Shown: positions 1-64,000 of the stretch, piece after piece
Numbering within the stretch: position 1 is the stretch's first letter
Layout of the letters: each line of letters opens with the position of its first letter
NCBI GenBank assembly: GCA_001001115.1
Contig: LCIO01000001.1
Coordinates: forward strand, 71,501 to 135,500
From: Candidatus Wolfebacteria bacterium GW2011_GWA1_44_24
Lineage (GTDB): Bacteria > Patescibacteriota > Minisyncoccia > UBA6257 > UBA9933
DNA length: 64,000 nucleotides
Reading direction: 5' to 3'
Made by a program: the position numbers and the translations under genes
Notes under the pieces: generated by a model
The model's input: the letters and a program-made list of their open reading frames with translations, nothing else
Databases searched by the model: none
What the model was told of the DNA's origin: nothing

Positions 1-546
1 CAAAACCGTAGAATATGGTTCTGCGATTTGCCAATTTCATAGTTTCTCGCGTTAATCCTTTTGCCCAATAATAACCGATTATTGCCGAGCTTAAAACATG
101 GAGCAATGTGGCGCCCGCAAAACGAAAAGTGACTATTCCGAGAACTTCCGCCAATTCCAAATGCTGTCCCGCAAAATTTCCGAAAACCACGAAAATGTTT
201 TCCAAAGCCGCGAATCCCAAAGCCGCGGTGACCATATACATCATCGCGTCAATCGGTTCGTCAAAAAATTTATTTTTATAAACCGCCAAATAAACGACCA
301 GAAATTTCAGGATTTCTTCGCTGGCTCCAAAAACAAAAAAAGAAAAAATACCGTAATGGCTGATTTTCAAATATTCAAAAAATTCCCGTAGAAAGAATTG
401 GAAAACTACGGCAGCCAAAGCGATTAAAGCGCCGTCCAAAAAAATCCGGGCAATCATTTTTTTCGGCTCCGGATGGATATCTTCTTTCAGAAAGAAAATA
501 AGCCAGACAAAAGAAGGAAGAAGGCCGAAAATCACAGCAAAGAGAA
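1..546 (-). CDS. PrsW-family intramembrane protease, partial (N-terminal part; continues beyond the window start)
   Basis: Minus-strand translation from the ATG at 544-546 gives MVILFAVIFGLLPSFVWLIFFLKED... It has several TM segments plus EEILKF (EExxK) and FAALENIF (FxxxExxxN) motifs typical of PrsW/CAAX-like proteases. It is absent from the ORF track because no stop lies inside the window. Confidence 0.5.
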
Positions 547-2751
547 TTACCATTTTTCTATTATTAACATTTTCTTATTTTCGGCTTGCCCCAAGCCGCG
601 TAGAACGGGTAAATACGACCAGATTTCTTCGGTAATGAACGGCATAAAAGGATGCAACAATTTAATACTGCCTTTTAAAATTTCCAATAAAATATATTGA
701 GCCGCTAATTTATCTTTTTTATTTTCATTATTTAGTCGCGGTTTCATTTCTTCTATGATTTTATCACAAAAAATATGCCAAAAATAATGGTAAATTTTTT
801 CGCTTGCCGCGTAAAATTTAAAAGATTCCATAAGATTAGAAATATCTTTTTTAATTTTTGATAATTCATTCAATTTCTTTTTATCAGTCGCGCTTAATTT
901 CGGCTTTGATTTAAAATCAAAATTTTCAGAATTTATCAGAACAAAACGGCTTGCTTGCCAAATTTTATTGGCAAAATTTCGATAGCCGCGAACTTTATCT
1001 TCTGAAAATACCGGATCGTTCCCCGGCGTATTGCCTACAATCAAGGCCATTCTCAAAGCATCGGCTCCGTATTCATTAACAACGCCGAGCGGATCAATGA
1101 CATTACCTTTTGATTTTGACATTTTTTGCTTGAATTCATCGCGTATCAATCCGTGAAGATAAACATTTTTAAAAGGAATTTTTTTGGCGCGATAAATTCC
1201 GAGCATTATCATCCTTGCCACCCAAAAAAACAAAATATCCCAGCCGGTTTCCATCACGTTTGTCGGATAAAAATTTTTAAAATCTTTTTTGTCGGGATAG
1301 CCCAAAGTTAAAAACGGCCACTGACCCGAAGAAAACCATGTGTCAAAAACATCCAGGTCTTGTTTAATTTCAACGCTTGAACATCTAGCGCATCTGGCCG
1401 GTTTTTCTTTTGAAATAATCCATTCTCGGCAATTTTCACATTGCCATGCCGGAATCCGAATGCCCCAGACAATCTGGCGCGAGATATTCCAATCGCGGAT
1501 ATTTTTTAACCAATGAAAATAAACTTTTTTAAATCTTTCGGGAATAAATTTTATCCGCCCTTTTTTGACGGCTTCAACGGCGGATTTCGCCAACGGCTTC
1601 ATTTTTACGAACCATTGTTCCATCAATCTCGGTTCAATGACATTTTTACACTTGTAGCATAAGGCGATATTATGGCGATAAGTCAAATCGATTTTTTCAA
1701 TCAATCCTTTTTTCTCCAGGTCTTCAACAATTAATTTTCGCGCTTCCGAAATTTTAAGTCCTTCGTATTTTTTAGCCTCTTCGCTATCCGGAAAATGCCT
1801 TATTAAATTCATCTTGCCGTATTTGTTTATCACTTCGCGGGGCCCTTCAATTTCGTTCTTATGCCTTTGCCATATTTCGTAATCGTTCAAATCGTGGGCC
1901 GGAGTGACTTTTACCGCGCCGGTTCCGAATTCGGGGTCAACCGCCGGATCGGCAATTACTTTTAATTTAACCTTCGCGATAACGACATCAACTTCTATTT
2001 CTTTCCCCGTTAAACTTTTATACCTTTTATCTCCGGGATTAACGGCTATCGCCGTGTCTCCGAAAATGGTTTCTGGCCGCACGGTCGCAACCGTCAACGG
2101 GCCGTACTTTATATAATATAAAGGATCAATGCGCTCCTCGTGAACAATTTCCAAATCGGAAAAACCGGTCTGATGCTTGACACACCAATGGACAAGACGG
2201 TTGCCGCGATAAATCAATCCTTCTTTATAAAAATCAACGAAGGCTTCCTGCGTTTTGGAAATAATATCTTCGTCTAATGTAAATTTTTTTCTCGACCAAT
2301 CGCAGGAAGCGCCGAGTTTGCGAATCTGATTTTCCATCAACGCTTTATTTTTTTGGGTGAAATCCCATATTTCCTGATAAAATTTTTCTCGGGCGATCTC
2401 AAATCTGTTTCTGCCCTCTTTTTCAATTATTTTGTCGTAAACGATTTGAGTTTCAAAACCGGCATGATCGGCGCCGGGAAGCCACAATGTTTTATCGCCT
2501 TTCATCCGTCGGTAACGGATCATTATGTCTTCAAGAGCCAGCATTAAAGCATGTCCCAAATGTAAAGAGCCGTTGGCGTTCGGTGGCGGCATTATTATCG
2601 TAAAAGTTTTTTTTCTTTTTCCCGGAAGATTATCGGGATTAAAAAATCCGCTTTTCTCCCAAAGTTTGTAAATTTTTTCTTCAATTTCCCTGGGATTATA
2701 GGGATTATCGAATTGCTTCAACATAAATTTGCGTTTGATTCGGGTCGGCAA
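547..2751 (-). CDS. valS: valine--tRNA ligase (short form lacking the C-terminal coiled coil)
   Basis: 734 aa class I aaRS with PPPNANGSLHLGHAL (HIGH-type) and KMSKSKGNVIDP (KMSKS) motifs and an editing-domain region. An alternative start at the second Met (about 2724) would remove the overlap with the upstream gene. Confidence 0.8.
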   Translation of the reverse strand: MPTRIKRKFMLKQFDNPYNPREIEEKIYKLWEKSGFFNPDNLPGKRKKTFTIIMPPPNANGSLHLGHALMLALEDIMIRYRRMKGDKTLWLPGADHAGFETQIVYDKIIEKEGRNRFEIAREKFYQEIWDFTQKNKALMENQIRKLGASCDWSRKKFTLDEDIISKTQEAFVDFYKEGLIYRGNRLVHWCVKHQTGFSDLEIVHEERIDPLYYIKYGPLTVATVRPETIFGDTAIAVNPGDKRYKSLTGKEIEVDVVIAKVKLKVIADPAVDPEFGTGAVKVTPAHDLNDYEIWQRHKNEIEGPREVINKYGKMNLIRHFPDSEEAKKYEGLKISEARKLIVEDLEKKGLIEKIDLTYRHNIALCYKCKNVIEPRLMEQWFVKMKPLAKSAVEAVKKGRIKFIPERFKKVYFHWLKNIRDWNISRQIVWGIRIPAWQCENCREWIISKEKPARCARCSSVEIKQDLDVFDTWFSSGQWPFLTLGYPDKKDFKNFYPTNVMETGWDILFFWVARMIMLGIYRAKKIPFKNVYLHGLIRDEFKQKMSKSKGNVIDPLGVVNEYGADALRMALIVGNTPGNDPVFSEDKVRGYRNFANKIWQASRFVLINSENFDFKSKPKLSATDKKKLNELSKIKKDISNLMESFKFYAASEKIYHYFWHIFCDKIIEEMKPRLNNENKKDKLAAQYILLEILKGSIKLLHPFMPFITEEIWSYLPVLRGLGQAENKKMLIIEKW

Positions 2752-3547
2752 GATTGAAATTGAGCAACGGCGACGCGGTTGCCGTCATTAAAGAAACGTT
2801 TTGAGGAAAAGCGATTCGGAAAAAAAAATCTTCAAATGCTTTTAAATTTTCCAGTTCGGTTTTGGAAACACTGATTTTCACGCCATTTTTATTCGCCAAA
2901 AAACCGATAATTCTTAATCTTGAAAGAAGAAAAGCGTTGTTATTCAAAACAAATCCGCTTGTTTCTATTTTTATTTTATCTTCAGCCATTGCCGTTTTCG
3001 CCTCCCTAATCTGAATTTTAGGGCGTTCAAATTCGCTTTTCGATTTCCAGCCGACATCGGCGATGGATATTCTGATATCCGAAACATCTCTCGGATTAAT
3101 TTCAAGCGGCTCAACGATATATTTTATTTCAGCCGCGTAAATGAAAGATTTTCGGGTTAAACTTTTAATTTTTCCTCCATTTTTGCCGTAAATATCCAGA
3201 GTGTAAGAAAAACCGTCGGCGCCGTAATTGGCGTTGGAATTTTTGATTTCCGCCGCAACCGCGATTTTATCGCCGGTTGGAAAATATTTTACCCAATTTA
3301 CTTGAATCGGAGATAGAGTTTTAATTTCGCAGGATTGACATGACCCGCCGCAATCAATGCCGGTTTCGCTTTGATTTTGTCTATTATCAAAACAACTCGG
3401 CGCCTGTTTTATTATAAAAAAATAAATGCCGTAAAAAATCAAAGAAAAGAAAAACAAATATCCGGCGCCGTAAAGAAGCTGTTTTACTAAACGTTTATTC
3501 ATATTAAATAATTTTAACAAAAAAAATGAAAACAAAAAAGCCGGCAA
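2705..3547 (-). CDS. hypothetical membrane-anchored protein
   Basis: 280 aa ORF with an N-terminal hydrophobic segment and no recognisable motif. Confidence 0.35.
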   Translation of the reverse strand: MPAFLFSFFLLKLFNMNKRLVKQLLYGAGYLFFFSLIFYGIYFFIIKQAPSCFDNRQNQSETGIDCGGSCQSCEIKTLSPIQVNWVKYFPTGDKIAVAAEIKNSNANYGADGFSYTLDIYGKNGGKIKSLTRKSFIYAAEIKYIVEPLEINPRDVSDIRISIADVGWKSKSEFERPKIQIREAKTAMAEDKIKIETSGFVLNNNAFLLSRLRIIGFLANKNGVKISVSKTELENLKAFEDFFFRIAFPQNVSLMTATASPLLNFNLADPNQTQIYVEAIR

Positions 3548-3653
3548 ACCCTACTTTCCCAGCCGCCGAAGCAGCAAGTATCATCGGGACCGTACGCTTT
3601 CACTTCTCTGTTCGGAATGGGAAGAGGTGGGACACATACGGTTAAATCACCGG
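3541..3653 (-). rRNA. rrf: 5S rRNA
   Basis: The reverse complement reads CCGGTGATT...GTCCCACCTCTTCCCATTCCGAACAGAGAAGTGAAAGCGTACGGTCCCGATGATACTTG...GCCGG. This matches the conserved 5S core (CCGAAC.CAGAAGTGAAAC..) and the terminal helix I pairing. Confidence 0.8.
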
Positions 3654-3711
3654 CTTATTTATTTATTCAATTTATTAAATCCTGAACCGAATTACGCGCT
3701 CGGCGCTCCGG

Positions 3712-6688
<2,977 letters not shown>

Positions 6689-6843
6689 CTTCTAAAAACC
6701 AGAGCGCTGAATGCGCAACGCTCCGATTTCGGGACTTAAAAATTGGATTTTTCAGTTTTCAACGAGCAATCGGCCGGTTGTTTCATCTTTAGCATTCCAC
6801 TTTCAATCATCTTGAACCGATGAGCGAAAGCGGAGCGCCAATG

Positions 6844-6868
6844 AAATAAAAAATCCGCCTTGAGGCGG
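6844..6868 (-). terminator. rho-independent terminator between the cupin gene and the 23S rRNA
   Basis: Hairpin CCGCC-TTGA-GGCGG; on the minus strand it is followed by a U-run (plus-strand AATAAAAAAT precedes the stem). Confidence 0.4.
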
Positions 6869-6994
6869 ACAAACATCGACAAAACGCAAATTTCGCCGAA
6901 TGATTCATCCGCTTGATATGTTTAATAATTTAATCATCTTATTTGTAAATTATATGTTTGCGCCCCAATTCTTGTCAATAGACAAAATGACAAT

Positions 6995-7363
6995 TTAGTA
7001 TTCTTCTTTCATCGCCTCGGCTTTGGTTTTTTGAATTCGGTCTGCCGGATGATTCACCGGCGAATAAACGGTGTAAATCTTCAACGGCGTTGAGCCGGTA
7101 TTCCTGAAATTGTGCTTGACGCCGGCATTAACAAAAACCAAATCCCCTTCTTTTACTGGCGACGGCTGGCTCTCTATCACCGCCTCGCCATTGCCTTGAA
7201 CAAAAACCAAAATCTGATCAACGGCGTCGTGAACTTCTTCGCCAATGTCTTCTCTCGGCAACAAAGACATTAAAACAATCTGGGAATGTTTTCCCGTACT
7301 GACCACCTGCCGGAAATTTTCGTTTTGCTTGGCGAGCTCAATTATATTTTTATGAAAAACCAT
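6995..7363 (-). CDS. cupin domain protein
   Basis: 122 aa; beta-barrel cupin-like region GDLVFVNAGVKHNFRNTGSTPLKIYTVYSP. Confidence 0.55.
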   Translation of the reverse strand: MVFHKNIIELAKQNENFRQVVSTGKHSQIVLMSLLPREDIGEEVHDAVDQILVFVQGNGEAVIESQPSPVKEGDLVFVNAGVKHNFRNTGSTPLKIYTVYSPVNHPADRIQKTKAEAMKEEY

Positions 7364-7369
7364 ATTATT

Positions 7370-7498
7370 TTATTTTTCCAATTTTTCGAAATGAGATTTT
7401 GAAACGCCGCACCGCGGACAAATATCCGGCGGATTATCGCCTTCGTGGATATAGCCGCAAACATCGCATTTCCATTTTGTCGATTTTTCTTCCGCCAT
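7370..7498 (-). CDS. small rubredoxin-like zinc-ribbon protein (42 aa), hand-called
   Basis: Minus-strand ORF MAEEKSTKWKCDVCGYIHEGDNPPDICPRCGVSKSHFEKLEK with a CxxC...CPxCG motif pair typical of rubredoxin-type metal-binding knuckles. It sits immediately upstream of the cupin gene and is below the ORF-track length cutoff. Confidence 0.4.
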   Translation of the reverse strand: MAEEKSTKWKCDVCGYIHEGDNPPDICPRCGVSKSHFEKLEK

Positions 7499-7542
7499 AA
7501 TAATCTTATTATATATCTATTTTATTATAAATCAAAATTAGC

Positions 7543-7617
7543 TGGGGTGCCCGATGGGAATCGAACCCACGTTGCCGCTGCCACAGAGCGGAGCTTTACC
7601 ATTAAGCTACGGGCACC
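7543..7617 (-). tRNA. tRNA-His (anticodon GTG), G-1 present, CCA encoded
   Basis: The reverse complement folds as a cloverleaf with acceptor GTGCCCG/CGGGCAC plus an extra 5' G(-1) facing discriminator C. The D stem is GCTT/AAGC, the anticodon stem CCGCT/AGCGG with loop CTGTGGC, and the T stem GTGGG/CCCAT with loop TTCGATT. Confidence 0.85.
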
Positions 7618-7618
7618 A

Positions 7619-7704
7619 TGGTGCCCGGGGTGGGACTCGAACCCACAACCTTTTTAAAGGCACGGATTTTAAGTCCGCTGCGTAAACCATTCCGCCACCC
7701 GGGC
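7619..7704 (-). tRNA. tRNA-Leu (anticodon TAA), type II long variable arm, CCA encoded
   Basis: Acceptor GCCCGGG/CCCGGGC, anticodon stem GCGGA/TCCGT with loop CTTAAAA, long variable arm CCTTT..AAAGG, and T stem GTGGG/CCCAC. It lies 1 nt from tRNA-His. Confidence 0.85.
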
Positions 7705-7708
7705 ATTG

Positions 7709-7780
7709 AGGCCTGAGGGAGAATCGAACTCCCGTATAAGAGTTTTGCAGACTCTCGCCTTACCACTTGGCTATCAGGCC
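7709..7780 (-). tRNA. tRNA-Cys (anticodon GCA), CCA not encoded
   Basis: Acceptor GGCCTGA/TCAGGCC, anticodon stem AGAGT/ACTCT with loop CTGCAAA, and T arm GGGAG-TTCGATT-CTCCC. Confidence 0.85.
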
Positions 7781-7809
7781 GTTGAATTTATAAAAATTAT
7801 AATTATTTA

Positions 7810-9214
7810 TTACATCCAAAGCAAGTGGTCTCCTTCTTTTATAAGAATATCCGATTCAAACATTAAGCCGCATTCTTCTTCGGTTTTTACTTCATTAACT
7901 GTCTGTTTTTGCCGGCGCAAGCTGGAAATTTTGCCGGTTCCGATTTCGTTGTTTTCTCTGACGATTTTCAGGCGAATATTATTTTTGATGACACCTGTAA
8001 CGACCCGTCCGCCAATCAATTGTTTTTTGCCTTTTGGCGAACTGAAAATTTTAAGAATTTCCAGTTCAGCTTGAGGCAATGGTTTTTCCAACAACCTTGC
8101 TTCTTGTTTAAGCAAATCAATCAATTCATAGATGATTCCCGAGGAAATAATTTTAATATTTTGGGCTTTGACAAAACTTTCCGCGACTTTATTGATTTTT
8201 GTTTTGAAGGCGACAATAACGGCGTTGGAATTAACGGCGTCTTTGACATCGCCATCGGTAATCTCACCGATTGATTCTTTTAATATATTTATTTTAATGT
8301 TTCCAAAATCGGTATTTTTAATGATTTCCGAGAGAATTTCCAAAGAACCGCTGACATCGGCTTTAAGAATCGTATTAAAAATCCGAAAATATCCACCCGC
8401 CGGGACGCCTATTTCTTGAACTCGCGGAATCGGCGAAATAATATCCGCGGCGGGCGCGGCCGCGGAAAATCAAAGCCGGACTCGAAGGCCGAAGTTCTGC
8501 CGTTTTTTCTCCCAAAAAATTCTCCAAAATTTTTATTTTTCCGCCGGCGCCGAAAGTGGCAATTTTATCTCCGATTTTCAAAATTCCGTTCTCCGCGATG
8601 ACGGAAACGACGATCCCGCGGCGATTGTCGGATTTCGCTTCGATAATCACGCCGCCGGCGTCAGCGTCCGGATTGTAAGTCAAATTTTCCATTTCAGCCG
8701 CCAACAAAACCAAGTCCAGTAATTCATCGACTCCTTGGCCGGTTTTGGCTGAAATTGCCTGCCAGGAAACATTGCCGCCGCGGCCCTCAAGCAAAACGCC
8801 GTTTGCCGTCAAATCGTTGATGGTTTTTTCAATGTCCGCGTTCGACTTGTCTATTTTGTTAACGGCGACGACAAACGGCGTTTTGGCCGAATTCAAAATT
8901 TCAATGGATTCTTTAGTTTGAGGTTTAACGCCGTCGTCGGCCGCCACCACTAAAATCGCCAAATCAGCCGCAATAGCTCCCCGAGAACGCATTTTTGAAA
9001 ACGCTTCGTGTCCGGGCGTATCGATAAAGGTTATTTTTTTGCCATTATGAATAATTTCATAAGCGCCGATTGATTGAGTTATGCCGCCGGCTTCCCTGGC
9101 GACAAAATTGGTCTTGCGGATAAAATCCAGCAAACTGGTTTTGCCGTGGTCAACGTGTCCAAGAACCGCCACAATCGGCGGCCGGATTATTAAATTTTTG
9201 ACTTTTTCTGTCAT
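7810..9214 (-). CDS. infB: translation initiation factor IF-2 (short form starting at the G domain); reading frame interrupted as assembled (two ORFs, 8375-9214 and 7810-8343)
   Basis: The upstream ORF carries the GTPase motifs [23 protein letters not shown] and NKIDK plus a domain II beta-barrel. The downstream ORF is in a different frame; read upstream of its TTG it gives ...[35 protein letters not shown], the conserved IF2 VKADVQGS region and C-terminal barrel. The two frames differ by 1 nt, and the switch lies near 8413-8497, where there is a GC-rich GCGGCGGGCGCGGCCGCGG tract. Confidence 0.8.
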
Positions 9215-9307
9215 GATTGGAAAGGCTAACAGAAAAAATTGACAAACACAAGATTTTTTATAATTCTTGATTCTTGATTCATTATTCAGTATTCTTAACG
9301 AAAGAAT

Positions 9308-9397
9308 GGAGGCGTGGCTGAGCGGTTTAAAGCAGCATCCTGCTAAGATGTTAGGGGAGCAATCCTCTCGGAGGTTCGAATCCTCCCGCCTCCGCCA
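9308..9397 (+). tRNA. tRNA-Ser (anticodon GCT), long variable arm, CCA encoded
   Basis: Acceptor GGAGGCG/CGCCTCC, anticodon stem GCATC/GATGT with loop CTGCTAA, variable arm GGGGAGCAATCCTCTC, and T arm GGAGG-TTCGAAT-CCTCC. Confidence 0.85.
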
Positions 9398-9411
9398 AGT
9401 TGGGAAAAATT

Positions 9412-9909
9412 ATGAACAGCGAATTAATTGAAATAATTTGGCAAATTTCGGAAGAAGAATTTAGGTCAAAAGATATTTCTTGGCGCTGGTTAAGTTTGAT
9501 TGCGGCGATAGTTTTGCTGGCTTTTGCTTTTTGGCAAAAGAATTTTTTATTCGCGATTTTTGTGGTTATTGCTTTTTTAACGCTCAATGTTTTGTCCGGC
9601 CGCTTTCCGACAATCTGGGAATTCAAACTGAACAAAGAAGAAATATCTCTTAATTCGCTCAAAGGAGAGGGCAAAAAATCTTATTCTCTAAAAGATATCG
9701 AGAGTTTTGACATTCATGAAGAAATCGGCGGCGTTGAAAATTACAAAGAATTGGTGTTAAAATTAAAATCTCAATTTTCGCCGTTTTTAAAAATCAATAT
9801 TCATTCGGAAGACGAACAAAAAATCAATGAATTTCTTTTAAAATTCATCCCGCGGGAAGAACATCCGAAGTCGCTGATTGATTCATTGCAAAAATTAACG
9901 GGATTTTAA
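9412..9909 (+). CDS. hypothetical membrane protein
   Basis: ORF-track 9400-9909 begins at TTG; the first ATG is at 9412 (MNSELIEIIWQ...). Two predicted TM helices and no motif. Confidence 0.35.
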   Translation: MNSELIEIIWQISEEEFRSKDISWRWLSLIAAIVLLAFAFWQKNFLFAIFVVIAFLTLNVLSGRFPTIWEFKLNKEEISLNSLKGEGKKSYSLKDIESFDIHEEIGGVENYKELVLKLKSQFSPFLKINIHSEDEQKINEFLLKFIPREEHPKSLIDSLQKLTGF

Positions 9910-9912
9910 AAC

Positions 9913-9984
9913 GCCCTCGTCGTTCAACGGATAGGACGCAAGATTGCGGATCTTGCAATAGGGGTTCGATTCCTCTCGAGGGCA
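9913..9984 (+). tRNA. tRNA-Arg (anticodon GCG), CCA not encoded
   Basis: Acceptor GCCCTCG/CGAGGGC, D stem GTTC/GGAC, perfect anticodon stem CAAGA/TCTTG with loop TTGCGGA (positions 34-36 = GCG), and T arm AGGGG-TTCGATT-CCTCT. Confidence 0.7.
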
Positions 9985-9995
9985 TAATTAAATAG

Positions 9996-10028
9996 AAAAA
10001 TCCCGTTTGTTTACAAACGGGATTTTTT
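9996..10028. terminator. bidirectional rho-independent terminator
   Basis: AAAAA-TCCCGTTTGT-TT-ACAAACGGGA-TTTTTT. It serves the plus-strand tRNA/ORF unit and the minus-strand gene ending at 10043. Confidence 0.6.
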
Positions 10029-10042
10029 AAAACTTTCCGATT

Positions 10043-10618
10043 TTAATGAAGGAACGGATGATGATTATTGAACGCGCCACTTTCTTCTGTTTCTTTTGTT
10101 TCTTCTTGGAAAAAACGTCTAACGATATATGGCCGGGGCGTAATCAGGCCAAAATGGGAATGATGAGGAAGAATAACAGGAAAAGCGATTGTGAGCGGAC
10201 CAGATAAATTGTTGTTTATCGCGCGCGTTATTGGTATACGACAACAGACAATCCATTTTTCCTCGTCTCCTTCAGCCACATTTCCGGCTATTTCTTTAAT
10301 CTCTTCTTGATACGGCCAGTCCTTAATTTGGCCGATAAATAACACTCCCCACGACAAAAGCGCTTCTTTTGAAAAAATTACTTTCTCAAGTTCGCCGTTA
10401 AGCAAAGTTTGAGTCGTTGAATTTATCAAAAGAGGAAGAGGAAAATAAAACTGAAGCAAGCCGAAATTATTTTCTTCCTCCGTTTCTCCAAACCATTGAA
10501 GCGCCACTATCTTTTTTGCGGAATCGCCATGTTTTACTTCTACGGCAAAAACGGCCGGGTATTTTACGTATTTATTTCTGTCAATAAAAGCCGCCAATAA
10601 ATGTTTTTTTCCGTCCAT
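10043..10618 (-). CDS. hypothetical protein
   Basis: 191 aa ORF with no recognisable motif. Confidence 0.3.
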   Translation of the reverse strand: MDGKKHLLAAFIDRNKYVKYPAVFAVEVKHGDSAKKIVALQWFGETEEENNFGLLQFYFPLPLLINSTTQTLLNGELEKVIFSKEALLSWGVLFIGQIKDWPYQEEIKEIAGNVAEGDEEKWIVCCRIPITRAINNNLSGPLTIAFPVILPHHSHFGLITPRPYIVRRFFQEETKETEESGAFNNHHPFLH

Positions 10619-10700
10619 TTATCCCTCCTTTTAAGTTATCAAATACGAAATTCGAAGCTGCTTAGAGTATGCCAAAATGCGATTAAAAAGTCAAAATCAT

Positions 10701-11372
10701 TTATGGAATAATCAGCGCGAACTCCCCCTTTCCTTTTTTGCCGCTGAAATAATTTTTTACTTGTTCAACGCTTCCCCAAAAACGCTCCTCGTGGATTTTG
10801 GTCAACTCTTTGACAATAAAAATCTTGCAATCTTTGCCGAAAATCTCCGCTAAATTATCAAGGGTTTTAATTAAGCGATGGGGCGATTCATATAAGATAA
10901 TCGGCCTGATTCCATTATCTTTTAAATTTTGAAAAAATTTCAGCCGTTTTTTCTTTGACGGCGGATAACCGGCAAAAACAAATTGATTGGCAAAAATTCC
11001 GGCGATTGATAAAGCCGCCACCGTAGCCGACGGTCCAGGAATCGTCATGATTTTCGCTTCCGGCAATTCCTTGTTAATATAAGCCACTAAAAGCGCGCCG
11101 GGGTCGGAAATCGCCGGCGTGCCCGCGTCGGAAACCAAAGCGACGCTCTCCCCTTTTTGAAGCCGAGAATTAATTTCTCGATAAGTTTTTTCCGGATAAT
11201 ATTCATTATACCGCTCAAGAGGCGTATGAATATCGTAATGCGAAAGTAGTTTTTTGGTGATTCGCGTGTCTTCGGCCAAAATCAAATCAACGCTTTTTAA
11301 TATCTCCAAAGCTCGCAAAGTAATATCTTTTAAGTTGCCTATTGGAGTGGCAACGATATATAAAGCGCCCAT
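10701..11372 (-). CDS. rsmI: 16S rRNA (cytidine1402-2'-O)-methyltransferase
   Basis: Tetrapyrrole-methylase fold with N-terminus MGALYIVATPIGNLKDITLRALEILKSVDLILAEDTR, typical of RsmI. Confidence 0.75.
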   Translation of the reverse strand: MGALYIVATPIGNLKDITLRALEILKSVDLILAEDTRITKKLLSHYDIHTPLERYNEYYPEKTYREINSRLQKGESVALVSDAGTPAISDPGALLVAYINKELPEAKIMTIPGPSATVAALSIAGIFANQFVFAGYPPSKKKRLKFFQNLKDNGIRPIILYESPHRLIKTLDNLAEIFGKDCKIFIVKELTKIHEERFWGSVEQVKNYFSGKKGKGEFALIIP

Positions 11373-11433
11373 TTGAAATTACAATAATAAATTATATGGA
11401 TTTGTCAAAATAATAATAAAAAAGGCCCCTAAA

Positions 11434-12282
11434 TTAACGAGGCCTTGTCGCCGAAGAATCACCGACAATAAGATATTTGCCGGCAAAAGCAATCGGTTTG
11501 CGGTCATTCCGCAAAAGCCACGATGCTCTCTTCATATTCCTGTTTTTTTCGTAGTCATCGTCCAAAACTCCATAATGATCAAGAAATTTGTTCAACTTTG
11601 CCGATATTCTGATGCAACCCTTGGAGTCACGCTTCCCCAATCTTTTTTCTCCGTAAATCGGGTCAGTCGCATGTATAAGCAAACGAATCTGCTTTCCGCC
11701 GTTTTTATATTCTGTTTTCTGCCAGCCAAAATCCCATATCCGACTGCCTTTTTCCCCTAACCCTTTCCAACCTTTGTCATTTTTTGTTCCCAGCGCCCGA
11801 TAACCGAAATTCTTAACCGTGTTTTCAAAAACTCCCACTGGCGTCAAAAAATGGCCCTTTCTAACGGGATTGCCGGTTGAAACTATATCCGCGCCGATAA
11901 TATTCACATTTTTGCCGAACGAATCGAAAAAACATATGAATATCAGCTGTTTTGCCGGATTACGGTCAACATAAACAAAATACTTCGACTCGTTTGGATT
12001 TTCCGGCGAAATTATTCTAGCGGCGTCGGACAAAACAAATTGAAGATAATCGCCGTCCAATTTGATTTCTTCTCTGTTGCCAACCGTTTCTTTGAACAAA
12101 TCCCTGATTCTCGCCGATTCCGCTTTTTGAATTTCATTTATTTCGGCGCTTATTTCCGTTCGAACAAAAACGCTTAATAATGCAATCAAAGCAAGCAGAA
12201 CCCTGCCGTAAGCCATAAATTCCTCCTTTCCTGAAAATAAATTTTTAAAAAACCTCTTATAATGATAAGCAAAGACAGCCAA
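11434..12282 (-). CDS. L,D-transpeptidase (YkuD) domain protein
   Basis: C-terminal HATDP...GEKRLGKRDSKGCIRI matches the catalytic H...(S/G)xGCIR motif of L,D-transpeptidases; N-terminal TM anchor. Confidence 0.6.
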   Translation of the reverse strand: MAVFAYHYKRFFKNLFSGKEEFMAYGRVLLALIALLSVFVRTEISAEINEIQKAESARIRDLFKETVGNREEIKLDGDYLQFVLSDAARIISPENPNESKYFVYVDRNPAKQLIFICFFDSFGKNVNIIGADIVSTGNPVRKGHFLTPVGVFENTVKNFGYRALGTKNDKGWKGLGEKGSRIWDFGWQKTEYKNGGKQIRLLIHATDPIYGEKRLGKRDSKGCIRISAKLNKFLDHYGVLDDDYEKNRNMKRASWLLRNDRKPIAFAGKYLIVGDSSATRPR

Positions 12283-12292
12283 GCCGTCAATC

Positions 12293-14287
12293 TTATAACG
12301 TCTTATTTTTCAACAGCATCGCGTTGATTGCGACGATTACGGTTGAAAACGACATGAATAAAGCTGCAAGAGCCGGTTGCAAAAGAATGCCCTTTGACGC
12401 AAGAATCCCCGCGGCAAGCGGAAGCGCGACCACATTATAGCCGGTTGCCCAAAAAAGATTCTGGATCATTTTAGAATACGTCATTTGCGAAAGCTTGATA
12501 ATTTTTACGATATCCATGGGATTATTTCTGACCAGAATAATTCCGGCTGATTCTATGGCGACATTGGTGCCCGCGCCAATGGCAATGCCGAGATCGGCTT
12601 GAGTAAGGGCGGGCGCGTCATTGATGCCGTCTCCGACCATAGCAACTTTAAGATTGCGTTTTTGAAGCTCTTTCACTTTTTCTGATTTTTGATGCGGCAA
12701 GACGCGGGCAAAGTATTCATCAATGCCGAGTTCTTTACTCACCCATTTCGCCACGTCTTCCGAATCTCCGGTAATCATCGCGGATTTAATTCCTAATTCT
12801 TTAAGAGTTTTAAGCGCGTCTCGCGATTCTTCGCGGACAATATCGGTCAGAGCGATTGCGCCCAAAAGCACGCGGTCTTTTAACGTAAAAATAACGGTTT
12901 GTCCTTTTTCCCCCGCGTTTTCCACTTGCTTTGAAATTTCAGCAGGAATGGCAATTCCGACATTTTCAAGAAGCGCCGGACCGCCAACCATAACTTCTTT
13001 GTCGTCAATTACGGCCTTAACTCCTTTTCCTTTCAATGTTTCAAATTTTTTGGGTTCTTTAAGCGACAGTCCGCGCTCTTTGGCTTTGTTAACCACCGCC
13101 TTTGCGATAGGATGCTGAGAAAACGCGTCAAGAGAAGCGGCTAATTGTAGAGTTTCATCTTGCGTGTGTCCATTAATATTCCAAATTTCCACAACTCCGA
13201 ATTCACCTTTCGTCAAAGTTCCTGTTTTATCAAAAAGCACTACATCAACAGTTCGAGCCGATTCCAGGGCAAGCCGCTGTTTTATTAAAAATCCGTTTTG
13301 CGCCGCTTTGGTTGTAGAAATAGAAGCTACGAGCGGCACAGCAAGGCCCAAAGCGTGCGGGCAGGCAACGACAAGCACAGCAACGAGCCGGGCCACCGCA
13401 AATCCAATATCGGCGCCGGCCGCAAACCAGGCGACGAGAGTTATCAATCCTCCAACAACGGCAATAATTGTCAAATAAAACGCCGCCCTGTCAGAAAGCA
13501 TTTGAAACCGCGACTTGGACGCTTGCGCCTCGGTTACCAAGCGCATAATGCCGGCAAGAAAAGTTTTCTCTCCGATATTTGCGATTCTTATTTTCAATGC
13601 CCCGTCGCCGTTTATCGTGCCGGCAATGACTGAATCTCCTTCTTTTTTGAAAACCGGTCTTGACTCTCCGGTAATCATTGATTCATTCACGTCAGATTCT
13701 CCGTCTATAACTTTGCCGTCAGCGGGGATTTTTGCTCCGGATTTCACAAGAACAGTGTCATTCTCCCGAAGCTCAGAAAGAGGAATTATTTTTGTTCCGC
13801 CGTTGTGTATCACTTCAGCGATGTCTGGAAGCAATTTTGACAATTCTTTTAGCGCGCCTTGCGCGCTTGATATCGCGCGCATCTCAAGCCAATGGCCAAA
13901 AAGCATGATGGTAATAAGCGTCGTAAGTTCCCAAAATAAAGCTTCAACGCCGGCAAATGCGGCGTAAATGCTCCAAAAATAGGCGGCGAAAATCGCGATG
14001 CTTATAAGTGTCATCATTCCCGGCAATCTGCCTTTAATTTCTCGCCACGCTCCGGCAAGAAACACCCAGCCGCCGTATAAAAATACGATTGAGCCAAAAA
14101 CTAAAGGGATATATTGAGAACCAAAAAACACCGGCGCTTTAAAATCAAAAAACGTTTTCAGAATGTCCGAATAAAAAATCACCGGTATGGTTAAAATCAA
14201 ACTTATCCGGAATTTTTTGAGAAACATTTGCGGACTATGCCCAACATGTTTGTTATGAACCGCGTGTTGCTGATGCTCGATTTTCAT
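12293..14287 (-). CDS. heavy-metal P1B-type ATPase, CopB-like (His-rich N-terminus, CPH motif)
   Basis: DKTGTLT phosphorylation site, MVGDGINDAPAL hinge, TGES-like TGESRP, membrane CPH (VVACPHALGLA), and a His-rich N-terminus MKIEHQQHAVHNKHVGH in place of a CxxC metal-binding domain. Confidence 0.85.
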   Translation of the reverse strand: MKIEHQQHAVHNKHVGHSPQMFLKKFRISLILTIPVIFYSDILKTFFDFKAPVFFGSQYIPLVFGSIVFLYGGWVFLAGAWREIKGRLPGMMTLISIAIFAAYFWSIYAAFAGVEALFWELTTLITIMLFGHWLEMRAISSAQGALKELSKLLPDIAEVIHNGGTKIIPLSELRENDTVLVKSGAKIPADGKVIDGESDVNESMITGESRPVFKKEGDSVIAGTINGDGALKIRIANIGEKTFLAGIMRLVTEAQASKSRFQMLSDRAAFYLTIIAVVGGLITLVAWFAAGADIGFAVARLVAVLVVACPHALGLAVPLVASISTTKAAQNGFLIKQRLALESARTVDVVLFDKTGTLTKGEFGVVEIWNINGHTQDETLQLAASLDAFSQHPIAKAVVNKAKERGLSLKEPKKFETLKGKGVKAVIDDKEVMVGGPALLENVGIAIPAEISKQVENAGEKGQTVIFTLKDRVLLGAIALTDIVREESRDALKTLKELGIKSAMITGDSEDVAKWVSKELGIDEYFARVLPHQKSEKVKELQKRNLKVAMVGDGINDAPALTQADLGIAIGAGTNVAIESAGIILVRNNPMDIVKIIKLSQMTYSKMIQNLFWATGYNVVALPLAAGILASKGILLQPALAALFMSFSTVIVAINAMLLKNKTL

Positions 14288-14302
14288 TTTTAATCGGCTA
14301 CA

Positions 14303-14524
14303 TTAGCTTAATTCTTTCTTTTTTTCCTCAAATTCTTTTTTGTCAATTTCGCCCTTGGCATAACGTTCTTTAATAATATCTAAGGCAGATTTGTTTTCTC
14401 TTTTCCCCCCTTGGTTCGCCAACCATTTTAATAAAACAATTATGCCGGCAATAACCAATACCCAAAATAAAACCATAAAAATCCAGCCAAAACCGAAACC
14501 AAAACCGCTATAATCGTACATCAT
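14303..14524 (-). CDS. SHOCT domain small membrane protein
   Basis: 73 aa with an N-terminal TM helix and C-terminal [25 protein letters not shown], resembling the SHOCT short C-terminal domain. It lies immediately downstream of the ATPase. Confidence 0.5.
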
Positions 14525-14564
14525 ATTTTTTAATATAAAATTATTTATTTAATTACTCGACCTT

Positions 14565-15434
14565 TTATACGCCGCAGCCTCCTCCGCCTTGCGGCTGAAT
14601 CGGTTCAACTTCGGAAAGAATTTGCTGGTAGCCAGAAGCGCTGAAATAAGCTGAACTTAAAATTTCTTTAGGGTCAACATTTTCCCAATCAACGCCGCGA
14701 TTTTGAAAATATTTGGCAATAGTCAAATAAGTGTCCGGAAACCAGTAAGAATTGACAATAAGCGCGACGCGGTACATATCGCTTTCGGAAACTCCCTGAT
14801 TTGCCATTAATTCCAACAGTCCCAACATTGCCATGCCGTGATTGCAATCCGGAAAATAAGTGGAATTTCCGCAACAGGGCCGGTAAATATTTTTAGAAAC
14901 TCGTTCAACCAAAGATTGCTGTTCGTTTGTCAAATCAATGAATTGATGTTTGCTGTAATGATTCATCGTATCGTTTTGGCTCATTGTCCAGCCGCCAGTT
15001 GAAGCGAAATTTCCCGCGCCGCCGTATTGCGAGTCGGTCATTGGCCCGTTCTCTAAAATTTCATTTTTATTCGCCAAACCAAAAGCCCAAAACAAATTAA
15101 GAATATAACCGGCGTTTTCGGAATCGATTGTCAAATTTCCGTTATTTTCTCCGTAAAGAAGATTTTTGTCTTCATTATTTAATCCTCCGCGCTGATTATA
15201 AAGCATTTCAAATTTGTTGGCGTCAATGGCGCCGGATTCAACCAGTTGTTTTCCTAAATTTCCCCACTTGACCGGCAGTTCAACGCCGTTTGCAGGAATA
15301 ATTTCTTCCGCGGCAAAATTTGATTGCGATTCCGGCGCGTTAACAGCTTTTAATCCCGCGCCGTAAATTAAAGCGCCGGCGATAAGCACGCTGGAAAATA
15401 TCAGTGAAGTGGAAAGCAAAGGATTATTATTCAT
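14565..15434 (-). CDS. hypothetical secreted protein with Cys cluster
   Basis: Signal-peptide-like N-terminus, CCGNSTYFPDCNHG and C-terminal GGGGCGV; no confident family. Confidence 0.35.
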   Translation of the reverse strand: MNNNPLLSTSLIFSSVLIAGALIYGAGLKAVNAPESQSNFAAEEIIPANGVELPVKWGNLGKQLVESGAIDANKFEMLYNQRGGLNNEDKNLLYGENNGNLTIDSENAGYILNLFWAFGLANKNEILENGPMTDSQYGGAGNFASTGGWTMSQNDTMNHYSKHQFIDLTNEQQSLVERVSKNIYRPCCGNSTYFPDCNHGMAMLGLLELMANQGVSESDMYRVALIVNSYWFPDTYLTIAKYFQNRGVDWENVDPKEILSSAYFSASGYQQILSEVEPIQPQGGGGCGV

Positions 15435-15440
15435 TAATCG

Positions 15441-15983
15441 TTATTTTATAATTTCCACGAAAATTTTCAATTCAATTTCCCGATTGGTCGGATCATTGGT
15501 TGGAATAAAAACCGAACGCGAAAATCGGCCTTCCGGCTCTTCGTGAAAATTGGGGTCAAATTTAACTTCTATGCTAATTTTTTCATTTGGAGCGGCTTCT
15601 TTTTTATCTGCTTGTGCGGAAGCGCAGCCGCAAGAAGTGGATATCTCTCCAATGATCAATTTCCCTTCGCCGCCGTTTAAAATAGTAAATTTTTTACTGA
15701 CAACGCCGTCAATTCTGCTGATTTTCCCAAAATCATATTCCAAAACGCTTATTTCAGCTTTCGGATTTTTATCGGAATTTGATTGAAAAGACAAAGACGG
15801 CCTATTTAGCATTCTTTTGACGCCAGAATTCGCCTCATCTATTTCTTCCCCGATATGTACAAGTTGTTTTTCAATTGCTGAAATCTTTTTGTTGGCGATA
15901 AAAAAGTTGGCGATCAGAATCATAATGCCGATAAACAATGTCGAAATCGCGATGATTTGGATATTTTTTATTAATTTTTCCAT
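15441..15983 (-). CDS. DUF1573-like protein (membrane anchored)
   Basis: N-terminal TM; FTILNGGEGKLIIGEISTSCGCASA resembles the DUF1573 N-G-x-x-PL-x-I...SCGCT signature. Confidence 0.5.
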   Translation of the reverse strand: MEKLIKNIQIIAISTLFIGIMILIANFFIANKKISAIEKQLVHIGEEIDEANSGVKRMLNRPSLSFQSNSDKNPKAEISVLEYDFGKISRIDGVVSKKFTILNGGEGKLIIGEISTSCGCASAQADKKEAAPNEKISIEVKFDPNFHEEPEGRFSRSVFIPTNDPTNREIELKIFVEIIK

Positions 15984-15985
15984 AT

Positions 15986-16501
15986 TTATTTTATTACATT
16001 GGCTTCAATTGACAATTGAAGCGTTGGATTTATTTTAGAATTTGTTTCTAAATAAATAAGGCGTTTGACTTTGCCGATATCTTCCGGGCCGTGCGCCACC
16101 GGGTCAAAAACCGCTTCAACGATAATTGATTCGCCGTTTTTTACTTCAATGTTCGCCGCGCTTAAACCTCCCCCATGCCCCGGCATACCGAAAATTCCCA
16201 ATTCTTTTCCATTTTCGTCAATAATGACGGCTGTCGTGCACATGCAAGAAGTATAAACTTTCTTGATGATTATTTTTTCATTTCCTTCGTTTTTAAGCTT
16301 AAATTTGTAAAAGGCGTTTCCGTCAGCCATAGGAATCGTTCCGAAATCAAATGCCGGTTCTTCGGCTACAAGAGCACTATTCGAAATTACATTTACCGCG
16401 CCGCTGTTCTGCCGGCTTGTCCCAAAGCTCAAAAACCATATCAATCCTCCGATAACAAGAATTACGATGATTGCAATGATAATAATATTTTTATTTTTCA
16501 T
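15986..16501 (-). CDS. DUF1573-like protein (paralog of the upstream gene)
   Basis: N-terminal TM; FKLKNEGNEKIIIKKVYTSCMCTTA has the same signature as the neighbouring gene. The two are tandem paralogs. Confidence 0.5.
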   Translation of the reverse strand: MKNKNIIIIAIIVILVIGGLIWFLSFGTSRQNSGAVNVISNSALVAEEPAFDFGTIPMADGNAFYKFKLKNEGNEKIIIKKVYTSCMCTTAVIIDENGKELGIFGMPGHGGGLSAANIEVKNGESIIVEAVFDPVAHGPEDIGKVKRLIYLETNSKINPTLQLSIEANVIK

Positions 16502-16614
16502 AATTAGAATTTTATTCGAAACAAAATAAACATAAATACAAATCCCGCCGATTGCGTCCGCTATAGCTTTATGTAACAGCGGATTATACGGAATTCATGT
16601 CTTATGTTTTTTTA

Positions 16615-17034
16615 CTAAAAAGAGGGGCTATTTTCGCGGAGAGCAAGCCAAGAAAAAAATTTTTGCCGAGAAATTGGAATTAAAAAATCTAAAAATCGCC
16701 TGGCTCGAAAATAAATGGCGGGTTTTAATAATCCGCGGCCGATGATGTTATCAAAAATTCCAAAAGTAAAAGATAAAAACAGAGCGGCGAGACAGGCAAG
16801 AAAAAGAATTATTGCGGAATTATTAAACGTTGAAATCAAAAAAATTTTGAAAAAATTGAAGTGAAAAACGATAAAAGAAATCGGGCTGTTTTCAGCTAAA
16901 CAATCCGCGCCATTGGCAACCGCGGCAATACAACCGTCTTGGCCGTGTTCACCGTTGTGATTCATGCCGACAATTCCAAAAACAGCTGCTCCGACAAAGC
17001 TGAAAATCAATATCGTTGTAAATGCGAATTTCAT
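16615..17034 (-). CDS. hypothetical membrane protein
   Basis: 139 aa with multiple hydrophobic segments; GCIAAVANGADC near the N-terminus. Confidence 0.3.
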   Translation of the reverse strand: MKFAFTTILIFSFVGAAVFGIVGMNHNGEHGQDGCIAAVANGADCLAENSPISFIVFHFNFFKIFLISTFNNSAIILFLACLAALFLSFTFGIFDNIIGRGLLKPAIYFRARRFLDFLIPISRQKFFSWLALRENSPSF

Positions 17035-17087
17035 AAAAAATAATTATAAATCAAAATATCTAAAATATCAACGGTTGAATTATGGCG

Positions 17088-18893
17088 TTATTGTTTCCTT
17101 GTTCTTTTTCTTTCGTGTTCCGATAAAATCGCCTTTCTGATGCGGATATTTTTTGGGGTAATTTCAACCAATTCGTCTTCACCGATGTAATCCAAAGCGT
17201 CTTCCAGCCCCATCTGCTTCGGCGCTTCAAGCCCTTCCTGAACGCCGAAATTTTTTGTCCGAAAATTAGTCAGTTCCTTCGTTTTGCAGATATTCACCAT
17301 AATGTCTTCGGCTTTGGCATTTTGTCCCACCACCATTCCCTCATAAATTTCAACGCCCGGCCCGATAAAAAGCCGTCCCCGGCCTTGAGCGTTCAATAAG
17401 CCATAACTGTTGGAGACCCCGCTTTCCGAAGCCATCAATGAACCGTGAGGATTTGAAAAAAATTCTCCCTTAAATTCTTCATAGCCCATAAAAATGCTGT
17501 TGATTATCCCCAACCCCTTGGTATTTATTAAAAATTCGTTCCTGATGCCGATTAATCCTCTTGTCGGGACGACAAAATCCAGGCGAGCTTCCTCGCGCTC
17601 CACTTTCATGTCTTTCATTTTTCCCAATCTGCGGCCCATCATTTCGATAATAATTCCGGAAAATTTATCCGGCGACTCGATAAAAACAAGTTCCATCGGT
17701 TCCATTGTCTTTCCGTCAACTTCTTTTAAAATCACTTGGGGCTTGGAAACTTCCAACTCATGTCCTTCGCGCCGCATTTTTTCAATCAAAATCGCCAAAT
17801 GCAATTCTCCTCGTCCGGAAACAATCCAGCGGTCGGAAACGCCGGCCGGAACCACTTTCAACGCCACATCGGTTTCAAGTTCCTGTTCCAAACGTTCTTT
17901 AAGATTGCGCGAGGTCGTGTATTGGCCGTCTTTGCCGACTAACGGCGAAGTATTGACGCCGAAAGTCATTTTAATGGTCGGTTCGTCAATGGTGATAACC
18001 GGCAAAGCCTCGGGATTGTCAATATCAGAAATGGTTTCGCCGATGGAAATATCGGCGATGCCGGAAATCGCAACGATGTCGCCGGCCGCCGCTTCTTCAA
18101 CGTTTATTCTGTTCAAACCGTCGAAAAGCATCACCGAGGTCAATTGAATTTTTTTAATTTCACCGTTGCGATTAATATGGCTGACAACCATTCCTTTTTT
18201 CAAAACGCCCGAATACAGACGGCCGATGGCGATTTTGCCTTTGTAGTTGTCGTAAGCCAGATTCACCGTCAGCATCTGCAGCGGCTTATTTGAATTGATT
18301 ATCGGCGCCGGAATATATTCAATAATTTTTTCAAAAAGCGGCTGGACATTTTCCATTTTGCTTAAATCCGGCTCCAAGCCCGCTTTGCCCTGGATAGAAG
18401 AAGCGTAAATAACCGGAAAATTTATTTGTTCGTCGCCGGCCCCCAATTCAATGAATAAATCAAACGTCTGATTCAGCGCCCATTGCGGCCTGGCATCGGG
18501 CTTGTCAATTTTATTGATGACCAGAATAATTTTATGGCCCGCTTGAATCGCTTTTCTCAAAACGAATTTTGTCTGCGGCATCGGCCCTTCCTTGGCGTCA
18601 ACCAAAAGCAGAACGCCGTCAACCATTCTCATAATCCGCTCCACCTCGCCGCCGAAATCGGCGTGGCCAGGCGTGTCAACGATGTTGATTTTCACGCCTT
18701 TATGCTTAATTGACGCGTTTTTCGAGAAAATGGTGATTCCCCGCTCTTTTTCAAGCTCATTGGAATCCATTATTAAATTGTTTGCCTCATCGGTTTTTAA
18801 TTTAAATCCCTCCGATTGCTTTAAAAGCGCGTCGACCAAAGTGGTTTTGCCGTGGTCAACGTGGGCAATGATGGCGATGTTTCTGATATTCAT
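17088..18893 (-). CDS. typA: GTP-binding protein TypA/BipA
   Basis: [28 protein letters not shown] and a translational-GTPase domain order. The ORF-track start at 19043 adds a non-homologous 50 aa extension; I placed the start at the Met of [17 protein letters not shown] (18893). Confidence 0.85.
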
Positions 18894-19054
18894 AATTAAA
18901 AAATACGACCGAATTTTTGGGGTCGTGTTATTACGATATCGCAAACCGATAAAATTGGCAAGAACTCCGCTAAATTTTCGCGGTTGCCTGACAAGAAAAT
19001 CCGCTCTCTTTGAGCGGATTTTCTTTGCGACTTGATTCTTCAAAAACTGCTGAT

Positions 19055-19972
19055 TTATTGCGTGGAGAATGACTGTTGACTGGAAGTCGCCGCGTTGTTT
19101 GAAGAATCTTTTGATTCCACGACATAAAAGTAAGTGGTGGTGGCGTTAAGCCCCGATAACGAAACGTTATGGCTTAAAACTAAAGCAACGTCAGCCTGCG
19201 AAGGCGTTGAGGTGCTGGAAATATCAATCGAAGTTGTGGTCGAATAATAAACCTTGCTGGTTGACAATTCATTGGTTATCCAAGCAACGACAGCCGAAGT
19301 CGAACTCGCGCTAACGGCAATGGCAGAAATAACGGGCGCGATTGTGTCCGGCGTTGAAGTTGCCGCGGGCGGCGTTGATGTCGCAAGTTTTGCAAGAATG
19401 CCGGGCGGCAATGTCTGGCAAGCGGGAACAATGAGACGAACTCCGTCTTGTTTGCGCAACCAGCCGGGCGCAATTAAATGGCCGGGCGGAACAATAGCGC
19501 ACGGTTTCCCGCCCGCAGAGCTAGTGGCGTTTTCAAAAGCCAGCGGATTTTTTTTCAAAAGTTCGTTTATTTTGCCAAGCGTTTTCGGTCCGACAATTCC
19601 CACGGATTCAAACCCGTGTTTTTTTTGAAATAGTTTTACGGCGCGGTTGGTCAGCGGCCCAAAAAATCCGGAAATAATTCCTTCGGGATATATTCCTTGG
19701 TCAGCCGCTAAAATCGCCTGAAGAATTTTTACTTGGTCTCCTTGCGCTCCTTGCCTTAAAGTCGTTGCTAGCTGAACGACCATTTGCTGTGTTTGCTCCT
19801 GAAGCTGTTTAATTTGCGTCTGAAGCTCTTGAATTTTCGCAAGCATTTCCTGAATGGTCGGCTGGCTGGAAGTTGCGGAAGTTTGAGCAATCGCCCCGAA
19901 AGGCGCAATGCCTATCATTAAAAGCGTTAAAAAAACTGAAATTTTTTTCATAAATTTATTACTTTCAATCAT
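19055..19972 (-). CDS. secreted peptidoglycan-binding domain protein with a Thr/Ser-rich C-terminal region
   Basis: Signal peptide, a coiled-coil QELQTQIKQLQEQTQQ, and a PG_binding_1-like GDQVKILQAILAADQGIYPEGIISGFFGPLTNRAVKLFQKKHGF. A low-complexity S/T-rich tail follows. Confidence 0.5.
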   Translation of the reverse strand: MIESNKFMKKISVFLTLLMIGIAPFGAIAQTSATSSQPTIQEMLAKIQELQTQIKQLQEQTQQMVVQLATTLRQGAQGDQVKILQAILAADQGIYPEGIISGFFGPLTNRAVKLFQKKHGFESVGIVGPKTLGKINELLKKNPLAFENATSSAGGKPCAIVPPGHLIAPGWLRKQDGVRLIVPACQTLPPGILAKLATSTPPAATSTPDTIAPVISAIAVSASSTSAVVAWITNELSTSKVYYSTTTSIDISSTSTPSQADVALVLSHNVSLSGLNATTTYFYVVESKDSSNNAATSSQQSFSTQ

Positions 19973-20030
19973 TATAATTCTCGCCGACCTTTGAAATTTA
20001 AAAACAATAATATCTTAATTATGGAAAATG

Positions 20031-20723
20031 TCAACTTTTTATTGCGCCCCTTTTCTTAAAATAAACGCACTTGCCGCATTCCAAATCATCGCCGGGATAA
20101 GGGCCGTTTAATAATTTAACCATTTCCGTTATTTTTTTCTCAAGCGCGCCGAGGTCAATTTTTACCGGATCAATATGGCTCACGAATTCCACGTTCAGGG
20201 ATGGATTTTTTGTGTCTTTCACAAAGTAATGCAAAAGTATTGCGCGATCCGACGGTCTGTATCCATGTTCGCGAAACATCAACGCGTAGGCGTTAAGCTG
20301 CGACACATAGTATTTTTGCTTGTCTTCTTTGGGAGCGTATCCCGAAGATTTAAAATCGGTTGGAATCAATCGACCGTCTTTTTCAACAAGCACCTCGTCT
20401 AATTTACCCGAAAGCATATAGCCGATTTTTTCATTTATAATTCTCAAGTGCGATGAATGCCCGCGCCATTTATTCAAAGTTTCCAAATCGCCGAAAAGAG
20501 ACACGCCCTTTTCCCCGAGTTCTTGTATTTCCGGAGGTAATTCGTTTTTCTCCCGATACGTGTCATAACGCGACTTAAAAATGCTGTCCATTGCCATATT
20601 TAGCACCGGCGGAATGCCCGGCGCCTTTTCATGATGATTTTCAATCCAAAAACAAGCTTCACATTCTTCAAAACTGTATAATCCGCTCGGGCTTAATCTC
20701 CATAATCCTTCTTTTGATTTCAT
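20031..20723 (-). CDS. PD-(D/E)xK nuclease, Cas4/RecB-like with Cys pairs (standalone)
   Basis: N-terminal EECEAC and C-terminal CGKC cysteine pairs, GKLDEV ... IPTDFK (D...DxK) and QLNAYALM (QxxxY), characteristic of RecB-family nucleases. Confidence 0.5.
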   Translation of the reverse strand: MKSKEGLWRLSPSGLYSFEECEACFWIENHHEKAPGIPPVLNMAMDSIFKSRYDTYREKNELPPEIQELGEKGVSLFGDLETLNKWRGHSSHLRIINEKIGYMLSGKLDEVLVEKDGRLIPTDFKSSGYAPKEDKQKYYVSQLNAYALMFREHGYRPSDRAILLHYFVKDTKNPSLNVEFVSHIDPVKIDLGALEKKITEMVKLLNGPYPGDDLECGKCVYFKKRGAIKS

Positions 20724-20754
20724 TGTATTTTATTATAATAAAAATTTGGAGAAT

Positions 20755-20789
20755 AAAAAACCGTCCCGCCTAGGCGGGACGGTTTTTTT
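20755..20789. terminator. bidirectional rho-independent terminator downstream of cspA
   Basis: AAAAAA-CCGTCCCGCC-TA-GGCGGGACGG-TTTTTTT. Confidence 0.55.
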
Positions 20790-20798
20790 AACAATTGC

Positions 20799-20996
20799 TT
20801 ATGCGCGCGATACGTTTGTGGCGGCCGGGCCTTTTTCGCCCTGGACGACTTCGAAAGTGACGGCATCGCCAACTTTCAATTCATCAAACGTTACGCCACT
20901 TAATTCTTTGGAATGAAAGAAAAGATCCTTTGTTTCGCCTTCGCGAGAAATGAATCCAAATCCCCTATCCGTAAGAGTTTTAATGGTTCCGTTCAT
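20799..20996 (-). CDS. cspA: cold-shock protein (CspA family)
   Basis: 65 aa; GTIKTLTDRGFGFI (RNP1-like) and DLFFHSKEL (RNP2-like). Confidence 0.85.
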   Translation of the reverse strand: MNGTIKTLTDRGFGFISREGETKDLFFHSKELSGVTFDELKVGDAVTFEVVQGEKGPAATNVSRA

Positions 20997-21119
20997 GTGA
21001 TTTTATTTTTTAAGAAACTCGACTCTGTTTCTGCTTGCGCGTTCATCGCGCTTAATTGTCATAATAGTTTATAAAACATATTTTGTCAAGTCAAGAATAT
21101 TAAAGCAATTAATCTTCAT

Positions 21120-21581
21120 TTATTTTATATTTAAAAGTTCAACTTCAAAAATAAGAGTCGACTTCGGAGGAATAACTCCGGAGATGCCGTTTTCTCCGTA
21201 AGCCAAATTATAAGGAATCGTCAATTTTCTTTTTTCTCCGACTTTCATCCCTAAAACGCCGATGTCCCAGCCTTTAATCACTTGGCCTGCCCCCAAAATA
21301 AATTCAAAAGGTTGGCCGCGGTCCAAACTGGAATCAAACTTTTTTCCGTCTTCAAGCCAGCCCGTATAATGAACGGAAACTTTATCGCCTGCTTTCATCT
21401 CATCCCCCTTACCTGTTTTCAAAACTTCAATAATCGGCGTATTTTCAACAATTTGGCTTTTAATCGACTGGCTTTCACTTCCAGAATCATTGACGTTAAA
21501 ATTAAAATACCGCGCTCCGTAATAAGCGGCGATAAAAACAACGATTATCGCCAAAATTGTCCATAAAATATTTTTATCCAT
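21120..21581 (-). CDS. FKBP-type peptidyl-prolyl cis-trans isomerase (membrane anchored)
   Basis: [63 protein letters not shown] fold. I set the start at [10 protein letters not shown] (21581), abutting the upstream gene; the ORF-track extension to 21746 overlaps it. Confidence 0.75.
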
Positions 21582-21583
21582 AA

Positions 21584-22336
21584 TCAAAATATTACACCAC
21601 TCTTGTTTTTTGCGCGAGACTCTCTTAATTTTTGAACTTCTTGATTTGTAAGAAAACGGTGGCCGCCGACGCCAAGATTGCCCAATAATACATCCCCCAT
21701 CCGGACCCGTTTTAATTTGACGACGGTAAGATGAATATATTCGCACATTCTGCGAATCTGATGTTTTCTTCCCTCTTTAAGAACAACGCGAAAAGTGTGG
21801 CTGTTTAAAACCTTGACAGCCGCCGGAAGAGTTTTTCCGTCTTCAAGCTCAATGCCTTTCTCAAATGAACGAATTATTTGAGAAGCGTTTATTTTTTCCC
21901 GGACGGCAACTTCATATTCTTTCTCCATAATATGGTCGTCTCCGGTTGCGGCCCTTGCGATAACACCGTCATTTGAAAGCAAAAGCAGTCCCTCGCTTTC
22001 TTTATCAAGCCGCCCCACAATATTTAATTTGGAAAATTGAGGAAAAAGATCATATATCGTTTTCCCCTCGGAAGGAATCCTCGAAGAAACAATTCCTCTT
22101 GGCTTATAAATAATTACGCTTTCTTTTTTGTTCTCTTTGCCGGCTGATTTAATGACTACTTCCACCTTATCCGTTCCCGGATTGATTTTGACTCCCATTT
22201 CCTTGACAACTTTGCCGTTTACGACAACCAAACCGCGCCTGATAAAATCTTCGGCTTCCCGACGCGAACAAACGCCTTGGTCCGAAAGATATTTTTGAAT
22301 TCTTATGCTTTTATAAATCACGTTTATTTCCGCCAT
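21584..22336 (-). CDS. pseudouridine synthase, RsuA/RluB family
   Basis: N-terminal S4 RNA-binding domain and the catalytic [17 protein letters not shown] motif. Confidence 0.75.
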
Positions 22337-22859
22337 ATTTCTTTCTTAATAAAATAAAAACTATTACCAGAGAAGAATAATTTAAAATAATAAACCACGG
22401 TTCGCTCCATAAAAACCCGTTGAATTTAAAATCGGAGGCGGGCCATAAAAACGGCGTCGGATAAAATTTATAACTGTGAGTCGGAATATCGATTAAAATA
22501 TGCAAAAGCCAAGCGAACATTTCCCAAACCGGTCTTTTAAAAATCAAGTATGCAATGCCGAAAATAACGACAAACGCGATTAAACTGTGGCTGAAATTAT
22601 AAAGCAAACTTGTAATTTTAAAAATTAAAAGAGTGTCTGGCTTTGCCGGCTCTGTCGCGTCAGGACTTGGAAAGTCAGAAAAATTTGAATAACCGAAAAT
22701 TAAACCTCCAAATAGCCAGATAAAAAGCGGAGCAAATGAAAAAACATCGGGGAAAATACCAAAAAGAACAGCGAGCCATGTTTTCATTCGCTGTTTTACT
22801 TTTATATTTGCGCTTTTATAAATTGCCGCGCTCCAAAGCCCGTGAGAAAATACATCCAT
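22311..22859 (-). CDS. membrane protein, YdjM/DUF457-like (putative membrane-bound hydrolase)
   Basis: N-terminal MDVFSHGLWSAAIY and several TM segments; weak similarity only. Confidence 0.3.
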   Translation of the reverse strand: MDVFSHGLWSAAIYKSANIKVKQRMKTWLAVLFGIFPDVFSFAPLFIWLFGGLIFGYSNFSDFPSPDATEPAKPDTLLIFKITSLLYNFSHSLIAFVVIFGIAYLIFKRPVWEMFAWLLHILIDIPTHSYKFYPTPFLWPASDFKFNGFLWSEPWFIILNYSSLVIVFILLRKKYGGNKRDL

Positions 22860-22881
22860 ATATATTAATTATACCACTTTT

Positions 22882-24000
22882 TTATTTTTTATCTTTTAAT
22901 TTTTCCGGCAAAAAACTGTCTTTGGAGTATTTTTCGTACTCCTTGCCGTACCCCAATTCTTTCATTAACTTAGTTTCAGGATTGCGCAAATTTAAAGGAA
23001 TAGGCAGGTTGCCAAATTTTTTAACATCCGCCATCGCCTCCATATACGCCTCATAGGCGCTCCTGTCTTTTTTACATTGACACAAATATGCGACTCCATG
23101 CGCCAAGTTAATTCCGCATTCCGGCAAGCCGATTATCTCCACCGCCCTAAAAACATCATTTGCCACCATAAGAGCCGCCGGCTGAGCCAAACCGACATCT
23201 TCGCTGGCAAAAATAACCATCCGTCGGGCAATAAATTTCGGGTCCTCTCCGGCGTCAATCATCCGCGCCAAATAATATAAAGCCGCGTCCGATTGGCCGG
23301 CTCTCATGCTTTTAATAAAAGCTGAAATTGTATTGTAATGCTCCTCTCCTTTTTTATCATAACGCAGAAACTTTGATTGCAAAGCATTCTTCAAATTATC
23401 AACCGTGATTTTTCCGTATAAGCTATTTGTATTTTCGAGTATCGTAATCGCCTGTCTTGCGTCGCCATTTGCCATATTTATCAGCCAATCGCGCGTTTCT
23501 TTGTCCATCTTAAAACCGACGCGCTTTATAATTTTTGCCATCTCTTCGTCTGATAAAGAGTTTAAAATAAAAACGCGGCAACGAGAAAGAAGCGGAGAAA
23601 TAACTTCAAAACTGGGATTCTCCGTGGTAGCGCCGATTAAAGTAATTTTACCGTTTTCCGCAAAAGGCAATAAATAATCCTGTTGGGCTTTATTAAAGCG
23701 GTGGATTTCATCCAAAAATAAAACCTTTGGCTTGCCCCAAGAATTTTCTTCAATAGCGCGTTTAATGTCTTCTTTGCCGGCCGAAACCGCGGAAAGCTCG
23801 TAGATTTGAGCGTCAAGAGCGCTCGCGTATATTTTCGCCAAAGTTGTTTTTCCGCTCCCCGGCGGACCCCACAAAATAAACGAAAAAAGGTGTTTGTTTT
23901 TAACGGCAATATTCAACGGCTTATTTTCCCCAACCAAATGCTCCTGTCCGATAAATTCTTTTAGAGTTTTAGGCCTGATTTTTGACGCCAATGGTTCCAT
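22882..24000 (-). CDS. rarA: replication-associated recombination protein A (AAA+ ATPase)
   Basis: FIGQEHLVGENKPL, Walker A GPPGSGKTTLA, Walker B VLFLDEIHRFNK, and a MgsA-type C-terminal domain. Confidence 0.8.
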   Translation of the reverse strand: MEPLASKIRPKTLKEFIGQEHLVGENKPLNIAVKNKHLFSFILWGPPGSGKTTLAKIYASALDAQIYELSAVSAGKEDIKRAIEENSWGKPKVLFLDEIHRFNKAQQDYLLPFAENGKITLIGATTENPSFEVISPLLSRCRVFILNSLSDEEMAKIIKRVGFKMDKETRDWLINMANGDARQAITILENTNSLYGKITVDNLKNALQSKFLRYDKKGEEHYNTISAFIKSMRAGQSDAALYYLARMIDAGEDPKFIARRMVIFASEDVGLAQPAALMVANDVFRAVEIIGLPECGINLAHGVAYLCQCKKDRSAYEAYMEAMADVKKFGNLPIPLNLRNPETKLMKELGYGKEYEKYSKDSFLPEKLKDKK

Positions 24001-24307
24001 ACGCCTTTATACTACTATCAAAACTCCTCTTTATCAAAGAAAAACTTGTGGTTCGCACTATTGTTTGAAAAAACTCCCGTTTGGAAGTTTTGCGCTCGAA
24101 CCTGTGAAAAAGCCCACCAATAAAGAGAAAAGTGCCGCTTTTCGCGATATTCATCCTATTTGGCTCCACACCCTGAACGAAATCCGAACGCATTTTCGGG
24201 AAACCCCCGACGAATGAAGCCGCCCCGCCGCCGCTCGCTAACGCTCGCCAGCCAGCAAAAAAGTTTTCTCTGCATTTCTGATTTTGCACGCGCCGGATTT
24301 TTTCTTC

Positions 24308-24488
24308 TAAAAGGAAAAGAAAACTTTTTTGCTGGGTTCTGCTCTCAACGAGCAGGCGGCGGGGCTGGCCTCTTTTGTATTCGCTCGGACGACTCGGCAT
24401 TACTCCCGACGACTCGGCATTACTCCCCCCCCCCAACCCCCTCCTGCCGAGCCATCCTCGCTTCGGCAAAAGGATTTTTTGGCGGCGG
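24308..24488. repeat. left arm of a GC-rich inverted repeat pair (about 181 nt)
   Basis: It is about 95 percent identical to the reverse complement of 29168-29356. It contains a 20 nt tandem duplication (GACGACTCGGCATTACTCCC x2) and a C(10-11) homopolymer, and it is embedded in an otherwise AT-rich genome. Confidence 0.85.
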
Positions 24489-24512
24489 ATAGTGTCCTGT
24501 GGATAATTCCCC

Positions 24513-24540
24513 CTTGATTGAACTTATACGTTTTGTATAA
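24513..24540 (+). promoter_or_regulatory. sigma70-like promoter TTGATT-16-TATAAT facing into the cassette
   Basis: TTGATT at about 24513-18 and TATAAT at about 24535-40, immediately inside the left inverted repeat, reading toward the structured leader and the XRE-RT-MTase genes. Confidence 0.4.
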
Positions 24541-24544
24541 TACT

Positions 24545-25060
24545 AAGTAGGACGGTTGCAGTTTAAAAATCAATTCGCGCGAGATCGGTTATCACTTCGA
24601 AGATTCTAGATCATTCTCTGTTATTGAGAATATCTGACCTCTCCTGTTTTGACAAGGAGTGGACCTTGCCCCGACATGTATATACATGTGTGCCCTATGC
24701 TTCATGTAATCCTTGAGGGACAAGTTAAGTCAAGTTGCTTTAGGCGTTGAGCTTAATGCTTCACTTGCACAGGGACTGCCATAACCTCACGGTTACTGGT
24801 ATTACCGGAAGGTTTTTATCGAAAACTGATAACCGTGAGGAGTTGGTGTGTTCCGCGTAGTAAATTAAAGGTCAATTATTAACCGTCCCCTTTAACTAAA
24901 AACACATGGAGCAAACAATGAAACACCAAAATCCAATTGCTGAATTGTGCCTTCCGTATAAAGGGGCGATTATCATTTATGAAGTGGTTGAGGTGCTTAC
25001 GGATAATTTTACAAATTATCCGTATCCTCAAAGACCTTCTGCGGTAATCGCCCCTTAGTC
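24545..25060 (+). ncRNA. about 520 nt highly structured leader / candidate ncRNA upstream of the XRE-RT operon (possible retron-like msr/msd region)
   Basis: No long ORF. It has a perfect 16 nt palindrome ACATGTATATACATGT (24673-24688). A long hairpin has an 11 bp perfect stem CCTCACGGTTA / TAACCGTGAGG (24784-24839) enclosing a nested GTTTT-TATCG-AAAAC hairpin, plus several further stem-loops. It lies between the promoter and the XRE start. Confidence 0.3.
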
Positions 25061-25067
25061 GTTCTAT

Positions 25068-25394
25068 ATGTATACATTTCCTGATTTAATCAAAAAAATT
25101 AGAGACGAAGCTGGTTTAACTCAAGCCGAATTTGCAAAAGCACTCGGCGTATCTGCTGTGCTTATTGCAATGGTAGAAACTGGTCAAAAAGAAGTTTCAA
25201 AAAATTTGCTTATTAAAATTGCTGAATTATTAAATGTTCATCCTTCATCAATAACTCCGTTTCTGTTTATAGATAGAGAGAAATTCAGTAAAGACCCTTC
25301 AGCAATAGATAAAAAATTTATTGAATGGGGGGAGAAAATGCAAACGCACTTAATAAAAGATCGGGCGAAACTCCTCAAAAAATATGCAAACTAG
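25068..25394 (+). CDS. XRE-family HTH transcriptional regulator
   Basis: 108 aa with the HTH_3 motif LTQAEFAKALGVSAVLIAMVETGQKEVSKNLLIKIAELLNV. The start codon sits within the palindrome ATGTATACAT, and the 3' end overlaps the RT start by 11 nt. Confidence 0.7.
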   Translation: MYTFPDLIKKIRDEAGLTQAEFAKALGVSAVLIAMVETGQKEVSKNLLIKIAELLNVHPSSITPFLFIDREKFSKDPSAIDKKFIEWGEKMQTHLIKDRAKLLKKYAN

Positions 25395-26310
25395 TAGATA
25401 CCCAAAACTTTACATACGGAGCAAGAACGAACTGGCAAAACATTTAAGCCATAGTAAGTTTCCGAAAGAGGAGGCGTTGGCTTTAATAAACGACACTCTT
25501 AAAAACTTTAACAAATATTGGAAAGATAACGAATATAAATCAGAACCAGAAAAAGAAAAATTTGTCAGAAGTGCGAAGGGCACACCACTAGGGAGGCTTT
25601 TAGATAACATTAACAAGTCTGTTCTTGCCCCACATGATAAAATGCTCCCCGTTTTTATATTTGGCGGTGTGAAAAATATGAACCATGCGAAAGCGGCAAA
25701 GTATTTACTCGGGAGAAAGCGAAAACGAACCTCTCTAAAATTAGATATAGCTCGCTTCTTTGAACAAATAAGTGAAGAAAGAGTTTATCACTTCCTCCAT
25801 GACAAGTGCGCGTGTAGTAAAAGGGCCGCAAAATTACTTGCAGGTTTTTGTTGTGTACCTAAGGGGCACAAGGGATCCGGTTTTGAATATAAAACGATAG
25901 CTCGCGGATTTGCCACATCCTCACGTCTTGCCATCTGGTGCAATTTAGACACTTTTATCAGGCTGGATCGTCTTGTTCAAAAACGACTTAAAGGGAAAGA
26001 CGCTCGTATCGCTATTTATGTTGATGATATTGGAATAACTGCTAGCAGAGTATCAAAAGAAGAAATGAAAAAGTTATCTGACGAAATTACAAAGCTTCTA
26101 CTAAATGCAGACAGAAACCAAAGATTGCCGATAAATGAGAAAAAGACAAAAATATCTTCCCACGAGGAGGGTATAGAACATCTTGGCTTGCGGTTATACA
26201 GAAATAGATTGTCTGTTGGCGCAAAAACAAAATCAAAAATAGATAGGGCAAGGAATAAAAGTGAACGCAAGCCACTGATTAGATACAAGCATTATGTTGA
26301 GAAAATCTGA
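25384..26310 (+). CDS. reverse transcriptase, retron-like (308 aa)
   Basis: RT motifs LKLDIARFFEQI (motif 2, compare Ec86 LNIDLEDFFPSL), TIARGFATSSRLAIWCNL (motif 4), AIYVDDIGITA (YxDD motif 5), LPINEKKTKI (motif 6, compare Ec86 LVINSKKTCI) and EHLGLRL (motif 7 position). Its size fits retron RTs. Confidence 0.8.
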   Translation: MQTSRYPKLYIRSKNELAKHLSHSKFPKEEALALINDTLKNFNKYWKDNEYKSEPEKEKFVRSAKGTPLGRLLDNINKSVLAPHDKMLPVFIFGGVKNMNHAKAAKYLLGRKRKRTSLKLDIARFFEQISEERVYHFLHDKCACSKRAAKLLAGFCCVPKGHKGSGFEYKTIARGFATSSRLAIWCNLDTFIRLDRLVQKRLKGKDARIAIYVDDIGITASRVSKEEMKKLSDEITKLLLNADRNQRLPINEKKTKISSHEEGIEHLGLRLYRNRLSVGAKTKSKIDRARNKSERKPLIRYKHYVEKI

Positions 26311-26318
26311 TTGCTTGT

Positions 26319-27956
26319 ATGGAAAACTTTGTGTATACTAAAGTTAGCGAGAAAATTATGACCCCCGGTTACGAAAACGATTTAGAGAACGAATATTCAA
26401 AAACTGTCGACCTAGAGCATAGGCGTGCTTTTGGGCAATTCTTTACCCCCTTTAAAATTGCAAAGTTTATGTCGGAGTGGGTTTTAGATAGTGAAAAACA
26501 GGAAATGGAGGTTTTAGATCCAGCCGCGGGCTTTGGGATTTTCCCTCGCGTAATGTCTTCCTTTAATAAGCGAAAAAAAATTAACTTTGACCTCTGGGAG
26601 ATAGACGAAAACATCGCAAAAAAACTAAAAGATGTTATACAAGAAATTAAAATGGAGGCGGTGATACATCAAGCAGATTTTCTAAAAAATGGCTGGGACA
26701 AAAAATATGACGGTATTATTGCAAATCCGCCATATTTCAAACACCACTACATAAATGAAAAAGAGAAAGTTTTTCAGGAAATTTGTCTGCGAACATACTT
26801 TAGATTTAGTATTCAAACTAATATTTACTGCTGGTTTTTAATTAAAGCTATAAATTTACTTGATAAAGGGGGGAGGTTAGCATTTATTGTGCCAAGTGAA
26901 TTTTTTAATGCGAACTATGGTGAAAAAGTTAAAGAGTATCTAAAACAATGTGGTGTTGTCCTTCATTTTATCAGCGTTAATTTTGAGGAAAATGTTTTTG
27001 ATAATGCACTGACTACATCAGTAATTATTCTTGCCGAGAAAAGTCCACAGAAGCATGAAAGTATAAATTTTTACACAGTGCATAATGTGAAAGAACTCGT
27101 TTCTGTAAAAGATTTTCTCAACAAACACCCAAAAAAGACCTTCAAGATTGCTGACCTAAATCCTAAAACAAAATGGAGAAATTATTTTAATGGCGATAAA
27201 GATATATTCTCGAAAGAACTTGTCTCACTTTCGACATTCGGCAAATTTTCTAGGGGCATAGCAACGGGGGCAAATCATTATTTCACACTTTCCTTACCAG
27301 AAGTTGAGGAGCATAAAATATCAAAAAAATGCCTGCGCCCATGTATCACAAAAGCCGTGCACGCGAAAGATATTTACTTTAGTGACGAGCATTTTGATAA
27401 ACTCAGGGAACAAGAAAAGAAAGTTTATTTATTTGATGGGGAAAAATCACAAGAACAAAGTTGTAAAAACTATATTGCACTTGGGGAAAAACAGGGTGTC
27501 AGTCAAAAATATCTTACAAAAAATCGAGATCCGTGGTATGCGCTAGAAAAAAGAGATGTTGCCCCGATTTGGGTAACGGTTTTTGGGAGAAGTGGTTTAA
27601 AATTTGTATGGAACGATTCTTCCTGTATTAACCTAACTTGTTTTCATGCTTTTTATCCTACCGAATTAGGAAAAAACTACCTAGATATATTATTTATTTA
27701 TCTGTATTCAAATACGGCCCAAAAATTATTTGACAGAGAAAAAAGAGAATATGGCGGGGGGCTTGGAAAATTTGAGCCAAACGATCTTAACAAAGCTTTT
27801 GTTGTCGATTTTAGATTGCTCGACAAGAAACAAATCTCTATTTTAGCGAACCTCCAAAGAGATTTTCTCAAATCAGAAAAAAACGAAAGAGAACAATTTT
27901 TGAAAAAAGCTGATGATATTTTTAAACCTCTTGCTCAATCAGTTTTTTCAAAATAG
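26319..27956 (+). CDS. N6-adenine DNA methyltransferase, gamma class (M.TaqI/Eco57I-like) with C-terminal target-recognition domain
   Basis: Motif X FGQFFTP, motif I VLDPAAGFGIF, motif IV IIANPPYF (NPPY), then a ~300 aa variable domain. It starts 8 nt after the RT stop. Confidence 0.85.
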   Translation: MENFVYTKVSEKIMTPGYENDLENEYSKTVDLEHRRAFGQFFTPFKIAKFMSEWVLDSEKQEMEVLDPAAGFGIFPRVMSSFNKRKKINFDLWEIDENIAKKLKDVIQEIKMEAVIHQADFLKNGWDKKYDGIIANPPYFKHHYINEKEKVFQEICLRTYFRFSIQTNIYCWFLIKAINLLDKGGRLAFIVPSEFFNANYGEKVKEYLKQCGVVLHFISVNFEENVFDNALTTSVIILAEKSPQKHESINFYTVHNVKELVSVKDFLNKHPKKTFKIADLNPKTKWRNYFNGDKDIFSKELVSLSTFGKFSRGIATGANHYFTLSLPEVEEHKISKKCLRPCITKAVHAKDIYFSDEHFDKLREQEKKVYLFDGEKSQEQSCKNYIALGEKQGVSQKYLTKNRDPWYALEKRDVAPIWVTVFGRSGLKFVWNDSSCINLTCFHAFYPTELGKNYLDILFIYLYSNTAQKLFDREKREYGGGLGKFEPNDLNKAFVVDFRLLDKKQISILANLQRDFLKSEKNEREQFLKKADDIFKPLAQSVFSK

Positions 27957-28818
27957 CTTCATCAAGTTTTGCCTTGCCACCCTCAAAGCTTACGTGATGA
28001 AGAAGCCTCCCTCCGGCAAGCTCTTTTCTTATACCCAAAAGATTCGGCTCGCCTATATTTTCGCTTATTAAATGACCATTGTTTAAATACATGTGAATGG
28101 TCTCCTTGTACTGATTTTTAGGATTCTTTTCAATAACAAAAGCTAGTGCGTCATTTTTTAAACCGACAACCTTTTTATTTTTGATACCCTTTTCTGAAAT
28201 ATCTGTGTCTCTCAATAATGACAAAATTTCGCTGAACGATATCACATAGATTGCATCAAAAAATACTTGAACGTAAAAATGCGGAACATTAAAAGTATCA
28301 ATCCATTTTAGTACGATCAAAAGATCCTCCACTTTTGGAGTGAAACTCAAAAACGGACGTTCTTTTTTGGCGATAAATTTTTTTGTTAGATATGCGCTAG
28401 ATCGCACTTCAAATCCCGCTGTCGCTTGCGGAACAATTTTTGCAAGTTCTCCATGAGATAATTTACTGATATCGTCACCCCATTCTTTTTTGTAAATTTT
28501 GGGGTCAAATAGTAAAACATCAGGCCTCTTACCGATTGCGTCCAGCTCATCTTGATACTGATTATAAAAGTCTTTGAAGTCGGGGTCTCCAGCAATAATC
28601 TTGTCTGATTTCCCATATCTAACGGGGACTAAATCAAGGTTAGATGCTTTAAGGGAACGAAAGAAAAGCATCTCCGCCCAATCTCCTTGTTCGTTGTGTG
28701 TAAGAAAATCAGAAAATGCTTGCGTGGGTGGTGTTCCTCTCTTGCGTTTCGCTCCCAGATTAACAATATTTGGCGAAATATCCTTCGCAATTTTATGTAT
28801 TTTGTCCTTATAACTCAT
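27922..28818 (-). CDS. putative type II restriction endonuclease (cognate of the methyltransferase)
   Basis: 298 aa with no strong family match. A possible PD...(D/E)xK-like core is PDVLLFD ... GFEVRSS. It is translationally coupled (ATGA overlap) to the upstream C-protein gene, and its 3' end overlaps the convergent MTase by 35 nt. Confidence 0.45.
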   Translation of the reverse strand: MSYKDKIHKIAKDISPNIVNLGAKRKRGTPPTQAFSDFLTHNEQGDWAEMLFFRSLKASNLDLVPVRYGKSDKIIAGDPDFKDFYNQYQDELDAIGKRPDVLLFDPKIYKKEWGDDISKLSHGELAKIVPQATAGFEVRSSAYLTKKFIAKKERPFLSFTPKVEDLLIVLKWIDTFNVPHFYVQVFFDAIYVISFSEILSLLRDTDISEKGIKNKKVVGLKNDALAFVIEKNPKNQYKETIHMYLNNGHLISENIGEPNLLGIRKELAGGRLLHHVSFEGGKAKLDEAILKKLIEQEV

Positions 28819-29054
28819 ATTCCTTTGAAAAAATCAGAGATGCTGATTTTTAGCGCTTTAGAAACTTTTTCGATATTTTCAAGCGTTATGTTCTTTTCTG
28901 CTCGTTCAATCATGCCGATATATGTCCGGTGAACACCGGCGCGTGAGGCTAATTCTTCCTGTGATAAACCTAACCTCGCCCGCTCCTCGCGGACTTTTTT
29001 ACCAAATTTGATAAGGATTTCTCTTTTCATAGTTGATAACTGTAGTATATCCAC
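28815..29054 (-). CDS. controller (C) protein, XRE-family HTH
   Basis: 79 aa; LSQEELASRAGVHRTYIGMIERAEKNITLENIEKVSKAL HTH. It sits immediately upstream of, and overlaps, the putative REase gene, the classic C-R arrangement. Confidence 0.65.
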   Translation of the reverse strand: MDILQLSTMKREILIKFGKKVREERARLGLSQEELASRAGVHRTYIGMIERAEKNITLENIEKVSKALKISISDFFKGI

Positions 29055-29167
29055 TTGCTAACTTTGGTGCTACATACTATAGTTAGCGTATGGATTTATT
29101 GATTTTAGGGAGTTCCTACAACTTGCCCGCGCACGGGAGCGGTGGGGCAAGGGCAAGAATAAATAAT

Positions 29168-29356
29168 TCCGCCGCCAAAAAATCCTTTTGCCGAAGCGAG
29201 GACGGCTCGGCAGGAGGGGGTTGGGGGGGAGTAATGCCGAGTCGTCCGAGCGAATACAAAAGAGGCCAGCCCCGCCGCCTGCTCGTTGAGAGCAGAACCC
29301 AGCAAAAAAGTTTTCTTTTCCGCAGAACCCAGCAAAAAAGTTTTCTTTTCCTTTTT
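29168..29356. repeat. right arm of the GC-rich inverted repeat pair (about 189 nt)
   Basis: Reverse-complement match to 24308-24488. It carries a 30 nt tandem duplication (GCAGAACCCAGCAAAAAAGTTTTCTTTTCC x2) and G-runs (GGGGGTTGGGGGGGA). Confidence 0.85.
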
Positions 29357-29424
29357 CCTTCGACTTTGCTTAGGATGGTGAATTTGCCGAACCACAAGTT
29401 TTTCTTTGGCGGCAAATTCCATTT

Positions 29425-30174
29425 CTAAAGATTAAACAACAACTTGATTATTAACGCTATAACAACCACTATGAGTAACCCTCTAAGCCACTTATCACCA
29501 AACTTTAGTGCAGTGTGTGCGCCGATATACGAGCCCACCATTGAAGTAATGGCCAATGGCACCGCAAGAGAAAAATCGATGTTGTCTCTTCTTACAAAAA
29601 CAAAAAGTGCCGCAATAAGCATAATGGCGGTAACAAAAACAGAATCAGCAATTCCTTGCATTAAGTCTCTACCAAGCAACAAGACAAATAAAAATATCAA
29701 AAATGTTGCGACCCCTACCGAAAAGAACCCGCCGTATATACCCAAGATGAAACATAAAATACCTGCAATAATAAAATCTTTTCTATTGAGTTTTTTGTTT
29801 TCAATCTCAAGGCCAGCAGAAGGTTTTTTGAAAATCAAAAAGATTAAGCCGAAAAAGAAAATAGCAACAATTTTAGATAAAATCTCTTTGTTAATATCAA
29901 GGACAAGATTAGCACCGATAAAAGCACCTATGAGCGAGATTATGGAGAGAGGTAAAACAATTCTAAAATTTATTTTATGGTTCTTCCAATATTTGAAGAC
30001 CGCAACGACATTTATCAACCACCCCGAAAGAATATTGGTACCAATGGCTAATGTGGGTGTTAGCCCAAGAAAAAGTAGAGCTGGCAACGTAATGAGTGCT
30101 CCGGCACCAACTTGTGCCCCTACAAATCCCCCCACCAAACCGGCAAGAGATATAAAAATTAAACTAAAATCCAT
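29425..30174 (-). CDS. TauE/SafE (DUF81) family sulfite/anion exporter
   Basis: 249 aa, 7-8 TM segments; N-terminal LAGLVGGFVGAQVGAGALITLPALLFLGL typical of the family. Confidence 0.7.
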   Translation of the reverse strand: MDFSLIFISLAGLVGGFVGAQVGAGALITLPALLFLGLTPTLAIGTNILSGWLINVVAVFKYWKNHKINFRIVLPLSIISLIGAFIGANLVLDINKEILSKIVAIFFFGLIFLIFKKPSAGLEIENKKLNRKDFIIAGILCFILGIYGGFFSVGVATFLIFLFVLLLGRDLMQGIADSVFVTAIMLIAALFVFVRRDNIDFSLAVPLAITSMVGSYIGAHTALKFGDKWLRGLLIVVVIALIIKLLFNL

Positions 30175-30306
30175 TTATGAAAAATTTTCTTTTACTTTTA
30201 ATTTTATTAAAAACGAAACCGCCAATTGATTTTTTCGCCCAAAATTCCGTTCAATTTGGTCGCCGAGCGAAGCGAGGCGACCTACAAATCGTTGACTTTT
30301 CCTTAC

Positions 30307-30381
30307 TGGCTCCGCGGGTAGGATTCGAACCTACGACCAATCGCTTAACAGGCGACCGCTCTACCACTGAGCTACCGCGGA
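30307..30381 (-). tRNA. tRNA-Asn (anticodon GTT), CCA encoded
   Basis: Acceptor TCCGCGG/CCGCGGA, D arm GCTC-AGTGGTA-GAGC, anticodon stem GTCGC/GCGAT with loop CTGTTAA, and T arm GTAGG-TTCGAAT-CCTAC. Confidence 0.85.
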
Positions 30382-30416
30382 ATATCATTACAATTTAACA
30401 AAAAATAAACGGATTT

Positions 30417-30911
30417 TCAATTCTTGGGCGGGTAAACAGCCATCAACCATCTCAAAATCAAATCGCTCGGTTTTCTGATTTTTTCGCCCGGGAAATCAAA
30501 CCAAACCCTTTCAAATGTTTTCAAATCCATTTTTCTGACTTTGCCGATTTCTGGATCGGCCAGAAAAATATGATTTTTCGTCGCGGCAACAATTGCGGAA
30601 TAATGGCCTTCGTCTTCCGAAAACCAATCCACTATAACCGGTATTTTCTTTTTCAAATAAAATTTAATGTCTTCCGAAGACGCGCCGGATTTGATAACAA
30701 ATTTCAATTTTATTTTTTTTAATCCTGTTCTGAATCCTCTTTCATCTGTCCCCTTTTCTCGGGTGGTCTTCAAAATTTCAGCCAGATAATTCTCGCCATA
30801 ATTCAATCCGTAAAAATCCAAAACCATTTTCAAAGCCACCGGCCCGCAAAAACCCGACTTTGTCTGTTTCATCGGTTTAATTTTCAATATCGTTGTCTTC
30901 ATCAATTTCAC
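30417..30911 (-). CDS. peptidase C39-like (papain-fold) domain protein
   Basis: KSGFCGPVALKMVLDFYG (catalytic Cys context) and a downstream GHY (His), as in bacteriocin-processing C39 peptidase domains. Confidence 0.45.
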   Translation of the reverse strand: MKLMKTTILKIKPMKQTKSGFCGPVALKMVLDFYGLNYGENYLAEILKTTREKGTDERGFRTGLKKIKLKFVIKSGASSEDIKFYLKKKIPVIVDWFSEDEGHYSAIVAATKNHIFLADPEIGKVRKMDLKTFERVWFDFPGEKIRKPSDLILRWLMAVYPPKN

Positions 30912-31212
30912 TCACCATCTCGTCTAAATCATTTTTAATGAGTTTCGGCATCATTTTTTCTATTTCTTCTTTTTTAAGCGCAATGCCTTTATTTAAAAAA
31001 ACTTGTTTAATCGTTTCCGGCGTCATAAAATCAATATTTTCAAACTCAGCAAATTCCAACACTTTTCCCTCTTTGTCTTTAATAAAAAATCTTTTTATTT
31101 CTTTTTTATTGTTTTTAATATTATAATGCGCTTCAGCAGTCCTCCCGTCGGACAAAGGAATGTCTTGTTTAACAATTTCTATTTCTTTTTTAGGCTGTTC
31201 AAATTTTTCCAT
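30877..31212 (-). CDS. hypothetical acidic protein
   Basis: 111 aa, Glu/Asp/Lys-rich, no motif. Confidence 0.3.
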   Translation of the reverse strand: MEKFEQPKKEIEIVKQDIPLSDGRTAEAHYNIKNNKKEIKRFFIKDKEGKVLEFAEFENIDFMTPETIKQVFLNKGIALKKEEIEKMMPKLIKNDLDEMVSEIDEDNDIEN

Positions 31213-31218
31213 ACTCAG

Positions 31219-31695
31219 TTAATTCAACGTTTTCGCTTTTTCCAGCCTCAAAATAAGCAAACTCAAAATAAAAAGAATTGTTGAAATAAACGCCGAAAGA
31301 AGACAATATGGACAAAGCGCTTTAATCACAAAAACTTGGAGATAAACGAAATAAACGGAAGCGAGAAAACCCAAAAACGCCAGGACAGCCGCAAGTTTGA
31401 CAATAACGTTTCTGGCAAAATAAGCGTAAAAAATCATTAAAGAAAAAATCGCAAAATAAAAAATCGCTCCGAGAAGGGAAAGTGGAACGCCGCCGATGTA
31501 AGAATATTTGCTTTTAAAAACTTCGCCGCAATCGAAAAAAGAAGAAATTGGACACGGCGGCGGCAAACCGGCGCCATGCTGCCAAATCAAATAAACCGAG
31601 TCGAAAAAACCGGCTAAACTCATCAATAAAAAAACAACGATAAACCAATTACGGATTGTTAATTGCTTGAGAAATGGCATTTTTAAATTCTTCAT
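31219..31695 (-). CDS. vitamin K epoxide reductase (VKOR) family protein
   Basis: Multi-TM protein with a CxxC active-site motif (LCPYCLLSAF) and an additional Cys pair (CPISSFFDC). Confidence 0.6.
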   Translation of the reverse strand: MKNLKMPFLKQLTIRNWFIVVFLLMSLAGFFDSVYLIWQHGAGLPPPCPISSFFDCGEVFKSKYSYIGGVPLSLLGAIFYFAIFSLMIFYAYFARNVIVKLAAVLAFLGFLASVYFVYLQVFVIKALCPYCLLSAFISTILFILSLLILRLEKAKTLN

Positions 31696-32356
31696 AGCTT
31701 CGCGGCGAAATTTTTCGGCCGTTCAAGAAAAACGTCGGCGTGGCGTTAACGCCGGCTTCAAGGCCGCTCCGCGAATCGCCGCTTATTTTATCTTTCGATT
31801 CTTTTAAATTCAAATCGTCTTTGAACCGGTTAATATCCAGTCCGATTTTTTGGGCATAACCCGCGAAAATATCTTCGGCGTTTAACGCCTCGCTCCACTC
31901 TTTTTGATTTTCAAAAATCAAATCGTGTATTTCCCAAAATTTTCCCTGCCTGCCGGCCGCTTCGGAAGCCATTGCCGCCGATTCCGCGTTTTTATGCTGG
32001 CTAAGCGGAAAATGGCGATAAACAAAAACGATTCTGTCTTTGAATTCATCTGTAATTTGTTTCACTGTCGGCTCGTAAGCGACGCAAGCCGGACATTGAA
32101 AATCGCTGTATTCAATCAAAATAATCTTGGCATTTTTATCGCCTTTTGTCCAGTCAGAAGCGGAAACCGCGTTCATCCCCAAAACCGGCTGTTCCGGAGA
32201 ACTTCCTTTGTATTTTATCGCCAAAAAAACAAAACCGGCAATCACCAAAAAAATAATCGCGCCAAAAACCAGCCGTTCAATCATCCGGCTCCACGCTTCT
32301 TTTTTTCGTTTTTCTTCTTTCTCCGATTGTTTTAATTCGTATTGTTCTTTTGACAT
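31649..32356 (-). CDS. DsbA-like thioredoxin-fold disulfide oxidoreductase (membrane anchored)
   Basis: CPAC active site (DFQCPACVAYEP). I set the start at MSKEQYELKQ (32356); the longer ORF-track start lacks homology. Its 3' end overlaps the VKOR gene start. Confidence 0.6.
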   Translation of the reverse strand: MSKEQYELKQSEKEEKRKKEAWSRMIERLVFGAIIFLVIAGFVFLAIKYKGSSPEQPVLGMNAVSASDWTKGDKNAKIILIEYSDFQCPACVAYEPTVKQITDEFKDRIVFVYRHFPLSQHKNAESAAMASEAAGRQGKFWEIHDLIFENQKEWSEALNAEDIFAGYAQKIGLDINRFKDDLNLKESKDKISGDSRSGLEAGVNATPTFFLNGRKISPRSYEEFKNAISQAINNP

Positions 32357-32400
32357 ATTAAGATAAAGAAGCCCCCGCCTGAATTTTCGACAGGGGCAAA

Positions 32401-32949
32401 TTATCGTGGAACTCCCGCAAACCAATAAGCGCCGCTCCACCAATAATCGTCTCCTAAACAAACCAGATATAATTCCCGACTAAAGCGATCGCCGTACAAA
32501 GCCGGATAGCAATTTTTATTAGCTGATTGCCTCCAGGCGGAACCAAAAGCGATTATCGTGAATTCTCGCTGAAGGTCCGGATATTTCTCGGCCAAAACGA
32601 TAAGTTCCCGAATTTCGGCTGGCCGCAAATTCATCTTTTCGAACTCGCGGAATATCTTGTCGGTTTCTACAATATCGCCGAAATAAATAAGCATAACGTC
32701 GATTTTTTCTTTCCCCAGTCGTTTTACCGGAAAATGTTCGACGTTGATATCCGGATGAACCCAATTATATTTTCCGTCGTCAATACCGTCTTTTAGACTG
32801 CGGTAATAATCGACTTCTAAACGAAAAACCTGTTTTTGGTATGAATTTCCGGCTTCTTCGGCCGCGGCGAGATTAAAAACCGCAAAAATAGCCGTTCCCA
32901 ACAGCAGCGCCCTCAATGTCTTCATCGGTTTCACCTCCCTTTTTTTCAA
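32401..32949 (-). CDS. hypothetical secreted protein
   Basis: Signal peptide (MKTLRALLLGTAIFAVFNLAAA), no motif. Confidence 0.3.
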   Translation of the reverse strand: MKKREVKPMKTLRALLLGTAIFAVFNLAAAEEAGNSYQKQVFRLEVDYYRSLKDGIDDGKYNWVHPDINVEHFPVKRLGKEKIDVMLIYFGDIVETDKIFREFEKMNLRPAEIRELIVLAEKYPDLQREFTIIAFGSAWRQSANKNCYPALYGDRFSRELYLVCLGDDYWWSGAYWFAGVPR

Positions 32950-32997
32950 ATTTAATCAAAGAGCTTCGATTATTAATTATAAGGAAATTTTTATATT

Positions 32998-33678
32998 TTA
33001 CAAATAGATTTTTTTTAGATATTTATCAGCCTGCTTTAAATCCTGTAAATTGTTTATCGGCATCCAGAAGGCGGCTTTTTCTATTTTAATCGGATAATCA
33101 CGGGCCATTTTAGCAATGGTTTGAGGAAGTCCGTATTCATTCTCGCCAATTAAAACTAAAGGATAGTCGAAAATTCTTTTGTCCAAAACATAAAGACCGC
33201 AGTTGATCAAGGCGCCAGTTGGAATTTTCTGGCTTTCAACAATTTCTCGCAGAACGCCGTCATCAATTTTAACAATGCCAAAACGCTCCGGCGCCTCGAT
33301 TTTCTGCGCTAAAAGACAAAGTTTATGCCGCAGACAATTTTCCATATCTTTTTTAAGATACAAATTGTCACCCATAAGAACCAGAAATTTATTTTCAAGC
33401 GAATCTTTGGCAATGAAAAGCGCGTGGCCGGTGCCTAATTGTTCTGTTTGTTCGATGTATTTTATTTGACGGCCGCTAAAATAGTTGCCGATATGCTTTT
33501 TAATCCGGCTTCTTAAGCGCCCCACCACCAAAATAACCTCTTTAACTTCTTGTGGAAGTTGTGAAATGTTGTGCTCTAATACGGTTTTTTTACCGACTTT
33601 AAGCAGGCATTTTGGTATTTCTTCGGCGGCAGAACTTAATTTTATTCCTTCGCCAGCGACTAGAATAACGGCTTGCAT
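32998..33678 (-). CDS. sugar/alcohol-phosphate nucleotidyltransferase (NTP_transferase family)
   Basis: MQAVILVAGEGIKL...PKCLLKVGKK and GTGHAL motifs of the G1P nucleotidyl/cytidylyltransferase fold. Confidence 0.65.
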   Translation of the reverse strand: MQAVILVAGEGIKLSSAAEEIPKCLLKVGKKTVLEHNISQLPQEVKEVILVVGRLRSRIKKHIGNYFSGRQIKYIEQTEQLGTGHALFIAKDSLENKFLVLMGDNLYLKKDMENCLRHKLCLLAQKIEAPERFGIVKIDDGVLREIVESQKIPTGALINCGLYVLDKRIFDYPLVLIGENEYGLPQTIAKMARDYPIKIEKAAFWMPINNLQDLKQADKYLKKIYL

Positions 33679-33728
33679 GATTTTATAATAACAAAAAGGA
33701 TGCCGCTACGCATCTTTTTTGAAATATA

Positions 33729-34319
33729 TTATATGGATCTGTAAACCACAAGACTTACTAAGGCAAATACCAAAGAAAAATACAAAAAATAAGTTGAAAT
33801 AACCAGCAATAACGGAAAAGGATAAATCGCGTGCAAAAGGAGAAGCCCTATGCCGAATGACTGAAGATTCATTTTTATCTTGCCGGCGCGGACTGCCTGC
33901 ACGACAATATTCTGATATTTCTTTTTATAATAGCCGTTTAATATAAGAAGAAGCTCGATAAAAATAATTGCCGCCGCCAAATAAACATTTATAAATTTTG
34001 AAACAATAATCGCCGCCGCGCTCCCGATAAGCATCTTGTCGGCCAAGGGATCGGACATTTTTCCCCATTCGGTAATCTGATTTGTAACTCTTGCCAGGGC
34101 GCCGTCAATCATATCGGAAAAAGCGGATATGGAAAAAAGAATAATGCCGAAAAGATACTTTTCTGAAAATAAAAGCAATATTATAAAAGGGATTGTTAAA
34201 AAACGGAATATAGTTATATGATTGGGCGTAATCCAAGGCGGAAAAACTTTCAAAAAAATTTTAGCGATAACTACCTCAAGTTTTCCAAATTTTTTTGTGA
34301 GATTTTTTACTTGAATCAT
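33729..34319 (-). CDS. CDP-alcohol phosphatidyltransferase family protein
   Basis: Perfect signature D-M-I-D-G-A-L-A-R-x8-G-x3-D-x3-D (AFSDMIDGALARVTNQITEWGKMSDPLADK) within a multi-TM protein. Confidence 0.7.
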   Translation of the reverse strand: MIQVKNLTKKFGKLEVVIAKIFLKVFPPWITPNHITIFRFLTIPFIILLLFSEKYLFGIILFSISAFSDMIDGALARVTNQITEWGKMSDPLADKMLIGSAAAIIVSKFINVYLAAAIIFIELLLILNGYYKKKYQNIVVQAVRAGKIKMNLQSFGIGLLLLHAIYPFPLLLVISTYFLYFSLVFALVSLVVYRSI

Positions 34320-34325
34320 ATAGTT

Positions 34326-35543
34326 TTATTCATATCTCAATGCCTCGATGGGATTGAGCGAGGCCGCTCTTCTTGCCGGATAATAACCGAAAATTATTCC
34401 TATCGCAGCCGATACTCCAAAGGCGAGAATTACCGCTTGCAAAGAAACTTGCGTGACGAGACCGGTAAAACTCGTCACAAGAAAAGAAATAGTCCAACCA
34501 AGAGCAACGCCTGCCGCACCTCCCAAAAAAGTAAGTGCGACCGCTTCGGCAAGAAACTGCATTGATATGTCTTTTTTCTTCGCGCCAATGGCTTTGCGAA
34601 GTCCAATTTCCCGCGTTCGTTCCGTAACGGTGGTAAGCATCATGTTCATAATTCCGATGCCGCCCACAATAAGCGAAATACCGGCAACCGCGGCAAGAAA
34701 AATGGTGAATGTGTCCGTCACTTGCGTGAGCGTGCCGAGAATATCCGCCTGCGAGACGATGGAGAAGTCCGGGCTTTGCGGATCCACGCGGTGTTTTGCG
34801 ATAAGCATGGCAGTTGCCTCTTCTTGAACTTGAGGCATGAGGTCTTTACTTTGAACGCTTATGGCGATAGTTGAAAGAGAATCATCCCCGACAAGAATTT
34901 TTTGCATTGTAGTAAGCGGCACGAAAACAGTATCATCGGGATTGAAAAACCCCGCGCTGCCCTTTGATTGCAAAACGCCAATAACTTTGAAATTTACTCT
35001 GTTGATGCGAATGGTTTTGCCGACAGGGTCATTGCCTTCGCCAAAAAGGTCCTGCGCAACGGTGGGGCCGAGCACCGCTACTCGACCTAAACTTCTTACT
35101 TGCGCTTCGGTTATAAACGATCCGGCCCCTGGGGAGATATTTCTCACCGGCGCATAATCGGGTTCAACTCCGATTATGGTGGAGTTAGTATTATTGCCGC
35201 CAGCGACAATTTGAAATCTTCTTTGAACTTCCGGCGAGATATACGCGACTCCTGAAATTTGACGCAACACCTCGATGTCTTCATTTTTGAGCGTTTGCGC
35301 CGATCCTCGACCAGAGGAGACAATGCCTCTGCCGGGTTGGATAACCCCGGGCATTACCGTGAGGAGATTTGAACCGAGACCCTCAATGCTTGATTGAATC
35401 TGGCCCGATGCGCCTTGACCAATTGAAACCATGGCAATGACTGAACCGATCCCGATGACAATGCCAAGAATTGTGAGGCCTGACCTCGCTTTATTTGCCG
35501 AAAGGGCGTTATATGTTTCTTGAAAAATATCTTGGACTTTCAT
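34326..35543 (-). CDS. ABC transporter permease, MacB/FtsX type
   Basis: N-terminal TM, a large periplasmic domain, and a C-terminal FtsX-like 3-TM bundle. Confidence 0.75.
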   Translation of the reverse strand: MKVQDIFQETYNALSANKARSGLTILGIVIGIGSVIAMVSIGQGASGQIQSSIEGLGSNLLTVMPGVIQPGRGIVSSGRGSAQTLKNEDIEVLRQISGVAYISPEVQRRFQIVAGGNNTNSTIIGVEPDYAPVRNISPGAGSFITEAQVRSLGRVAVLGPTVAQDLFGEGNDPVGKTIRINRVNFKVIGVLQSKGSAGFFNPDDTVFVPLTTMQKILVGDDSLSTIAISVQSKDLMPQVQEEATAMLIAKHRVDPQSPDFSIVSQADILGTLTQVTDTFTIFLAAVAGISLIVGGIGIMNMMLTTVTERTREIGLRKAIGAKKKDISMQFLAEAVALTFLGGAAGVALGWTISFLVTSFTGLVTQVSLQAVILAFGVSAAIGIIFGYYPARRAASLNPIEALRYE

Positions 35544-36262
35544 TTTGCGTTGTGATTATGATTATTGATGACACGCCGATTTTTGACTTTGCCATCCTCG
35601 ACAATACTTCCGTCTCGGATATTAATAATGCGCTCGGCATGTTCGGCGACATAGGGTTCATGAGTGATTAAAACAATCGTCCGGCCTTGTTCTTGGTGAA
35701 GCCGCTGGAAAGTATCCAGCACCATTTCGCCTGTTTTGGTATCCAAATTTCCCGTCGGTTCATCGGCAAGCACAAGCATCGGATTATTTACAAGGGCCCG
35801 GGCAATAGCGACTCTTTGCATCATTCCGCCAGAAAGCTGGTTGGAATAATGATTCCAAAAATCCTCGGGAAGCGTCGCGCCCCGTAAAGCTTCTCGAGCT
35901 TGATTTTCCCGTTCTTCTTTGGAAATTCCAGCATATACCAAGGGAAGCATAACATTACGAAGCACGGTTGCCCGAGGAAGGAGATTAAACGATTGAAAGA
36001 CAAAGCCGATTTTTTTCATACGGATGTCAGCCAATTCATTGTCGGAGAGTTTGGATATATCTTTATTATCTAAAAAATATTCTCCGCTTGTGGGCGTATC
36101 CAAACAACCGATGATGTGCATGAGAGTTGATTTGCCGGAACCAGAAGGACCCATGATTGCCACAAATTCTCCATCGTTTATCTTGAACGAAGTATTTTTT
36201 AGCGCGTGAGTTTCTATCTCTCCGTTTTTGTACGTTTTGACTATGTTTCTACACTCAATCAT
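35540..36262 (-). CDS. ABC transporter ATP-binding protein (MacB/LolD-like)
   Basis: Walker [11 protein letters not shown]-loop, signature [15 protein letters not shown], and Walker [13 protein letters not shown]. Confidence 0.85.
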
Positions 36263-36273
36263 GGCTGTAATTT

Positions 36274-37989
36274 TTAACGCGTTCTTATTTGGCTGCCGCC
36301 TGTTGGAAGACCCGGAATTCTAATAGAGGAACTTTGTTGCGTTTGCGCGGCTTGAGAAGTTGATTGAATAATTCGCGTCACGACGGCGTCTCCCTCCTGA
36401 AGCCCTCTTACAATTTCGGTAAATTCATCATTAGAAAGACCAATTTCGACCCGTTGTTGGCGCGGAGAATTTTTAAGAATCGCTCCGCTTGAATTTGCCG
36501 CAAGCGCCGCGTTTTTATCGTCATCTCCTATAATTTCCGCATAATTTATTCCTCCCTGCGATTTAATCGCTGAATTTGGAACAAGAAGCGCGTTTGATTT
36601 TGCCTCAATAACAATTGCGGCGGAAACGCTCATCCCGGGCTTTATCCTGTCATCTTGAGTGTCAAAAGCGATTTTTACGGTATAAGTAACGACACCCTGC
36701 GAAACCGTCCCGACAGCGTCAATCTCCGCGACTTGACCCGTGATTGTAAAATTAGGTATGGCGTCAAAAACAAGTGTGGTTTTTTGACCAATTTTCACTT
36801 GAGCGACATCGACTTCATTTAAAGAAATTTCCGCAATTTTCTGACGAGTAATAAGCGTAGCAAGAACGCTTGCCGATGACACGGAATCGCCTTTCTTTAA
36901 ATTTGTTTTAGCAATCACTCCGTTAAACGGAGCGCGAATATAATAATCGTCTAATTTTTCTTTGGCATCCAAAAGCGCGTTTTCTTTCTGTTTCACGGCG
37001 AGTTCCTGGCTCGCAACGTCAAAATCTGAACCGACAATCGCTTCTTTGTCCGTTTGAATCCCGTTTTTAATTGAAAGAAGGTTCAGAAGATGGGTGTTTG
37101 TTTTTCCCGTATAATTATTGATATTGGACAAATGCGTATTGGAAAGCGAATTCAACCTGAGACTCCTTTCGGTGAGTTTTTCTTGATAAAACTGGATTAA
37201 ATTATTCGCGCTTTTAAGATAATCAGCGACATTTTTTGTGGTGTCATAAGTTTGGTTTATAAGATGTTCTATCGTCAAAGTATCGGAAAATCTTGAAACC
37301 GATTTATAATCCAAAAAATTTTGGTCATATGCCTTGCGCGCGTCTCGAAATTTTAAATATACATCATCTCTAAAACTTAAAGCGGCAGAATCGTATTGTT
37401 GAACCGCGTCCGCATAATAATCAATATTCCACTGGCTAATATTAAGCGTGCTTGAAAAAAGCGTGTCTTGAAGCCCGATCATAATTGTCGGCAAATCAAT
37501 AAAAACGCTCGCGACAATATTAAACCCGTCTTCGTAATCTTTTTTAAGATTGTCTTTCGCTTTTTCGGTAATACTACGAAGGGTATAATCGTCGCCTTTT
37601 TTGCCCTTCATTTCTTCTAAAGTCAGCCTTACATTTTCCAGATTTAATTCTGCGTCGCGCACCGTTTTTTGCGCGTCTCGAATGTCGAGTTGGGCAATAA
37701 GAGCGCCGGCTTTTACCGCTTCCCCGTTTTCAACGCCGACATAAACCACTTCTCCGGAAACTTTCGGTTTAATATCTATCTGATTGGAAACGGAAACCTG
37801 TCCGCTTCCGGAAATAGAAACGACAAGAGTTCCTTTCCGAGCTTGGGCAGCAATATAACGAATTTCACCGCTATTGCTAAAAAATTTTGTGTAGCCATAA
37901 TAACCGCCGCCGAGGAGAATAAAAACAGCGATGGCCAGCCACAATTTGTTTGATAAAATTTTTTTGACGATTTTGAAAATATACGCCAT
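36274..37989 (-). CDS. periplasmic adaptor (HlyD/MacA membrane-fusion family) with extended coiled coil and a Gln/Ser-rich tail
   Basis: N-terminal TM, a biotinyl/lipoyl-like beta domain, a long coiled-coil region, and a beta-barrel domain (GQVAEIDAVGTVSQGVVTY). Confidence 0.6.
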   Translation of the reverse strand: MAYIFKIVKKILSNKLWLAIAVFILLGGGYYGYTKFFSNSGEIRYIAAQARKGTLVVSISGSGQVSVSNQIDIKPKVSGEVVYVGVENGEAVKAGALIAQLDIRDAQKTVRDAELNLENVRLTLEEMKGKKGDDYTLRSITEKAKDNLKKDYEDGFNIVASVFIDLPTIMIGLQDTLFSSTLNISQWNIDYYADAVQQYDSAALSFRDDVYLKFRDARKAYDQNFLDYKSVSRFSDTLTIEHLINQTYDTTKNVADYLKSANNLIQFYQEKLTERSLRLNSLSNTHLSNINNYTGKTNTHLLNLLSIKNGIQTDKEAIVGSDFDVASQELAVKQKENALLDAKEKLDDYYIRAPFNGVIAKTNLKKGDSVSSASVLATLITRQKIAEISLNEVDVAQVKIGQKTTLVFDAIPNFTITGQVAEIDAVGTVSQGVVTYTVKIAFDTQDDRIKPGMSVSAAIVIEAKSNALLVPNSAIKSQGGINYAEIIGDDDKNAALAANSSGAILKNSPRQQRVEIGLSNDEFTEIVRGLQEGDAVVTRIIQSTSQAAQTQQSSSIRIPGLPTGGSQIRTR

Positions 37990-37992
37990 GGA

Positions 37993-38526
37993 TTATCGGA
38001 TTACCCGAATAAATTTGGCTTCTATCTGACCTTGATCATCAGGAGAGCCGATGACGATTATTCGATCATCAATTTTAAGTTCATTCGATTTTATTGTTTC
38101 ACGGCGGCTTGTAACGGTAGTTTTATCCAAAATAAGAACAGTTTTCTCAATATTATTTTCTTCTTTAATAATAAGTGTATTTCCGTCGATTTTGATGATT
38201 GAACCAAAGACGCCGTGCCCGCTGATAAAATCTCCGGCTGGAAATTCGCGCCAATCGCCAAAAAACCCGCCCCTGGGGCCCGCAAAATTTTTATGGTAAT
38301 TTTCGGCCCATCGATACGAATATCTGGCTTTGAGCGTCCCAACTTTTACTCCCGCGCCGAAAACTATAATAAGAACCACAAAACCGATAAGTCCGATGAT
38401 GACCAGTTTGAGAATCCCGCACCAAAACTCGCCATGCTCGCTTGATACGGGACAAGAAGTCAAATGTTTTCCTTCGGAATTTTGTTTTTCTTCGTTCATA
38501 AATTTATAATTTTTGATATACGACAT
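37993..38526 (-). CDS. hypothetical membrane-anchored protein
   Basis: 177 aa, one TM, no motif. Confidence 0.3.
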   Translation of the reverse strand: MSYIKNYKFMNEEKQNSEGKHLTSCPVSSEHGEFWCGILKLVIIGLIGFVVLIIVFGAGVKVGTLKARYSYRWAENYHKNFAGPRGGFFGDWREFPAGDFISGHGVFGSIIKIDGNTLIIKEENNIEKTVLILDKTTVTSRRETIKSNELKIDDRIIVIGSPDDQGQIEAKFIRVIR

Positions 38527-38535
38527 CGACCCTGT

Positions 38536-39006
38536 TTAGCTAAAATTCATGCCATTCATAAAATATCCAAGCAGTAATCTTTTTCTGTGGAGAAATAATC
38601 GAAGGGTAAATACAGCGATAATCATGTTTACGGCAAAAAGCGTTATACCAACAACCGGCAGCGATTCAGCGATTGCCAGTGCAAAATTCTGCCAAATCGT
38701 CGGGAAATTTCCGAAATTATTGAATGCTGTCTCGATAAAATAAAGTATGCCCGAATTCGCCACTTGTTCCGCCAACAAGGTCACGGAAAACGGCGCGGCA
38801 GAAAGAGATATAACAAGAAGAACTAAAAATCCAAAAGCTAACCTCTTAGTTCTTTGCAACTCCTGCTCCCTTTTAATCGCAAAAATTATTCGATCAAAAA
38901 GGCCTGTCGGCGGCTCCGGCGGCGTAAGATGGGAGAAAAGTTTTTCATAATCTTTTCGCATAATTGCCTTATTACTAATACGACAAAGGGACGCATTTTG
39001 GTGCAT
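38536..39006 (-). CDS. putative anti-sigma factor (membrane protein downstream of the ECF sigma gene)
   Basis: By context only: a small protein with a cytoplasmic N-terminus and TM segments, encoded immediately 3' of the ECF sigma factor. Confidence 0.3.
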   Translation of the reverse strand: MHQNASLCRISNKAIMRKDYEKLFSHLTPPEPPTGLFDRIIFAIKREQELQRTKRLAFGFLVLLVISLSAAPFSVTLLAEQVANSGILYFIETAFNNFGNFPTIWQNFALAIAESLPVVGITLFAVNMIIAVFTLRLFLHRKRLLLGYFMNGMNFS

Positions 39007-39115
39007 CCCTTTATTATTGAGTCCGAAGAAAGGTCGAACAAACTTCGAACGCCCCGATACTTAAAATATGGGGAGAGGTTTTGCGGCCTCTTATATACTA
39101 CTACGAAAACAGTAT

Positions 39116-39697
39116 TTATTTTGGTGCATTATAAAATTCGGTAAGAAGTTTTTTAAGTATGATAAGGGCTCGTCTGTGTCTTGATTTCACGGTATTAAGC
39201 GATTCACCGAGAGATTCGGCAATTTCTTTAAAACTGAAATGGTCGTTGTAGCGCAAGAATAGAACCATTCTGTATTTTGGCGATAATTTTTCAATAACCG
39301 ATGTCAGTATTTTTGCCATGTCGGCTTTTTCTAAAAGTTTATCGGGAAGATGAGCCGGGTCGGCAAATGTTTCTATAAACGCATTTTTTCCCTCCTCGTT
39401 TTCAAATTCCGAGAATGGAATCGTTTTTTTCTTTTTAAGATAATCAAAAGCGGTATTTTTTGAGATTGCGAAAATCCACGTTTTGAAACTTTTTTGCTGG
39501 TTAAATTTTTTAAGATTACGCCAAACTTTCACGAATGTCTCCTGCGTCACATCTTTTGCGTCCTGCCCATTACCCACATATCTGTATGTAAAACTATAAA
39601 TTGGTCTGAGATACCGCCGGATAAGAAGCTCAAGCGATTTTTCATCACCGGCAAGATAATTTACGACAAGTTGTTCGTCTAAAATGTTTTTGTTCAT
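39116..39697 (-). CDS. RNA polymerase ECF-type sigma-70 factor
   Basis: Region 2 (ETFVKVWRNLKKF...) and a region 4 HTH (SFKEIAESLGESLNTVKSRHRRAL). Confidence 0.8.
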   Translation of the reverse strand: MNKNILDEQLVVNYLAGDEKSLELLIRRYLRPIYSFTYRYVGNGQDAKDVTQETFVKVWRNLKKFNQQKSFKTWIFAISKNTAFDYLKKKKTIPFSEFENEEGKNAFIETFADPAHLPDKLLEKADMAKILTSVIEKLSPKYRMVLFLRYNDHFSFKEIAESLGESLNTVKSRHRRALIILKKLLTEFYNAPK

Positions 39698-39743
39698 TAT
39701 TACAAATAGTTTTTTAATAGATTTTTATGGAGCGACGAATTCT

Positions 39744-40967
39744 TCAGTGCCCGTGTCCGCTTTCTATCTCTCCTTTAAAAATTTTCGGGTCCTCTTCTCC
39801 TCTTACATGAAGCGTTCCCCAAGCGCCGCGGTCAAGCCGCGAGAGCGCGTGGTCAACAAGTATGTAGTTTCCCGGATAATCAAGGTGTAATTCAACCGCT
39901 GACGCGCCTCCGGCCGGAACAAGCGTTGTCTGGACGCTCTGCGCCGGAGAACTTACCAAATCCCCCTCGCGAAAAACTCTGTCAAATATCTCGCCGATAA
40001 CATGAAAACTGGAAATTAAATTAACGCCTCCATTGCCGACGTAAATTCGGATTGTTTCGCCGACTTTAGCGTTCAAATTATTCGCCAACGCTCCTGTGCG
40101 GCCGTTAAAAACAATGTATTGCGGTTTTCCGTCAAGCATCGCTTGAGCGTCAAAAAGCTGCAATCCTTCACGACCAATTGCGCCAGCGCTATAAAATTCT
40201 CCCTGCGCTACATAAAATTCACGGTCAACTTTTTCCATTCCTTCTTTCGGTTCCACAAGAATCAGGCCATACATGCCGTGCGTCATATGATTCGCGGCAT
40301 TGGGATGAGCGCAATGATATATGAAAATACCGGGATTAAGCGCTTTAAAAATTATTGTTTTGCTTTCGCCGGGCGCGACTATGGTTGCCGCGGCGCCTCC
40401 GCCCGGACCAGTCACCGCATGAAGGTCTATTGAATGGTGGTGTAAACTGGTCGGGTCATTATGGAGCGTCAGCATCACCGTGTCGCCCTCGCGCACGCGT
40501 AAAAACGGCCCCGGCACCTTGCCGTCAAATGTCCAATAGTTAAAAGTAACGCCGGGTGCCATTTCCGCTACAACCTCTTTGGCGGTTATATTTATTTCCA
40601 CATTCGCAGGTTCTTTGCGGGCAATAGGCAAAGGAATATCAGCCGGATTCCGCGCAATGTCCGCTACCCGTTCAAAACGTCTAAAATTTTTAAAAAACTC
40701 CCATACATTTTTGAAAGGAATCGCCGGTCCGTCTGACGGTCCGTATGTTTTTAGAAAAAACGGGTATTCAAAAGCGCGTGGCAATCCGTTCGGAGCGTAA
40801 AAATAAAATGAAACTCCGATAAATACAATAATCAGCGCGACTATTATTTTCCGGGAGTGGAGACGCCTTAAAACCAAATACAAAAAAAGCGCGGCAAATA
40901 TATACGCAATAAAAAGCCCTGTTGATTGAACAAGATATTGCCAAAGGTATGTTATTAATTCAAACAT
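39744..40967 (-). CDS. nirK: copper-containing nitrite reductase (NirK-type, two-domain cupredoxin) with N-terminal membrane anchor
   Basis: Type 1/type 2 Cu ligand motifs HNDPTSLHHHSIDLHAVTGPGGGA and YHCAHPNAANHMTHGMYG (Cys...His...Met), then a second cupredoxin domain and a C-terminal His-rich tail. Confidence 0.7.
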   Translation of the reverse strand: MFELITYLWQYLVQSTGLFIAYIFAALFLYLVLRRLHSRKIIVALIIVFIGVSFYFYAPNGLPRAFEYPFFLKTYGPSDGPAIPFKNVWEFFKNFRRFERVADIARNPADIPLPIARKEPANVEINITAKEVVAEMAPGVTFNYWTFDGKVPGPFLRVREGDTVMLTLHNDPTSLHHHSIDLHAVTGPGGGAAATIVAPGESKTIIFKALNPGIFIYHCAHPNAANHMTHGMYGLILVEPKEGMEKVDREFYVAQGEFYSAGAIGREGLQLFDAQAMLDGKPQYIVFNGRTGALANNLNAKVGETIRIYVGNGGVNLISSFHVIGEIFDRVFREGDLVSSPAQSVQTTLVPAGGASAVELHLDYPGNYILVDHALSRLDRGAWGTLHVRGEEDPKIFKGEIESGHGH

Positions 40968-41078
40968 ATATGATAATCAACTCCGCCGCGCGCATTAACA
41001 ATTTCAAATTTTTAATTAAGTTAATTATAACTCAAACCAGTGAATTTTTCAATTTAAGATTGTTGGAAAATTCACTGG

Positions 41079-41120
41079 CTTTGGCGGAATACAAATTCGA
41101 GCGTGTAAAGCACGCACAAA
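41079..41120. repeat. 42 nt perfect direct repeat, copy 1
   Basis: CTTTGGCGGAATACAAATTCGAGCGTGTAAAGCACGCACAAA is identical to 43553-43594. It contains the hairpin GCGTG-TAAAG-CACGC. Confidence 0.8.
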
Positions 41121-41130
41121 ATAATTATTT

Positions 41131-41169
41131 CAAAAAATAATGGGTCGGAACGAGTAATCGTTCCGACCC
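41131..41169 (-). terminator. rho-independent terminator of the GC-rich lipoprotein gene
   Basis: 11 bp stem GGGTCGGAACG / CGTTCCGACCC followed on the minus strand by a U-run. Confidence 0.55.
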
Positions 41170-41180
41170 ATGGCGAATCT

Positions 41181-41573
41181 CTACTGCACTTCAACGACTT
41201 CTGGAAAGAAATTGTGCGACTCAAGCTTGCCGTCCTTCGTGATCGTGATTCGCAGAAATTCTGGAAGAATTTGCCGCTCGACGATGATCTCACGCGGCGC
41301 GACTTCTATGACCTCCGTAATGTCCTGCGGAACCTTGTATTGACTACGATCTCCTTCGCCGCGAGCGGAAAATGTGATCTCGTAGGTGCCCCTCTCGTAG
41401 AACCGGAAAATCAAATAGTCATTAGTGCCACGTACACTACTCTGCCGTTTGTATTCGGCGATGACAGCGCCATGGAAGTATGAGCGCCTGCTCATAAAAA
41501 ACTCCTCATAACAGCCCGCTAAAAACGCGACACCAATAAGGAGTCCTATAAACAGCGATAGTTTCCGACTCAT
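41181..41573 (-). CDS. hypothetical lipoprotein (GC-rich gene)
   Basis: Lipobox LAGC after a signal peptide. Its GC content is markedly higher than that of the neighbouring core genes. Confidence 0.45.
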   Translation of the reverse strand: MSRKLSLFIGLLIGVAFLAGCYEEFFMSRRSYFHGAVIAEYKRQSSVRGTNDYLIFRFYERGTYEITFSARGEGDRSQYKVPQDITEVIEVAPREIIVERQILPEFLRITITKDGKLESHNFFPEVVEVQ

Positions 41574-41838
41574 TGCTACCTCCTTTTTTAGGTTAGGAAT
41601 GTACTTTCACAATCTAAGCACCATGCTTAAATTTGATTTAAAGATAGCATATTACACAATAAAAGTCAAGAAGCGGCAAGTCGCCGCAAGGGTTCCTTTG
41701 TCCACTTGTAAAATCCTAATTGGCGGTGTGAATCGGTCTAGAACCTTGCTTATGTAAGTATTGCAAGGTTTTCTTGGGGTCTTTTCCGGGGTACAATTTG
41801 ATGGAGGTCGGTCAGGTTCTCTATTCAAACCGGTTGAT

Positions 41839-43389
41839 TTATTTACACTCCGCCGGCGGCAAAGTTGAAGAACTAAAAGGATATTTGGGATTTTTTTCGA
41901 TTGCAAAACCGTTGGCGTCCCATCCTATGAATTTGGAACAATCAATGCGACCCCCCGCTGGTCTGGCGACGGGCGCATCCTTGCAACAACAATTTGAATC
42001 GTTCTGCCATCCCTTCGGAATCAAATAATCATAACAGGCTTGTTTATTCTGAATACACAAGAAATCTCTGGACGTATCCGAACACGCTTGTTGCGAAGTC
42101 GCCGGGGAATATCTGTCCGTTCCGCATATTACTTTGCATTGAGCTTCTTTTGGATCGACTGGCGCCGGTGGCGCTCCCGGCGGCTCGGGATCGGGTTTTG
42201 GAGATACAGACGGCGACTTTGATGAAGGTGAATCACCAATATAACGAGGCAGCGGCAAACAAGTAATAGGTATCAAAAAATCCCAGTACGTGGCTATACT
42301 ATCGTCGTATTGACCAACAAGAACCTTTTTTCCGTCAGGAGAGTCAATATACAAATTCTCCCGCCATTTATAGCTAAAGATGGCGTTCCATTTCATGTAT
42401 CCTATGCGGCCAAAGTCTTTTCCGTAATTCATTATGTCCAGTTTTCTTCCACCCTCCTTCTCGCATGTGAAGTATGGCGCATCGGTCCACATCAATTCGC
42501 CGGGCTTTATGATGAATTCTGCCGGCATGTCCTCCACGGTTGCCGGGGAAATAACCGGAAACTTCGTCGGCGCGGAGAATGTCCCTTGATTAACCATTAG
42601 ATCTTCTATCGCGCCCCGTTCTATTAAGGTTAGGCGCCGGGAAAGCGGGGCTGTCGGAGAACTGTCTTTTGCCTGCAGTTTAATGGCCCGAATTTCCATT
42701 ATGTGCTCAATGGTGGTTCTTGCTTTAAAGCCTGATCTGACAAAATAAGCCGGCTCTTCTTCACTGATTACCTCAACTTCTCCTATCGCGGCCGCAGTCT
42801 TGCCGGCGCCAAAAATTTCAAAAAGTACGCTGGGGTGAAATTCCGCGGCGTATACCGAAGAAAAACCGCTAATCGGAGCCTTCACGGTCATTTTGCCGCT
42901 TCCGAGGTCAACAACGCCCTTTTGGTTTTCAAGCGGTTTTAGCGAATCGGAATGTGCATGATAAAGCTGAACAAGACGAATGCCATTTCCTTTTCCGTCC
43001 GACATCGGCTCTTTTTTAACCCCCATTGAAACGGAAATAACGACGGGTTTTTTAAATTCGAGGCCGTCCGGTTCCAGGCGATACGCCGTTACTACTCCCT
43101 CAATTTCCTCCGGGCTTATTTTAATAATCGAGATGTCTCTCAAAGAAACACCTTTTGGGAGGGCATCCTTTGGAATTTCCAAAGAAGCCTCCCCATCGTC
43201 GGAAACAATAGTTTGCGTTTTTGGCTTTAAAATGAAAAATATGATTATCAAAATAACTGCGAGAAAAATGATAATGGCAATAAAAAATTTTTTTTCTTTA
43301 AGCCAATTTGCCATACAAGTTATTTTATCGTATTTTGCCGTAATAAGACAATAAGGACTCAGCGCCCGGTCTCTCAAATGAATGCTCAA
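41839..43389 (-). CDS. hypothetical membrane-anchored/secreted protein with a Cys-rich C-terminal domain and a Pro-rich linker
   Basis: 516 aa; TM near the N-terminus (FFIAIIIFLAVILIIIFFIL), a PKPDPEPPGAPPAPVDP linker, and more than 12 Cys in the last 90 aa. Confidence 0.35.
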   Translation of the reverse strand: MSIHLRDRALSPYCLITAKYDKITCMANWLKEKKFFIAIIIFLAVILIIIFFILKPKTQTIVSDDGEASLEIPKDALPKGVSLRDISIIKISPEEIEGVVTAYRLEPDGLEFKKPVVISVSMGVKKEPMSDGKGNGIRLVQLYHAHSDSLKPLENQKGVVDLGSGKMTVKAPISGFSSVYAAEFHPSVLFEIFGAGKTAAAIGEVEVISEEEPAYFVRSGFKARTTIEHIMEIRAIKLQAKDSSPTAPLSRRLTLIERGAIEDLMVNQGTFSAPTKFPVISPATVEDMPAEFIIKPGELMWTDAPYFTCEKEGGRKLDIMNYGKDFGRIGYMKWNAIFSYKWRENLYIDSPDGKKVLVGQYDDSIATYWDFLIPITCLPLPRYIGDSPSSKSPSVSPKPDPEPPGAPPAPVDPKEAQCKVICGTDRYSPATSQQACSDTSRDFLCIQNKQACYDYLIPKGWQNDSNCCCKDAPVARPAGGRIDCSKFIGWDANGFAIEKNPKYPFSSSTLPPAECK

Positions 43390-43552
43390 TCCTGCGGTGT
43401 GTATTTGAAAAAATCCGGAATGATTTTGCGCGCGATTGACTCGGCAGGCGGAATTCCCCCATACCCCCTTCTGCCCACCTCGCCTTGCCTGCCCGACCGA
43501 AATTCGTGAGTGAAAGCGGGAACCGGAGCGGAAAGGACAATTTCAAGTTTTT

Positions 43553-43594
43553 CTTTGGCGGAATACAAATTCGAGCGTGTAAAGCACGCACAAA
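43553..43594. repeat. 42 nt perfect direct repeat, copy 2
   Basis: Identical to 41079-41120. It lies about 80 nt downstream of the stop of the GC-rich gene at 43675-44361. Confidence 0.8.
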
Positions 43595-43674
43595 TAGTTC
43601 TTTCAAATTCAAAAAGAAAAGAGGCGGGAAGATTTCTCTTACCCGCCCCCGATGTCGCCCAGCATGAGTGTCGG

Positions 43675-44361
43675 CTATGCCGGAACTTTGACCCGTTGAG
43701 ACGCGAACACTTGCCGTAAGTCGCCGTAGGTTTTAACCTCCTTCGGGAACAGCACCCGCAGGTGGCAACCTCGGCACACGATCGCGTCGTGCGTACTGGT
43801 CGCCCTTCGGCGATCTATCCAGCAGTTGCAATGCATGTGCACGCCGACGCACGAACCGAGATCATTCTCGTCCCGCGTGTGCTTGACGAAATACTCGGAA
43901 CCGAACGCGAGTGTTCTCGGAGGGTACTCGCGTAAAAGGTCGCCTTCGAGTGTGAGCTGGATCGGCTCAAGCGGAACGCTTCGCTCGACCTCTTCAGCCA
44001 TCATCTCGATGAGCTTCTCGCGATCTTCGTTTTGTCGCGAAGAGCCGTAGACCGCGCGCTGAAGCGCACAGTCGAGCCAGCCCGTCGCGAAGTAGTTATC
44101 GCCGTCTTCCTCGCTCACCACCTTGAACGGACAGAGGCTGTTGATCGGGTACGTCTCGCCCGTGTTGCTGCCGTCCTGGTCACGGTAATGGCCGACGAGT
44201 TTCCCTGGTGCCACCTTTTTCGGATTGAAGCCAGCGGCGGAAACGGTGTCGAAGAGGACTTGCACCTCGTCTGCCGGAAGCGTTTTGACCTCGTCCCATC
44301 GCTTGTACTTCAGGGTGAGATCCACGAACCGCGTTGCTACGTCTGTCATTTTGCTCGGCAT
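43675..44361 (-). CDS. hypothetical protein, strongly GC-rich, with a C-terminal Cys/His cluster (HNH- or zinc-ribbon-like)
   Basis: 228 aa; C-terminal GVHMHCNCWIDRRRATSTHDAIVCRGCH. GC content is far above the window average, suggesting foreign origin. Confidence 0.3.
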   Translation of the reverse strand: MPSKMTDVATRFVDLTLKYKRWDEVKTLPADEVQVLFDTVSAAGFNPKKVAPGKLVGHYRDQDGSNTGETYPINSLCPFKVVSEEDGDNYFATGWLDCALQRAVYGSSRQNEDREKLIEMMAEEVERSVPLEPIQLTLEGDLLREYPPRTLAFGSEYFVKHTRDENDLGSCVGVHMHCNCWIDRRRATSTHDAIVCRGCHLRVLFPKEVKTYGDLRQVFASQRVKVPA

Positions 44362-44544
44362 TTTTGCCTCCTTTCTCTTTGGGTTTGGGAATGTGCTACT
44401 CAGCTAACAATCTAACATTATGTTTAATGAATTGTCAAACGAAAACAAAAACTCTTTCGAGTCTTTGTTTCTAAAAAATCAGAATGAAAAAATTCCTTTC
44501 GCCCTTACAAAATATGGTTCGAGCCAATGACTTCATTTCCCAAC

Positions 44545-44634
44545 TGGCGGAGGCGAGAGGATTCGAACCTCTGAGGCCGATTAAGGCCTATCCGCTTTCC
44601 AAGCGGACGCACTAGACCGCTATGCGACGCCTCC
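44545..44634 (-). tRNA. tRNA-Ser (anticodon GGA), long variable arm, CCA encoded
   Basis: Acceptor GGAGGCG/CGCCTCC, anticodon stem TCCGC/GCGGA with loop TTGGAAA, variable arm GGCCTTAATCGGCCTC, and T arm AGAGG-TTCGAAT-CCTCT. Confidence 0.85.
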
Positions 44635-44640
44635 TTATTT

Positions 44641-44985
44641 TTATGCCGCCGTATCCGACCGGTCGGAATTTTCTTCCCGTTCTTTGCTTTTTCTGTATCC
44701 TTTTAAAGCGATGATTTTATTTTTAAGCAAACCGGCGAGCGCGTAGCTTGATTCCGAAACGTCTTCGCCTTCTTTTCTTAGATTTTCCAGTTCTTCCGTT
44801 CTTTTATCGACGTCTTCCTCGGTCAAAATACCGCCGAAGAATTTACCGATTAAATCAGCGTCGGCGATTTCAATTTTTCCGCAATTTATTTCCTGCCAAT
44901 GGGGGTCATTGCCGGTTTTTCCGCGCAAATTATTGCACAAAAACTGCCCGCTGTTTAAATTTTCAAAATTGCTTTCAATCGCCAT
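44641..44985 (-). CDS. hypothetical protein
   Basis: 114 aa, acidic, no motif. Confidence 0.3.
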   Translation of the reverse strand: MAIESNFENLNSGQFLCNNLRGKTGNDPHWQEINCGKIEIADADLIGKFFGGILTEEDVDKRTEELENLRKEGEDVSESSYALAGLLKNKIIALKGYRKSKEREENSDRSDTAA

Positions 44986-45000
44986 ATTTTTATCCCCCGC

Positions 45001-45873
45001 CTATTTCATTTCTCTTAAAATTTTTATCCGCTCTTCGACCGGCGGATGCGTAAGAAATAATTTGTGCAACCAAAAAATTTTATTCTCTTCCTTAAACGGA
45101 TTATCCAGCCAGAGGTGAGCGGTGGCGTCATTGGCCACTTTCATCGGCGACCTGTCGGAAGAAATTTTTTCCAAAGCCGTTGCCAGATTTTCGGGACGAT
45201 TGGTGAGCAAAGCGCCGGAAGCGTCGGCCAAAAATTCTCTTTTTCTGGAAATCGCCAAACGAATTAAAAGAGCCGCAACCGGCGCCAAAATCGCCAAAAT
45301 CACGCCGATAATCATCAAAACCCCCTGCGTTTGGCCGTTATTTCTGTCGTCGCGCCTTTTGAAACCGCCGAACATAAGCGACCTCAAAAAAATATTGGAA
45401 AGAATGGAAATAAATCCCGCCAAAACCACCGCTGCCGTTGAAATCAGCATATCATGATTTCCAATATGCGACAATTCATGGGCCAAAACGCCTTCCAATT
45501 CGCTGCGATTAAGTTTTTCCAATAATCCTTTGGTAACCGCCACCGCCGCATGTTTGGAATTTCGGCCCGTAGCAAAAGCGTTCGGTTGATTCTCCGGAAC
45601 CAGATAAATTTTCGGCATCGCTAAATTGGCGTTCGTCGCCAGTTTTTCAACGATATCATATATCTCCGGCATATCTTTTTTATCGATAGGCGTTGCTCTT
45701 GCCATTTTCAAGACCAATTTATCGCTGAACCAATAAGCGATAACATTCATCAAAACGCTGAAAATTACGGAAAAATACAAAATCCCCCGATTGCCGTAAA
45801 CTTGGGAAAAAAACCAGCCGATTGCGATAACGACAATCAAAAAAATAGTGAATAGCAGCCAAGTTCTTCTCAT
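45001..45873 (-). CDS. htpX: zinc metalloprotease HtpX (M48)
   Basis: HELSHIGNHD (HExxH), TM topology and the downstream Glu motif typical of HtpX. Confidence 0.8.
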   Translation of the reverse strand: MRRTWLLFTIFLIVVIAIGWFFSQVYGNRGILYFSVIFSVLMNVIAYWFSDKLVLKMARATPIDKKDMPEIYDIVEKLATNANLAMPKIYLVPENQPNAFATGRNSKHAAVAVTKGLLEKLNRSELEGVLAHELSHIGNHDMLISTAAVVLAGFISILSNIFLRSLMFGGFKRRDDRNNGQTQGVLMIIGVILAILAPVAALLIRLAISRKREFLADASGALLTNRPENLATALEKISSDRSPMKVANDATAHLWLDNPFKEENKIFWLHKLFLTHPPVEERIKILREMK

Positions 45874-46889
45874 AATCTGACAATGTCTTTTATCGTAATC
45901 GCGATCATCAACAATATCAAAAAAACCAAGCCAATGGTGTTGGCAAGTTTTTCGGTTCTGGGATTCAAAGACGAACCTTTTATTTTTTCAATCGCCAAAA
46001 AGAATAAACGGCCGCCGTCCAACGCCGGAAAAGGCAAAATATTGATAACCGCCAAATTCAACGAAATCAAAGCCAGGAGCTGAATTAAATAAGCAAAGCC
46101 CAATGTGCCGGCCTGAGCCGTTATCTTCACGATGCCGATCGGTCCGGTAACGGATTCCAAAGACGCTTTGCCGACAAAAACTCCGGCAATCAATTTTGTG
46201 ATGGACATAAAAATCGCTTTTACGAGTTCACTCGAGGTTTTCAATCCTTCCCAAAAACTCGCCAGCGGATTTTTCTTTTGCAAGCCGACGTCAATCAAGC
46301 CCACTCCCAAAGCGCCTTCGTTGACCGGCGGATTGATTCTCGGCGTTGTTTTGAAATTTAAAATTTTTCCGTCCCTTTCAATTCGCAAAACAATATTTTT
46401 CCCTTGCTGCTCATTGATATATTTGATAAATTCGTCGGTTTTTTGAAAATCGATTATTTTATCTCCGGCCAAAATTCCGACTTCTTGAGCCGGACTGTTT
46501 TTTTTAATTTCGGTGATTACCACCGCCTGGGGCAATCCAACGGCGAAGACGATTGAAAACGCCAGCCAGCCGAGCAAAAAATTAAACAAAACGCCGGAAA
46601 AAAGAACAATTGCTCTTTGCCAGATTTTCAAATTTATAAAACTTCTCTCTCTGTTCTGTCCCGCCTCCAAATTATCCTCGCCGAAAATTTTTACGAATCC
46701 TCCAAAAGGTAAAGCGTTAAAACTATAAGTCGTTTCTCCGATTTTCTTGCTGAAAATTTTCGGCGGCAAACCGAACCCGAATTCTTCCACCAAAAGACCA
46801 AATTTTTTGGCAAATAAAAAATGCCCCAATTCGTGGACTAAAATCAAAATTGAAAGAAAAATTACGACGAAAATAATGCCGATTAACAT
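45870..46889 (-). CDS. rseP: RIP metalloprotease RseP (site-2 protease, M50 with PDZ)
   Basis: LVHELGHFLFAKKFG (HExxH in TM1), a central PDZ domain, and C-terminal LDGG (NPDG-like). Confidence 0.75.
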   Translation of the reverse strand: MLIGIIFVVIFLSILILVHELGHFLFAKKFGLLVEEFGFGLPPKIFSKKIGETTYSFNALPFGGFVKIFGEDNLEAGQNRERSFINLKIWQRAIVLFSGVLFNFLLGWLAFSIVFAVGLPQAVVITEIKKNSPAQEVGILAGDKIIDFQKTDEFIKYINEQQGKNIVLRIERDGKILNFKTTPRINPPVNEGALGVGLIDVGLQKKNPLASFWEGLKTSSELVKAIFMSITKLIAGVFVGKASLESVTGPIGIVKITAQAGTLGFAYLIQLLALISLNLAVINILPFPALDGGRLFFLAIEKIKGSSLNPRTEKLANTIGLVFLILLMIAITIKDIVRL

Positions 46890-46890
46890 A

Positions 46891-47421
46891 TTACTCCTTT
46901 ATTTCCTTAATCTTATTCTCCACCATTTTATCAATTTCTTCGTTCGCCTTATCCACTTCTTTTTGCGCCTGTTCTTTCAATTTAAACTTATTGTCTTCGC
47001 TGATTTCTTTTTCTTCAAATTGACGGCTGATTTCTTTGTTGGCTTCGTCGCGCAAGTGGCGGATTTTAATTCTTGTTTCTTCGGCTTCTTTTTTAACAAC
47101 TTTCATCAATTCCTGCCGTCTTTCCTCGGAAAGCGGCGGAAGATTGATTCTTATCAAATTTCCTTCAACGTTGGCGTTTAAATTTAAATTGGAAGATTCA
47201 ATGGCTTTGACAACCGGCGAAACCGCCTGTTTGTCCCAGACGGAAATCTGAATTTCCCGCGGCAAAACGATGCTGATGGAACCTAATTGTTTGACCGGAA
47301 GTTTCTGTCCGAAATAATCGGCTTTTATGTCTTCCACTAACCGCGGCAAAAGCCGGCCGCCGCGCAAACCAGCCAATTGCTCTTTAAAATATTTCAAAAT
47401 CTCGGCAATTTTATTTTCCAT
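46891..47421 (-). CDS. frr: ribosome recycling factor
   Basis: Clear RRF fold sequence (...LLPRLVEDIKADYFGQKLPVKQLGSISIV...RINLPPLSEERRQELMK...). I placed the start at MENKIAEI (47421). Confidence 0.85.
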   Translation of the reverse strand: MENKIAEILKYFKEQLAGLRGGRLLPRLVEDIKADYFGQKLPVKQLGSISIVLPREIQISVWDKQAVSPVVKAIESSNLNLNANVEGNLIRINLPPLSEERRQELMKVVKKEAEETRIKIRHLRDEANKEISRQFEEKEISEDNKFKLKEQAQKEVDKANEEIDKMVENKIKEIKE

Positions 47422-47432
47422 AGACGCGATGG

Positions 47433-47612
47433 TTACCATAAAAACCTGATAATCGGCCCCCAAAAAGGATCGCCGCGAAACGCCGAAAAAACATCCGGCA
47501 ATTTATGCCAATACTGGTTAATAAACAATATCAGGAATCCGCCCCATATCGCAATCATAACTATGATAACGCCACCGGGGGCGCCAGGTTCTTTTTTATC
47601 ATTATTTAACAT
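47433..47612 (-). CDS. small hypothetical membrane protein (59 aa), hand-called
   Basis: Minus ORF MLNNDKKEPGAPGGVIIVMIAIWGGFLILFINQYWHKLPDVFSAFRGDPFWGPIIRFLW with one TM segment. It is below the ORF-track cutoff and lies between frr and the holB-like gene. Confidence 0.25.
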   Translation of the reverse strand: MLNNDKKEPGAPGGVIIVMIAIWGGFLILFINQYWHKLPDVFSAFRGDPFWGPIIRFLW

Positions 47613-48291
47613 ATTTCATCAGCGTTTTTAATTGAAGTTTTTTATTGACATTGAGCATCTTTATCAACGTCAATCTTCTTAAAGTTTCTTTGAGACTGTT
47701 TAAATTTTTAACCGGATCGCGCCGAAGATTCAAAATTAAAGATTCAAAAAATTGGTCAATCTGATTATTTTCAACGATTTTTTCAACCGAAGTTTTTGAT
47801 AAATCAACGCGTTCCCGCATTAAATCCTCCTTGAACCGCGTGAATGAAAAATAAATTTTCTGCAATCGGGAAATCAGCGCCGGCAGAAAAAAATCTTCGC
47901 TCTTGGCAATGAAAATCATTAACGACTGCGGCGGCGGTTCTTCGGCAATTTTTAAAATAGCATTCTGGGCCTCATTGGTCAAATTCTCGGCATTTCTGAC
48001 AATAACCGTTCTCTTTTCCGAAAGCACCGGCTTTTGGCTTAAAAAATGCAGCAAACTTCTGATTTTATCGATACCGATTGTTTCTTTTTCATCGGGCGAA
48101 ATAATCAAACTTTCCTGGAGAATCGCGTTTTCAGCCGGCAACTCGAAAATCCCTTTTTCAAAAAAATTGGCTAAAGATAAAACAAAATCAGAACCCGCTT
48201 GAACATCGCCGAAAAAAAGATAAGCGTGAAATAATCTATCGCTTGCAATCAGTCTTTTAAAATCTTTTGTGAGTTTTTTGTTATCTATCAT
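47602..48291 (-). CDS. holB: DNA polymerase III delta-prime-like subunit (no intact P-loop)
   Basis: 229 aa; LFHAYLFFGDVQAGSDF resembles the delta-prime HAYLF.G region without Walker A. Confidence 0.45.
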   Translation of the reverse strand: MIDNKKLTKDFKRLIASDRLFHAYLFFGDVQAGSDFVLSLANFFEKGIFELPAENAILQESLIISPDEKETIGIDKIRSLLHFLSQKPVLSEKRTVIVRNAENLTNEAQNAILKIAEEPPPQSLMIFIAKSEDFFLPALISRLQKIYFSFTRFKEDLMRERVDLSKTSVEKIVENNQIDQFFESLILNLRRDPVKNLNSLKETLRRLTLIKMLNVNKKLQLKTLMKYVK

Positions 48292-49295
48292 CGTTTGTTC
48301 AGCAATGTTCTCTTATAAACATCCAAGTGGCTTAAAATCATTCCCGCTCCCTTCGCTACGCAAAAAAGCGGGTCTTCGGCGACGTAAGTGTTGACTCCAA
48401 AAAGTTTTTTAAAAAATTCCGCCAGGTTGATTATCTGCGCTCCGCCGCCGGAAAGAATTATTCCCTTTTCCATCACGTCGGCAACCAGCTCAGGCGGCGT
48501 TTCGTTAAAAACCTTCTGAACAGCCGAAGCGATTTCAAGCAAATGAGGATTCAGCGCTTCGGCAATTTCATTGGAATTGATGACCATATCCTTTGGCAAA
48601 CCACTCGTCAAATCTCGTCCCCTTACCTCAAAAGTCAGTTTATTTTTCAGAGGCAAAGCGGAACCGATTTCCATTTTGATGATTTCCGCCGTTTGTTCGC
48701 CGATGGCCAAAGAATATTTTTTTTTCAGGAAATTGATGATGGCTTGGTCAAATTTGTCGCCGGCGATTCTTACGCTTGCCCAGGAAACGATGCCACCGAG
48801 AGAAATTATCGCCACTTCCGAAGTGCCGCCGCCGATATTGACAATCATACTGCCGCTTCGGGCGTTAATGGGAATATTCGCGCCCAGCGCGGCCAGAATC
48901 GGCTCTCTGACAATATAAGCTTCGCGGGCTCCGGCTTCTTTAGCCGCGTTGATAACCGCCCGCCTTTCAGTTTGCGTTATGCCGGCCGGCGAAGAAAGCA
49001 CGACATCGGGCTTTAAGATGTTGAACGAGCCAATCGCATTAGCGATAAAATATTTCAGCATCGCTTTAGTGATGTAATAGTCGGCAATCACTCCTTCCCG
49101 CAAAGGCCGGTAAGCTTTAATGTCTTCGGGCGTGCGGCCAATCATTTCTTTGGCTTCTTTGCCGACAGCCAAAACCGTGTTATCCGGCACGCTTAAAGCC
49201 ACGATGGTCGGCTCATTAATCACAAAACCGCGTCCCGGCACAAAGACAATGGTATTTGCCGTTCCTAAATCTATGCCGATTTTTCTTATAAACAT
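48288..49295 (-). CDS. mreB: rod shape-determining protein MreB
   Basis: Actin-fold phosphate motifs IGIDLGTANT and VNIGGGTSEVAI. Confidence 0.85.
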   Translation of the reverse strand: MFIRKIGIDLGTANTIVFVPGRGFVINEPTIVALSVPDNTVLAVGKEAKEMIGRTPEDIKAYRPLREGVIADYYITKAMLKYFIANAIGSFNILKPDVVLSSPAGITQTERRAVINAAKEAGAREAYIVREPILAALGANIPINARSGSMIVNIGGGTSEVAIISLGGIVSWASVRIAGDKFDQAIINFLKKKYSLAIGEQTAEIIKMEIGSALPLKNKLTFEVRGRDLTSGLPKDMVINSNEIAEALNPHLLEIASAVQKVFNETPPELVADVMEKGIILSGGGAQIINLAEFFKKLFGVNTYVAEDPLFCVAKGAGMILSHLDVYKRTLLNKR

Positions 49296-49297
49296 AA

Positions 49298-50602
49298 TTA
49301 TGCGATTCTTTTTATATCCGCGCCTAATGATTGTAGCCGTTCGTCAATCTTTTCGTATCCCCTGTCTATCTGTTCCACACCCTCGAGAACCGACTCGCCT
49401 TGGGCAATCAACGCCGCGATTAAATGGGCTATCCCCGCCCTTAAATCAGGGACTTTAACTCTCTTACCGTAAAGAGGCGCGGGGCCGGAAATAACCGCGC
49501 TGTGCGGATATCCTTCGCCGTTAAACCGGCAGGGCAATTCTCCTAAACACTTTGAAAATACTTTAATATTAGCGCCCATAAAATTCAAGTCTTTGATATA
49601 ATCAAAACGATTTTCATAAACGGTCTCGTGAATAATGGAAACGCCGTTTGCTTGGGTCAGCAAAATGGTGAACGGCTGCTGCCAATCAGTCATAAAACCC
49701 GGATGCGTGTCGGTTTCTATTTCAATGGCGGATAAGCTGTCCGGCCGCCAAAAAACAATGCCGTCGGATTCAATCCGATAATCTCCTCCCACGCGGCGCA
49801 ATTCGTTGAGAAAAGTTATCAAATGGTCGTGAACCGCCCCCTTAACTTTGATTTTATTCCCTTTTGCGGCGACCGCCAAACAAGCGAAAGAAACCGCCTC
49901 ATTCCTGTCCGGCAAAACCCGATATTTTGTTCCCCTTAATTTTTTTACGCCGTTGATATAAATTGTCCGGTCCGCGCCCAAACCGATAATCGCCCCCATA
50001 TCCTGAAGCATTTTGATTAAATCTGTAATTTCCGGCTCAATAGCGGCGTTTTTGACGATTGTTCTGCCTTTGGCTAAAACCGCCGCCAAAATAACATTTT
50101 CCGTGGCTCCAACGCTGGGATAGCGCAAATTAATTTTGGCGCCTTTTAATCCATCGGTTGCCGAAGCCACAAAAAAACCGTCGGCGGTTTCAATTTTCGC
50201 GCCCATTAATTTAAGCGCTTCAAGATGGATATCCACCGGCCGATAGCCAATCTGATCTCCGCCTAAAAAAGGAATTTCGGCTTTACCCATTCTTGAGAGC
50301 AACGGCCCGAGCGTTAAAATGGGAATCCGATTGTTTTTGCTTAAATCCAAAGGGACAACGCGATAATTTTTAATCTTTGGAGTTTTAATCGAAAGAGTTG
50401 AGCCATTGAGCGCGATTTCAGCGCCAATAGCTTGACAGAGTTCGGAAGTTATTTCCGCGTCGCCGATTCTGGGAAAATTTTCAAAAACGCATTCCTCGTC
50501 AGTCAATAAAGAAGCGACTATCATCTTGGTAGCCGCATTTTTTGAACCCTTAATGGTGATTTCGCCGTTTAATTTTCCGCCGCCATTAACAATAAATTTC
50601 AT
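49298..50602 (-). CDS. murA: UDP-N-acetylglucosamine 1-carboxyvinyltransferase
   Basis: KFIVNGGGKLNGEITIKGSKNAA N-terminus and an EPSP-synthase fold. I placed the start at MKFIVNGG (50602). Confidence 0.85.
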   Translation of the reverse strand: MKFIVNGGGKLNGEITIKGSKNAATKMIVASLLTDEECVFENFPRIGDAEITSELCQAIGAEIALNGSTLSIKTPKIKNYRVVPLDLSKNNRIPILTLGPLLSRMGKAEIPFLGGDQIGYRPVDIHLEALKLMGAKIETADGFFVASATDGLKGAKINLRYPSVGATENVILAAVLAKGRTIVKNAAIEPEITDLIKMLQDMGAIIGLGADRTIYINGVKKLRGTKYRVLPDRNEAVSFACLAVAAKGNKIKVKGAVHDHLITFLNELRRVGGDYRIESDGIVFWRPDSLSAIEIETDTHPGFMTDWQQPFTILLTQANGVSIIHETVYENRFDYIKDLNFMGANIKVFSKCLGELPCRFNGEGYPHSAVISGPAPLYGKRVKVPDLRAGIAHLIAALIAQGESVLEGVEQIDRGYEKIDERLQSLGADIKRIA

Positions 50603-50649
50603 ACCATATATAATAAACCAACAGCCGAAAACTGACAATCAAAATTAAA

Positions 50650-51936
50650 ATGACTCTTAAAACTCGCCGTTTTTTATTTGTGGGGTTTTTTATTATATTT
50701 GTGCCGATTTCTTTCGGCGTCATTTTTTATTCGGCCGGCTGGCGATTTGATTTCAAAACTTTTTCTTTGCAAAAAACCGGCGGAATCTATATCGAAACCA
50801 AACCAAAAGACGTAATGATAAAATTGGACGGAAAAATAATTCCGAACGATTCCGGTTTGATTAGAAGAGGCACCCTGATTTCCAATCTTTTCCCTCAAAA
50901 ATACGAAATAAAAATAGAAAAAAACGGCTATCTTCCCTATTACAAAAATCTTAAAGTCGAACCGTCTCTGGTGTCTGAAATCATCGACACGATTTTAATA
51001 CCGGAGAAAATTGAAAAGAAAATAGTAATCAGCCAAAAGCTGCGAGGCGATGAAATTTCCGATTTTTCTGACAACGTCAAGCAAATAATCGTAAAAAATT
51101 CAAAAAATTATTTTCTCAGCGATTTTAAAGACCGATCTTCCGTTTTTAATGTCAGCGCGGCCATTAACAATCTGCGCGGGAAAACCGAAATCAAAAAAAT
51201 CTCTTTTCACCCCTTTAATCAGCAAAATTTAATTATCGAGGAAAGCAACGGGCTTGATATCTTCAATATCGACCAGCCAAAACTTGAATTTATTTTCCGA
51301 AATTCCACCAGCAGCCGATTATCCGCCTGGACCGCGAAAAATTCATATATCTATTATGTTGAAGAAAAAGATGAAGCGAAGAATGAAAAAACCTACGCTT
51401 TGTTTTTCTACAATTTACTGATAAAAACCAGGGGTCAGATTGCGCAGCTGCCGGCTAAGCCAATCTCCAATATTCTCGTTTCCGATTCCGGCGCTCAAAT
51501 CGCTCTCTTAAATAATTCGGGCGATTTACATATTTTCAGCGCTGAAAGCCAGAAATTAGAGCAAATCGCCCATAACGCCGAGATTTTTGCTTTTTCGCCG
51601 GACAGCAAAAAAATCGCCTTTGCCGACGCAGACGGCAAATTAAACGTCCATTTTATCGAAGATTGGAACAAAAATATCCGCAAAAAGGCTGGGGAAACAA
51701 TCAACATCAAATATCAAACGTCGAACGCCAAACCGATTAAAAACATCGTCTGGCACAAAGATTCCTTTCATCTCTTCGCCGAACTGGGCGATGAAATTCG
51801 AATTATCGAAATAGATGACCGTCCCCTCCTGAACGAATACTTATTGGTTCAAGAAATCAAAGATTTTTATTATGACTTAAAATCGGATATTGTTTATTTT
51901 ATTCAGAATGAAAATCTTTATTCCTTGGAAATTTAG
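50650..51936 (+). CDS. hypothetical membrane-anchored protein (PEGA-like domain, then a beta-propeller-like region)
   Basis: N-terminal TM; KPKDVMIKLDGKIIPNDSG...YEIKIEKNGYLPY resembles PEGA domains. The C-terminal repeats are WD40/TolB-like. Confidence 0.35.
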   Translation: MTLKTRRFLFVGFFIIFVPISFGVIFYSAGWRFDFKTFSLQKTGGIYIETKPKDVMIKLDGKIIPNDSGLIRRGTLISNLFPQKYEIKIEKNGYLPYYKNLKVEPSLVSEIIDTILIPEKIEKKIVISQKLRGDEISDFSDNVKQIIVKNSKNYFLSDFKDRSSVFNVSAAINNLRGKTEIKKISFHPFNQQNLIIEESNGLDIFNIDQPKLEFIFRNSTSSRLSAWTAKNSYIYYVEEKDEAKNEKTYALFFYNLLIKTRGQIAQLPAKPISNILVSDSGAQIALLNNSGDLHIFSAESQKLEQIAHNAEIFAFSPDSKKIAFADADGKLNVHFIEDWNKNIRKKAGETINIKYQTSNAKPIKNIVWHKDSFHLFAELGDEIRIIEIDDRPLLNEYLLVQEIKDFYYDLKSDIVYFIQNENLYSLEI

Positions 51937-52345
51937 AAATAATCAAAAAAATCGAACCGCCGAACAAATCAAAAAATAAATCTTTGACGGTGTCGGTATA
52001 AAAATCTATCGCTTTGTTTTGAAAAGCTAATGAACCGGTTAATCCTCCCTTGGAAACATAAGCGATATAGAAATATTCAAAAAATTCCCAAAAAACGCCG
52101 ATGAAGGCGACAAAAGAAAGAGTAATCAAAATAACGGTTAAGTAATCGGGCAATCGGGTGATTTTTGAATTTAAAATTTCAAATTTAGAATTTAACCAGA
52201 AAAACAGCATTGCCGCCCAGAAACCGCCAAAAAAGTGCATCGGAATGTCAAACCACCAAATTTTCCAATACCAAAAATTAGCCGTGGCCAAGAAATGGAT
52301 AAAAAGAATAAAAATTAAAAAACCGATGAGAATTTTGGAAAACAC
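51899..52345 (-). CDS. hypothetical membrane protein
   Basis: 148 aa, 4 TM. Confidence 0.3.
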   Translation of the reverse strand: MFSKILIGFLIFILFIHFLATANFWYWKIWWFDIPMHFFGGFWAAMLFFWLNSKFEILNSKITRLPDYLTVILITLSFVAFIGVFWEFFEYFYIAYVSKGGLTGSLAFQNKAIDFYTDTVKDLFFDLFGGSIFLIISKFPRNKDFHSE

Positions 52346-52348
52346 AGA

Positions 52349-52798
52349 TTATCGTTTCCTCCATTGATGGCCTCGCCTTGCCTTGTGCCTGCCATATTTT
52401 TTGCGTTCAACCATCCGGCTGTCGCGGGTCAGATATCCGACGCGGCGCAAACGTTTTTTAAAATCCTGATTGAATTTTACTAATGCCCGGGCAATGCCCA
52501 AACGGACAGCTTCGGCCTGAGCCGAAAGCCCGCCGCCTTTTACCCTGACGATAACTCCCAATTTGTCTCCGATTTTCATTTTTTCAATGGGAGCGATAAT
52601 TTCTTTTCGCTGGCTTAAAAGCGGAAAATATTTAGCGGGGTCTTTTTCGTTGACAATAAACCCATTTTTCCTGGTATAAAGCCTGACGCGGGCAATCGCG
52701 GTTTTTCGGCGGCCGACAGCTTCAAAATAATGCTCTTTTTTGGCGGGCGCTGTTTTTTCTTCTTTTGCTATTTTAGTTTTGGAAATTTTTTCTGTCAT
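52349..52798 (-). CDS. rpsI: 30S ribosomal protein S9
   Basis: C-terminal ...LTRDSRMVERKKYGRHKARRGHQWRKR, diagnostic for S9. Confidence 0.85.
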   Translation of the reverse strand: MTEKISKTKIAKEEKTAPAKKEHYFEAVGRRKTAIARVRLYTRKNGFIVNEKDPAKYFPLLSQRKEIIAPIEKMKIGDKLGVIVRVKGGGLSAQAEAVRLGIARALVKFNQDFKKRLRRVGYLTRDSRMVERKKYGRHKARRGHQWRKR

Positions 52799-52801
52799 AA
52801 A

Positions 52802-53143
52802 TTATCCGATAATCAGCCTTTTCATCCTTCTAATCCTTAATTTATTTTCCGGCAGCATTTCTCTGACGACTTTCCGCAAAACTCCGGCTGGGCCTTTTTT
52901 TTCCAAAAACAAACGCAGGCTTTGCTCTTTTAGGTGGCCGATTTGCGTTGTATGCCGGTAATAAATTTTCTGCTCCATTTTTTTTGGGTTAATTTCGAGT
53001 TTATCGATATTTTTTACAATGACTTTGTCTTCCCCTTCCAGCCGCGGTTCGTATTTCGGATTTTTTTTTCCTTGTAAAATCACGGCTATCTCGGAAGCCA
53101 ATCTGCCAAGTTTTTTGTCTGTAGCGTCAATAATGTAATCCAT
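52802..53143 (-). CDS. rplM: 50S ribosomal protein L13
   Basis: MDYIIDATDKKLGRLASEIAVILQGKKNPKYEP matches the L13 N-terminus. Confidence 0.85.
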   Translation of the reverse strand: MDYIIDATDKKLGRLASEIAVILQGKKNPKYEPRLEGEDKVIVKNIDKLEINPKKMEQKIYYRHTTQIGHLKEQSLRLFLEKKGPAGVLRKVVREMLPENKLRIRRMKRLIIG

Positions 53144-53146
53144 GTC

Positions 53147-55288
53147 TTATTTTTTACCTTCAATTATCAATTGCGCGACATTTTGGGGCGTTTCTTCGTA
53201 TTTGTCGAATTCCATCGTAAAACTTCCCCTGCCCTGGGTAATTGAACGGATTTTCGTGGCATAACCGAACATTTCAGACAGCGGAACTTTAGCGTCAATC
53301 ACCCTGAGATTGGCGCGTTCGCCCATTCCTTCAATTCTGCCGCGCTTGCTTTGAAGGTCGCCTGTGGCATCGCCCAAAAAATCGGACGGAACAATTATTT
53401 GAATTTTCATTATCGGTTCAAGAATCACCGGTTTGGCGCGCCTAACGGCTTCGCTCAAGGCCATGGCACCGGCGATTTTGAAAGCAATTTCCGAAGAATC
53501 AACTTCATGGAAAGAACCGTCGTAAATTGCTACTTCAAGGTCGACTATAGGATAACCCGCCAGCACGCCGTTGTCCAGCGCTTCTTTTACTCCTTTTCCC
53601 ACCGCCGGAATGAACTCTTGAGGAATAATGCCTCCTCTAATTTCATTGACAAAAACAAATCCCTTGCCTCTTTCCAGATTTTTAACTCTCAGCCACACGT
53701 GGCCGTATTGGCCGCGACCGCCGGATTGTTTGATATATTTTCCTTCGGCTTCGGCTTCACCTCTGATTGTTTCCTTATAAGCCACTTGTGGCCGGCCGAC
53801 ATTGGCTTCAACGCCGAATTCCCGCTTCATTCTGTCAACGATAATTTCCAAATGCAATTCACCCATTCCGGAAATAATCGTTTCACCGGTCTCAAGGTCG
53901 CCGCTAACCCTGAAAGTCGGGTCTTCTTCGGACAATCTCCTTAAAGCCAAACCCATTTTTTCCTGGTCAACCTTGGTTTTCGGCTCGATTCTTATGGAAA
54001 TCACTGGTTCCGGAAAAACAATTTTTTCCAAAATAACGGGGTTTGACGGATCGCAAAGCGTGTCTCCGGTTGAAGTGTTTTTTAATCCGACAGCTGCGCC
54101 GATGTCTCCGGCATACATTTCCTCCACTTCCTCGCGTTTATTGGCGTGCATCCGGACAATTCTGCCGACCCGTTCCTGGTCGTTTTTTATCGAATTCAAA
54201 ATATAACTGCCTTTTTTAAGAACGCCTGAATACACCCTGAAATAAGTCAGATTGCCGACGTACGGGTCGCTGGCGATTTTGAAAGCCAAAGCCGTAAAAG
54301 GTTCGTCGTCTTTGGGCCGGCGGATAATTTCTTCCCCCATTTTTACGCCAATGCCTTTAATGGGTTTGATTTCGGCCAAATCAATGGGCGAAGGCAGATA
54401 GTCAATGACGGCATCAAGCAAAAACTGCGCTCCTTTATTTTTCAGGGCCGAACCGCAAATTACCGGAACAAAACCGTTTTCAATCGTGGCTTTTCGGATA
54501 ATCCTCCTGACTTCTTCTTTGGATATTTCTTTTCCGACTAAATATTTTTCCATAAAACCATCGTCATATTCGGCGATTTTCTCCAACAGTTCATGCCGAG
54601 ATTTTTCCGCTTGCGCTTTCAAATTCTCCGGAATTTCTTTCTCAATAATTTTTTCACCATGTTCGCCCTGAAACTCATATGCTTTCATTTCAATCAAATC
54701 AATGACGCCGTTGAAATCTGCTTCCAATCCGATCGGCAGCTGCAAAGGATAAGCATTCAAAGTCAGCCGTTCGTGAATGGAACGCAAAGAATTTTCAAAA
54801 CTTGCTCCTGTCCGGTCAAGTTTGTTTATTAAACAAATTCTCGGCACCCGGTATTTGTCCGCCTGATGCCAAACTGTTTCGGATTGAGGCTCCACACCTG
54901 CCACACCGTCGAAAACCACCACGCCGCCGTCAAGCACCCTTAAAGACCGTTCAACTTCAACGGTAAAATCAACGTGTCCCGGCGTGTCAATAATGTTAAT
55001 CCGATACTCGTTGTTTTCCCGAACTTTCTGTTTTTCTTTTTCATCGACGATATTTTGCAAAAATCTGGTAATTGTCCAAAAACAGGTGGTGGCGGCCGCC
55101 GTGATGGTGATGCCCCTTTCTCGTTCCTGTTCCATCCAATCCATAATGGCAGCGCCTTCATGAACCTCGCCGATTTTATGGGAAATGCCGGTATAAAAAA
55201 GAATCCGTTCGGAAACGGTTGTCTTACCGGCGTCAATATGGGCAATAATGCCGATATTCCGGTATTTTTCTAAAGGGTACTGACGCAT
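53147..55288 (-). CDS. fusA: elongation factor G
   Basis: 713 aa; [22 protein letters not shown] and the five-domain EF-G architecture. Confidence 0.9.
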
Positions 55289-55291
55289 AAT

Positions 55292-55759
55292 TTACCGGGC
55301 AAAATGCGCGAATGCCCTGTTGGCCTCCGCCATTCGATGAGTGTCTTGTTTTTTCTTGATGGCCGCGCCTTCGTTCTTGGAAGCCAAAATCAATTCTTCG
55401 GCCAGTTTTTTGGCCATTGATTTTCCTTTTTTTGAGCGAGCCGCGTTAATAAGCCAGTGACAAGCCAGAAAAAATTTTCGCTCCGGCCTGACTTCCCGAG
55501 GCACCTGATAATTGGCGCCGCCGACTCTTTTGGAAACGACTTCAATCAAAGGCGAGGCGTTTTCAAGCGCTTTCTCAAAAATTGCCAGCGGCTCGGTTTT
55601 GGTTTCTTTTCTAATGTCATCGAAAGTCCGATACAGCGTTTTTTCGGCCGTTGATTTTTTGCCGTTTTTCATCAAATAATTAATAAACCGGCCAATCGTG
55701 ATGTTGTCGTATTGGACGTCGGGCTCATGCTCTCTTTTGAATTTGCGTTTTTTTCTCAT
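55292..55759 (-). CDS. rpsG: 30S ribosomal protein S7
   Basis: 155 aa, conserved S7 sequence (...VEVVSKRVGGANYQVP...). Confidence 0.9.
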   Translation of the reverse strand: MRKKRKFKREHEPDVQYDNITIGRFINYLMKNGKKSTAEKTLYRTFDDIRKETKTEPLAIFEKALENASPLIEVVSKRVGGANYQVPREVRPERKFFLACHWLINAARSKKGKSMAKKLAEELILASKNEGAAIKKKQDTHRMAEANRAFAHFAR

Positions 55760-55760
55760 A

Positions 55761-56171
55761 TTATTTCGCTCTTTTTACTCCGTATTTGCTCCTTTCCTGT
55801 TTTCTTCCTTCCGTTCCGGTGGTGTCCAAAACTCCGCGGACAATGTGATATCTGACACCCGGCAAATCTTTGACTCTCCCTCCTCTGATGACAACCACCG
55901 AGTGTTCCTGAAGATTGTGCCCGATGCCGGGAATATAAGCCGTCACTTCCATCCCGTTGGAAAGCCTTACTCTCGCCACTTTCCGCAAAGCCGAGTTCGG
56001 TTTTTTGGGAGTAGTCGTAAAAACTTTCAAACAAACTCCCCTTTTAAAAGGCGATTCCGAATATACCGGTTTATTCAAAACAGTATTAAAATAATGGCCC
56101 AGAGCGGGCGATTTTGTTTTCTTTCCGGTTTTTTTTCTTCCCTTTTTAATTAATTGATTAATTGTCGGCAT
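55761..56171 (-). CDS. rpsL: 30S ribosomal protein S12
   Basis: [14 protein letters not shown] and the [13 protein letters not shown] loop. I placed the start at MPTINQL (56171). Confidence 0.9.
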
Positions 56172-56206
56172 ATCAATAAAAAAATGACTCAATGGAGTTA
56201 TTGAGT

Positions 56207-56236
56207 AGAATAGCAAAATAAAATGATTATTGTCAA
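56207..56236 (-). promoter_or_regulatory. candidate sigma70 promoter of the rpsL-rpsG-fusA (str) operon
   Basis: On the minus strand, TTGACA (plus 56231-56236), an 18 nt spacer, then TATTCT (plus 56207-56212), about 35 nt upstream of the S12 start. Confidence 0.3.
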
Positions 56237-56334
56237 CTCTATATATAAATTTTTATGCGCAAAATCAATAGATTTTTATTTAAGAATAAAAAAGCGCGGA
56301 TTGCATTAAATGCTAACTCCGCGCTAAGGTGCAC

Positions 56335-57276
56335 TCATGCTATTACAACATCCAATATTTCCAAAACCCGAGAATTGATTTTTTCTGCTCTCTCAAGTTC
56401 TTTAATAAGCTCAAGGGGATGTATTTTTCCTTTTGCTGATTTTGCCAAGCTGCCATCGTTGACAATTAAAGCAAGTTCCTCTAGGGCTCCGACAAACCTT
56501 TGTGTCGTTGTCATCACATGGCTAATTGTTAAATCAGTATGCGATATGTGTTTTTTCCCTCTCGCTCTTTTTATCACTAGACCTCTATCTGCCGCTTCTT
56601 TTCGAAGTATCCTTGAGGCCTCGTTCGGATGGATAGATCTCCCGTCTTTTGTTTTTTCAATAATACTCTGAAGCATTATTTTTTGCCCCCTCAAATCAAA
56701 CGATGACAAAAGTTTAGCTATGCCTTTGCCTATCTTCCTTTGAACTACCATCTCCTGGATCTTTGAGCCCAGCTTTAGATACTTCAACAGGTTTGAAATT
56801 TCAAATGAAGTTTTGCCAATTTCATCGGCAACTTCCCTTTGGTTCCAACCATAGTCATCCATAAGTCTTTTGATTGAAATGGCTTCCTCAATCGGAGACA
56901 TATCTTCGCGGCACAGATTGGCTTTTGTGCTTACAAGAAGAATCTCCTTATCATCCATCGGAGAACATATTTGGCAAGATATTTTTTCTATTCCCGCCAT
57001 TTTTGCGGCTCTCCACCGGCGCTCGCCGTCAACAATCATGGCAAATTTGCCGTTTTTTATCACTACCATTACGGAATATTCGACGTCGCCCCTCCTACGA
57101 TAAGACTTTGCCATGGTTTTTAATCCTTCCTCGTCAAAATATTTTCTCGGTTGACGGGGATTGCCTCTTAAAAAACCAACCGGTAATTTTATAACGCTTC
57201 CTATCTCAACCCTGACCATTCCCTTTTTATCAATCCCGAGTTTGCTTCCCTTCACCTCGATAAAATCCTTGCCCAT
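56335..57276 (-). CDS. ParB/Spo0J-family protein (no adjacent parA)
   Basis: ParB N-terminal domain with GERRWRAAKMAG, and a central HTH (WNQREVADEIGKTSFEISNLLKYLKL). Confidence 0.65.
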   Translation of the reverse strand: MGKDFIEVKGSKLGIDKKGMVRVEIGSVIKLPVGFLRGNPRQPRKYFDEEGLKTMAKSYRRRGDVEYSVMVVIKNGKFAMIVDGERRWRAAKMAGIEKISCQICSPMDDKEILLVSTKANLCREDMSPIEEAISIKRLMDDYGWNQREVADEIGKTSFEISNLLKYLKLGSKIQEMVVQRKIGKGIAKLLSSFDLRGQKIMLQSIIEKTKDGRSIHPNEASRILRKEAADRGLVIKRARGKKHISHTDLTISHVMTTTQRFVGALEELALIVNDGSLAKSAKGKIHPLELIKELERAEKINSRVLEILDVVIA

Positions 57277-57383
57277 AAGGCAAACCCTCCTTTTTTAGTT
57301 TTAATTTATTTGGAGTGCTATAAAATAGCCCAAATATGCTGTATATTTTCTAACACCAAATATTAAAAAGGTCAATATTTATT

Positions 57384-58013
57384 TTATAACAACCCGCTTC
57401 CAAGAATTTTATATAATCCGTAAATTATCGGGGAAATAAATCGAAGCCCGAAAAAAATAAAAAATAATAAAATAAAAATTCCGTAGCGTTCCAGCGCCAG
57501 CTGATATTTTCCGGCGCTTTGGGGCAAAAACGCAAAAAGAATTTTTGAACCGTCAAGCGGCGGGACGGGAATCAAATTGAAAACCGCCAACATGATGTTG
57601 ATTAAAACAATGATGTCAAAGAAAATCGCCGGCGCCGGACCGAATGGAAAACCGGCTAAAGCCAAGGATTTGGAAAACAATCCGAAAATTACGGCTATTG
57701 AAAGATTGCTAGCTGGTCCGGCCAAACCGACCAAACCGCCGTCTCTTTTGGGATTTTTCAAATTTAAAGGATTGAACGGCACGGGTTTTGCCCAGCCGAA
57801 TAAAATCGGGCTTCTTAAAATAAAAAGCATTAAAGGCAATAAAAAAGAACCAAAAGCGTCCAGGTGTTTGAGCGGATTCAAACTTAAACGACCGGCGTTT
57901 TTGGCGGTCGGGTCGCCCAAACGATAAGCCATCGCGCCGTGACTGACCTCGTGGATTATCACGGAAAACAACAAAACAATGAGTTGAAAAATTGAAATCA
58001 GAACGCTATTCAT
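57384..58013 (-). CDS. M50-family (site-2 protease-like) membrane metallopeptidase, small form
   Basis: VIIHEVSHGAMA (HExxH) in TM1; 209 aa, multi-TM. Confidence 0.6.
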   Translation of the reverse strand: MNSVLISIFQLIVLLFSVIIHEVSHGAMAYRLGDPTAKNAGRLSLNPLKHLDAFGSFLLPLMLFILRSPILFGWAKPVPFNPLNLKNPKRDGGLVGLAGPASNLSIAVIFGLFSKSLALAGFPFGPAPAIFFDIIVLINIMLAVFNLIPVPPLDGSKILFAFLPQSAGKYQLALERYGIFILLFFIFFGLRFISPIIYGLYKILGSGLL

Positions 58014-58025
58014 AAATAAATTTTA

Positions 58026-58097
58026 TGCCCCCGGAAAGAATCGAACTCTCATCAATGCCTTAGAAGAGCACTGCTCTATCCATTGAGCTACGGGGGC
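58026..58097 (-). tRNA. tRNA-Arg (anticodon TCT), CCA not encoded
   Basis: Acceptor GCCCCCG/CGGGGGC, D arm GCTC-AATGGAT-AGAGC, anticodon stem GTGCT/GGCAT (two G-U pairs) with loop CTTCTAA, and T arm GAGAG-TTCGATT-CTTTC. Confidence 0.75.
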
Positions 58098-58168
58098 GTT
58101 ATTTAATATTTATAAACTATCAAAAAACGCCTTGTAAGTAAAGAAATGGAATGATAATATTCAAAAAT

Positions 58169-58239
58169 CGGGCTGTAGTATACCGGCAGTATACGTGTTT
58201 TGGGAACACGAGGACTGGGTTCAATTCCCAGCAGCCCGA
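58169..58239 (+). other. tRNA-like element with a non-canonical anticodon arm (possible tRNA pseudogene or remnant)
   Basis: Good acceptor (CGGGCTG/CAGCCCG), D stem (GTAT/ATAC) and T arm (CTGGG-TTCAATT-CCCAG). The anticodon region GTGTT-TTGGG-AACAC forms a 5 bp stem with only a 5 nt loop, and the total length is about 71 nt. Confidence 0.3.
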
Positions 58240-58245
58240 CCGGCA

Positions 58246-59499
58246 TTACATCTCAACATATCCTTTCACGAAATTTTCCCTAAGGACTTCTTCCAATTTT
58301 TCTCTGCCGAAATATTCGATAAAAATCTTATTCCACAAAGATTCCTGATGATGATAAAGATATTTTTCCAGTTCTTTTTCCCGAATCAAAGCCATAATGG
58401 CGTCAACCAAATTAAAACTGATTAAAGCTTCGATGCCTCCGGAAGTTTTGAAATAATCGCCTACCCAATCCAAATCCTGCCAAAAAAGGAAATTGACGTA
58501 AACGTTCTTGAAAATTTTATTAATGCCCGTCAACGCTTCTTCCGCTTTTATCCAATAAAAAGCTTCGGGCGAAATATGGGGTTCAACCAACCGCCAATCG
58601 TTTTCATCGTATCTTGCCAAATATCTCGGAATAATCAGCCAACGCAATTTATCGGTTTCCGGCGGCCGCTTATTGATTACTTCCACCTTAATGACCGAAG
58701 CCAGATTTTTCCCGAAACTCTGCGGTTCTTTGGTAAAATTCTCGAACAATTCGGCGTTGAATTTTACTTCGTAAAAATAATGAAGCGCCAAGGAAAACAT
58801 TCTGGTTACTTCGCCAAGCATCCCCAATTCTATCGGCACCACAAAAATAAATCCCAGTTCCTTCAAATGGGAAATGTTTTGGTATTTCTTTTTGAGAAAT
58901 GTTTGCGCCACGCCGACCCATTTTTGCTCCAAAGACCTCATTTCTATTTTTCTTTTTTCGAAATCAGCCGGAACAAGCGCCAGATATTGCTTGGAGAAAA
59001 TATCGTTAAACCATTTTGAATCTTCAAAAAGCCGGATAGCGGCGTAAATTTCAAAGATATCCTCCCTCTCAATCAATTCTTCGACGCTTTTATATCCCAA
59101 ATAATTGATAATTTTTTGCGGCGGTTCTTTTTTCAAAAATTCAACCGCTTTTTCTTTTTTCAGGAAGAATCCTTCGGTCGGTGAAATCAATTCTTTAACC
59201 TTCATCAAAACCATATCCACGTCTTCTTTCAGCATAAAAGACGGCTTACCCAGCGCTTTAAACAGTTGAAGGTCGTCTTCCCGTATTTTTTCGATTAAAC
59301 CACGATAAATTTCTTCGGCAGGAATGCTAGCGCCCAATTCTTTAAGCTGGAGACGATTTCTTATCAACGTTTCGTTTTCATCAAGAATTTTATCCAAAAC
59401 GCCGATTTTACCGGTCAAAGCCTCGGCTTTTTTAATCAGATTCCCGATCGTTTCTTTGTCGCTTCTTAAAATTTTGGCTATTTTTTCTATTGAAGTCAT
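58246..59499 (-). CDS. hypothetical protein
   Basis: 417 aa, no recognisable motif. Confidence 0.3.
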   Translation of the reverse strand: MTSIEKIAKILRSDKETIGNLIKKAEALTGKIGVLDKILDENETLIRNRLQLKELGASIPAEEIYRGLIEKIREDDLQLFKALGKPSFMLKEDVDMVLMKVKELISPTEGFFLKKEKAVEFLKKEPPQKIINYLGYKSVEELIEREDIFEIYAAIRLFEDSKWFNDIFSKQYLALVPADFEKRKIEMRSLEQKWVGVAQTFLKKKYQNISHLKELGFIFVVPIELGMLGEVTRMFSLALHYFYEVKFNAELFENFTKEPQSFGKNLASVIKVEVINKRPPETDKLRWLIIPRYLARYDENDWRLVEPHISPEAFYWIKAEEALTGINKIFKNVYVNFLFWQDLDWVGDYFKTSGGIEALISFNLVDAIMALIREKELEKYLYHHQESLWNKIFIEYFGREKLEEVLRENFVKGYVEM

Positions 59500-59515
59500 T
59501 GAAAATATTTGTTGA

Positions 59516-60160
59516 TTAGCGATTATTCACCAACGGCACAAAACTGAATCCAAAATATTCTTTTTTTGAAAATTCATCTTTGCCGGTTTTATCAATTACC
59601 ACGACGCTGTGTCCGACCGGCGCCACGATACGGCCGCCGATTTTCAATTGTTTTTTCCATTCCTGTGGAATTTCTCCGTAAGCCGCCGCTCCGGCAATAA
59701 TTTTATCATAATGGGTGTCTTTCTTATACCCTTTTGAGCCGTCTCCCAGAACAATCAAAACAATTCCTTTTTCCGTATAATTATACTTGGAAACATTTTT
59801 TTCCGCCATATCTTTTAATTCCGGAATTCTTTCGATGCCGATGATTCTTCCACCGGCTGGCGGATCCCCGACAATATGCGCCAAAAGCGCGGCTGTCCAG
59901 CCGGAGCCGACGCCAACATCAAGAATTTTCTCACCTTTTTTCGGTTCCAAAAGTTCCAGCATAAACGCCACGGTCAACGGCTGGGAAATCGTCTGGCCAA
60001 AACCGATGGGAAGAGGCGCGTTGACATAAGCATCTTTTTTGTATTCTTCCAAAACAAAATCAGCCCGGTCTGTCGCCCCGAAAGCCTCGATAATTTCCGG
60101 CGTTTTCAAATAACCGTCTTTAACAAGCGAATTTATAAGGTTTTCGTATTCGAGATTCAT
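59516..60160 (-). CDS. pcm: protein-L-isoaspartate O-methyltransferase
   Basis: GQTISQPLTVAFMLELL and the SAM motif ILDVGVGSGWTAALLA. Confidence 0.8.
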   Translation of the reverse strand: MNLEYENLINSLVKDGYLKTPEIIEAFGATDRADFVLEEYKKDAYVNAPLPIGFGQTISQPLTVAFMLELLEPKKGEKILDVGVGSGWTAALLAHIVGDPPAGGRIIGIERIPELKDMAEKNVSKYNYTEKGIVLIVLGDGSKGYKKDTHYDKIIAGAAAYGEIPQEWKKQLKIGGRIVAPVGHSVVVIDKTGKDEFSKKEYFGFSFVPLVNNR

Positions 60161-60227
60161 TATATTGATTCAATAAACTGATTATGTTATGCTAATTATA
60201 GTAAATAATTAGTTTTATCGCCAATTT

Positions 60228-60476
60228 TTGAACCTTAAAAATGGAGGGGTTGTGGTCAAATTGCCTCGATGCCCGAATTGCAACAAAATTCTTATCTGCG
60301 AATTCAACGAAAAGGAGGTAAAACAGAAAGGAAAAAACATGTATTGCTCTTATTGTAAATATCTTCTGTGGATTCCTATAGACAAAGAACAAGAGCCGAC
60401 ACTAATTGCCGATAACAACTTCACCGAGCGGTATAATAATTTGCGCTCGGACATAAAAAAAGGCTTAGCCCCCTGA
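60228..60476 (+). CDS. small zinc-ribbon protein
   Basis: 82 aa with CPNC ... CSYC pairs. Confidence 0.4.
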   Translation: MNLKNGGVVVKLPRCPNCNKILICEFNEKEVKQKGKNMYCSYCKYLLWIPIDKEQEPTLIADNNFTERYNNLRSDIKKGLAP

Positions 60477-60498
60477 CATTACGTCAGCGGGGTTTTTT
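60468..60498. terminator. rho-independent terminator (bidirectional context)
   Basis: CCCCCTGAC-ATTAC-GTCAGCGGGG followed by TTTTTT, with an A-run upstream. Confidence 0.5.
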
Positions 60499-60519
60499 AC
60501 GGGTTAATTTAGTTAAAAG

Positions 60520-60591
60520 CGGGCCCACTCCGATTCGAACGGAGAACTTCGGTTTTGGAGACCGACATTTTGCCATTAAAACTATGGACCC
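60520..60591 (-). tRNA. tRNA-Trp (anticodon CCA), CCA tail not encoded
   Basis: Acceptor GGGTCCA/TGGGCCC, anticodon stem TCGGT/ACCGA with loop CTCCAAA, and T arm CTCCG-TTCGAAT-CGGAG. Confidence 0.8.
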
Positions 60592-60793
60592 GGCAACAAA
60601 GATTTTATCTTTTTGCCTCTTTATGAGCGGTGTGTTTCCTGCACCACTTGCAGTGTTTTTTTAATTCCAATTTGCGCTCAAGAGATTTTTTTTTGCGCGT
60701 ATAATAATTCACCCGCTTGCAAACGCCGCATTTTAATTTTATTAAATTTTCGCTGAATTTTGATTTAGCCATAATTTTAAAATATTATCCGTG

Positions 60794-60865
60794 AGCCGAT
60801 GGGGAGAATTGAACTCCCGACCTACTCCTTACCATGGAGTTGCTCTGCCGCTGAGCTACATCGGC
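60794..60865 (-). tRNA. tRNA-Thr (anticodon GGT)
   Basis: Acceptor GCCGATG/CATCGGC, D arm GCTC-AGCGGC-AGAGC, anticodon stem ACTCC/GGAGT with loop ATGGTAA, and T arm GGGAG-TTCAATT-CTCCC. Confidence 0.85.
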
Positions 60866-60921
60866 TAATAAGCATTGGGCTTTGCCCTCTGCCACTGAGT
60901 TGAGTCATCGGCAATAAACCA

Positions 60922-60993
60922 AGCCGGAGAGAGGAGTTGAACCCCCAACCTTTGCTTTACAAAAGCACTGCTCTGCCATTGAGCTACTCCGGC
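60922..60993 (-). tRNA. tRNA-Thr (anticodon TGT)
   Basis: Acceptor GCCGGAG/CTCCGGC, D arm GCTC-AATGGC-AGAGC, anticodon stem GTGCT/AGCAA with loop TTTGTAA, and T arm GGGGG-TTCAACT-CCTCT. Confidence 0.8.
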
Positions 60994-61006
60994 AGCGCTT
61001 ACAATA

Positions 61007-62140
61007 TTACCCCCTTTTTATCAATTCCTCAAGCTCTCCCAGCATTTTTTTCGGTTCGCCTTTTTCAAAATGCTCTCTCACTGGTTTTAATAATTCAATC
61101 AAATACTCCGCGACGAAATTTTTTAAATCTTCCGGATGAAGCTCTTTATTTTTAAACATTTTTTTCAATTCGTCAATGTTATTGAACGTCAAGTTACCGC
61201 CGTGTTCCGGCTTGCGGGGAACAATAATTTTATTCTCGCAGGGAAAAATTAAGTATCCAGCCCAGTCAATAATGGGATTAAATTCAATTTCGCCTTCTGG
61301 ACAATATGCTTTTTTTATTTTTCTTTTGATTTCATCTTCGGAATCGTGAATGAAAACAGCGCTGTCCGGCTTGGATTTGCTCATTTTCATCGAAGTTTGT
61401 TTTTCTTCGTCTTCCGCGCTGGCCGCCGGTTTATCCAGTCCCAAAAGCAAGTGATGATGAACTGCCACCGGCTTAATAATCTCTTTGCCGATTTTTAACG
61501 GCGAGATTTTCAATTGCTTGGCCGCGTCGCGAGCAATGACATTAGCCTTTCGCTGGTCAATGCCAGCCTGGGAAAAGTGAAACCCGCCGGAGAATATGTC
61601 CGCCACTTGCATCGCCGGATAAAGAAGTTTGGCAAAATCAATTTCCTCTCCTTCTTTGCGGCCCATAATGGTGATGCTCCTTTTCATCCGCGCCAATGTC
61701 GTATTTTTGCCGACTTCAATCAATGTCAGCCAGAATTTATCGTTATTATGATAAAAATCCGAAGCCAAAATAAAATTCAAATCTTTTGGGTTGCCACCGA
61801 GGCATTGATAAGCGATTGAAAGCCCTTCCTTGAAATAGCCGACCGCGGTTTTCTTTATGATTTCCAGATTGCCGCCAAGTTTGTCGTTAATCCAGGTGTG
61901 ATAATCAGCCAAAAGAATATGAACTTTTACTCCGGCATCGGCGAAATCTTTGATTTTCTGCATACAAACCAAGCCGGTTCCCAGATGAATTTTACCGGAA
62001 ATTTCAAAGCCGATATAATGATTCAGCGATTCGCCGCTTTTCAATAAAAATTCCAAATCTTCCAGAGTGATAATTTCTTCCGCAAAGCGGGAAATAAGAT
62101 TGATTTTTTCTTTGATATCCATTTCTAATAAAAATAGCAT
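61007..62140 (-). CDS. tyrS: tyrosine--tRNA ligase, archaeal/eukaryotic type
   Basis: HIGH-region [14 protein letters not shown], KMSKS as KMSKSKP, and a C-terminal [26 protein letters not shown]...[30 protein letters not shown]. The last closely parallels archaeal TyrRS (for example the M. jannaschii [25 protein letters not shown]...[30 protein letters not shown]). Confidence 0.85.
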   Translation of the reverse strand: [377 protein letters not shown]

Positions 62141-62180
62141 AAAATTTCCGTTTTTAAAATGGAGATTTTATGCTGTTTTG

Positions 62181-62265
62181 TCCAGGGGGCAGGATTCGAA
62201 CCTGCGCAGGGAACATGCCCGCCTGATTTACAGTCAGGTGCGATTGGCCACTCCGCCACCCCTGG
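62181..62265 (-). tRNA. tRNA-Tyr (anticodon GTA), type II variable arm
   Basis: Acceptor CCAGGGG/CCCCTGG, anticodon stem CCTGA/TCAGG with loop CTGTAAA, variable arm GGGCATGTTCCC, and T arm GCAGG-TTCGAAT-CCTGC. Confidence 0.85.
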
Positions 62266-62658
62266 TTATTCTTTAATTGAAGCAGAATCATCGTCCGCAG
62301 ACGCATTTTCTTCAAATAAATTTGGTTTGTCTTCTTTTGATAATTCGCTGCCGTTGGTTTTTTTGATTTTTTCAATATGACCTGTAACCACATTATCCCA
62401 TTTCATCAGCATCAATTTCAATTTTCTCAAAGATTTTTCAAAAGTCAAACTTAAAACAAAATCAATTTTATCAAGAGGAATTTTGGCGATTAATTTGTCC
62501 AATCGGCCGTGAAACGAATGGTCGGAGGATTCTTCTATGTCGCTGACTCGCGGTGTTGCCCGGGCAACAAGATAAACCATCGCTCCGAGAGAAAGCATTA
62601 TCGCAATTTGAAGGATAAAATTATACATGCTAAATTTCGTATCGGCAGAATTTTTCAA
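62266..62658 (-). CDS. hypothetical membrane protein
   Basis: 130 aa, one TM, no motif. Confidence 0.3.
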   Translation of the reverse strand: MKNSADTKFSMYNFILQIAIMLSLGAMVYLVARATPRVSDIEESSDHSFHGRLDKLIAKIPLDKIDFVLSLTFEKSLRKLKLMLMKWDNVVTGHIEKIKKTNGSELSKEDKPNLFEENASADDDSASIKE

Positions 62659-63070
62659 TTCTGATATTTTCTCCTATTTTCGCGATTGTCGTTTTGAGTA
62701 AAGCCTCTATCGTTAAAGATTCGTCTTTGACGTAATTCTGGGCCAGAAATTCTTTTACATCCGCCGGATTCATCGCCGCAATCTGCATCGCCAGATTATG
62801 CGCCAATTCTTTAAACAACGGATTCCTTGCCGCAAAATCCGTTTCACAGCGCAGTTCCAGCAAAACGCCAACCCGTTCATTATGGATGTAAGAATGAAGC
62901 AAACCGGCGCCGGTGGCCCGTTCGCTTTTTCTCTCGGCTTTGGCCAATCCCTTTTCATGAATAATCGCAACGGCTTTATCCAAATCGTCGTCGGATTCCT
63001 GCAAAGCGCGTTTACAATCCATCACTCCCGCACTGGTGATATCGCGCAATTTTTGAACTTGGTCTTTCAT
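62630..63070 (-). CDS. tsf: elongation factor Ts (short form)
   Basis: N-terminal UBA-like LRDITSAGVMDCKRAL, a core GLLHSYIHNERVGVLLELRCETDFAARN, and C-terminal IAKIGENIRIEKFCRYE. All three are collinear with canonical EF-Ts but with the internal duplication domain shortened. Confidence 0.75.
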   Translation of the reverse strand: MKDQVQKLRDITSAGVMDCKRALQESDDDLDKAVAIIHEKGLAKAERKSERATGAGLLHSYIHNERVGVLLELRCETDFAARNPLFKELAHNLAMQIAAMNPADVKEFLAQNYVKDESLTIEALLKTTIAKIGENIRIEKFCRYEI

Positions 63071-63087
63071 GTGTCAAATGTCAATTG

Positions 63088-63837
63088 TCAAATGTTTATC
63101 TGTTTATCAAGACAATTCATTACCCAATCAACGCTCATTTTCGCGTGGTCATTGGCCGGAATCGGATAATCCGCGAAATCCGGATTGTCATCGCTGTCAA
63201 TGATGCTGACTATTGGAATTTTAAGCTGTCTGGCTTCCTTAATGGCGGTTAAATGACCCTTGATGGCCGTATCAACTACCAGCAAAGCGTCGGGCAATTT
63301 GGTCAGATTTTCCAAGCCGCCAAATAATTTCCGCATTCGCTCTATATTTTTGTTAATTACCACCCTTTCTTTCTTGGTGTGCTTGTCAAATTCGCCTAAC
63401 GCCATATCGGCCTGAACTTTTTTGAAATACTCGAGCCGACCCGAAATTGATTTGAAATTCGTGATTAATCCGCCAGGCCAGCGATTTTTGACATGCGGCA
63501 GATTAAATTTTTTTGCCAAATTTTCTATTGCTCCCGAAGCCGACGGCTGAGTGCCCACCAATAAAATCATTTTATTCTCTTTAACCAGATTTTTTAAAAA
63601 TTCCGCGGCTAAACCAATGGCCGAAACGGTTTTTGCCAAATCGATAATTTCCACATTATTACGGTTGGCAATAATATAAGGTTTGAATTTAGGATTGGTC
63701 TTGGTTTTTGTATGTCCGTACATCACGCCGGCGCCAATCATTTCTTTCAACAATTCAATGTCGGCTTTTGATTCAGCGGTTTCAATTATTTCCTCGGCAA
63801 CGACGGACGGTTCTGTTTTTGTGTCTATTTCAGTCAT
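63088..63837 (-). CDS. rpsB: 30S ribosomal protein S2
   Basis: MIGAGVMYGHTKTKTNPKFKPYI and the remainder of the conserved S2 fold. Confidence 0.85.
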   Translation of the reverse strand: MTEIDTKTEPSVVAEEIIETAESKADIELLKEMIGAGVMYGHTKTKTNPKFKPYIIANRNNVEIIDLAKTVSAIGLAAEFLKNLVKENKMILLVGTQPSASGAIENLAKKFNLPHVKNRWPGGLITNFKSISGRLEYFKKVQADMALGEFDKHTKKERVVINKNIERMRKLFGGLENLTKLPDALLVVDTAIKGHLTAIKEARQLKIPIVSIIDSDDNPDFADYPIPANDHAKMSVDWVMNCLDKQINI

Positions 63838-63848
63838 AATTAAAAAAT

Positions 63849-64000
63849 TTAATATTCTCCTTCCATCATCGGATTCGGCATACCGCCACCTTTTTCTTTT
63901 TTCTCCGGAATGTCAGCCACCACCGCTTCGGTGATTAAAAGCATCGAAGCGATTGAAACCGCGTTCTGCAAAGCGCTACGGGTGACTTTGGTCGGGTCAA
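63849..64000 (-). CDS. groL: chaperonin GroEL, C-terminal fragment (gene continues beyond the window)
   Basis: Minus-strand translation ...[49 protein letters not shown]-stop matches the GroEL C-terminal equatorial segment and Gly-Met tail. Confidence 0.6.

What the first reader, a model, noticed from the sequence alone, without database searches (positions are those of the whole stretch)
8343..8500. infB (IF-2) reading frame broken between the G-domain/domain II half and the C-terminal half
IF-2 is essential, yet it is encoded here as two ORFs in different frames (8375-9214 and 7810-8343). Both frames show IF2-like sequence around 8413-8497: frame A has [11 protein letters not shown]; frame B has [16 protein letters not shown]...KADVSGSLE. 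So a single +1 or -1 event lies there, next to an atypically GC-rich GCGGCGGGCGCGGCCGCGG tract (including a NotI site). This is either an assembly or sequencing indel in a GC-rich patch, or a genuine frameshift, pseudogene or recoding site.
Basis: seen in the sequence. Interest (0 to 1): 0.55.

Follow-up and report, generated by a model that had tools for sequence, protein, structure and literature searches.

The report
Assembly gap breaks the infB gene
The essential translation factor gene infB looks split in two here only because this metagenome assembly dropped 59 bases next to a very G+C-rich hairpin-forming palindrome. Other assemblies of the same organism carry the gene intact, so the split is very probably an artefact.

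Summary
infB (minus strand) is read as ORF A (9214-8375, 279 aa) and a +1-frame continuation (open 8469-7810), next to an all-G+C tract.

The lesion is not a 1-nt indel. The window is Candidatus Wolfebacteria GW2011_GWA1_44_24. It lacks 59 nt (codons 251-270 of the intact 487-aa protein) exactly at 8465|8464.

An independent MEGAHIT assembly from the same Rifle aquifer read series (L005) is 100% identical over the flanks and has one continuous gene. In that intact allele the missing bases run into a 26-nt perfect, 100% G+C palindrome (12-bp stem, -21 kcal/mol).

Every other assembly of this clonal population fails at the same spot in a different way:
- two have runs of N;
- one contig ends there in G-rich junk;
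- one has a 120-nt deletion;
- intact versions are 484, 485 or 487 aa.

The window also lacks 109 nt of its 23S rRNA gene that four sibling assemblies have.

The deleted residues include the conserved GFxxLPxxGExF end of domain II. No recoding signal is conserved, and all homologues are single ORFs.

Verdict: a local assembly error at a sequence that is hard for Illumina and IDBA-UD. It is not a pseudogene or a frameshift site. Interest is low. Read mapping would settle it.

The parts
8465..9214 (-). infB codons 1-250 (G domain and most of domain II), correct frame
   Evidence: tblastn of intact P0123 residues 1-250 = window 9214-8465, 100%. TIGR00487 positions 81-325. Pfam GTP_EFTU 1.6e-37.
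8464..8465 (-). Deletion junction: TTC(8467-8465)|C(8464). 59 nt present in intact alleles are missing here: GGTTTTGAAAATTTGCCGCAAGTCGGTGAAAAATTTCAGTGCGGCGAGAGCGCGGCGGG.
   Evidence: Anchor-to-anchor comparison gives 165 nt in the window against 224 nt in L005. BLAST blocks L005 1-3750 and 3810-6667 are both 100%. P0123 residues 251-270 are absent. The missing sequence is nowhere else in the window.
8447..8464 (-). Remnant (18 of 26 nt) of the perfect all-G+C palindrome GCGGCGGGCGCGGCCGCGCCCGCCGC of the intact allele. It includes the NotI site.
   Evidence: Sequence. In L005 the hairpin has a 12-bp G:C stem and a 4-nt loop, -21.4 kcal/mol as DNA, z -2.8. The G+C patch was listed.
8375..8464 (-). 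Out-of-frame tail of ORF A ([29 protein letters not shown] plus TAA). This is a nonsense reading of DNA that encodes [28 protein letters not shown] in the true frame.
   Evidence: Translations. The tail aligns to nothing in 20 homologues. The same DNA is read in frame B in intact L005/P0123.
7810..8463 (-). infB codons 271-487 plus stop (linker, C1 and C2 domains), true frame, +1 relative to ORF A
   Evidence: tblastn of P0123 residues 271-487 = window 8463-7813, 100%. TIGR00487 positions 384-574. Pfam IF-2 PF11987 1.9e-23.

Best explanation
The broken infB is a local mis-assembly in the deposited MAG (Candidatus Wolfebacteria GW2011_GWA1_44_24), not a property of the organism.

The real gene is one ORF of about 484-487 codons. 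Its domain II-C1 linker contains a 26-nt perfect, 100% G+C palindrome, flanked upstream by two smaller A+T inverted repeats.

Shown here: this spot is where independent short-read assemblies of the same clonal population break, gap or disagree. The window's version simply lacks 59 nt ending inside the left arm of the palindrome.

Inferred mechanism: the single-stranded hairpin and its GGC-rich sequence cause Illumina dephasing, miscalls and a coverage drop. A multi-k de Bruijn assembler (IDBA-UD, default settings) then bridges or collapses the weakly supported stretch. The result is a consensus that no read supports. The loss of 59 nt (2 mod 3) produces the apparent +1 frameshift.
For: 1. Identity of the window. 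The 279-aa and 177-aa products are exactly KKT56520.1 and KKT56519.1 of GW2011_GWA1_44_24.

2. An intact allele exists. L005 is a MEGAHIT contig from SRR1658462, PRJNA268031. That project is the Rifle aquifer 0.1 um filter time series, and the window genome's GW2011 name suggests the same Rifle groundwater study (naming read from my own knowledge, not verified). L005 is 100% identical to the window over 3750 and 2858 nt on either side and has a continuous 487-codon gene.

3. Every other assembly fails at the same spot, each differently.
- L002 (GCA_000996445.1) has 62 N at the centre of the palindrome.
- L004 has 75 N.
- The L003 contig ends there in a G-enriched degraded copy of the true sequence.
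- L001 (GWA2_42_10) has a 120-nt deletion.
- Intact proteins are 484, 485 and 487 aa and differ only within the palindrome.

4. The palindrome folds into a 12-bp all-G:C hairpin of -21.4 kcal/mol. A 40-nt window there reaches 92.5% G+C in a gene of 44%.

5. The window has a second such defect 2.9 kb away. 109 nt are missing from the 23S rRNA gene but present in L001, L002, L003 and L005. The Rfam LSU score is 2205.8 against 2448.9 bits.

6. The deleted residues include G251, F252, P256, G259, E260 and F262. These are at least 90% conserved in the 22-row alignment. They align to domain II of T. thermophilus IF2.

7. Literature.
- Genomes of the BioProject PRJNA273161 set, from Rifle groundwater, were assembled with IDBA_UD defaults (PMC5113843). 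The GW2011 name points to the window genome belonging to that set.
- Inverted repeats and GGC motifs trigger Illumina sequence-specific errors, coverage loss and assembly gaps (PMC3141275).
Against: - No reads were available, so the absence of read support for the window's junction is inferred, not shown.
- I could not show that L005 comes from the very same sample (GWA1) rather than another time point of the series.
- The junction shows no microhomology or repeat that would explain a simple collapse.
- The exact assembler behaviour is my inference.
- The in-frame length variants (484, 485, 487 and 447 aa) could partly be real alleles.
Confidence: 0.9

Rival explanations
1. The deletion is real. 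The GWA1 population, or a dominant subpopulation, carries an infB pseudogene or null allele made by palindrome-stimulated deletion.
For: - Long perfect palindromes are genetically unstable (general knowledge).
- Several different length variants are seen around the palindrome.
- Three of them (484, 485, 447 aa) are in frame, as selection on real alleles would favour.
Against: - IF2 is essential, and no second infB is in the window.
- The flanks are 100% identical to intact alleles over kilobases, so there is no sign of decay.
- The loss removes a conserved domain II motif.
- Two sibling assemblies have N gaps and one has a contig end at the same place. These are technical signatures, not biological ones.
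- The same assembly also lacks 109 nt of conserved 23S rRNA.
Confidence: 0.05
2. Programmed +1 ribosomal frameshifting, as in prfB, joins the two frames. One candidate site is UUU UAA at 8380-8375, where tRNA-Phe can re-pair on UUU in the +1 frame.
For: - Frame B is +1 of frame A.
- GAT TTT TAA AT allows perfect +1 re-pairing at an in-frame stop (read directly).
Against: - The same DNA is read continuously in frame B in the intact allele, so the site never evolved as a shift site.
- There is no Shine-Dalgarno-like element at the prfB spacing. The nearest GGGTGG ends about 12 nt upstream.
- The shifted product would carry 29 nonsense residues and still lack 20 residues with the conserved GFxxLPxxGExF motif.
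- All other 119 listed homologues are single ORFs of 447-539 aa.
Confidence: 0.01
3. The gene is naturally split. IF2 is made as two polypeptides, G domain plus domain II, and C1 plus C2.
For: GenBank annotates two IF-2 CDSs, KKT56520.1 and KKT56519.1.
Against: - There is no Shine-Dalgarno-like sequence before the TTG at 8343.
- The TTG lies inside the conserved ADVSGSLE|ILSE motif of C1.
- Intact alleles have identical DNA.
- No homologue is split.
Confidence: 0.01

Closest known systems
Local assembly errors in short-read metagenome-assembled genomes (Chen et al. 2020, Genome Res, PMC7111523)
   Same: - A consensus stretch differs from other assemblies of the same population at one spot only.
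- Sibling scaffolds carry N gaps there.
- The outcome is an incorrect protein-coding sequence in the public record.
- The assemblies of this project were made with IDBA_UD, in which that paper's authors suspect such errors are particularly prominent.
   Different: That paper defines such errors by lack of read support, which I could not test. Here the trigger can be named: a perfect G+C palindrome.
Illumina sequence-specific errors at inverted repeats and GGC motifs (Nakamura et al. 2011, NAR, PMC3141275)
   Same: - The intact allele combines an inverted repeat with several GGC/GCC motifs.
- One contig (L003) ends there in a run of miscalls enriched in G.
- Gaps and branching at such sites are the effects that paper describes.
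   Different: That paper describes miscalls and gaps. A clean 59-nt deletion in the consensus needs an additional assembler step, which I infer.
prfB (RF2) programmed +1 frameshift
   Same: A +1 frame relation, and a slippery codon followed by an in-frame stop can be found (UUU UAA).
   Different: - No upstream Shine-Dalgarno-like element at the right spacing.
- No conservation.
- The intact allele reads straight through.
- The product would lack conserved residues.

Membership tests
Local assembly error in a MAG | The difference from independent assemblies of the same population is confined to one spot within otherwise identical sequence | tested here: met
   100.000% identity over 5750+2767 nt (L001), 2757+2855 nt (L002) and 3750+2858 nt (L005). 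The only breaks are at infB and at one 23S site.
Local assembly error in a MAG | Independent assemblies disagree with each other at that spot, including scaffold gaps or contig ends | tested here: met
   A 59-nt deletion, a 120-nt deletion, 62 N, 75 N, a contig end with junk, and intact genes of 484, 485 and 487 codons.
Local assembly error in a MAG | A sequence feature known to disturb sequencing or assembly is present at the spot | tested here: met
   A 26-nt perfect all-G+C palindrome forming a 12-bp stem, -21.4 kcal/mol. Inverted repeats and GGC are named as triggers in PMC3141275.
Local assembly error in a MAG | The consensus at the spot is not supported perfectly by any read | not testable with these tools
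   No read data are accessible. This is the decisive test.
prfB-type programmed +1 frameshift | A slippery P-site codon is followed by an in-frame stop in the 0 frame | tested here: met
   GAT TTT TAA at 8383-8375 allows UUU to re-pair on UUU in the +1 frame. This is probably coincidental.
prfB-type programmed +1 frameshift | A Shine-Dalgarno-like stimulator lies about 3 nt upstream of the shift codon | tested here: not met
   The upstream sequence is GGC GGG TGG ATA TTT TCG GAT. The purine-rich GGGTGG ends about 12 nt before TTT.
prfB-type programmed +1 frameshift | The two-frame architecture is conserved in orthologues | tested here: not met
   119 of the 120 best hits are single ORFs of 447-539 aa. 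The only short one is the window's own product. Intact alleles have 100% identical flanks.
Pseudogene of infB | The lesion is reproducible in independent data from the same organism | tested here: not met
   No other assembly has the 59-nt deletion. L005, P0001 and P0122 are intact.
Pseudogene of infB | A functional second copy exists, or there are further signs of decay | tested here: inconclusive
   There is no second infB in the 64-kb window and no other substitution in the gene. The rest of the genome was not available.
Bacterial IF-2 (TIGR00487 / PF11987) | G domain, domain II, C1 (PF11987) and C2 in one chain | tested here: met
   This holds for the restored allele. P0123 aligns over residues 3-482 to T. 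thermophilus IF2 3j4j, E 1.3e-91. The window's halves score 300 and 120 bits against TIGR00487 (cut-off 424) only because the gene is split.

The most novel reading that the evidence does not exclude
The 26-nt perfect G+C palindrome in the IF2 domain II-C1 linker is a genuinely unstable site in this Wolfebacteria population. At least some of the length variants (484, 485, 487 and 447 aa, and perhaps out-of-frame deletions) would then be real coexisting alleles of an essential gene rather than assembler noise. That would be hairpin-driven micro-heterogeneity in an otherwise SNP-free population.
Probability: 0.06. Interest if true: 0.45.

Novelty: not a real feature. Interest (0 to 1): 0.07.

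Why it matters
The finding matters mainly as quality control. GenBank holds two truncated "IF-2" proteins (KKT56520.1 and KKT56519.1) and a 447-aa version (KKS25589.1) that are most likely artefacts. The window's 23S rRNA gene also lacks 109 conserved bases.

Anyone using this MAG for gene-content, pseudogene or recoding surveys of CPR bacteria, or for rRNA structure comparisons, would be misled.

The case also gives a clear example of a G+C palindrome inside an A+T-rich genome defeating several short-read assemblers at the same base. If the deletion were real, an essential initiation factor would be inactivated, which would be remarkable. The evidence is against that.

Tried and rejected
- **JGI metagenome contigs.** I scanned them for a 33-nt exact pattern just upstream of the junction to find more assemblies. 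There were 0 hits, so that collection does not hold this population.
- **Exact-product look-ups.** P0001, P0122 and P0088 were not on record. The DNA of the 485-aa and 484-aa variants could not be read, and which intact length is the true one stays open.
- **A dispersed repeat or mobile element.** I asked whether the palindrome belongs to one. It occurs in only 6 representative genomes, all high-G+C Actinomycetes-type organisms or MAGs and none CPR. The window has no other copy and no comparable G+C palindrome. Rejected.
- **The missing 59 nt displaced elsewhere in the window.** 0 matches with up to 3 mismatches. Rejected.
- **A second infB copy in the window.** Only weak hits (28-30% identity) to other GTPases at 18387-18878 and 54740-55015. 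Rejected.
- **Repeat-mediated collapse as the origin of the 59-nt loss.** The junction has no microhomology. The left breakpoint sits at the centre of a small A+T inverted repeat and the right one 5 nt before the palindrome centre. This is suggestive but unexplained.
- **Programmed frameshifting and a split gene.** Both rejected on comparative grounds.

Full report
**Observation**

On the minus strand the window encodes an IF-2 in two pieces. ORF A runs 9214-8375 (279 aa). A second frame, +1 relative to A, is open from 8469 to the stop at 7810.

- ORF A matches the NCBIfam IF-2 equivalog TIGR00487 at profile positions 81-325. Pfam gives GTP_EFTU.
- The second frame matches profile positions 384-574. 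Pfam gives the IF-2 C1 domain PF11987 plus a β-barrel domain.
It is one of only six such patches in the 64-kb window, whose overall G+C is 41.8%.

**What organism and what the gene should look like**

A protein search with the stitched halves returned the window's own 279-aa product as KKT56520.1 of Candidatus Wolfebacteria bacterium GW2011_GWA1_44_24. The 177-aa C-terminal ORF is KKT56519.1.

The same search found essentially identical but continuous IF-2 proteins of 485 aa (P0001), 484 aa (P0122) and 487 aa (P0123), and a 447-aa version from the sibling genome GWA2_42_10 (P0002). The other 119 listed homologues are single chains of 447-539 aa.

**The lesion**

tblastn of the 487-aa protein against the window gives two blocks, both at 100% identity:
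- residues 1-250 at 9214-8465;
- residues 271-487 at 8463-7813, in the other frame.

Twenty residues (GFENLPQVGEKFQCGESAAG) are therefore absent and one base (8464) is left over.

At the DNA level, the distance between two anchors flanking the site is 165 nt in the window and 224 nt in L005, the contig that encodes the 487-aa protein. The window lacks GGTTTTGAAAATTTGCCGCAAGTCGGTGAAAAATTTCAGTGCGGCGAGAGCGCGGCGGG, which is 59 nt (57+2). That explains the apparent +1 shift. This sequence is nowhere else in the window.

**The same population, assembled many times**

The flanks of the window are 100.000% identical to L001 (5750 and 2767 nt), L002 (2757 and 2855 nt) and L005 (3750 and 2858 nt). At the infB spot every assembly differs:

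| Assembly | State at the spot |
|---|---|
| L005 | intact |
| L002 (GCA_000996445.1) | 62 N placed exactly between the two arms of the palindrome |
| L004 | 75 N covering the stretch from GATTTTCGGT to CGCGGATATT |
| L003 | contig ends there; its first 48 nt are a G-enriched, error-ridden copy of the true upstream sequence |
| L001 | lacks 120 nt (in frame) |
| Intact proteins | differ from each other only by 2-3 Ala/Gly codons inside the palindrome |

L005 is a MEGAHIT assembly of SRR1658462 from BioProject PRJNA268031. That project is the 0.1 um filter time series of the Rifle aquifer experiment. The GW2011 name points to the window's genome coming from the same Rifle groundwater study. This link rests on my knowledge of the naming convention and on identical DNA, not on a record I could read.

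**Why this spot**

The intact allele contains GCGGCGGGCGCGGCCGCGCCCGCCGC. This is a 26-nt perfect palindrome made only of G and C, inside a gene of 44% G+C; a 40-nt window there reaches 92.5%. As single-stranded DNA it folds into a 12-bp G:C stem with a 4-nt loop, at -21.4 kcal/mol. Only 1 of 200 shuffles folds as well.

Two smaller A+T inverted repeats lie just upstream. The window's left breakpoint sits at the centre of the first of them.

The literature fits this picture:
- Nakamura et al. 2011 (PMC3141275) identified inverted repeats and GGC motifs as the two main triggers of Illumina sequence-specific errors. These cause coverage loss, apparent branching and gaps in assemblies.
- Genomes of this Rifle groundwater set (BioProject PRJNA273161) were assembled with IDBA_UD at default settings (PMC5113843).
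- Chen et al. [quoted passage not shown] They counted 13 in one 1.13-Mb CPR genome.

The step from a weakly covered, error-prone hairpin to a clean 59-nt deletion in the consensus is my inference.

**A second defect nearby**

The only other difference between the window and its siblings in the 11.3 kb compared lies inside the 23S rRNA gene (3714-6695, minus). At 5607/5608 the window lacks 109 nt that L001, L002, L003 and L005 all have. The Rfam LSU score drops from 2448.9 bits (L001) to 2205.8 bits (window).

From memory, the missing piece (…GGGAAACAGCCC…GGAGGTTGGCTTAGAG) belongs to the conserved domain II region leading into the GTPase-associated centre. Two internal deletions in two essential genes within 3 kb, both unique to this assembly, point to the assembly rather than the organism.

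**Function of the missing residues**

In a 22-row alignment (20 proteins plus the window's two reading frames), G251, F252, P256, G259, E260 and F262 are at least 90% conserved. They align to VLGFQELPHAGD of Thermus thermophilus IF2. The crystallised fragment 4b44 (G domain plus domain II) aligns up to query residue 263. The deletion therefore removes the end of domain II.

The 29-residue tail of ORF A aligns to nothing.

**Rivals**

- **Real deletion or pseudogene.** This is not excluded without reads, but it is unlikely. No other assembly shows it, there is no other change in the gene, no second infB is in the window, and the neighbouring assemblies show technical signatures (runs of N, a contig end).
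- **Programmed +1 frameshifting.** A UUU UAA site at 8380-8375 would permit +1 re-pairing. However, the same DNA is read straight through in the intact allele, there is no Shine-Dalgarno-like element at prfB spacing, and the product would still lack 20 residues and carry 29 nonsense ones.
- **A naturally split IF2.** There is no ribosome-binding site before the TTG at 8343, and that TTG lies inside a conserved C1 motif.

**What remains open**

It is not settled which of the 484-, 485- and 487-codon versions is the true sequence, or whether any of that variation is real. The palindrome is not a dispersed element. It occurs in six high-G+C genomes only, none of them CPR, and has no relatives in the window.

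**Verdict**

This is an assembly artefact at a hairpin-forming G+C palindrome (confidence about 0.9). It is not a real feature of the genome and its interest is low. It is still useful as a warning about the deposited IF-2 proteins and the 23S rRNA of this MAG.

Noticed in passing
window 5607-5608 (23S rRNA gene 3714-6695, minus strand): The window's 23S rRNA gene lacks 109 nt (CTCCATGCTCAAAAGGGAAACAGCCC...GGAGGTTGGCTTAGAG). These are present in four otherwise identical assemblies (L001, L002, L003, L005). The Rfam LSU score is 2205.8 against 2448.9 bits. This is probably a second local assembly error.
   Followed up: partly
L005:3801-3826 (intact allele; corresponds to window 8447-8464 plus the missing bases): A 26-nt perfect palindrome of pure G+C with a central NotI site encodes the Ala/Gly/Pro run (SAAGAAAPAA) in the IF2 domain II-C1 linker. 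It is absent from homologues of 58-70% identity. Intact assemblies differ by 6-9 nt inside it (484, 485 and 487 aa).
   Followed up: partly
L001:5702-5805 (GW2011_GWA2_42_10, KKS25589.1): The sibling genome's infB has a 120-nt in-frame deletion (447 aa). It removes KFQCGES...GGYFRIFN, and its left breakpoint is at the centre of a small TGAAA/TTTCA inverted repeat. It is probably also an assembly artefact.
   Followed up: partly
window 7143-7198 versus L003:1301-1313: The ENA contig L003 lacks 56 nt of the cupin gene between two near-identical 15-16-nt direct repeats (GATTT(T)GGTTTTTGTT). This is either a repeat collapse in that assembly or a real strain deletion.
   Followed up: no
window 3539-6695 and the whole window: 23S and 5S rRNA genes are present, but there is no 16S rRNA gene anywhere in the 64 kb. 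Upstream of the 23S gene lie a cupin gene, a 42-aa rubredoxin-like ORF, tRNA-His/Leu/Cys and infB. The rRNA genes therefore appear unlinked.
   Followed up: no
window 20755-20788: A 34-nt perfect palindrome, AAAAAACCGTCCCGCCTAGGCGGGACGGTTTTTT, has A and T runs on either side. It looks like a bidirectional intrinsic terminator.
   Followed up: no
window 7810-9214: This IF2 starts about 10 residues before the G domain, at TIGR00487 position 81. It has no long N-terminal region, as in all listed Wolfebacteria/Patescibacteria homologues (475-539 aa).
   Followed up: no

Follow-up and report, generated by a model that had tools for sequence, protein, structure and literature searches.

Does a reverse transcriptase (RT) encoded beside a restriction-modification (R-M) system work as part of that system, or have two separate defenses come to share one piece of DNA? 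The question is raised by a ~5.2-kb cassette, bounded by inverted repeats, in a Candidatus Wolfebacteria (CPR/Patescibacteria) genome, which we examined within a 64-kb window (the whole stretch of DNA analyzed, 64,000 nt). A sequence-only reading of this window had proposed that the RT is an operonic R-M component, forming a hybrid defense system. The open reading frames that it named (XRE, RT, methyltransferase or MTase, restriction endonuclease or REase, and controller or C protein) are all present with the overlaps described, including 11 nt between XRE and RT, as the ORF coordinates confirmed. Our analysis suggested a different relationship between them. The region is probably a two-system defense cassette, composed of a type VI retron and an autonomous C-controlled type II R-M unit, and not a novel hybrid enzyme. 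Both systems are of kinds already known, self-sufficient against phage and adjacent in one cassette. Here, msDNA synthesis, peptide toxicity, C binding, promoter activity and phage defense are all predictions from sequence.

The retron and its small ORFs

The XRE gene encodes a helix-turn-helix (HTH) protein of the retron type VI Cro/C1 type (108 aa; 25068-25394, forward strand; PADLOC HTH_VI 4e-14, Pfam HTH_3 3e-15), and it overlaps a 308-aa RT with a YVDD motif (25384-26310, forward strand; Pfam RVT_1 2.6e-12). A profile search of the RT, which the earlier reading had recommended, ranked PADLOC RT_VI first (1.1e-27) and RT_IV next (1.9e-17). We found 445 RT homologs; across 20 of them V-D-D was invariant and Y was at least 90% conserved, and at 37 of the 41 genome loci the HTH gene came immediately before that for the RT. 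Based on PADLOC profiles and architecture, and not on a reference-RT phylogeny, we classified the XRE, the RT and a structured RNA as a predicted type VI retron. The initial description of the RT as retron-like was therefore apt, and could be extended to a cognate HTH partner and structured RNA.

The retron promoter, TTGATT-16-TATAAT (24514-24541, forward strand; 10/12 matches in a promoter scan), is where it had been placed and is kept even where RT identity has fallen to 51%. Overlapping its -10 is a palindrome, TATACGTTTTGTATA (24525-24539), a putative operator for the XRE/HTH protein. The promoter precedes a predicted retron hybrid RNA (hyRNA) of ~500-520 nt (24548-25067, forward strand; 5′ end placed from the promoter), with an msr-msd-like structured domain and a small-ORF region. 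An alignment of 24 loci gave covariation support to six helices, among them a closing helix (24550-57/24881-88), helices at 24608-18/24626-35 and 24785-95/24830-40, a pseudoknot helix (24806-13/24949-56) and one that sequesters a ribosome-binding site (AAGGGG SD; 24962-74/25043-55). RNAalifold found compensatory changes in 29 of 40 pairs. Of the cells in the named structure, 91.3% pair, versus 35%-48% when the structure was slid, and both sides had changed in 38 of 50 pairs; none of 500 shuffles attained the observed values.

This leader had been described as structured and untranslated over 520 nt. The structure was upheld, but the second part was not, since the leader contains conserved small ORFs. 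Small-protein ORFs had been overlooked in that reading. The frame-A ORF (50 aa; 24906-25058, forward strand; alternative ATG at 24918), the form annotated by gene callers, is stop-free in 28 of 28 loci (~14 expected; 0/2000 shuffles) and ends 9 nt ahead of the HTH start. Only 3% of its codon differences are synonymous; the reading frame is held open and the peptide is unconserved. A leader or coupling role is possible. Overlapping it in another frame is the frame-B ORF (24979-25047, forward strand), which encodes an amphipathic 22-aa peptide, MKWLRCLRIILQIIRILKDLLR. Codon-position entropy (1.35/0.70/1.65) and the proportion of codon differences that are synonymous (30.5%) point to purifying selection on the frame-B peptide. 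A Met-initiated peptide of 18-31 aa is found in this frame in 28 loci, its mean hydrophobic moment is 0.62 (vs. 0.19 for frame A), and its SD lies within a covarying stem. By analogy with Vpa2 and Sen3, from which its putative toxicity is drawn, the frame-B peptide is the strongest contender for the retron's toxic small protein (SP).

These features suggest how the retron might operate. The promoter with its embedded palindrome would drive a structured hyRNA (~510 nt) carrying the reverse-transcription template domain; the same RNA would encode the small toxic peptide, its translation sequestered, with the HTH and RT genes next. As in Retron-Vpa2 and Retron-Sen3, a complex of HTH, RT and hyRNA would silence or neutralize the small protein until a phage-derived cue freed it, and the infection would then be aborted.

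The restriction-modification unit and its linkage to the retron

Directly past the RT stop lies an MTase promoter-like element, TTGCTT-17-TATACT (26311-26339, forward strand), which scores under the promoter-scan threshold and is putatively active. At its 3′ end is an operator-like half-site (C-box half-site), ACTAAAGTTAGC (26337-26348, forward strand); in the 64 kb this 12-nt motif occurs at the MTase promoter-like element and upstream of C, and nowhere else. The 26311-26348 element is the conserved left end of an R-M regulatory frame. The promoter-like element is found 0-1 nt past the RT stop in crown-clade R-M variants, and ~50 nt further downstream in one locus (L056).

The MTase is a gamma-class N6-adenine DNA enzyme (26358-27956, forward strand; 532 aa; Pfam Eco57I 4e-20, N6_Mtase 3e-17; PADLOC MTase_II 2e-137). 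Its longest ORF (26319-27956) begins 8 nt after the RT stop, as had been reported. However, ATG 26319 falls inside the spacer of the conserved promoter-like element, so the start is likely ATG 26358, and because that element directly follows the RT stop, the proposed translational coupling of MTase to RT is improbable. No terminator was predicted between RT and MTase, and transcription from the retron promoter could therefore continue into the MTase.

An AccI-family type II REase (298 aa; 27922-28818, reverse strand; Pfam RE_AccI 3.2e-81, PADLOC REase_II 4e-70) is encoded convergently, and its gene shares with that of the MTase the 35 nt of overlap originally noted. The C protein is encoded upstream of the REase in the same direction (71 aa; 28815-29030, reverse strand; PADLOC Control_protein 9e-23) and likely starts at ATG 29030 instead of GTG 29054 (79 aa). 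It belongs to a family of 7974 members, and its best solved relatives are C.BclI (5e-16), C.AhdI (8e-13) and C.Esp1396I (8e-9). The C/R promoter region (29031-29100, reverse strand) holds a C-box-like palindrome, GCTAACT-N17-AGTTAGC (29057-29087), and a -10-like TATACT (29049-29044). Nucleotide identity in this region is 80%-85% between variants with differing M/R genes, and it is the conserved right end of the regulatory frame; the motifs suggest binding and regulation by C. MTase, REase and C thus probably form an autonomous Esp1396I-style type II R-M unit, in which the MTase would be transcribed from its own promoter-like element directly 3′ of the RT stop, opposite a convergent C-REase operon, with a common operator-like motif at both promoters.

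A search for the same neighborhood, also advised earlier, did recover RT and R-M linkage elsewhere, yet in just 13 of 57 distinct RT homologs, all in one corner of the RT tree; the remaining 44 had the HTH-RT pair without linked R-M. The junction is identical in 12 of the 13 linked RTs (the exception is L056). Linkage thus traces to essentially one junction, and therefore to one historical event and not to recurrent convergence. C-R-M units also occur without a retron, with a C protein 88%-91% identical to that of the cassette. Within the linked clade, four M/R pairs (AccI, BstXI, EcoRI-like and BsoBI) occupy the same frame; at least four unrelated pairs have been exchanged in frame, or seven including retron-free relatives, with homology breakpoints at ~26359 and ~28848-28867. 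The junction of RT stop and MTase promoter was kept through four cargo swaps, down to 72% RT identity, which could reflect selection for linkage rather than mere inheritance. In sister cassettes, TIR-SEFIR, Ea47(-like) or AAA-ATPase genes replace the retron.

The linkage of retron and R-M appears to be physical and inherited, and the sequence evidence demands no mechanistic dependence. The two would operate independently as layered defense, on a platform that is widespread in CPR: the C gene and both regulatory ends are retained while M/R genes are swapped, and the slot adjoining the R-M unit takes varied second-line modules, filled in this cassette by a retron and in others by TIR-SEFIR, Ea47-like or AAA-ATPase genes.

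Boundary repeats, orientation and rival explanations

The left boundary element (~315 nt; 24173-24488, forward strand) is a full-length copy of a ~290-nt GC-rich palindromic family (nhmmer E=1.5e-67, profile positions 10-287). Its identity to the repeats that bound retron-free cassettes is 73%-75%, and its fold is one long, imperfect hairpin (z=-5.1). The right boundary element (29169-29409, reverse strand) is a truncated inverted copy (E=2.4e-39, profile 146-287, with a partial second match), made up of the inner ~150 nt and a 30-nt duplication. It terminates in one arm (29388-29408) of an outer 21-nt inverted repeat, whose left arm, CAAAGAAAAACTTGTGGTTCG (24035-24055, no strand assigned), is 100% complementary to it. 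The ~185-nt inverted repeats described earlier are present (24309-24489, the inner 181 nt of the left element, and 29168-29355), but the boundary repeat proved larger, extending to ~315 nt in the left copy. Matching blocks of the arms measure 95, 62 and 34 nt (100%, 98% and 100% identical, respectively), with tandem duplications of 20 nt in the left arm and 30 nt in the right. Two copies of the repeat were found in the 64-kb window (0 in 100 shuffles), and the family has no other member there. The element's hairpin and T-run features are compatible with terminators. Homologous boundary repeats of this family (E down to 1e-91) flank at least five differently loaded cassettes from different CPR lineages.

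The retron and R-M composite was observed in at least four genomic contexts. In sister cassettes either end is joined to the same flank; their repeat arms are 91%-94% identical, and because the arms are not identical the assembled orientation is unambiguous and not a graph ambiguity. A flipped allele of the present cassette was seen in L092, where the left arm of the outer 21-nt repeat forms the junction and the repeat holds a 10-N scaffold gap, and in two NCBI Wolfebacteria genomes with 380-kb contigs the order of accessions implies the flipped state. Sister cassettes occur in both orientations, and the present cassette probably does likewise, with inversion probably by recombination between the repeats. 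The suggestion of a mobile or invertible unit thus agrees with the several contexts and both orientations observed. In L086/L089 one flank only is shared, so rearrangement there may exceed simple inversion. A large serine recombinase adjoins some cassette copies elsewhere; no recombinase or transposase was found within the cassette or the 64-kb window.

The retron and the R-M unit could instead be a functionally integrated hybrid, selected as one system, either because the MTase shares the transcript and the regulation of the retron operon or because the retron acts as a guard, firing once anti-restriction functions of a phage have disabled the R-M unit. The tight, long-lived junction and the lack of a predicted terminator between RT and MTase fit this idea. 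Sister cassettes always couple R-M with an abortive-type passenger, which suggests a selected two-tier design, and a guard role is compatible with the published type VI triggers, phage recombination or RecBCD-inhibiting functions. We nevertheless consider such integration unlikely: most distinct RT homologs lack the linkage, the C-R-M frame is common without retrons, promoter-like and operator-like elements of the R-M unit's own lie at each of its ends, four unrelated M/R pairs interchange behind the same retron, R-M identity is irrelevant to the linkage, and the linkage itself is essentially one event.

Chance proximity in a defense island, with incidental repeats (terminators, insulators or local repeats), no mobility and orientation variants that are assembly ambiguities, seems more doubtful still. 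Defense genes generally cluster, two MEGAHIT contigs of the cassette (L001 and L003) end inside the repeat, an exact 38-mer of the repeat had no match in the metagenome collection, and the terminator-compatible hairpin, the L092 gap and the recombinase-free window would all suit this explanation. It is at odds with a boundary family conserved around differently loaded cassettes and otherwise absent from the window, with the multiple contexts of the composite, with sister variants assembled through non-identical arms and with the accession order in the two published genomes. It is highly improbable that the RT is of a different class (group II intron, DGR, Abi/UG/DRT or CRISPR-associated) or that its gene is in decay as a pseudogene. 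Weaker PADLOC/NCBIfam matches to Drt3a, AbiA, UG17 and group II maturase were obtained, and the top PDB profile match is a group II maturase RT (3e-6); yet the next class trails RT_VI by ten orders of magnitude, conservation extends to the obligatory HTH partner and to the structured RNA upstream, the RT carries no maturase or endonuclease domain, Rfam returned no intron RNA match, and no DGR template or variable repeats were found. The RT reading frame is uninterrupted, its catalytic motif is invariant and its full-length homologs number in the hundreds, which argues against the degraded pseudogene considered in the sequence-only reading. A two-system cassette remains our preferred reading.

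Comparison with known systems

Type VI retrons (classification in Mestre et al. 2020, PMC7736814) have been characterized in Retron-Vpa2 (Zhang et al. 2025, bioRxiv 10.1101/2025.10.22.683967) and Retron-Sen3 (Garcia-Rodriguez et al. 2026, bioRxiv 10.64898/2026.04.27.721009); a small ORF encodes a toxic effector (55-79 aa), and the HTH protein (91-110 aa) is its antitoxin or regulator partner. The present locus shares their order of structured RNA, small ORF, Cro/C1 HTH (108 aa) and overlapping RT, and a ~500-nt hybrid RNA embeds the small ORF with its ribosome-binding site in a conserved stem. Unlike them, it resides in a CPR host, its conserved toxin-like peptide is ~22 aa (vs. 55-79 aa) and is read in a frame other than that of the annotated 50-aa ORF, itself held open, and its subclade has an R-M unit physically attached. 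In hok/mok-type control, the SD of a short hydrophobic or amphipathic toxic peptide ORF is structurally sequestered, and a longer upstream ORF overlaps it, conserved in frame but not in peptide sequence. The small ORFs here are similarly arranged, with putative translational coupling; they differ in their setting, a retron hybrid RNA, and in that no antisense RNA is evident.

The R-M unit resembles Esp1396I (Bogdanova et al. 2009, PMC2691842; PMC3758141; for AhdI, PMC2275141) in its convergent M gene and C-R operon, a C protein homologous to solved controllers, palindromic C-box-like repeats ahead of C and, at the M promoter, a related operator-like site. It differs in its AccI-family REase, its GCTAACT/AGTTAGC operator and its use of the C gene and regulatory ends as a conserved frame for exchanged M/R pairs. 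Like the transposon-like R-M units with long inverted repeats (Furuta, Abe and Kobayashi 2010, PMC2853133), the cassette has long unit-specific inverted repeats, no internal transposase and varied genomic contexts. Here, however, the repeats are ~290 nt, palindromic and from a conserved family common to many cassettes, a second defense module and orientation variants are present, and a short target-site duplication is not established. As in defense islands, a restriction system and an abortive-infection-type system are co-localized and inherited as a block; unlike them, the cassette is compact, bounded by repeats and constant in its layout of an R-M regulatory frame and one passenger slot.

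A type VI retron and its hybrid RNA

The region, in the genome of a Candidatus Wolfebacteria bacterium, reads as a repeat-bounded defence cassette that joins a type VI retron to an independently regulated restriction–modification (R-M) unit of the AccI type. All the genes listed by the sequence-only reading were present at the positions it had assigned, and the coordinates bear out the spacings it had reported (overlaps of 11 nt and 35 nt and a gap of 8 nt). The retron part consists of an XRE/HTH gene (25068–25394, + strand, 108 aa) that overlaps by 11 nt a reverse transcriptase (RT) gene (25384–26310, + strand, 308 aa, with a YVDD motif). The top PADLOC model for the RT was RT_VI (1.1e-27, best among 46 RT models), followed by RT_IV (1.9e-17), and the top model for the XRE protein was HTH_VI (4e-14); the type VI class is thus set at the level of PADLOC profiles rather than by phylogeny against reference RTs. 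General databases were less specific. Pfam returned RVT_1 for the RT and HTH_3 for the XRE protein, and NCBIfam, which has no type VI model, gave the RT sub-threshold matches only (retron_St85, 1e-16). A phmmer search of the PDB with the RT found no match, and a profile search of the PDB gave weak matches to group II and retron RTs, a level at which the subtype is not separable.

Type VI retrons are defined by a clade-3 RT, a Cro/C1 HTH protein of 91–110 aa and small auxiliary proteins (Mestre et al., PMC7736814). The HTH protein of the window, at 108 aa, falls inside this range, and its gene adjoins and overlaps the RT gene as in that type. We found at least 445 homologues of the RT, nearly all of them in CPR/Patescibacteria. 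In 20 homologues the catalytic motif was intact, with V213, D214 and D215 invariant and Y212 at least 90% conserved. An HTH gene lay immediately 5′ of the RT in 37 of 41 loci from distinct genomes; of the four exceptions, two lie at contig edges, one has an N-gap and one gave no detectable match. A search of viral contigs for relatives of the RT found none, which leaves a phage-borne origin without support. At one locus with a 79% identical RT (L054), an 80-aa XRE-family gene lies directly 3′ of the RT on the opposite strand (L054 1800–2042, − strand; L068 682–921), and no MTase, REase or copy of the MTase promoter-like motif follows downstream.

The element TTGATT-16-TATAAT (24514–24541), which the sequence-only reading had named as a strong promoter, is the top-scoring promoter-like site of the region and is kept in loci with RT identity as low as 51%. 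Its −10 is overlapped by the palindrome TATACGTTTTGTATA (24525–24539), conserved down to the same 51% and likely to be the operator of the retron HTH protein. In the unbiased RNAalifold consensus of 24 aligned leaders, two stems are well supported: a long-range stem of 8 bp (24806–13/24949–56), intact in every aligned sequence, and a stem of 13 bp (24962–74/25043–55) with up to nine double-sided changes per pair, which sequesters an AAGGGG Shine–Dalgarno-like element. A six-helix structure adds a closing a1/a2-like stem (24550–57/24881–88); in it, 91.3% of cells were paired, compared with 35%–48% when the partners were slid, and compensatory (double-sided) changes occurred in 38 of 50 pairs; no shuffle out of 500 attained these values. 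An Rfam scan of 23900–29500 at E up to 1 returned only a chance snoRNA match and no retron msr, group II intron or riboswitch.

Two recent preprints on type VI retrons, on Retron-Vpa2 (10.1101/2025.10.22.683967) and Retron-Sen3 (10.64898/2026.04.27.721009), describe the upstream RNA as a hybrid RNA of ∼470 nt containing msr-msd and a small toxic protein (SP), with the SP ribosome-binding site buried in structure and the HTH protein acting as antitoxin or RT partner. The leader shares with these retrons a structured RNA, long-range inverted repeats and a ribosome-binding site within a stem. It is best read as the retron hybrid RNA and not as an untranslated region: of the 520-nt structured untranslated leader first proposed, the structure is upheld by covarying helices, and the untranslated character gives way to conserved small open reading frames (ORFs). 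The RT_VI match, the HTH partner and the structured RNA together bear out the suggestion that the RT is retron-like, and we assign the XRE–RT pair to the type VI retrons on these sequence features. The homologues form a large, clear family of CPR/Patescibacteria type VI retrons with a well-supported hybrid-RNA structure.

Two overlapping small reading frames

Small ORFs between the noncoding RNA and the HTH gene are kept in nearly all loci. In the window there are two: frame A (24906–25058, + strand, 50 aa), the one annotated by gene callers, and frame B (24979–25047, + strand, 22 aa, MKWLRCLRIILQIIRILKDLLR), embedded in frame A in the +1 frame. Across 30 loci, the codon-position entropy of frame B (1.35/0.70/1.65) had the signature of a protein, and the synonymous share of codon differences was 30.5% in frame B compared with 3% in frame A. 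The frame-B peptide begins with Met and is 18–31 aa long in 28 loci, is under purifying selection and is strongly amphipathic (mean hydrophobic moment 0.62, vs. 0.19 for frame A); it is to this peptide that the Shine–Dalgarno element sequestered by the covarying stem belongs. The peptide of frame A is itself not conserved, and the frame carried no stop in the overlap in any of 28 distinct loci, where ∼14 would be expected after synonymous reshuffling of frame B (open-frame test, 0/2000 shuffles). The codon statistics and stop counts therefore indicate constraints of two kinds: for frame B the constraint is on the peptide that it encodes, and for frame A it is on the absence of stops.

We also considered a programmed +1 frameshift from frame A into frame B, and did not adopt it as the simplest reading, since a frame-B stop lies just 5′ of a conserved Met in several loci. 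We infer that frame B would encode the retron toxin and that frame A would be a leader ORF, the translation of which would either open the stem or be coupled to initiation of the HTH gene 9 nt downstream. The arrangement may amount to translational coupling of the hok/mok kind, a comparison drawn from general knowledge of such small-ORF pairs. Published type VI SP clusters are helical with a hydrophobic C terminus; the candidate toxin is amphipathic (moment 0.62) but only ∼22 aa long. The two-frame constraint is directly relevant to toxin control in type VI retrons, the mechanism of which is currently under debate.

An R-M unit with exchangeable specificities

Downstream of the RT lie a gamma-class N6A MTase ORF (26319–27956, + strand) and, convergent with it, an AccI-family REase (27922–28818, − strand) preceded in the same orientation by a small HTH controller (C) protein (28815–29054, − strand). 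Profile matches were strong for each: RE_AccI (3.2e-81) for the REase; Eco57I (4e-20), N6_Mtase (3e-17) and the PADLOC model MTase_II (2e-137) for the MTase; and PADLOC Control_protein (9e-23) for the controller, with C.BclI (5e-16), C.AhdI (8e-13) and C.Esp1396I (8e-9) as its best solved relatives. The MTase and REase units overlap by 35 nt, and 8 nt separate the RT stop from the ATG of the MTase ORF.

That ATG is probably not the true start. A promoter-like element, TTGCTT-17-TATACT (26311–26339, + strand; P_M), begins 0–1 nt past the RT stop in R-M-linked homologues of the crown clade and ∼50 nt further downstream in the more distant locus L056. It is followed in R-M-linked homologues by the 12-nt motif ACTAAAGTTAGC, with the MTase ATG 9–25 nt beyond. 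ATG 26319 falls within the spacer of P_M, so the MTase probably starts at 26358. An extended −10 considered for P_M was dropped, its TG being off the canonical spacing. The 12-nt motif occurs only twice in the 64 kb, at 26337 and 29076, and is kept across variants. Its second copy lies upstream of the C gene inside the palindrome GCTAACT-N17-AGTTAGC (29057–29087) and adjoins another TATACT and an almost leaderless ATG (29030). We regard the palindrome as a putative C-box and the copy at 26337 as a putative C operator at the MTase promoter. In Esp1396I the M unit converges with the C-R unit, and each of the two promoters has a C operator (PMC2691842, PMC3758141); the R-M genes of the window share this layout at the sequence level, with an operator-like motif at each promoter. 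The three genes have the appearance of an autonomous type II R-M unit under C-protein control. With P_M placed between the stop of the RT gene and the probable start at 26358, the MTase is unlikely to be coupled translationally to the RT; no terminator was predicted between the two genes, so transcriptional read-through from RT into MTase is possible.

The sequence-only reading had raised the possibility of a hybrid defence system, with a retron-type module wired to restriction, or of an RT that regulates or diversifies R-M activity, to be checked by searching for the same gene neighbourhood elsewhere. That comparison located RT–R-M linkage in one corner of the RT family only. The junction motif follows the RT, and the two systems co-occur, in only 13 of 57 distinct RTs, namely the whole crown clade (85%–100% identity) and L056 (72%). 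It is absent from L052 (77%), L054 (79%), L006 (71%) and all more distant RTs, where the downstream genes are unrelated. Conversely, three abundant C proteins, 88%–91% identical to that of the window and drawn from a C family of ∼8000 members, head retron-free C-R-M units with TaqI-, ScaI- and BglII-type REases. With retron-free C-R-M units on one side and R-M-free retrons on the other, neither module needs the other, and their linkage goes back to a single juxtaposition in an ancestor. The evidence does not support an RT that works as a component of the R-M system.

Members of the linked clade have an identical junction but differ in their M and R genes. A gamma-class MTase accompanies AccI in the window and in L045, L050 and L053; an N6_N4 MTase accompanies BstXI in L005, L063 and L064 or BsoBI in L059 and L060; and a D12 MTase accompanies an EcoRI-like REase in L055 and L056. 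Nucleotide homology among these variants ends at ∼26359 and restarts at ∼28848–28867. The retron, P_M and the C gene with its operator region are common to all, and M and R alone are exchanged; the C region keeps 80%–85% identity even in comparisons where that of the retron drops to 71%. The cassette belongs to a CPR-wide family whose members exchange both their R-M specificities and their second module. In the TaqI-type cassettes, the MTase (L077 6905–8425, − strand; same gene in L078–L081) is a 506-aa protein with LexA_DNA_bind and Peptidase_S24 domains fused to an N6_N4 DNA methyltransferase. This fusion of a LexA-like self-cleaving repressor to an MTase is unusual and hints at damage-responsive control of methylation.

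Boundary element, orientation and context

The GC-rich inverted repeats that had been reported to delimit the module are real (24309–24489 and 29168–29355): they are 98%–100% complementary, occur nowhere else in the window and had no matches in shuffles. A boundary-element profile (nhmmer) recovered a full-length copy at 24173–24488 (E=1.5e-67) and an inverted, truncated copy at 29169–29409, with no third copy in the 64-kb window, and it found copies at the ends of other retron and R-M composites (L057, L059/60, L050, L061). The element folds as a long imperfect hairpin (z=−5.1). Its arms carry different tandem duplications, of 20 nt on the left (24388–24427) and 30 nt on the right (29292–29351), and a C/G homopolymer within it counts 10 at 24426–24435, 7 at 29222–29228 and 10 in L092 (∼4205–4215).

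Related elements surround other cargo. The window repeat is 73%–75% identical over ∼145 nt, with an identical 34-nt core, to the ∼290-nt repeats of retron-free cassettes carrying BglII R-M with an Ea47-like gene (L086, 5586–5867/9154–9435) or TaqI R-M with a SEFIR/TIR gene (L080, 1760–2055/6163–6456). In L056 the element (379–551/4452–4624) flanks a block of DpnII, MTase and AAA-ATPase (AAA_15/21) genes. An exact 38-mer of the repeat had no match in metagenome contigs, a null that carries little weight because the outer repeat is strain-specific. The ∼290-nt element was not detected around the retron and AccI composite of L045 (HSP20 and LAGLIDADG-sortase flanks), which lies between two perfect 41-nt palindromic, terminator-like hairpins (128–168, 4949–4989) that may represent a long target duplication.

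Both orientations between the repeats occur in nature, in agreement with the earlier suggestion that the unit is mobile or invertible. In L092, an identical MgsA protein is adjoined by the C end of the cassette, whereas in the window it is the retron end that lies next to MgsA. The L092 junction passes through the 21-nt outer repeat, and L092 has an N-gap in the repeat. The order of protein accessions in two published Wolfebacteria genomes (RT KKR88815 and MgsA KKR88818; MgsA KKT56537 and RT KKT56541) would imply the same flipped order as in L092. For sister cassettes too, the end that adjoins a shared flanking gene differs between contigs (L086 vs. L089, L077 vs. L080), and ambiguity of the assembly graph does not account for this because they were assembled through arms just 91%–98% identical. 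L086 and L089 have one flank alone in common, so that inversion may not be the whole of their rearrangement. Breakpoints within the 181-nt arms, assumed at first, were dropped since L092 joins through the outer 21-nt repeat.

Structural variation at the cassette locus goes further than a flip alone. Related strains have at least three arrangements upstream of MgsA and no clean empty site there, and the retron and R-M composite occurs in at least four distinct genomic contexts. Related Wolfebacteria strains carry, between boundary element and MgsA, an extra 30 nt (AGAGGCGCGGCGGAGCTGCGCCGATGACAA) absent from the window and a copy of window 29353–29387 (L091 355–382, L097 172–199). L057 has a 99%-identical cassette, yet the left 1.2 kb of the L057 sequence is without any match to the window. 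Base composition does not set the cassette apart as foreign. A large serine recombinase (Resolvase, Recombinase and Zn_ribbon_recom domains) lies just outside the boundary element in L059 (5006–6598), L080 (424–1608) and L056 (4925–6486), and also in L081. They are candidates for enzymes that would invert or move the cassette in trans; tblastn with three serine recombinases found no match in the 64-kb window. About 1 kb to the right of the cassette, past a TauE-family gene, are a tRNA-Asn gene (30307–30381, − strand), with no associated integrase, and a C39-family peptidase gene (30417–30911, − strand).

We offer tentatively, and with more doubt than confidence, a joint reading of the cassette as a CPR platform, to our knowledge undescribed, for shuffling defence genes whose retron toxin is gated in a hok/mok-like manner. 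Conserved palindromic ends of ∼290 nt, possibly acted on in trans by the large serine recombinases, would bound a fixed C-protein regulatory frame inside which R-M specificities are exchanged, together with a passenger slot for abortive-infection modules, and the whole unit would invert and relocate. The 22-aa amphipathic peptide would be coupled in translation to the overlapping open leader ORF, whose own peptide is not conserved, beneath the covarying stem of the hybrid RNA that sequesters its Shine–Dalgarno element. What we say of activity is extrapolated from sequence and from published work on Vpa2, Sen3 and Esp1396I. The design is compact: the C gene and both operator-bearing promoters are fixed, restriction specificities are swapped, and a second slot holds interchangeable abortive-type modules. 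Boundary element and natural orientation variants are documented here in tiny-genome organisms thought to rely heavily on R-M, and a platform that proved to be genuinely mobile would go some way to account for the diversification of CPR defence.

Each of the two modules can be recognised as belonging to a known family. On comparative sequence evidence, what appears to be new is the cassette platform, together with its conserved boundary element, and the constraint on two frames of the small-ORF region, neither of them categorically so. R-M units with long inverted repeats and no transposase have been called transposon-like (Furuta et al. 2010, PMC2853133), and the cassette of the window shares with them long terminal inverted repeats that are unique to the unit.

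Follow-up and report, generated by a model that had tools for sequence, protein, structure and literature searches.

Inverted GC-rich repeats around a retron and restriction-modification cassette of Candidatus Wolfebacteria: probable arms of a decayed element associated with a large serine recombinase

The 64-kb stretch of DNA analysed here, termed the window, carries a defence cassette enclosed by two GC-rich inverted repeats and located between a gene for an MgsA/RarA-type ATPase and genes for a TauE/SafE family protein and tRNA-Asn. The host, a Candidatus Wolfebacteria, is of groundwater source. The features of the locus are given below, where IR1 refers to the repeat module, LSR to a large serine recombinase, IR2 and IR2' to sequence of the LSR gene 3' end, and L-numbers to the contigs and loci with which the window was compared.

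22882-24000, minus strand: gene for an MgsA/RarA-type AAA ATPase (Pfam MgsA_C, AAA_assoc_2, AAA), the left chromosomal flank.
24035-24055, no strand: left copy of O, 21 nt, member of a 100% complementary pair and an inversion breakpoint (L093 is flipped exactly at O).
24056-24160, plus strand: remains of a degenerate IR2', which in intact elements is an inverted copy of the LSR gene 3' end lying ahead of the module; L018 and L097 have their IR2' at this place.
24161-24217, minus strand: X, the outer terminus of the full module, whose minus strand is a pseudo-tRNA-Asn 3' end (…GGGTGTGGAGCCA); identical to the L018 and L097 termini.
24218-24251, plus strand: core' (GCCGCCCCGCCGCCGCTCG…), partner of the core at 24336-24366 in helix P0 (helix 1 is 97% paired).
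24252-24335, plus strand: long hairpin HP-A, with 18-nt arms CCAGCAAAAAAGTTTTCT and AGAAAACTTTTTTGCTGG and a 48-nt loop; the arms are an inverted pair and covary between lineages.
24309-24489, plus strand: IR-L, the inner part of the left module, comprising the HP-A 3' arm, the core GCTCTCAACGAGCAGGCGGCGGGGC, HP-B with a C-rich loop and the tail …ATTTTTTGGCGGCGGA.
24514-24541, plus strand: promoter-like site TTGATT-16-TATAAT just inside IR-L, reading toward the retron region (10 of 12 consensus positions).
24545-25067, plus strand: non-coding stretch (~520 nt) upstream of the HTH (HTH_VI) and reverse transcriptase (RT_VI) genes, presumed site of a putative retron ncRNA.
25068-26310, plus strand: probable type VI retron proteins, HTH at 25068-25394 and reverse transcriptase at 25384-26310 (PADLOC HTH_VI 4e-14, RT_VI 1.1e-27; Pfam HTH_3, RVT_1).
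26319-29054, both strands: Type II restriction-modification (R-M) system, with methyltransferase 26319-27956 (plus), AccI-like endonuclease 27922-28818 (minus) and C protein 28815-29054 (minus).
29103-29167, minus strand: junction module with hairpin HP-C (CTTGCCC … GGGCAAG, 29122-29157), conserved beside one arm only.
29168-29355, minus strand: IR-R, the right module, truncated at the boundary of the HP-A loop and its 3' arm; contains a 30-nt duplication (29292-29351) and G7 and G5 runs.
29356-29408, no strand: right copy of O, with a spacer (29356-29387) and the 21-mer (29388-29408).
29425-30174, minus strand: gene for a membrane protein of the TauE/SafE family, separating the cassette from tRNA-Asn (Pfam TauE 6e-44).
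30214-30306, minus strand: IR2 in degenerate form, a relic of LSR 3'-end sequence immediately downstream of tRNA-Asn, aligned to L097 IR2.
30307-30381, minus strand: tRNA-Asn (GTT; ARAGORN and Rfam), the landmark where the intact sister element integrated.

The cargo comprises the retron genes and an R-M system in which methyltransferase, endonuclease and controller genes lie together, as in Type II systems with a C protein (Pfam Eco57I/N6_Mtase, RE_AccI 3e-81 and HTH_3; PADLOC MTase_II 2e-137, REase_II and Control_protein 9e-23). The cargo genes next to each arm read inward, and the stretch upstream of the retron genes (24545-25067) displayed no Rfam match. The initial annotation described the interior as free of mobility enzymes, and domain and defence-gene profile searches (Pfam, PADLOC) together with tblastn likewise found no recombinase or transposase between the two repeats.

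A repeat search of the window resolved the pair into two inverted blocks, 24313-24407 with 29227-29321 (95 nt, 100% identity) and 24428-24489 with 29168-29229 (62 nt, 98%), in agreement with the ~95% reverse-complement identity originally estimated, and no further copy was found within the 64-kb window. The repeats are also GC-rich in AT-rich surroundings as described, presenting 57.5% and 54.3% GC, the corresponding values being 36.9% for the cargo and 41.8% for the window as a whole. Each contains its own tandem duplication, of 20 nt at 24388-24427 in the left repeat and of 30 nt at 29292-29351 in the right one, and the expected homopolymer runs were located (C10 at 24425-24434 and C5 at 24437 on the left, G5 and G7 on the right). 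The sub-motif noticed in both orientations, including a copy near 24256, corresponds to CCAGCAAAAAAGTTTTCT, which occurs four times in the window versus 0.08 by chance, at 24252(+), 24318(-), 29299(+) and 29329(+). The occurrence at 24252 was considered as a third, independent copy of the repeat and rejected, as it is the 5' arm of HP-A and thus a regular part of the full module. The sequence common to both repeats starts with the HP-A 3' arm, while the full left repeat extends outward via the long hairpin and the pseudo-tRNA end and spans 329 nt (24161-24489). On its outer side the right copy is cut short and lacks the HP-A 5' arm, core' and X, and the same truncation point is observed in L025, L032, L045 and L087. 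The outermost inverted repeat, O, is a perfect 21-nt pair (24035-24055 and 29388-29408) that measures 53-56 nt in sister contigs; it is not present at other family loci and was therefore rejected as a component of the family. Between contigs, as judged from assemblies and not reads, the C-run varies from C7 to C10 and the duplications occur in the window only. Slippage-prone tracts, one of three interpretations initially offered, are consistent with this variation but are not the whole story: the duplications and run-length differences are slippage noise in the arms, not a switch. A phase switch acting through them was discarded, since the arms are non-coding and vary between contigs, and no promoter or ORF is touched.

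Copies of the module beyond the window were collected by matching a 24-25-nt core pattern to GTDB species representatives, an approach that relies on one conserved core and thus carries an ascertainment bias, and that yields loci on MAG contigs often broken at the repeat. The pattern matched 74 stretches, with record titles naming Ryan-, Giovannoni-, Magasanik-, Roizman-, Doudna- and Kerfeldbacteria, Saccharibacteria, Paceibacterota, WWE3 and others, as well as a few non-CPR taxa; the search for additional copies recommended at the outset therefore revealed a repeat that is not specific to this locus. Family copies display 76-96% identity to the window copy over the aligned parts and number one or two elements per genome, not many. 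Six of the 74 stretches contain inverted pairs 3-5 kb apart, with arms of 296-307 nt that are 95-100% identical. From outside to inside, the full module consists of X, a G+C stem formed by core' and core that encloses the long, A/T-rich HP-A, then HP-B with its C-rich loop, and a tail ending in …TTTTTYGGCGG. Module alignments reveal a sharp inner boundary, with cargo always beginning at the same position beyond the tail; the module also ends sharply on its outer side, where different genomes have unrelated flanks. A homologue of HP-C (CTTTTCC…GGAAAAG) adjoins the arm in many lineages. The slot holds 3-5 kb of cargo, mostly R-M genes, which is wholly different between pairs and includes LexA-fused methyltransferases, HinP1I- and BsaWI-type endonucleases, Vsr, OLD/AAA_15 ATPases and a MerA-like oxidoreductase. 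The hairpins covary, 95.4% of cells being paired compared with 40-55% for slid partners, and compensatory changes were observed in 16 of 32 pairs. In some lineages the HP-A and HP-B loops are themselves reverse-complemented, a sign that a generic process at inverted repeats is at work. No viral contig matched the core pattern, so a phage origin receives no support. A keyword search of 8 million papers found no description of such elements, and the best reading of the sequence comparisons is that they are a new family of LSR-associated cassettes with IR1 arms.

The search for a cognate enzyme, also recommended initially, identified an LSR (Resolvase + Recombinase + Zn_ribbon_recom) just outside the IR1 pair in intact copies elsewhere, which adjoin the 3' end of a tRNA gene and are ordered tRNA, IR2, LSR, IR2', IR1, cargo and IR1'. 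An LSR or LSR fragment lies within 3 kb of 13 of 60 copies and a tRNA gene within 3 kb of 22 of 60, with the tRNA 3' end facing the module in 11 of the 13 nearest. The ending of X' resembles the tRNA at the LSR site (Asn 7/7, Ala 6/7 and Ser 6/7 positions) and an identical IR2 follows both; in the window, the last 7 nt of X (…GGAGCCA) equal the tRNA-Asn 3' end, and at other loci the terminus tracks the tRNA species. Intact counterparts are found in L097 and related contigs, in which the same retron and AccI-like R-M cassette, with cargo ends 98-99% identical and the same repeats, accompanies an intact LSR at tRNA-Asn. In L097, the tRNA-Asn abuts IR2 and the LSR, a 493-residue Resolvase+Recombinase+Zn_ribbon protein encoded beside the cassette. 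The same element thus occupies different contexts, between TauE and MgsA in the window and next to Pur_DNA_glyco, DUF2585, tRNA-Asn and LSR in L097. An ORF of 203/208 residues between LSR and cassette was dismissed as a gene because it reads across the GC-rich module.

The window itself revealed no LSR when searched over its 64 kb by tblastn with eight family LSRs, and displays sequence relics only. As expected for a tRNA-associated island, tRNA-Asn is followed by the IR2 relic at one side and a tRNA-like element end, X, is found at the other, while the recombinase is present in L097 and absent here. The IR2 relic aligns to L097 IR2 with a score of 27 (shuffles 14.3 ± 2.1; 0/500), whereas the evidence for IR2' is weak, consisting of the shared GTTTTGCGCTCG and terminal TCATCCTATT of L018 and L097 at a score equalled by 2 of 500 shuffles. 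When O was compared with L097, the IR2 inner end together with 9 nt of LSR coding sequence gave a score of 25 (shuffles 13 ± 2; 0/500), suggesting that O is probably a relic of the 3' end of the recombinase gene. No empty TauE-MgsA site was found among the contigs compared. Two metagenome scans, for 41 nt of the arm specific to the window and for 64 nt of MgsA flank with O, gave 0 hits, an uninformative result because a JGI contig that contains the latter sequence is missing from the collection scanned. Mobility is deduced from the distribution of the family, since the analysis revealed neither an excised form nor an empty site nor direct activity of a recombinase, and the LSR link could reflect co-location at tRNA hot spots, as the enzyme lies outside the pair and near only about one-fifth of copies.

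Related contigs reveal at least two, and probably three, orientation states of the cassette in the population. L093 is a k141 contig of 80 kb whose flanks match the window at 100% identity over 7461 and 4125 nt; its 5.3-kb segment is inverted at 56-nt O repeats, which are shorter than k. L002, an independent scaffold from another sample, agrees with this inversion, while L092 presents the orientation of the window, opposite to L093. L009 and L010 fit an inversion at the long IR1 arms, which is less secure than the O flip of L093 because orientation calls over long, near-identical arms (L009, L010, L100 and L102) can reflect assembler choice. Relative to the LSR flank, the cassette likewise appears in both orientations (L097-type versus L100 and L102), with arms near-identical over more than k and hence assembler-ambiguous. 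In L011, the same arms enclose a different R-M system and the HP-C junction module is retained despite the change of cargo; an A/G marker located in the arm stays with its cargo end in every case. Since several orientation states exist and a sister strain carries another R-M system between the same arms, the arms and outer relic repeats are sites of DNA rearrangement. The initial suggestion that the GC-rich repeats are inversion sites for a trans-acting recombinase has partial support, in that inversion is real in the population, but the secure flip uses the short O repeats rather than the GC-rich arms, and the action of a recombinase is hypothetical. Both orientations are found among close relatives, as in an inverton, but a dedicated invertase was not found at the locus (Pfam, PADLOC and tblastn) and no promoter-gene or coding junction changes, the cargo operons having internal promoters. 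The promoter-like site of MgsA overlaps the O boundary and is the same after the flip.

The explanation we favour, with a probability of roughly 0.62, is that the window repeats are arms of a decayed, non-autonomous LSR-associated cassette and that they act as recombination substrates. The window would hold a recombinase-less copy at a tRNA-Asn island in which IR2 and IR2' survive only as relics, with a complete left IR1 and a right IR1 lacking its outer third. The LSR may move the family between genomes by recognising sequence resembling a tRNA 3' end, and the pseudo-tRNA termini of IR1 would be att-derived. In the recombinase-less copy, flips and cargo exchange would arise by ordinary homologous recombination or template switching between the inverted arms, an arrangement that would allow cargo to be exchanged or flipped without looping out. 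A purely passive role as homology arms does not account for the sharpness of the inner boundary, nor for the strength with which the hairpins are conserved and covary, and a repeat of 56 nt (or 21 nt) is short for RecA-type recombination.

In a different and rather unlikely proposal, the IR1 arms, through their pseudo-tRNA termini, are true LSR target sites and the enzyme, encoded in cis or by another element, flips or exchanges the cassette site-specifically, as natural recombinase-mediated cassette exchange or an invertible defence module rather than by passive homologous recombination. On one side the LSR unit meets a real tRNA 3' end and on the other the X terminus of IR1, and the IR2 sequence next to the two is identical, the look expected of serine-integrase attL and attR with near-palindromic sites; full cassette ends carry the same tRNA-like half-site in inverted orientation, and the best-supported flip occurred at a 56-nt repeat resembling the LSR 3' end. 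Both cassette orientations relative to the LSR flank would fit as well, but those of L100 and L102 are the assembler-ambiguous ones, and HP-C is proximal to the LSR in seven of eight LSR loci, which argues that flipping is not frequent there. Moreover, rearrangements occur although the window has no LSR and its right arm no X, a flip has no visible promoter or coding effect, and small hairpin loops flip too, unlike the action of a site-specific enzyme. Equally tentative is the idea that IR1 is a portable landing pad or exchange site, its tRNA-3'-end mimics being recognised by the family LSR, such that each cassette would serve as cargo and at the same time as a further place of integration; the LSR could stack, flip or swap whole defence cassettes between distant Patescibacteria as a natural cassette-exchange system, and the hairpins would be DNA or RNA cofactors.

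It appears improbable that IR1 is an independent, small, non-autonomous MITE-like element, two copies of which bracket genes to form a composite transposon or mobile insertion cassette served by a transposase elsewhere. Sharp termini with unrelated flanks in many genomes, terminal inverted repeats, solo and truncated copies (L025, L032, L037, L045 and L087) and the enzyme-free interior all fit such an origin, but no target-site duplication was found at the four pairs examined (the window ends, L018, L021 and L052), nor an autonomous partner: among 1035 ORFs of the 74 loci no DDE or other transposase recurs near copies, the LSR, outside the pair, being the only recurrent enzyme. One or two elements per genome, and a cargo boundary no less sharp than the outer one, a feature that composite transposons need not have, also speak against it. 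The MITE-like ends initially proposed therefore do not hold in the strict sense, but the wider notion of ends of a mobilisable defence cassette is the best supported of the three original alternatives, as the same cassette lies beside an intact LSR at tRNA-Asn and the module occurs across CPR lineages with unrelated cargo and flanks. A primary role of IR1 as a transcribed structured RNA, whether a leader, insulator or antisense regulator for cargo or recombinase with the inverted pair as by-product, is similarly doubtful. Stem covariation is strong in four helices, the outer-to-cargo strand has more G-U type than A-C type pairs, CCUCC-like strings occur in the C-rich loops and the window cargo genes next to each arm point inward. 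However, palindromes held in register by gene conversion yield the same covariation signal, and reverse-complemented HP-A and HP-B loops in several lineages would be intolerable for RNA function. Rfam 15 covariance models found no match in the arms, either at gathering score in a scan of the whole window or at E<5 in 23900-29500, the arms have no upstream promoter or canonical terminator, and the folding energy of the left arm, only ~2 sd below shuffles on either strand, is uninformative alone. It is very improbable indeed that the alternative orientations are assembly artefacts around inert relics in one fixed arrangement. Assemblers do break or collapse here, as cassette-only contigs ending inside the arms show (L015-L017, L094 and L096), L002 has an N-gap in the G-run, and L008/L092 display an odd internal deletion in one arm. 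However, L093 spans both 56-nt O repeats at k=141, with single k-mers covering each junction and flanks identical to the window, the scaffold from another sample agrees with it, and the cargo replacement of L011 cannot come from assembly.

Comparison with known systems places the LSR-associated cassette near several of them. Mobile insertion cassettes and other MITE-bounded composites carry passenger genes between inverted ends without an internal transposase; their ends derive from known IS with a DDE transposase and generate target duplications, features not found in the window family. In the staphylococcal and enterococcal cassette chromosomes (SCCmec and ECC), a single conserved chromosomal site receives cassettes that are moved by large serine recombinases (Ccr) and whose variable cargo includes R-M genes; cassettes without a recombinase, known as "pseudo-SCC", also persist and may form arrays. 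SCC uses rlmH as its integration site rather than tRNA genes, has short direct and inverted repeats at its ends and carries the ccr genes inside the cassette; as described, it differs from the window family in having neither hairpin-rich arms of ~300 nt nor pseudo-tRNA termini. Furuta, Abe and Kobayashi (2010; PMC2853133) described R-M units bracketed by long inverted repeats with no internal mobility gene, in which one R-M system replaces another at the same site, and suggested a non-autonomous unit moved in trans. The window resembles these units in its enzyme-free R-M system between inverted repeats and in the allelic R-M substitution at one site. Their repeats, of 26-65 nt, are confined to single loci and in some cases accompanied by short target duplications, in contrast with the IR1 arms, which are ~300 nt long, structured, LSR-linked and distributed over many CPR lineages, with a pseudo-tRNA 3' end and no target duplication. 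The tycheposons of Prochlorococcus (bioRxiv 10.1101/2020.12.28.424599) are, in the part of that account used here, elements of integrase and cargo beside tRNA genes, flanked by partial tRNA copies, with degenerate remnants, stacked integrations, one or two elements per genome and a minority using LSRs. To that extent they share with the window family small-genome hosts with few classical mobile elements, a tRNA site, remnants and copy number, but they mostly use tyrosine recombinases and direct partial-tRNA repeats, and the same part of the account does not describe long structured inverted arms. Type I hsdS inversions (PMC7672463) recombine coding sequence, with a change of specificity, and have a dedicated adjacent invertase. 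Such invertons and shufflons of R-M systems share with the window the inverted repeats in a defence locus and the presence of both orientations in a population, but here whole operons flip with their own promoters and no change of product or expression is predicted.

Taken alone, the window offers a more modest lesson: its repeats mark a decayed tRNA-Asn island and account for the breaks and conflicts at this locus among assemblies of the population. The genomes of Patescibacteria (CPR) are tiny, and restriction-modification is thought to be what these bacteria rely on; to our knowledge they largely lack CRISPR, and the routes by which they acquire and exchange R-M systems are poorly known. 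A module of ~300 nt in many CPR lineages, with unrelated cargo and 76-96% identity to the window copy over the aligned parts, implies recent gene flow between lineages by one shared vehicle. If the linked LSR and its tRNA-end-like sites are confirmed, they would equip organisms whose genetic tractability is only now emerging with a compact integration system of their own, and would show how defence cassettes such as a retron with an R-M system are kept, flipped and replaced without loss.

The inverted repeats around the retron and restriction-modification (R-M) cargo of the window are real, chance being excluded by a wide margin. A repeat search recovered two blocks, 24313-24407/29227-29321 (95 nt, 100% complementary) and 24428-24489/29168-29229 (62 nt, 98%), in agreement with the near-identity described in the initial annotation. 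Also recovered were the separate tandem duplications of 20 nt on the left (24388-24427) and 30 nt on the right (29292-29351), the high G+C content of the arms (57.5% and 54.3%, compared with 36.9% in the 4.7-kb interior and 41.8% in the window), their homopolymer runs (C10/C5 and G7/G5) and the 18-mer CCAGCAAAAAAGTTTTCT, which occurs four times against 0.08 expected. The copy reported near 24256 forms the 5′ arm of a hairpin, HP-A. Two features had been overlooked: the left repeat extends outward by ~150 nt absent from the right copy, giving a full left module at 24161-24489, and a 21-nt perfect inverted repeat, termed O, lies outermost (24035-24055/29388-29408). The right module is truncated where the loop of HP-A meets the 3′ arm, as are the copies in L025, L032, L045 and L087. 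No additional arm copies occur within the 64-kb window. The cargo and flanks comprise the following.

Cargo and flanks of the repeats in the window
24514-24541, interior: promoter-like site TTGATT-16-TATAAT
To 25067, interior: ~520 nt of non-coding sequence, containing local hairpins and preceding the HTH and reverse transcriptase (RT) genes
Interior: HTH protein and 308-aa RT, best scores with type VI retron models
Interior: Type II methyltransferase
Interior: AccI-like endonuclease
Interior: C (control) protein
Left flank: MgsA/RarA ATPase gene
Right flank: TauE gene, then tRNA-Asn

As the initial annotation stated, no recombinase or transposase was found between the repeats. The non-coding stretch before the HTH and RT genes (24514-25067), which has no Rfam match, is presumably the predicted type VI retron ncRNA. 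The best promoter-like site of MgsA, TTGATA-17-TAGTAT (24032-24037, minus strand), has a -35 hexamer that spans the O boundary, so that in either orientation some of the MgsA promoter belongs to O. Directly past the TauE stop, GAATTTGCCG … CGGCAAATTC form a 10-bp hairpin (29409-29424 with 29378-29408) whose loop is most of the O repeat. The hairpin may serve as TauE terminator or belong to an older palindrome where the insertion took place. Elsewhere, 23S and 5S rRNA genes lie at 3539-6695, and no 16S gene was called in the 64 kb.

Further copies in related genomes, which the initial annotation had proposed to seek, were collected with one exact 24-25-nt core pattern, GCTCTSAACGAGCA[N]GGCGGCGGGGC, in one genome per species. 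The core matched 74 stretches labelled as Ryan-, Giovannoni-, Magasanik-, Roizman-, Doudna-, Kerfeld-, Taylor-, Vogel-, Yanofsky- and Falkowbacteria, Saccharibacteria, Paceibacterota, WWE3 and others, with a few non-CPR labels. Inverted pairs 3-5 kb apart were present in 6 of the 74, many matches lying at contig ends. Aligned copies share one architecture, listed here from the outside inwards.

Parts of the module
Part 1 (outermost): X, the outer terminus
Part 2: G+C stem core′/core around HP-A (18-20-bp A/T-rich arms, ~45-nt loop)
Part 3: small hairpin GCTC-TGAAC-GAGC
Part 4: HP-B, a hairpin with a C-rich loop
Part 5 (innermost): tail to …TTTTTYGGCGG, past which sequences are unrelated

A third hairpin, HP-C, follows the tail on one side only. 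Complete pairs measure 296-307 nt and are 95-100% identical. Across 37 distinct copies, canonical pairs fill 95.4% of pair cells, compared with 40-55% once the partners are shifted by 1-3 columns, and compensatory changes affect 16 of 32 pairs (111 cells; 0/500 shuffles as high), mostly in HP-A and HP-B. The module is a conserved, structured and paired boundary of a cargo slot. Its outer limit is sharp; beyond it every genome differs, presenting either a tRNA and terminator or ordinary genes, and no target duplication was found at the outer boundaries. The HP-B loop is reverse-complemented in L022, L032, L059, L083 and L087, and the HP-A loop in L026 and L077; flipping on a small scale has thus happened repeatedly between inverted arms, in several lineages. 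This argues for a DNA-level palindrome over a strand-specific RNA, and an RNA role of the module receives a smaller share of our confidence.

The sole recurrent enzyme at family loci is a large serine recombinase (LSR; Resolvase, Recombinase and Zn_ribbon_recom domains), whose gene lies immediately beyond one arm and reads away from that arm (L018, L021, L031, L042, L052, L056, L058, L060, L064 and L081). A candidate for the cognate recombinase, raised initially as something to look for, recurs beside arms of the family; none lies between those of the window. Where the outer flank reaches 700 nt or more (60 copies), an LSR or LSR fragment lies within 3 kb of 13 and a tRNA within 3 kb of 22, the 3′ end facing the module in 11 of the 13 nearest tRNAs. 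A second inverted repeat encloses the LSR gene: the final ~126-135 nt of the gene (IR2) recur upstream of its start (IR2′) with 98-100% identity. IR2 adjoins the CCA end of the real tRNA, while IR2′ adjoins X. Read from the opposite strand, X finishes like the tRNA beside IR2 (Asn GGAGCCA/GGAGCCA, Ala TCCACCA/ACCACCA, Ser TCCGCCA/ACCGCCA) and carries a T-loop-like GTTCG ~25 nt upstream, which identifies it as a pseudo-tRNA 3′ end. Of 8 LSR loci, 7 have HP-C at the LSR-proximal arm, so that cassette orientation is usually stable. Alternative decay routes of the LSR-cassette element are seen in L038 (1803-1993) and L091 (6408-6600), where tRNA-Ala is followed by IR2 with the recombinase body deleted; in L091 the initial ~20 nt of IR2 join core′ directly. 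Beyond the distal arm of L052 (CAZMFO010000012.1, ~6840-7090), a ~70-nt segment comprising a tRNA T-arm-like GGGTTCAAATCCC, a hairpin and TTCC|TGGCGG is directly repeated around a tRNA-like sequence uncalled by ARAGORN, which looks like stacked integrations at a single site.

Ten further contigs were reached through a near-identical RT (same 90% cluster). One of them, L097, reads Pur_DNA_glyco, DUF2585, 224-aa ORF, tRNA-Asn, IR2, LSR (493 aa), IR2′, X, full module, retron … R-M and module (contig end). It shares 98-99% identity with the window at the cargo ends and 95% in X, and its chromosomal context differs from TauE/MgsA, so the same cassette occupies two contexts. In L100 and L102 the LSR flank is at the C-protein side instead, an indecisive orientation because the arms are near-identical over more than the assembly k. 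In the window, 30214-30306, directly past tRNA-Asn, aligns with L097 IR2 (score 27 against 14.3 +/- 2.1 in shuffles, 0/500), 24056-24160 holds the IR2′ position with short identities kept, and O resembles the inner end of L097 IR2 together with 9 nt of the LSR coding region (25 against 13 +/- 2, 0/500). All three look like relics of an LSR region; the window therefore holds a decayed, recombinase-less derivative of an element of this kind at a tRNA-Asn island.

Sister contigs from the same groundwater system were found by exact-protein look-up with MgsA, TauE, RT and endonuclease; every related sequence comes from a metagenome assembly. The window order, TauE - O - arm - C/endonuclease … retron - arm - MgsA, recurs in L008/L092 (GCA_000996445.1) and L095, where O measures 53-56 nt on both sides. 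L093, an 80-kb MEGAHIT k141 contig whose flanks match the window at 100% identity for 7461 and 4125 nt, has the entire 5.3-kb segment between the O repeats inverted. O being shorter than k, each L093 junction is covered by single k-mers, and the MgsA-O-arm-C-protein junction recurs in an independent scaffold, L002; an artefactual origin of the alternative arrangements accordingly takes a smaller share. L093 reads tRNA-Asn … IR2′ relic - X - module - retron … R-M - module, which fits the family layout, and the window order thus seems to be the derived, flipped state. L009 (70-kb scaffold) and L010 (k141) show TauE - O - arm - retron side, as expected from a flip at the long arms, but this evidence is weaker than for L093 because the identical stretch approaches k. 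Inversion, as proposed initially, is thereby borne out at O, and less securely at the arms that were proposed as its sites. An A/G difference in the arms always travels with its cargo end, placing crossover within the outer identical ~95-125 nt. In L011, TauE - O - the same arm and 65-nt junction hairpin as in the window precede wholly different cargo (small HTH protein, 203-aa protein, LexA-fused methyltransferase, DUF8370), with a diverged inverted arm at its far end: cargo has been replaced between the same arms. The proposed slippage is matched by C-runs of 7-10 nt among the contigs compared, of which only the window has the two tandem duplications. The arms and O are thus sites of rearrangement and cargo exchange in this population.

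Other variants accompany these. L008/L092 (LCAK01000003.1) has a ~50-nt deletion inside the TauE-side arm (L008 10919, …CATTACTCCC|AGGATTTTTT…) and an RT gene (L008 13795-14628) called at 277 rather than 308 aa, either real decay or G/C-run assembly error. Upstream of an identical MgsA gene, L003 (1-209) and L006 (1-430) present more haplotypes of the intergenic region: the L003 arm has an inner half from another family variant (…GGCGGAATTCCCC…), and L006 lacks the arm and has fragments of X-like and IR2′-like sequence. The MgsA-adjacent locus, with five states or more, is a hot spot.

The family would spread with an LSR that recognises tRNA-3′-end-like sequence, in which case the module termini would be att-derived. 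In the LSR-less window copy, inverted sequences would undergo homologous recombination or template switching, producing the flips and the swap; the arms being inverted, cargo would be flipped or exchanged rather than deleted. We consider this passive process the probable one (roughly 60%), since the flip has no visible regulatory consequence, loops flip at every scale and orientation is usually stable. The same three observations count against exchange or inversion actively driven by a recombinase, which we regard as unlikely despite the att-like geometry, the shortness of O, the sharp inner boundary and the strongly conserved hairpins. As for the MITE-like ends of a mobilisable defence cassette suggested initially, mobility agrees with the two contexts, but target duplication is absent and an independent MITE-like element is given a smaller share.

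Genes between arm pairs are unrelated from locus to locus, the majority being R-M or defence-type: LexA-fused and other methyltransferases (14+4 loci), Vsr (5), OLD/AAA_15 ATPases (4), and HinP1I-type and BsaWI-type endonucleases. Cargo in L021 and L054 falls outside this majority, and the L027 pair (JAUYHD010000035.1, 573-4378) encloses membrane proteins and a 560-aa MerA-like pyridine-nucleotide-disulphide oxidoreductase; the slot is therefore open to genes other than defence.

Cassette chromosomes are moved by LSRs, and recombinase-less derivatives exist; they are not known to have ~300-nt hairpin-rich inverted arms with pseudo-tRNA termini, shared across a superphylum. Tycheposons are tRNA-adjacent and cargo-carrying, with partial tRNAs at their flanks and sometimes an LSR; they are not described as having such arms and termini or as being shared so widely. 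R-M units with long inverted repeats at their flanks undergo allelic substitution at the same site (PMC2853133), again without these three features. A keyword search of the literature, incomplete in coverage and so absence of evidence only, returned no description of such elements in Patescibacteria. We classify the element as a recombinase-associated, tRNA-linked cargo cassette, which is new relative to the nearest described cases in its ~300-nt hairpin-rich inverted arms, its pseudo-tRNA termini and its sharing across the superphylum.
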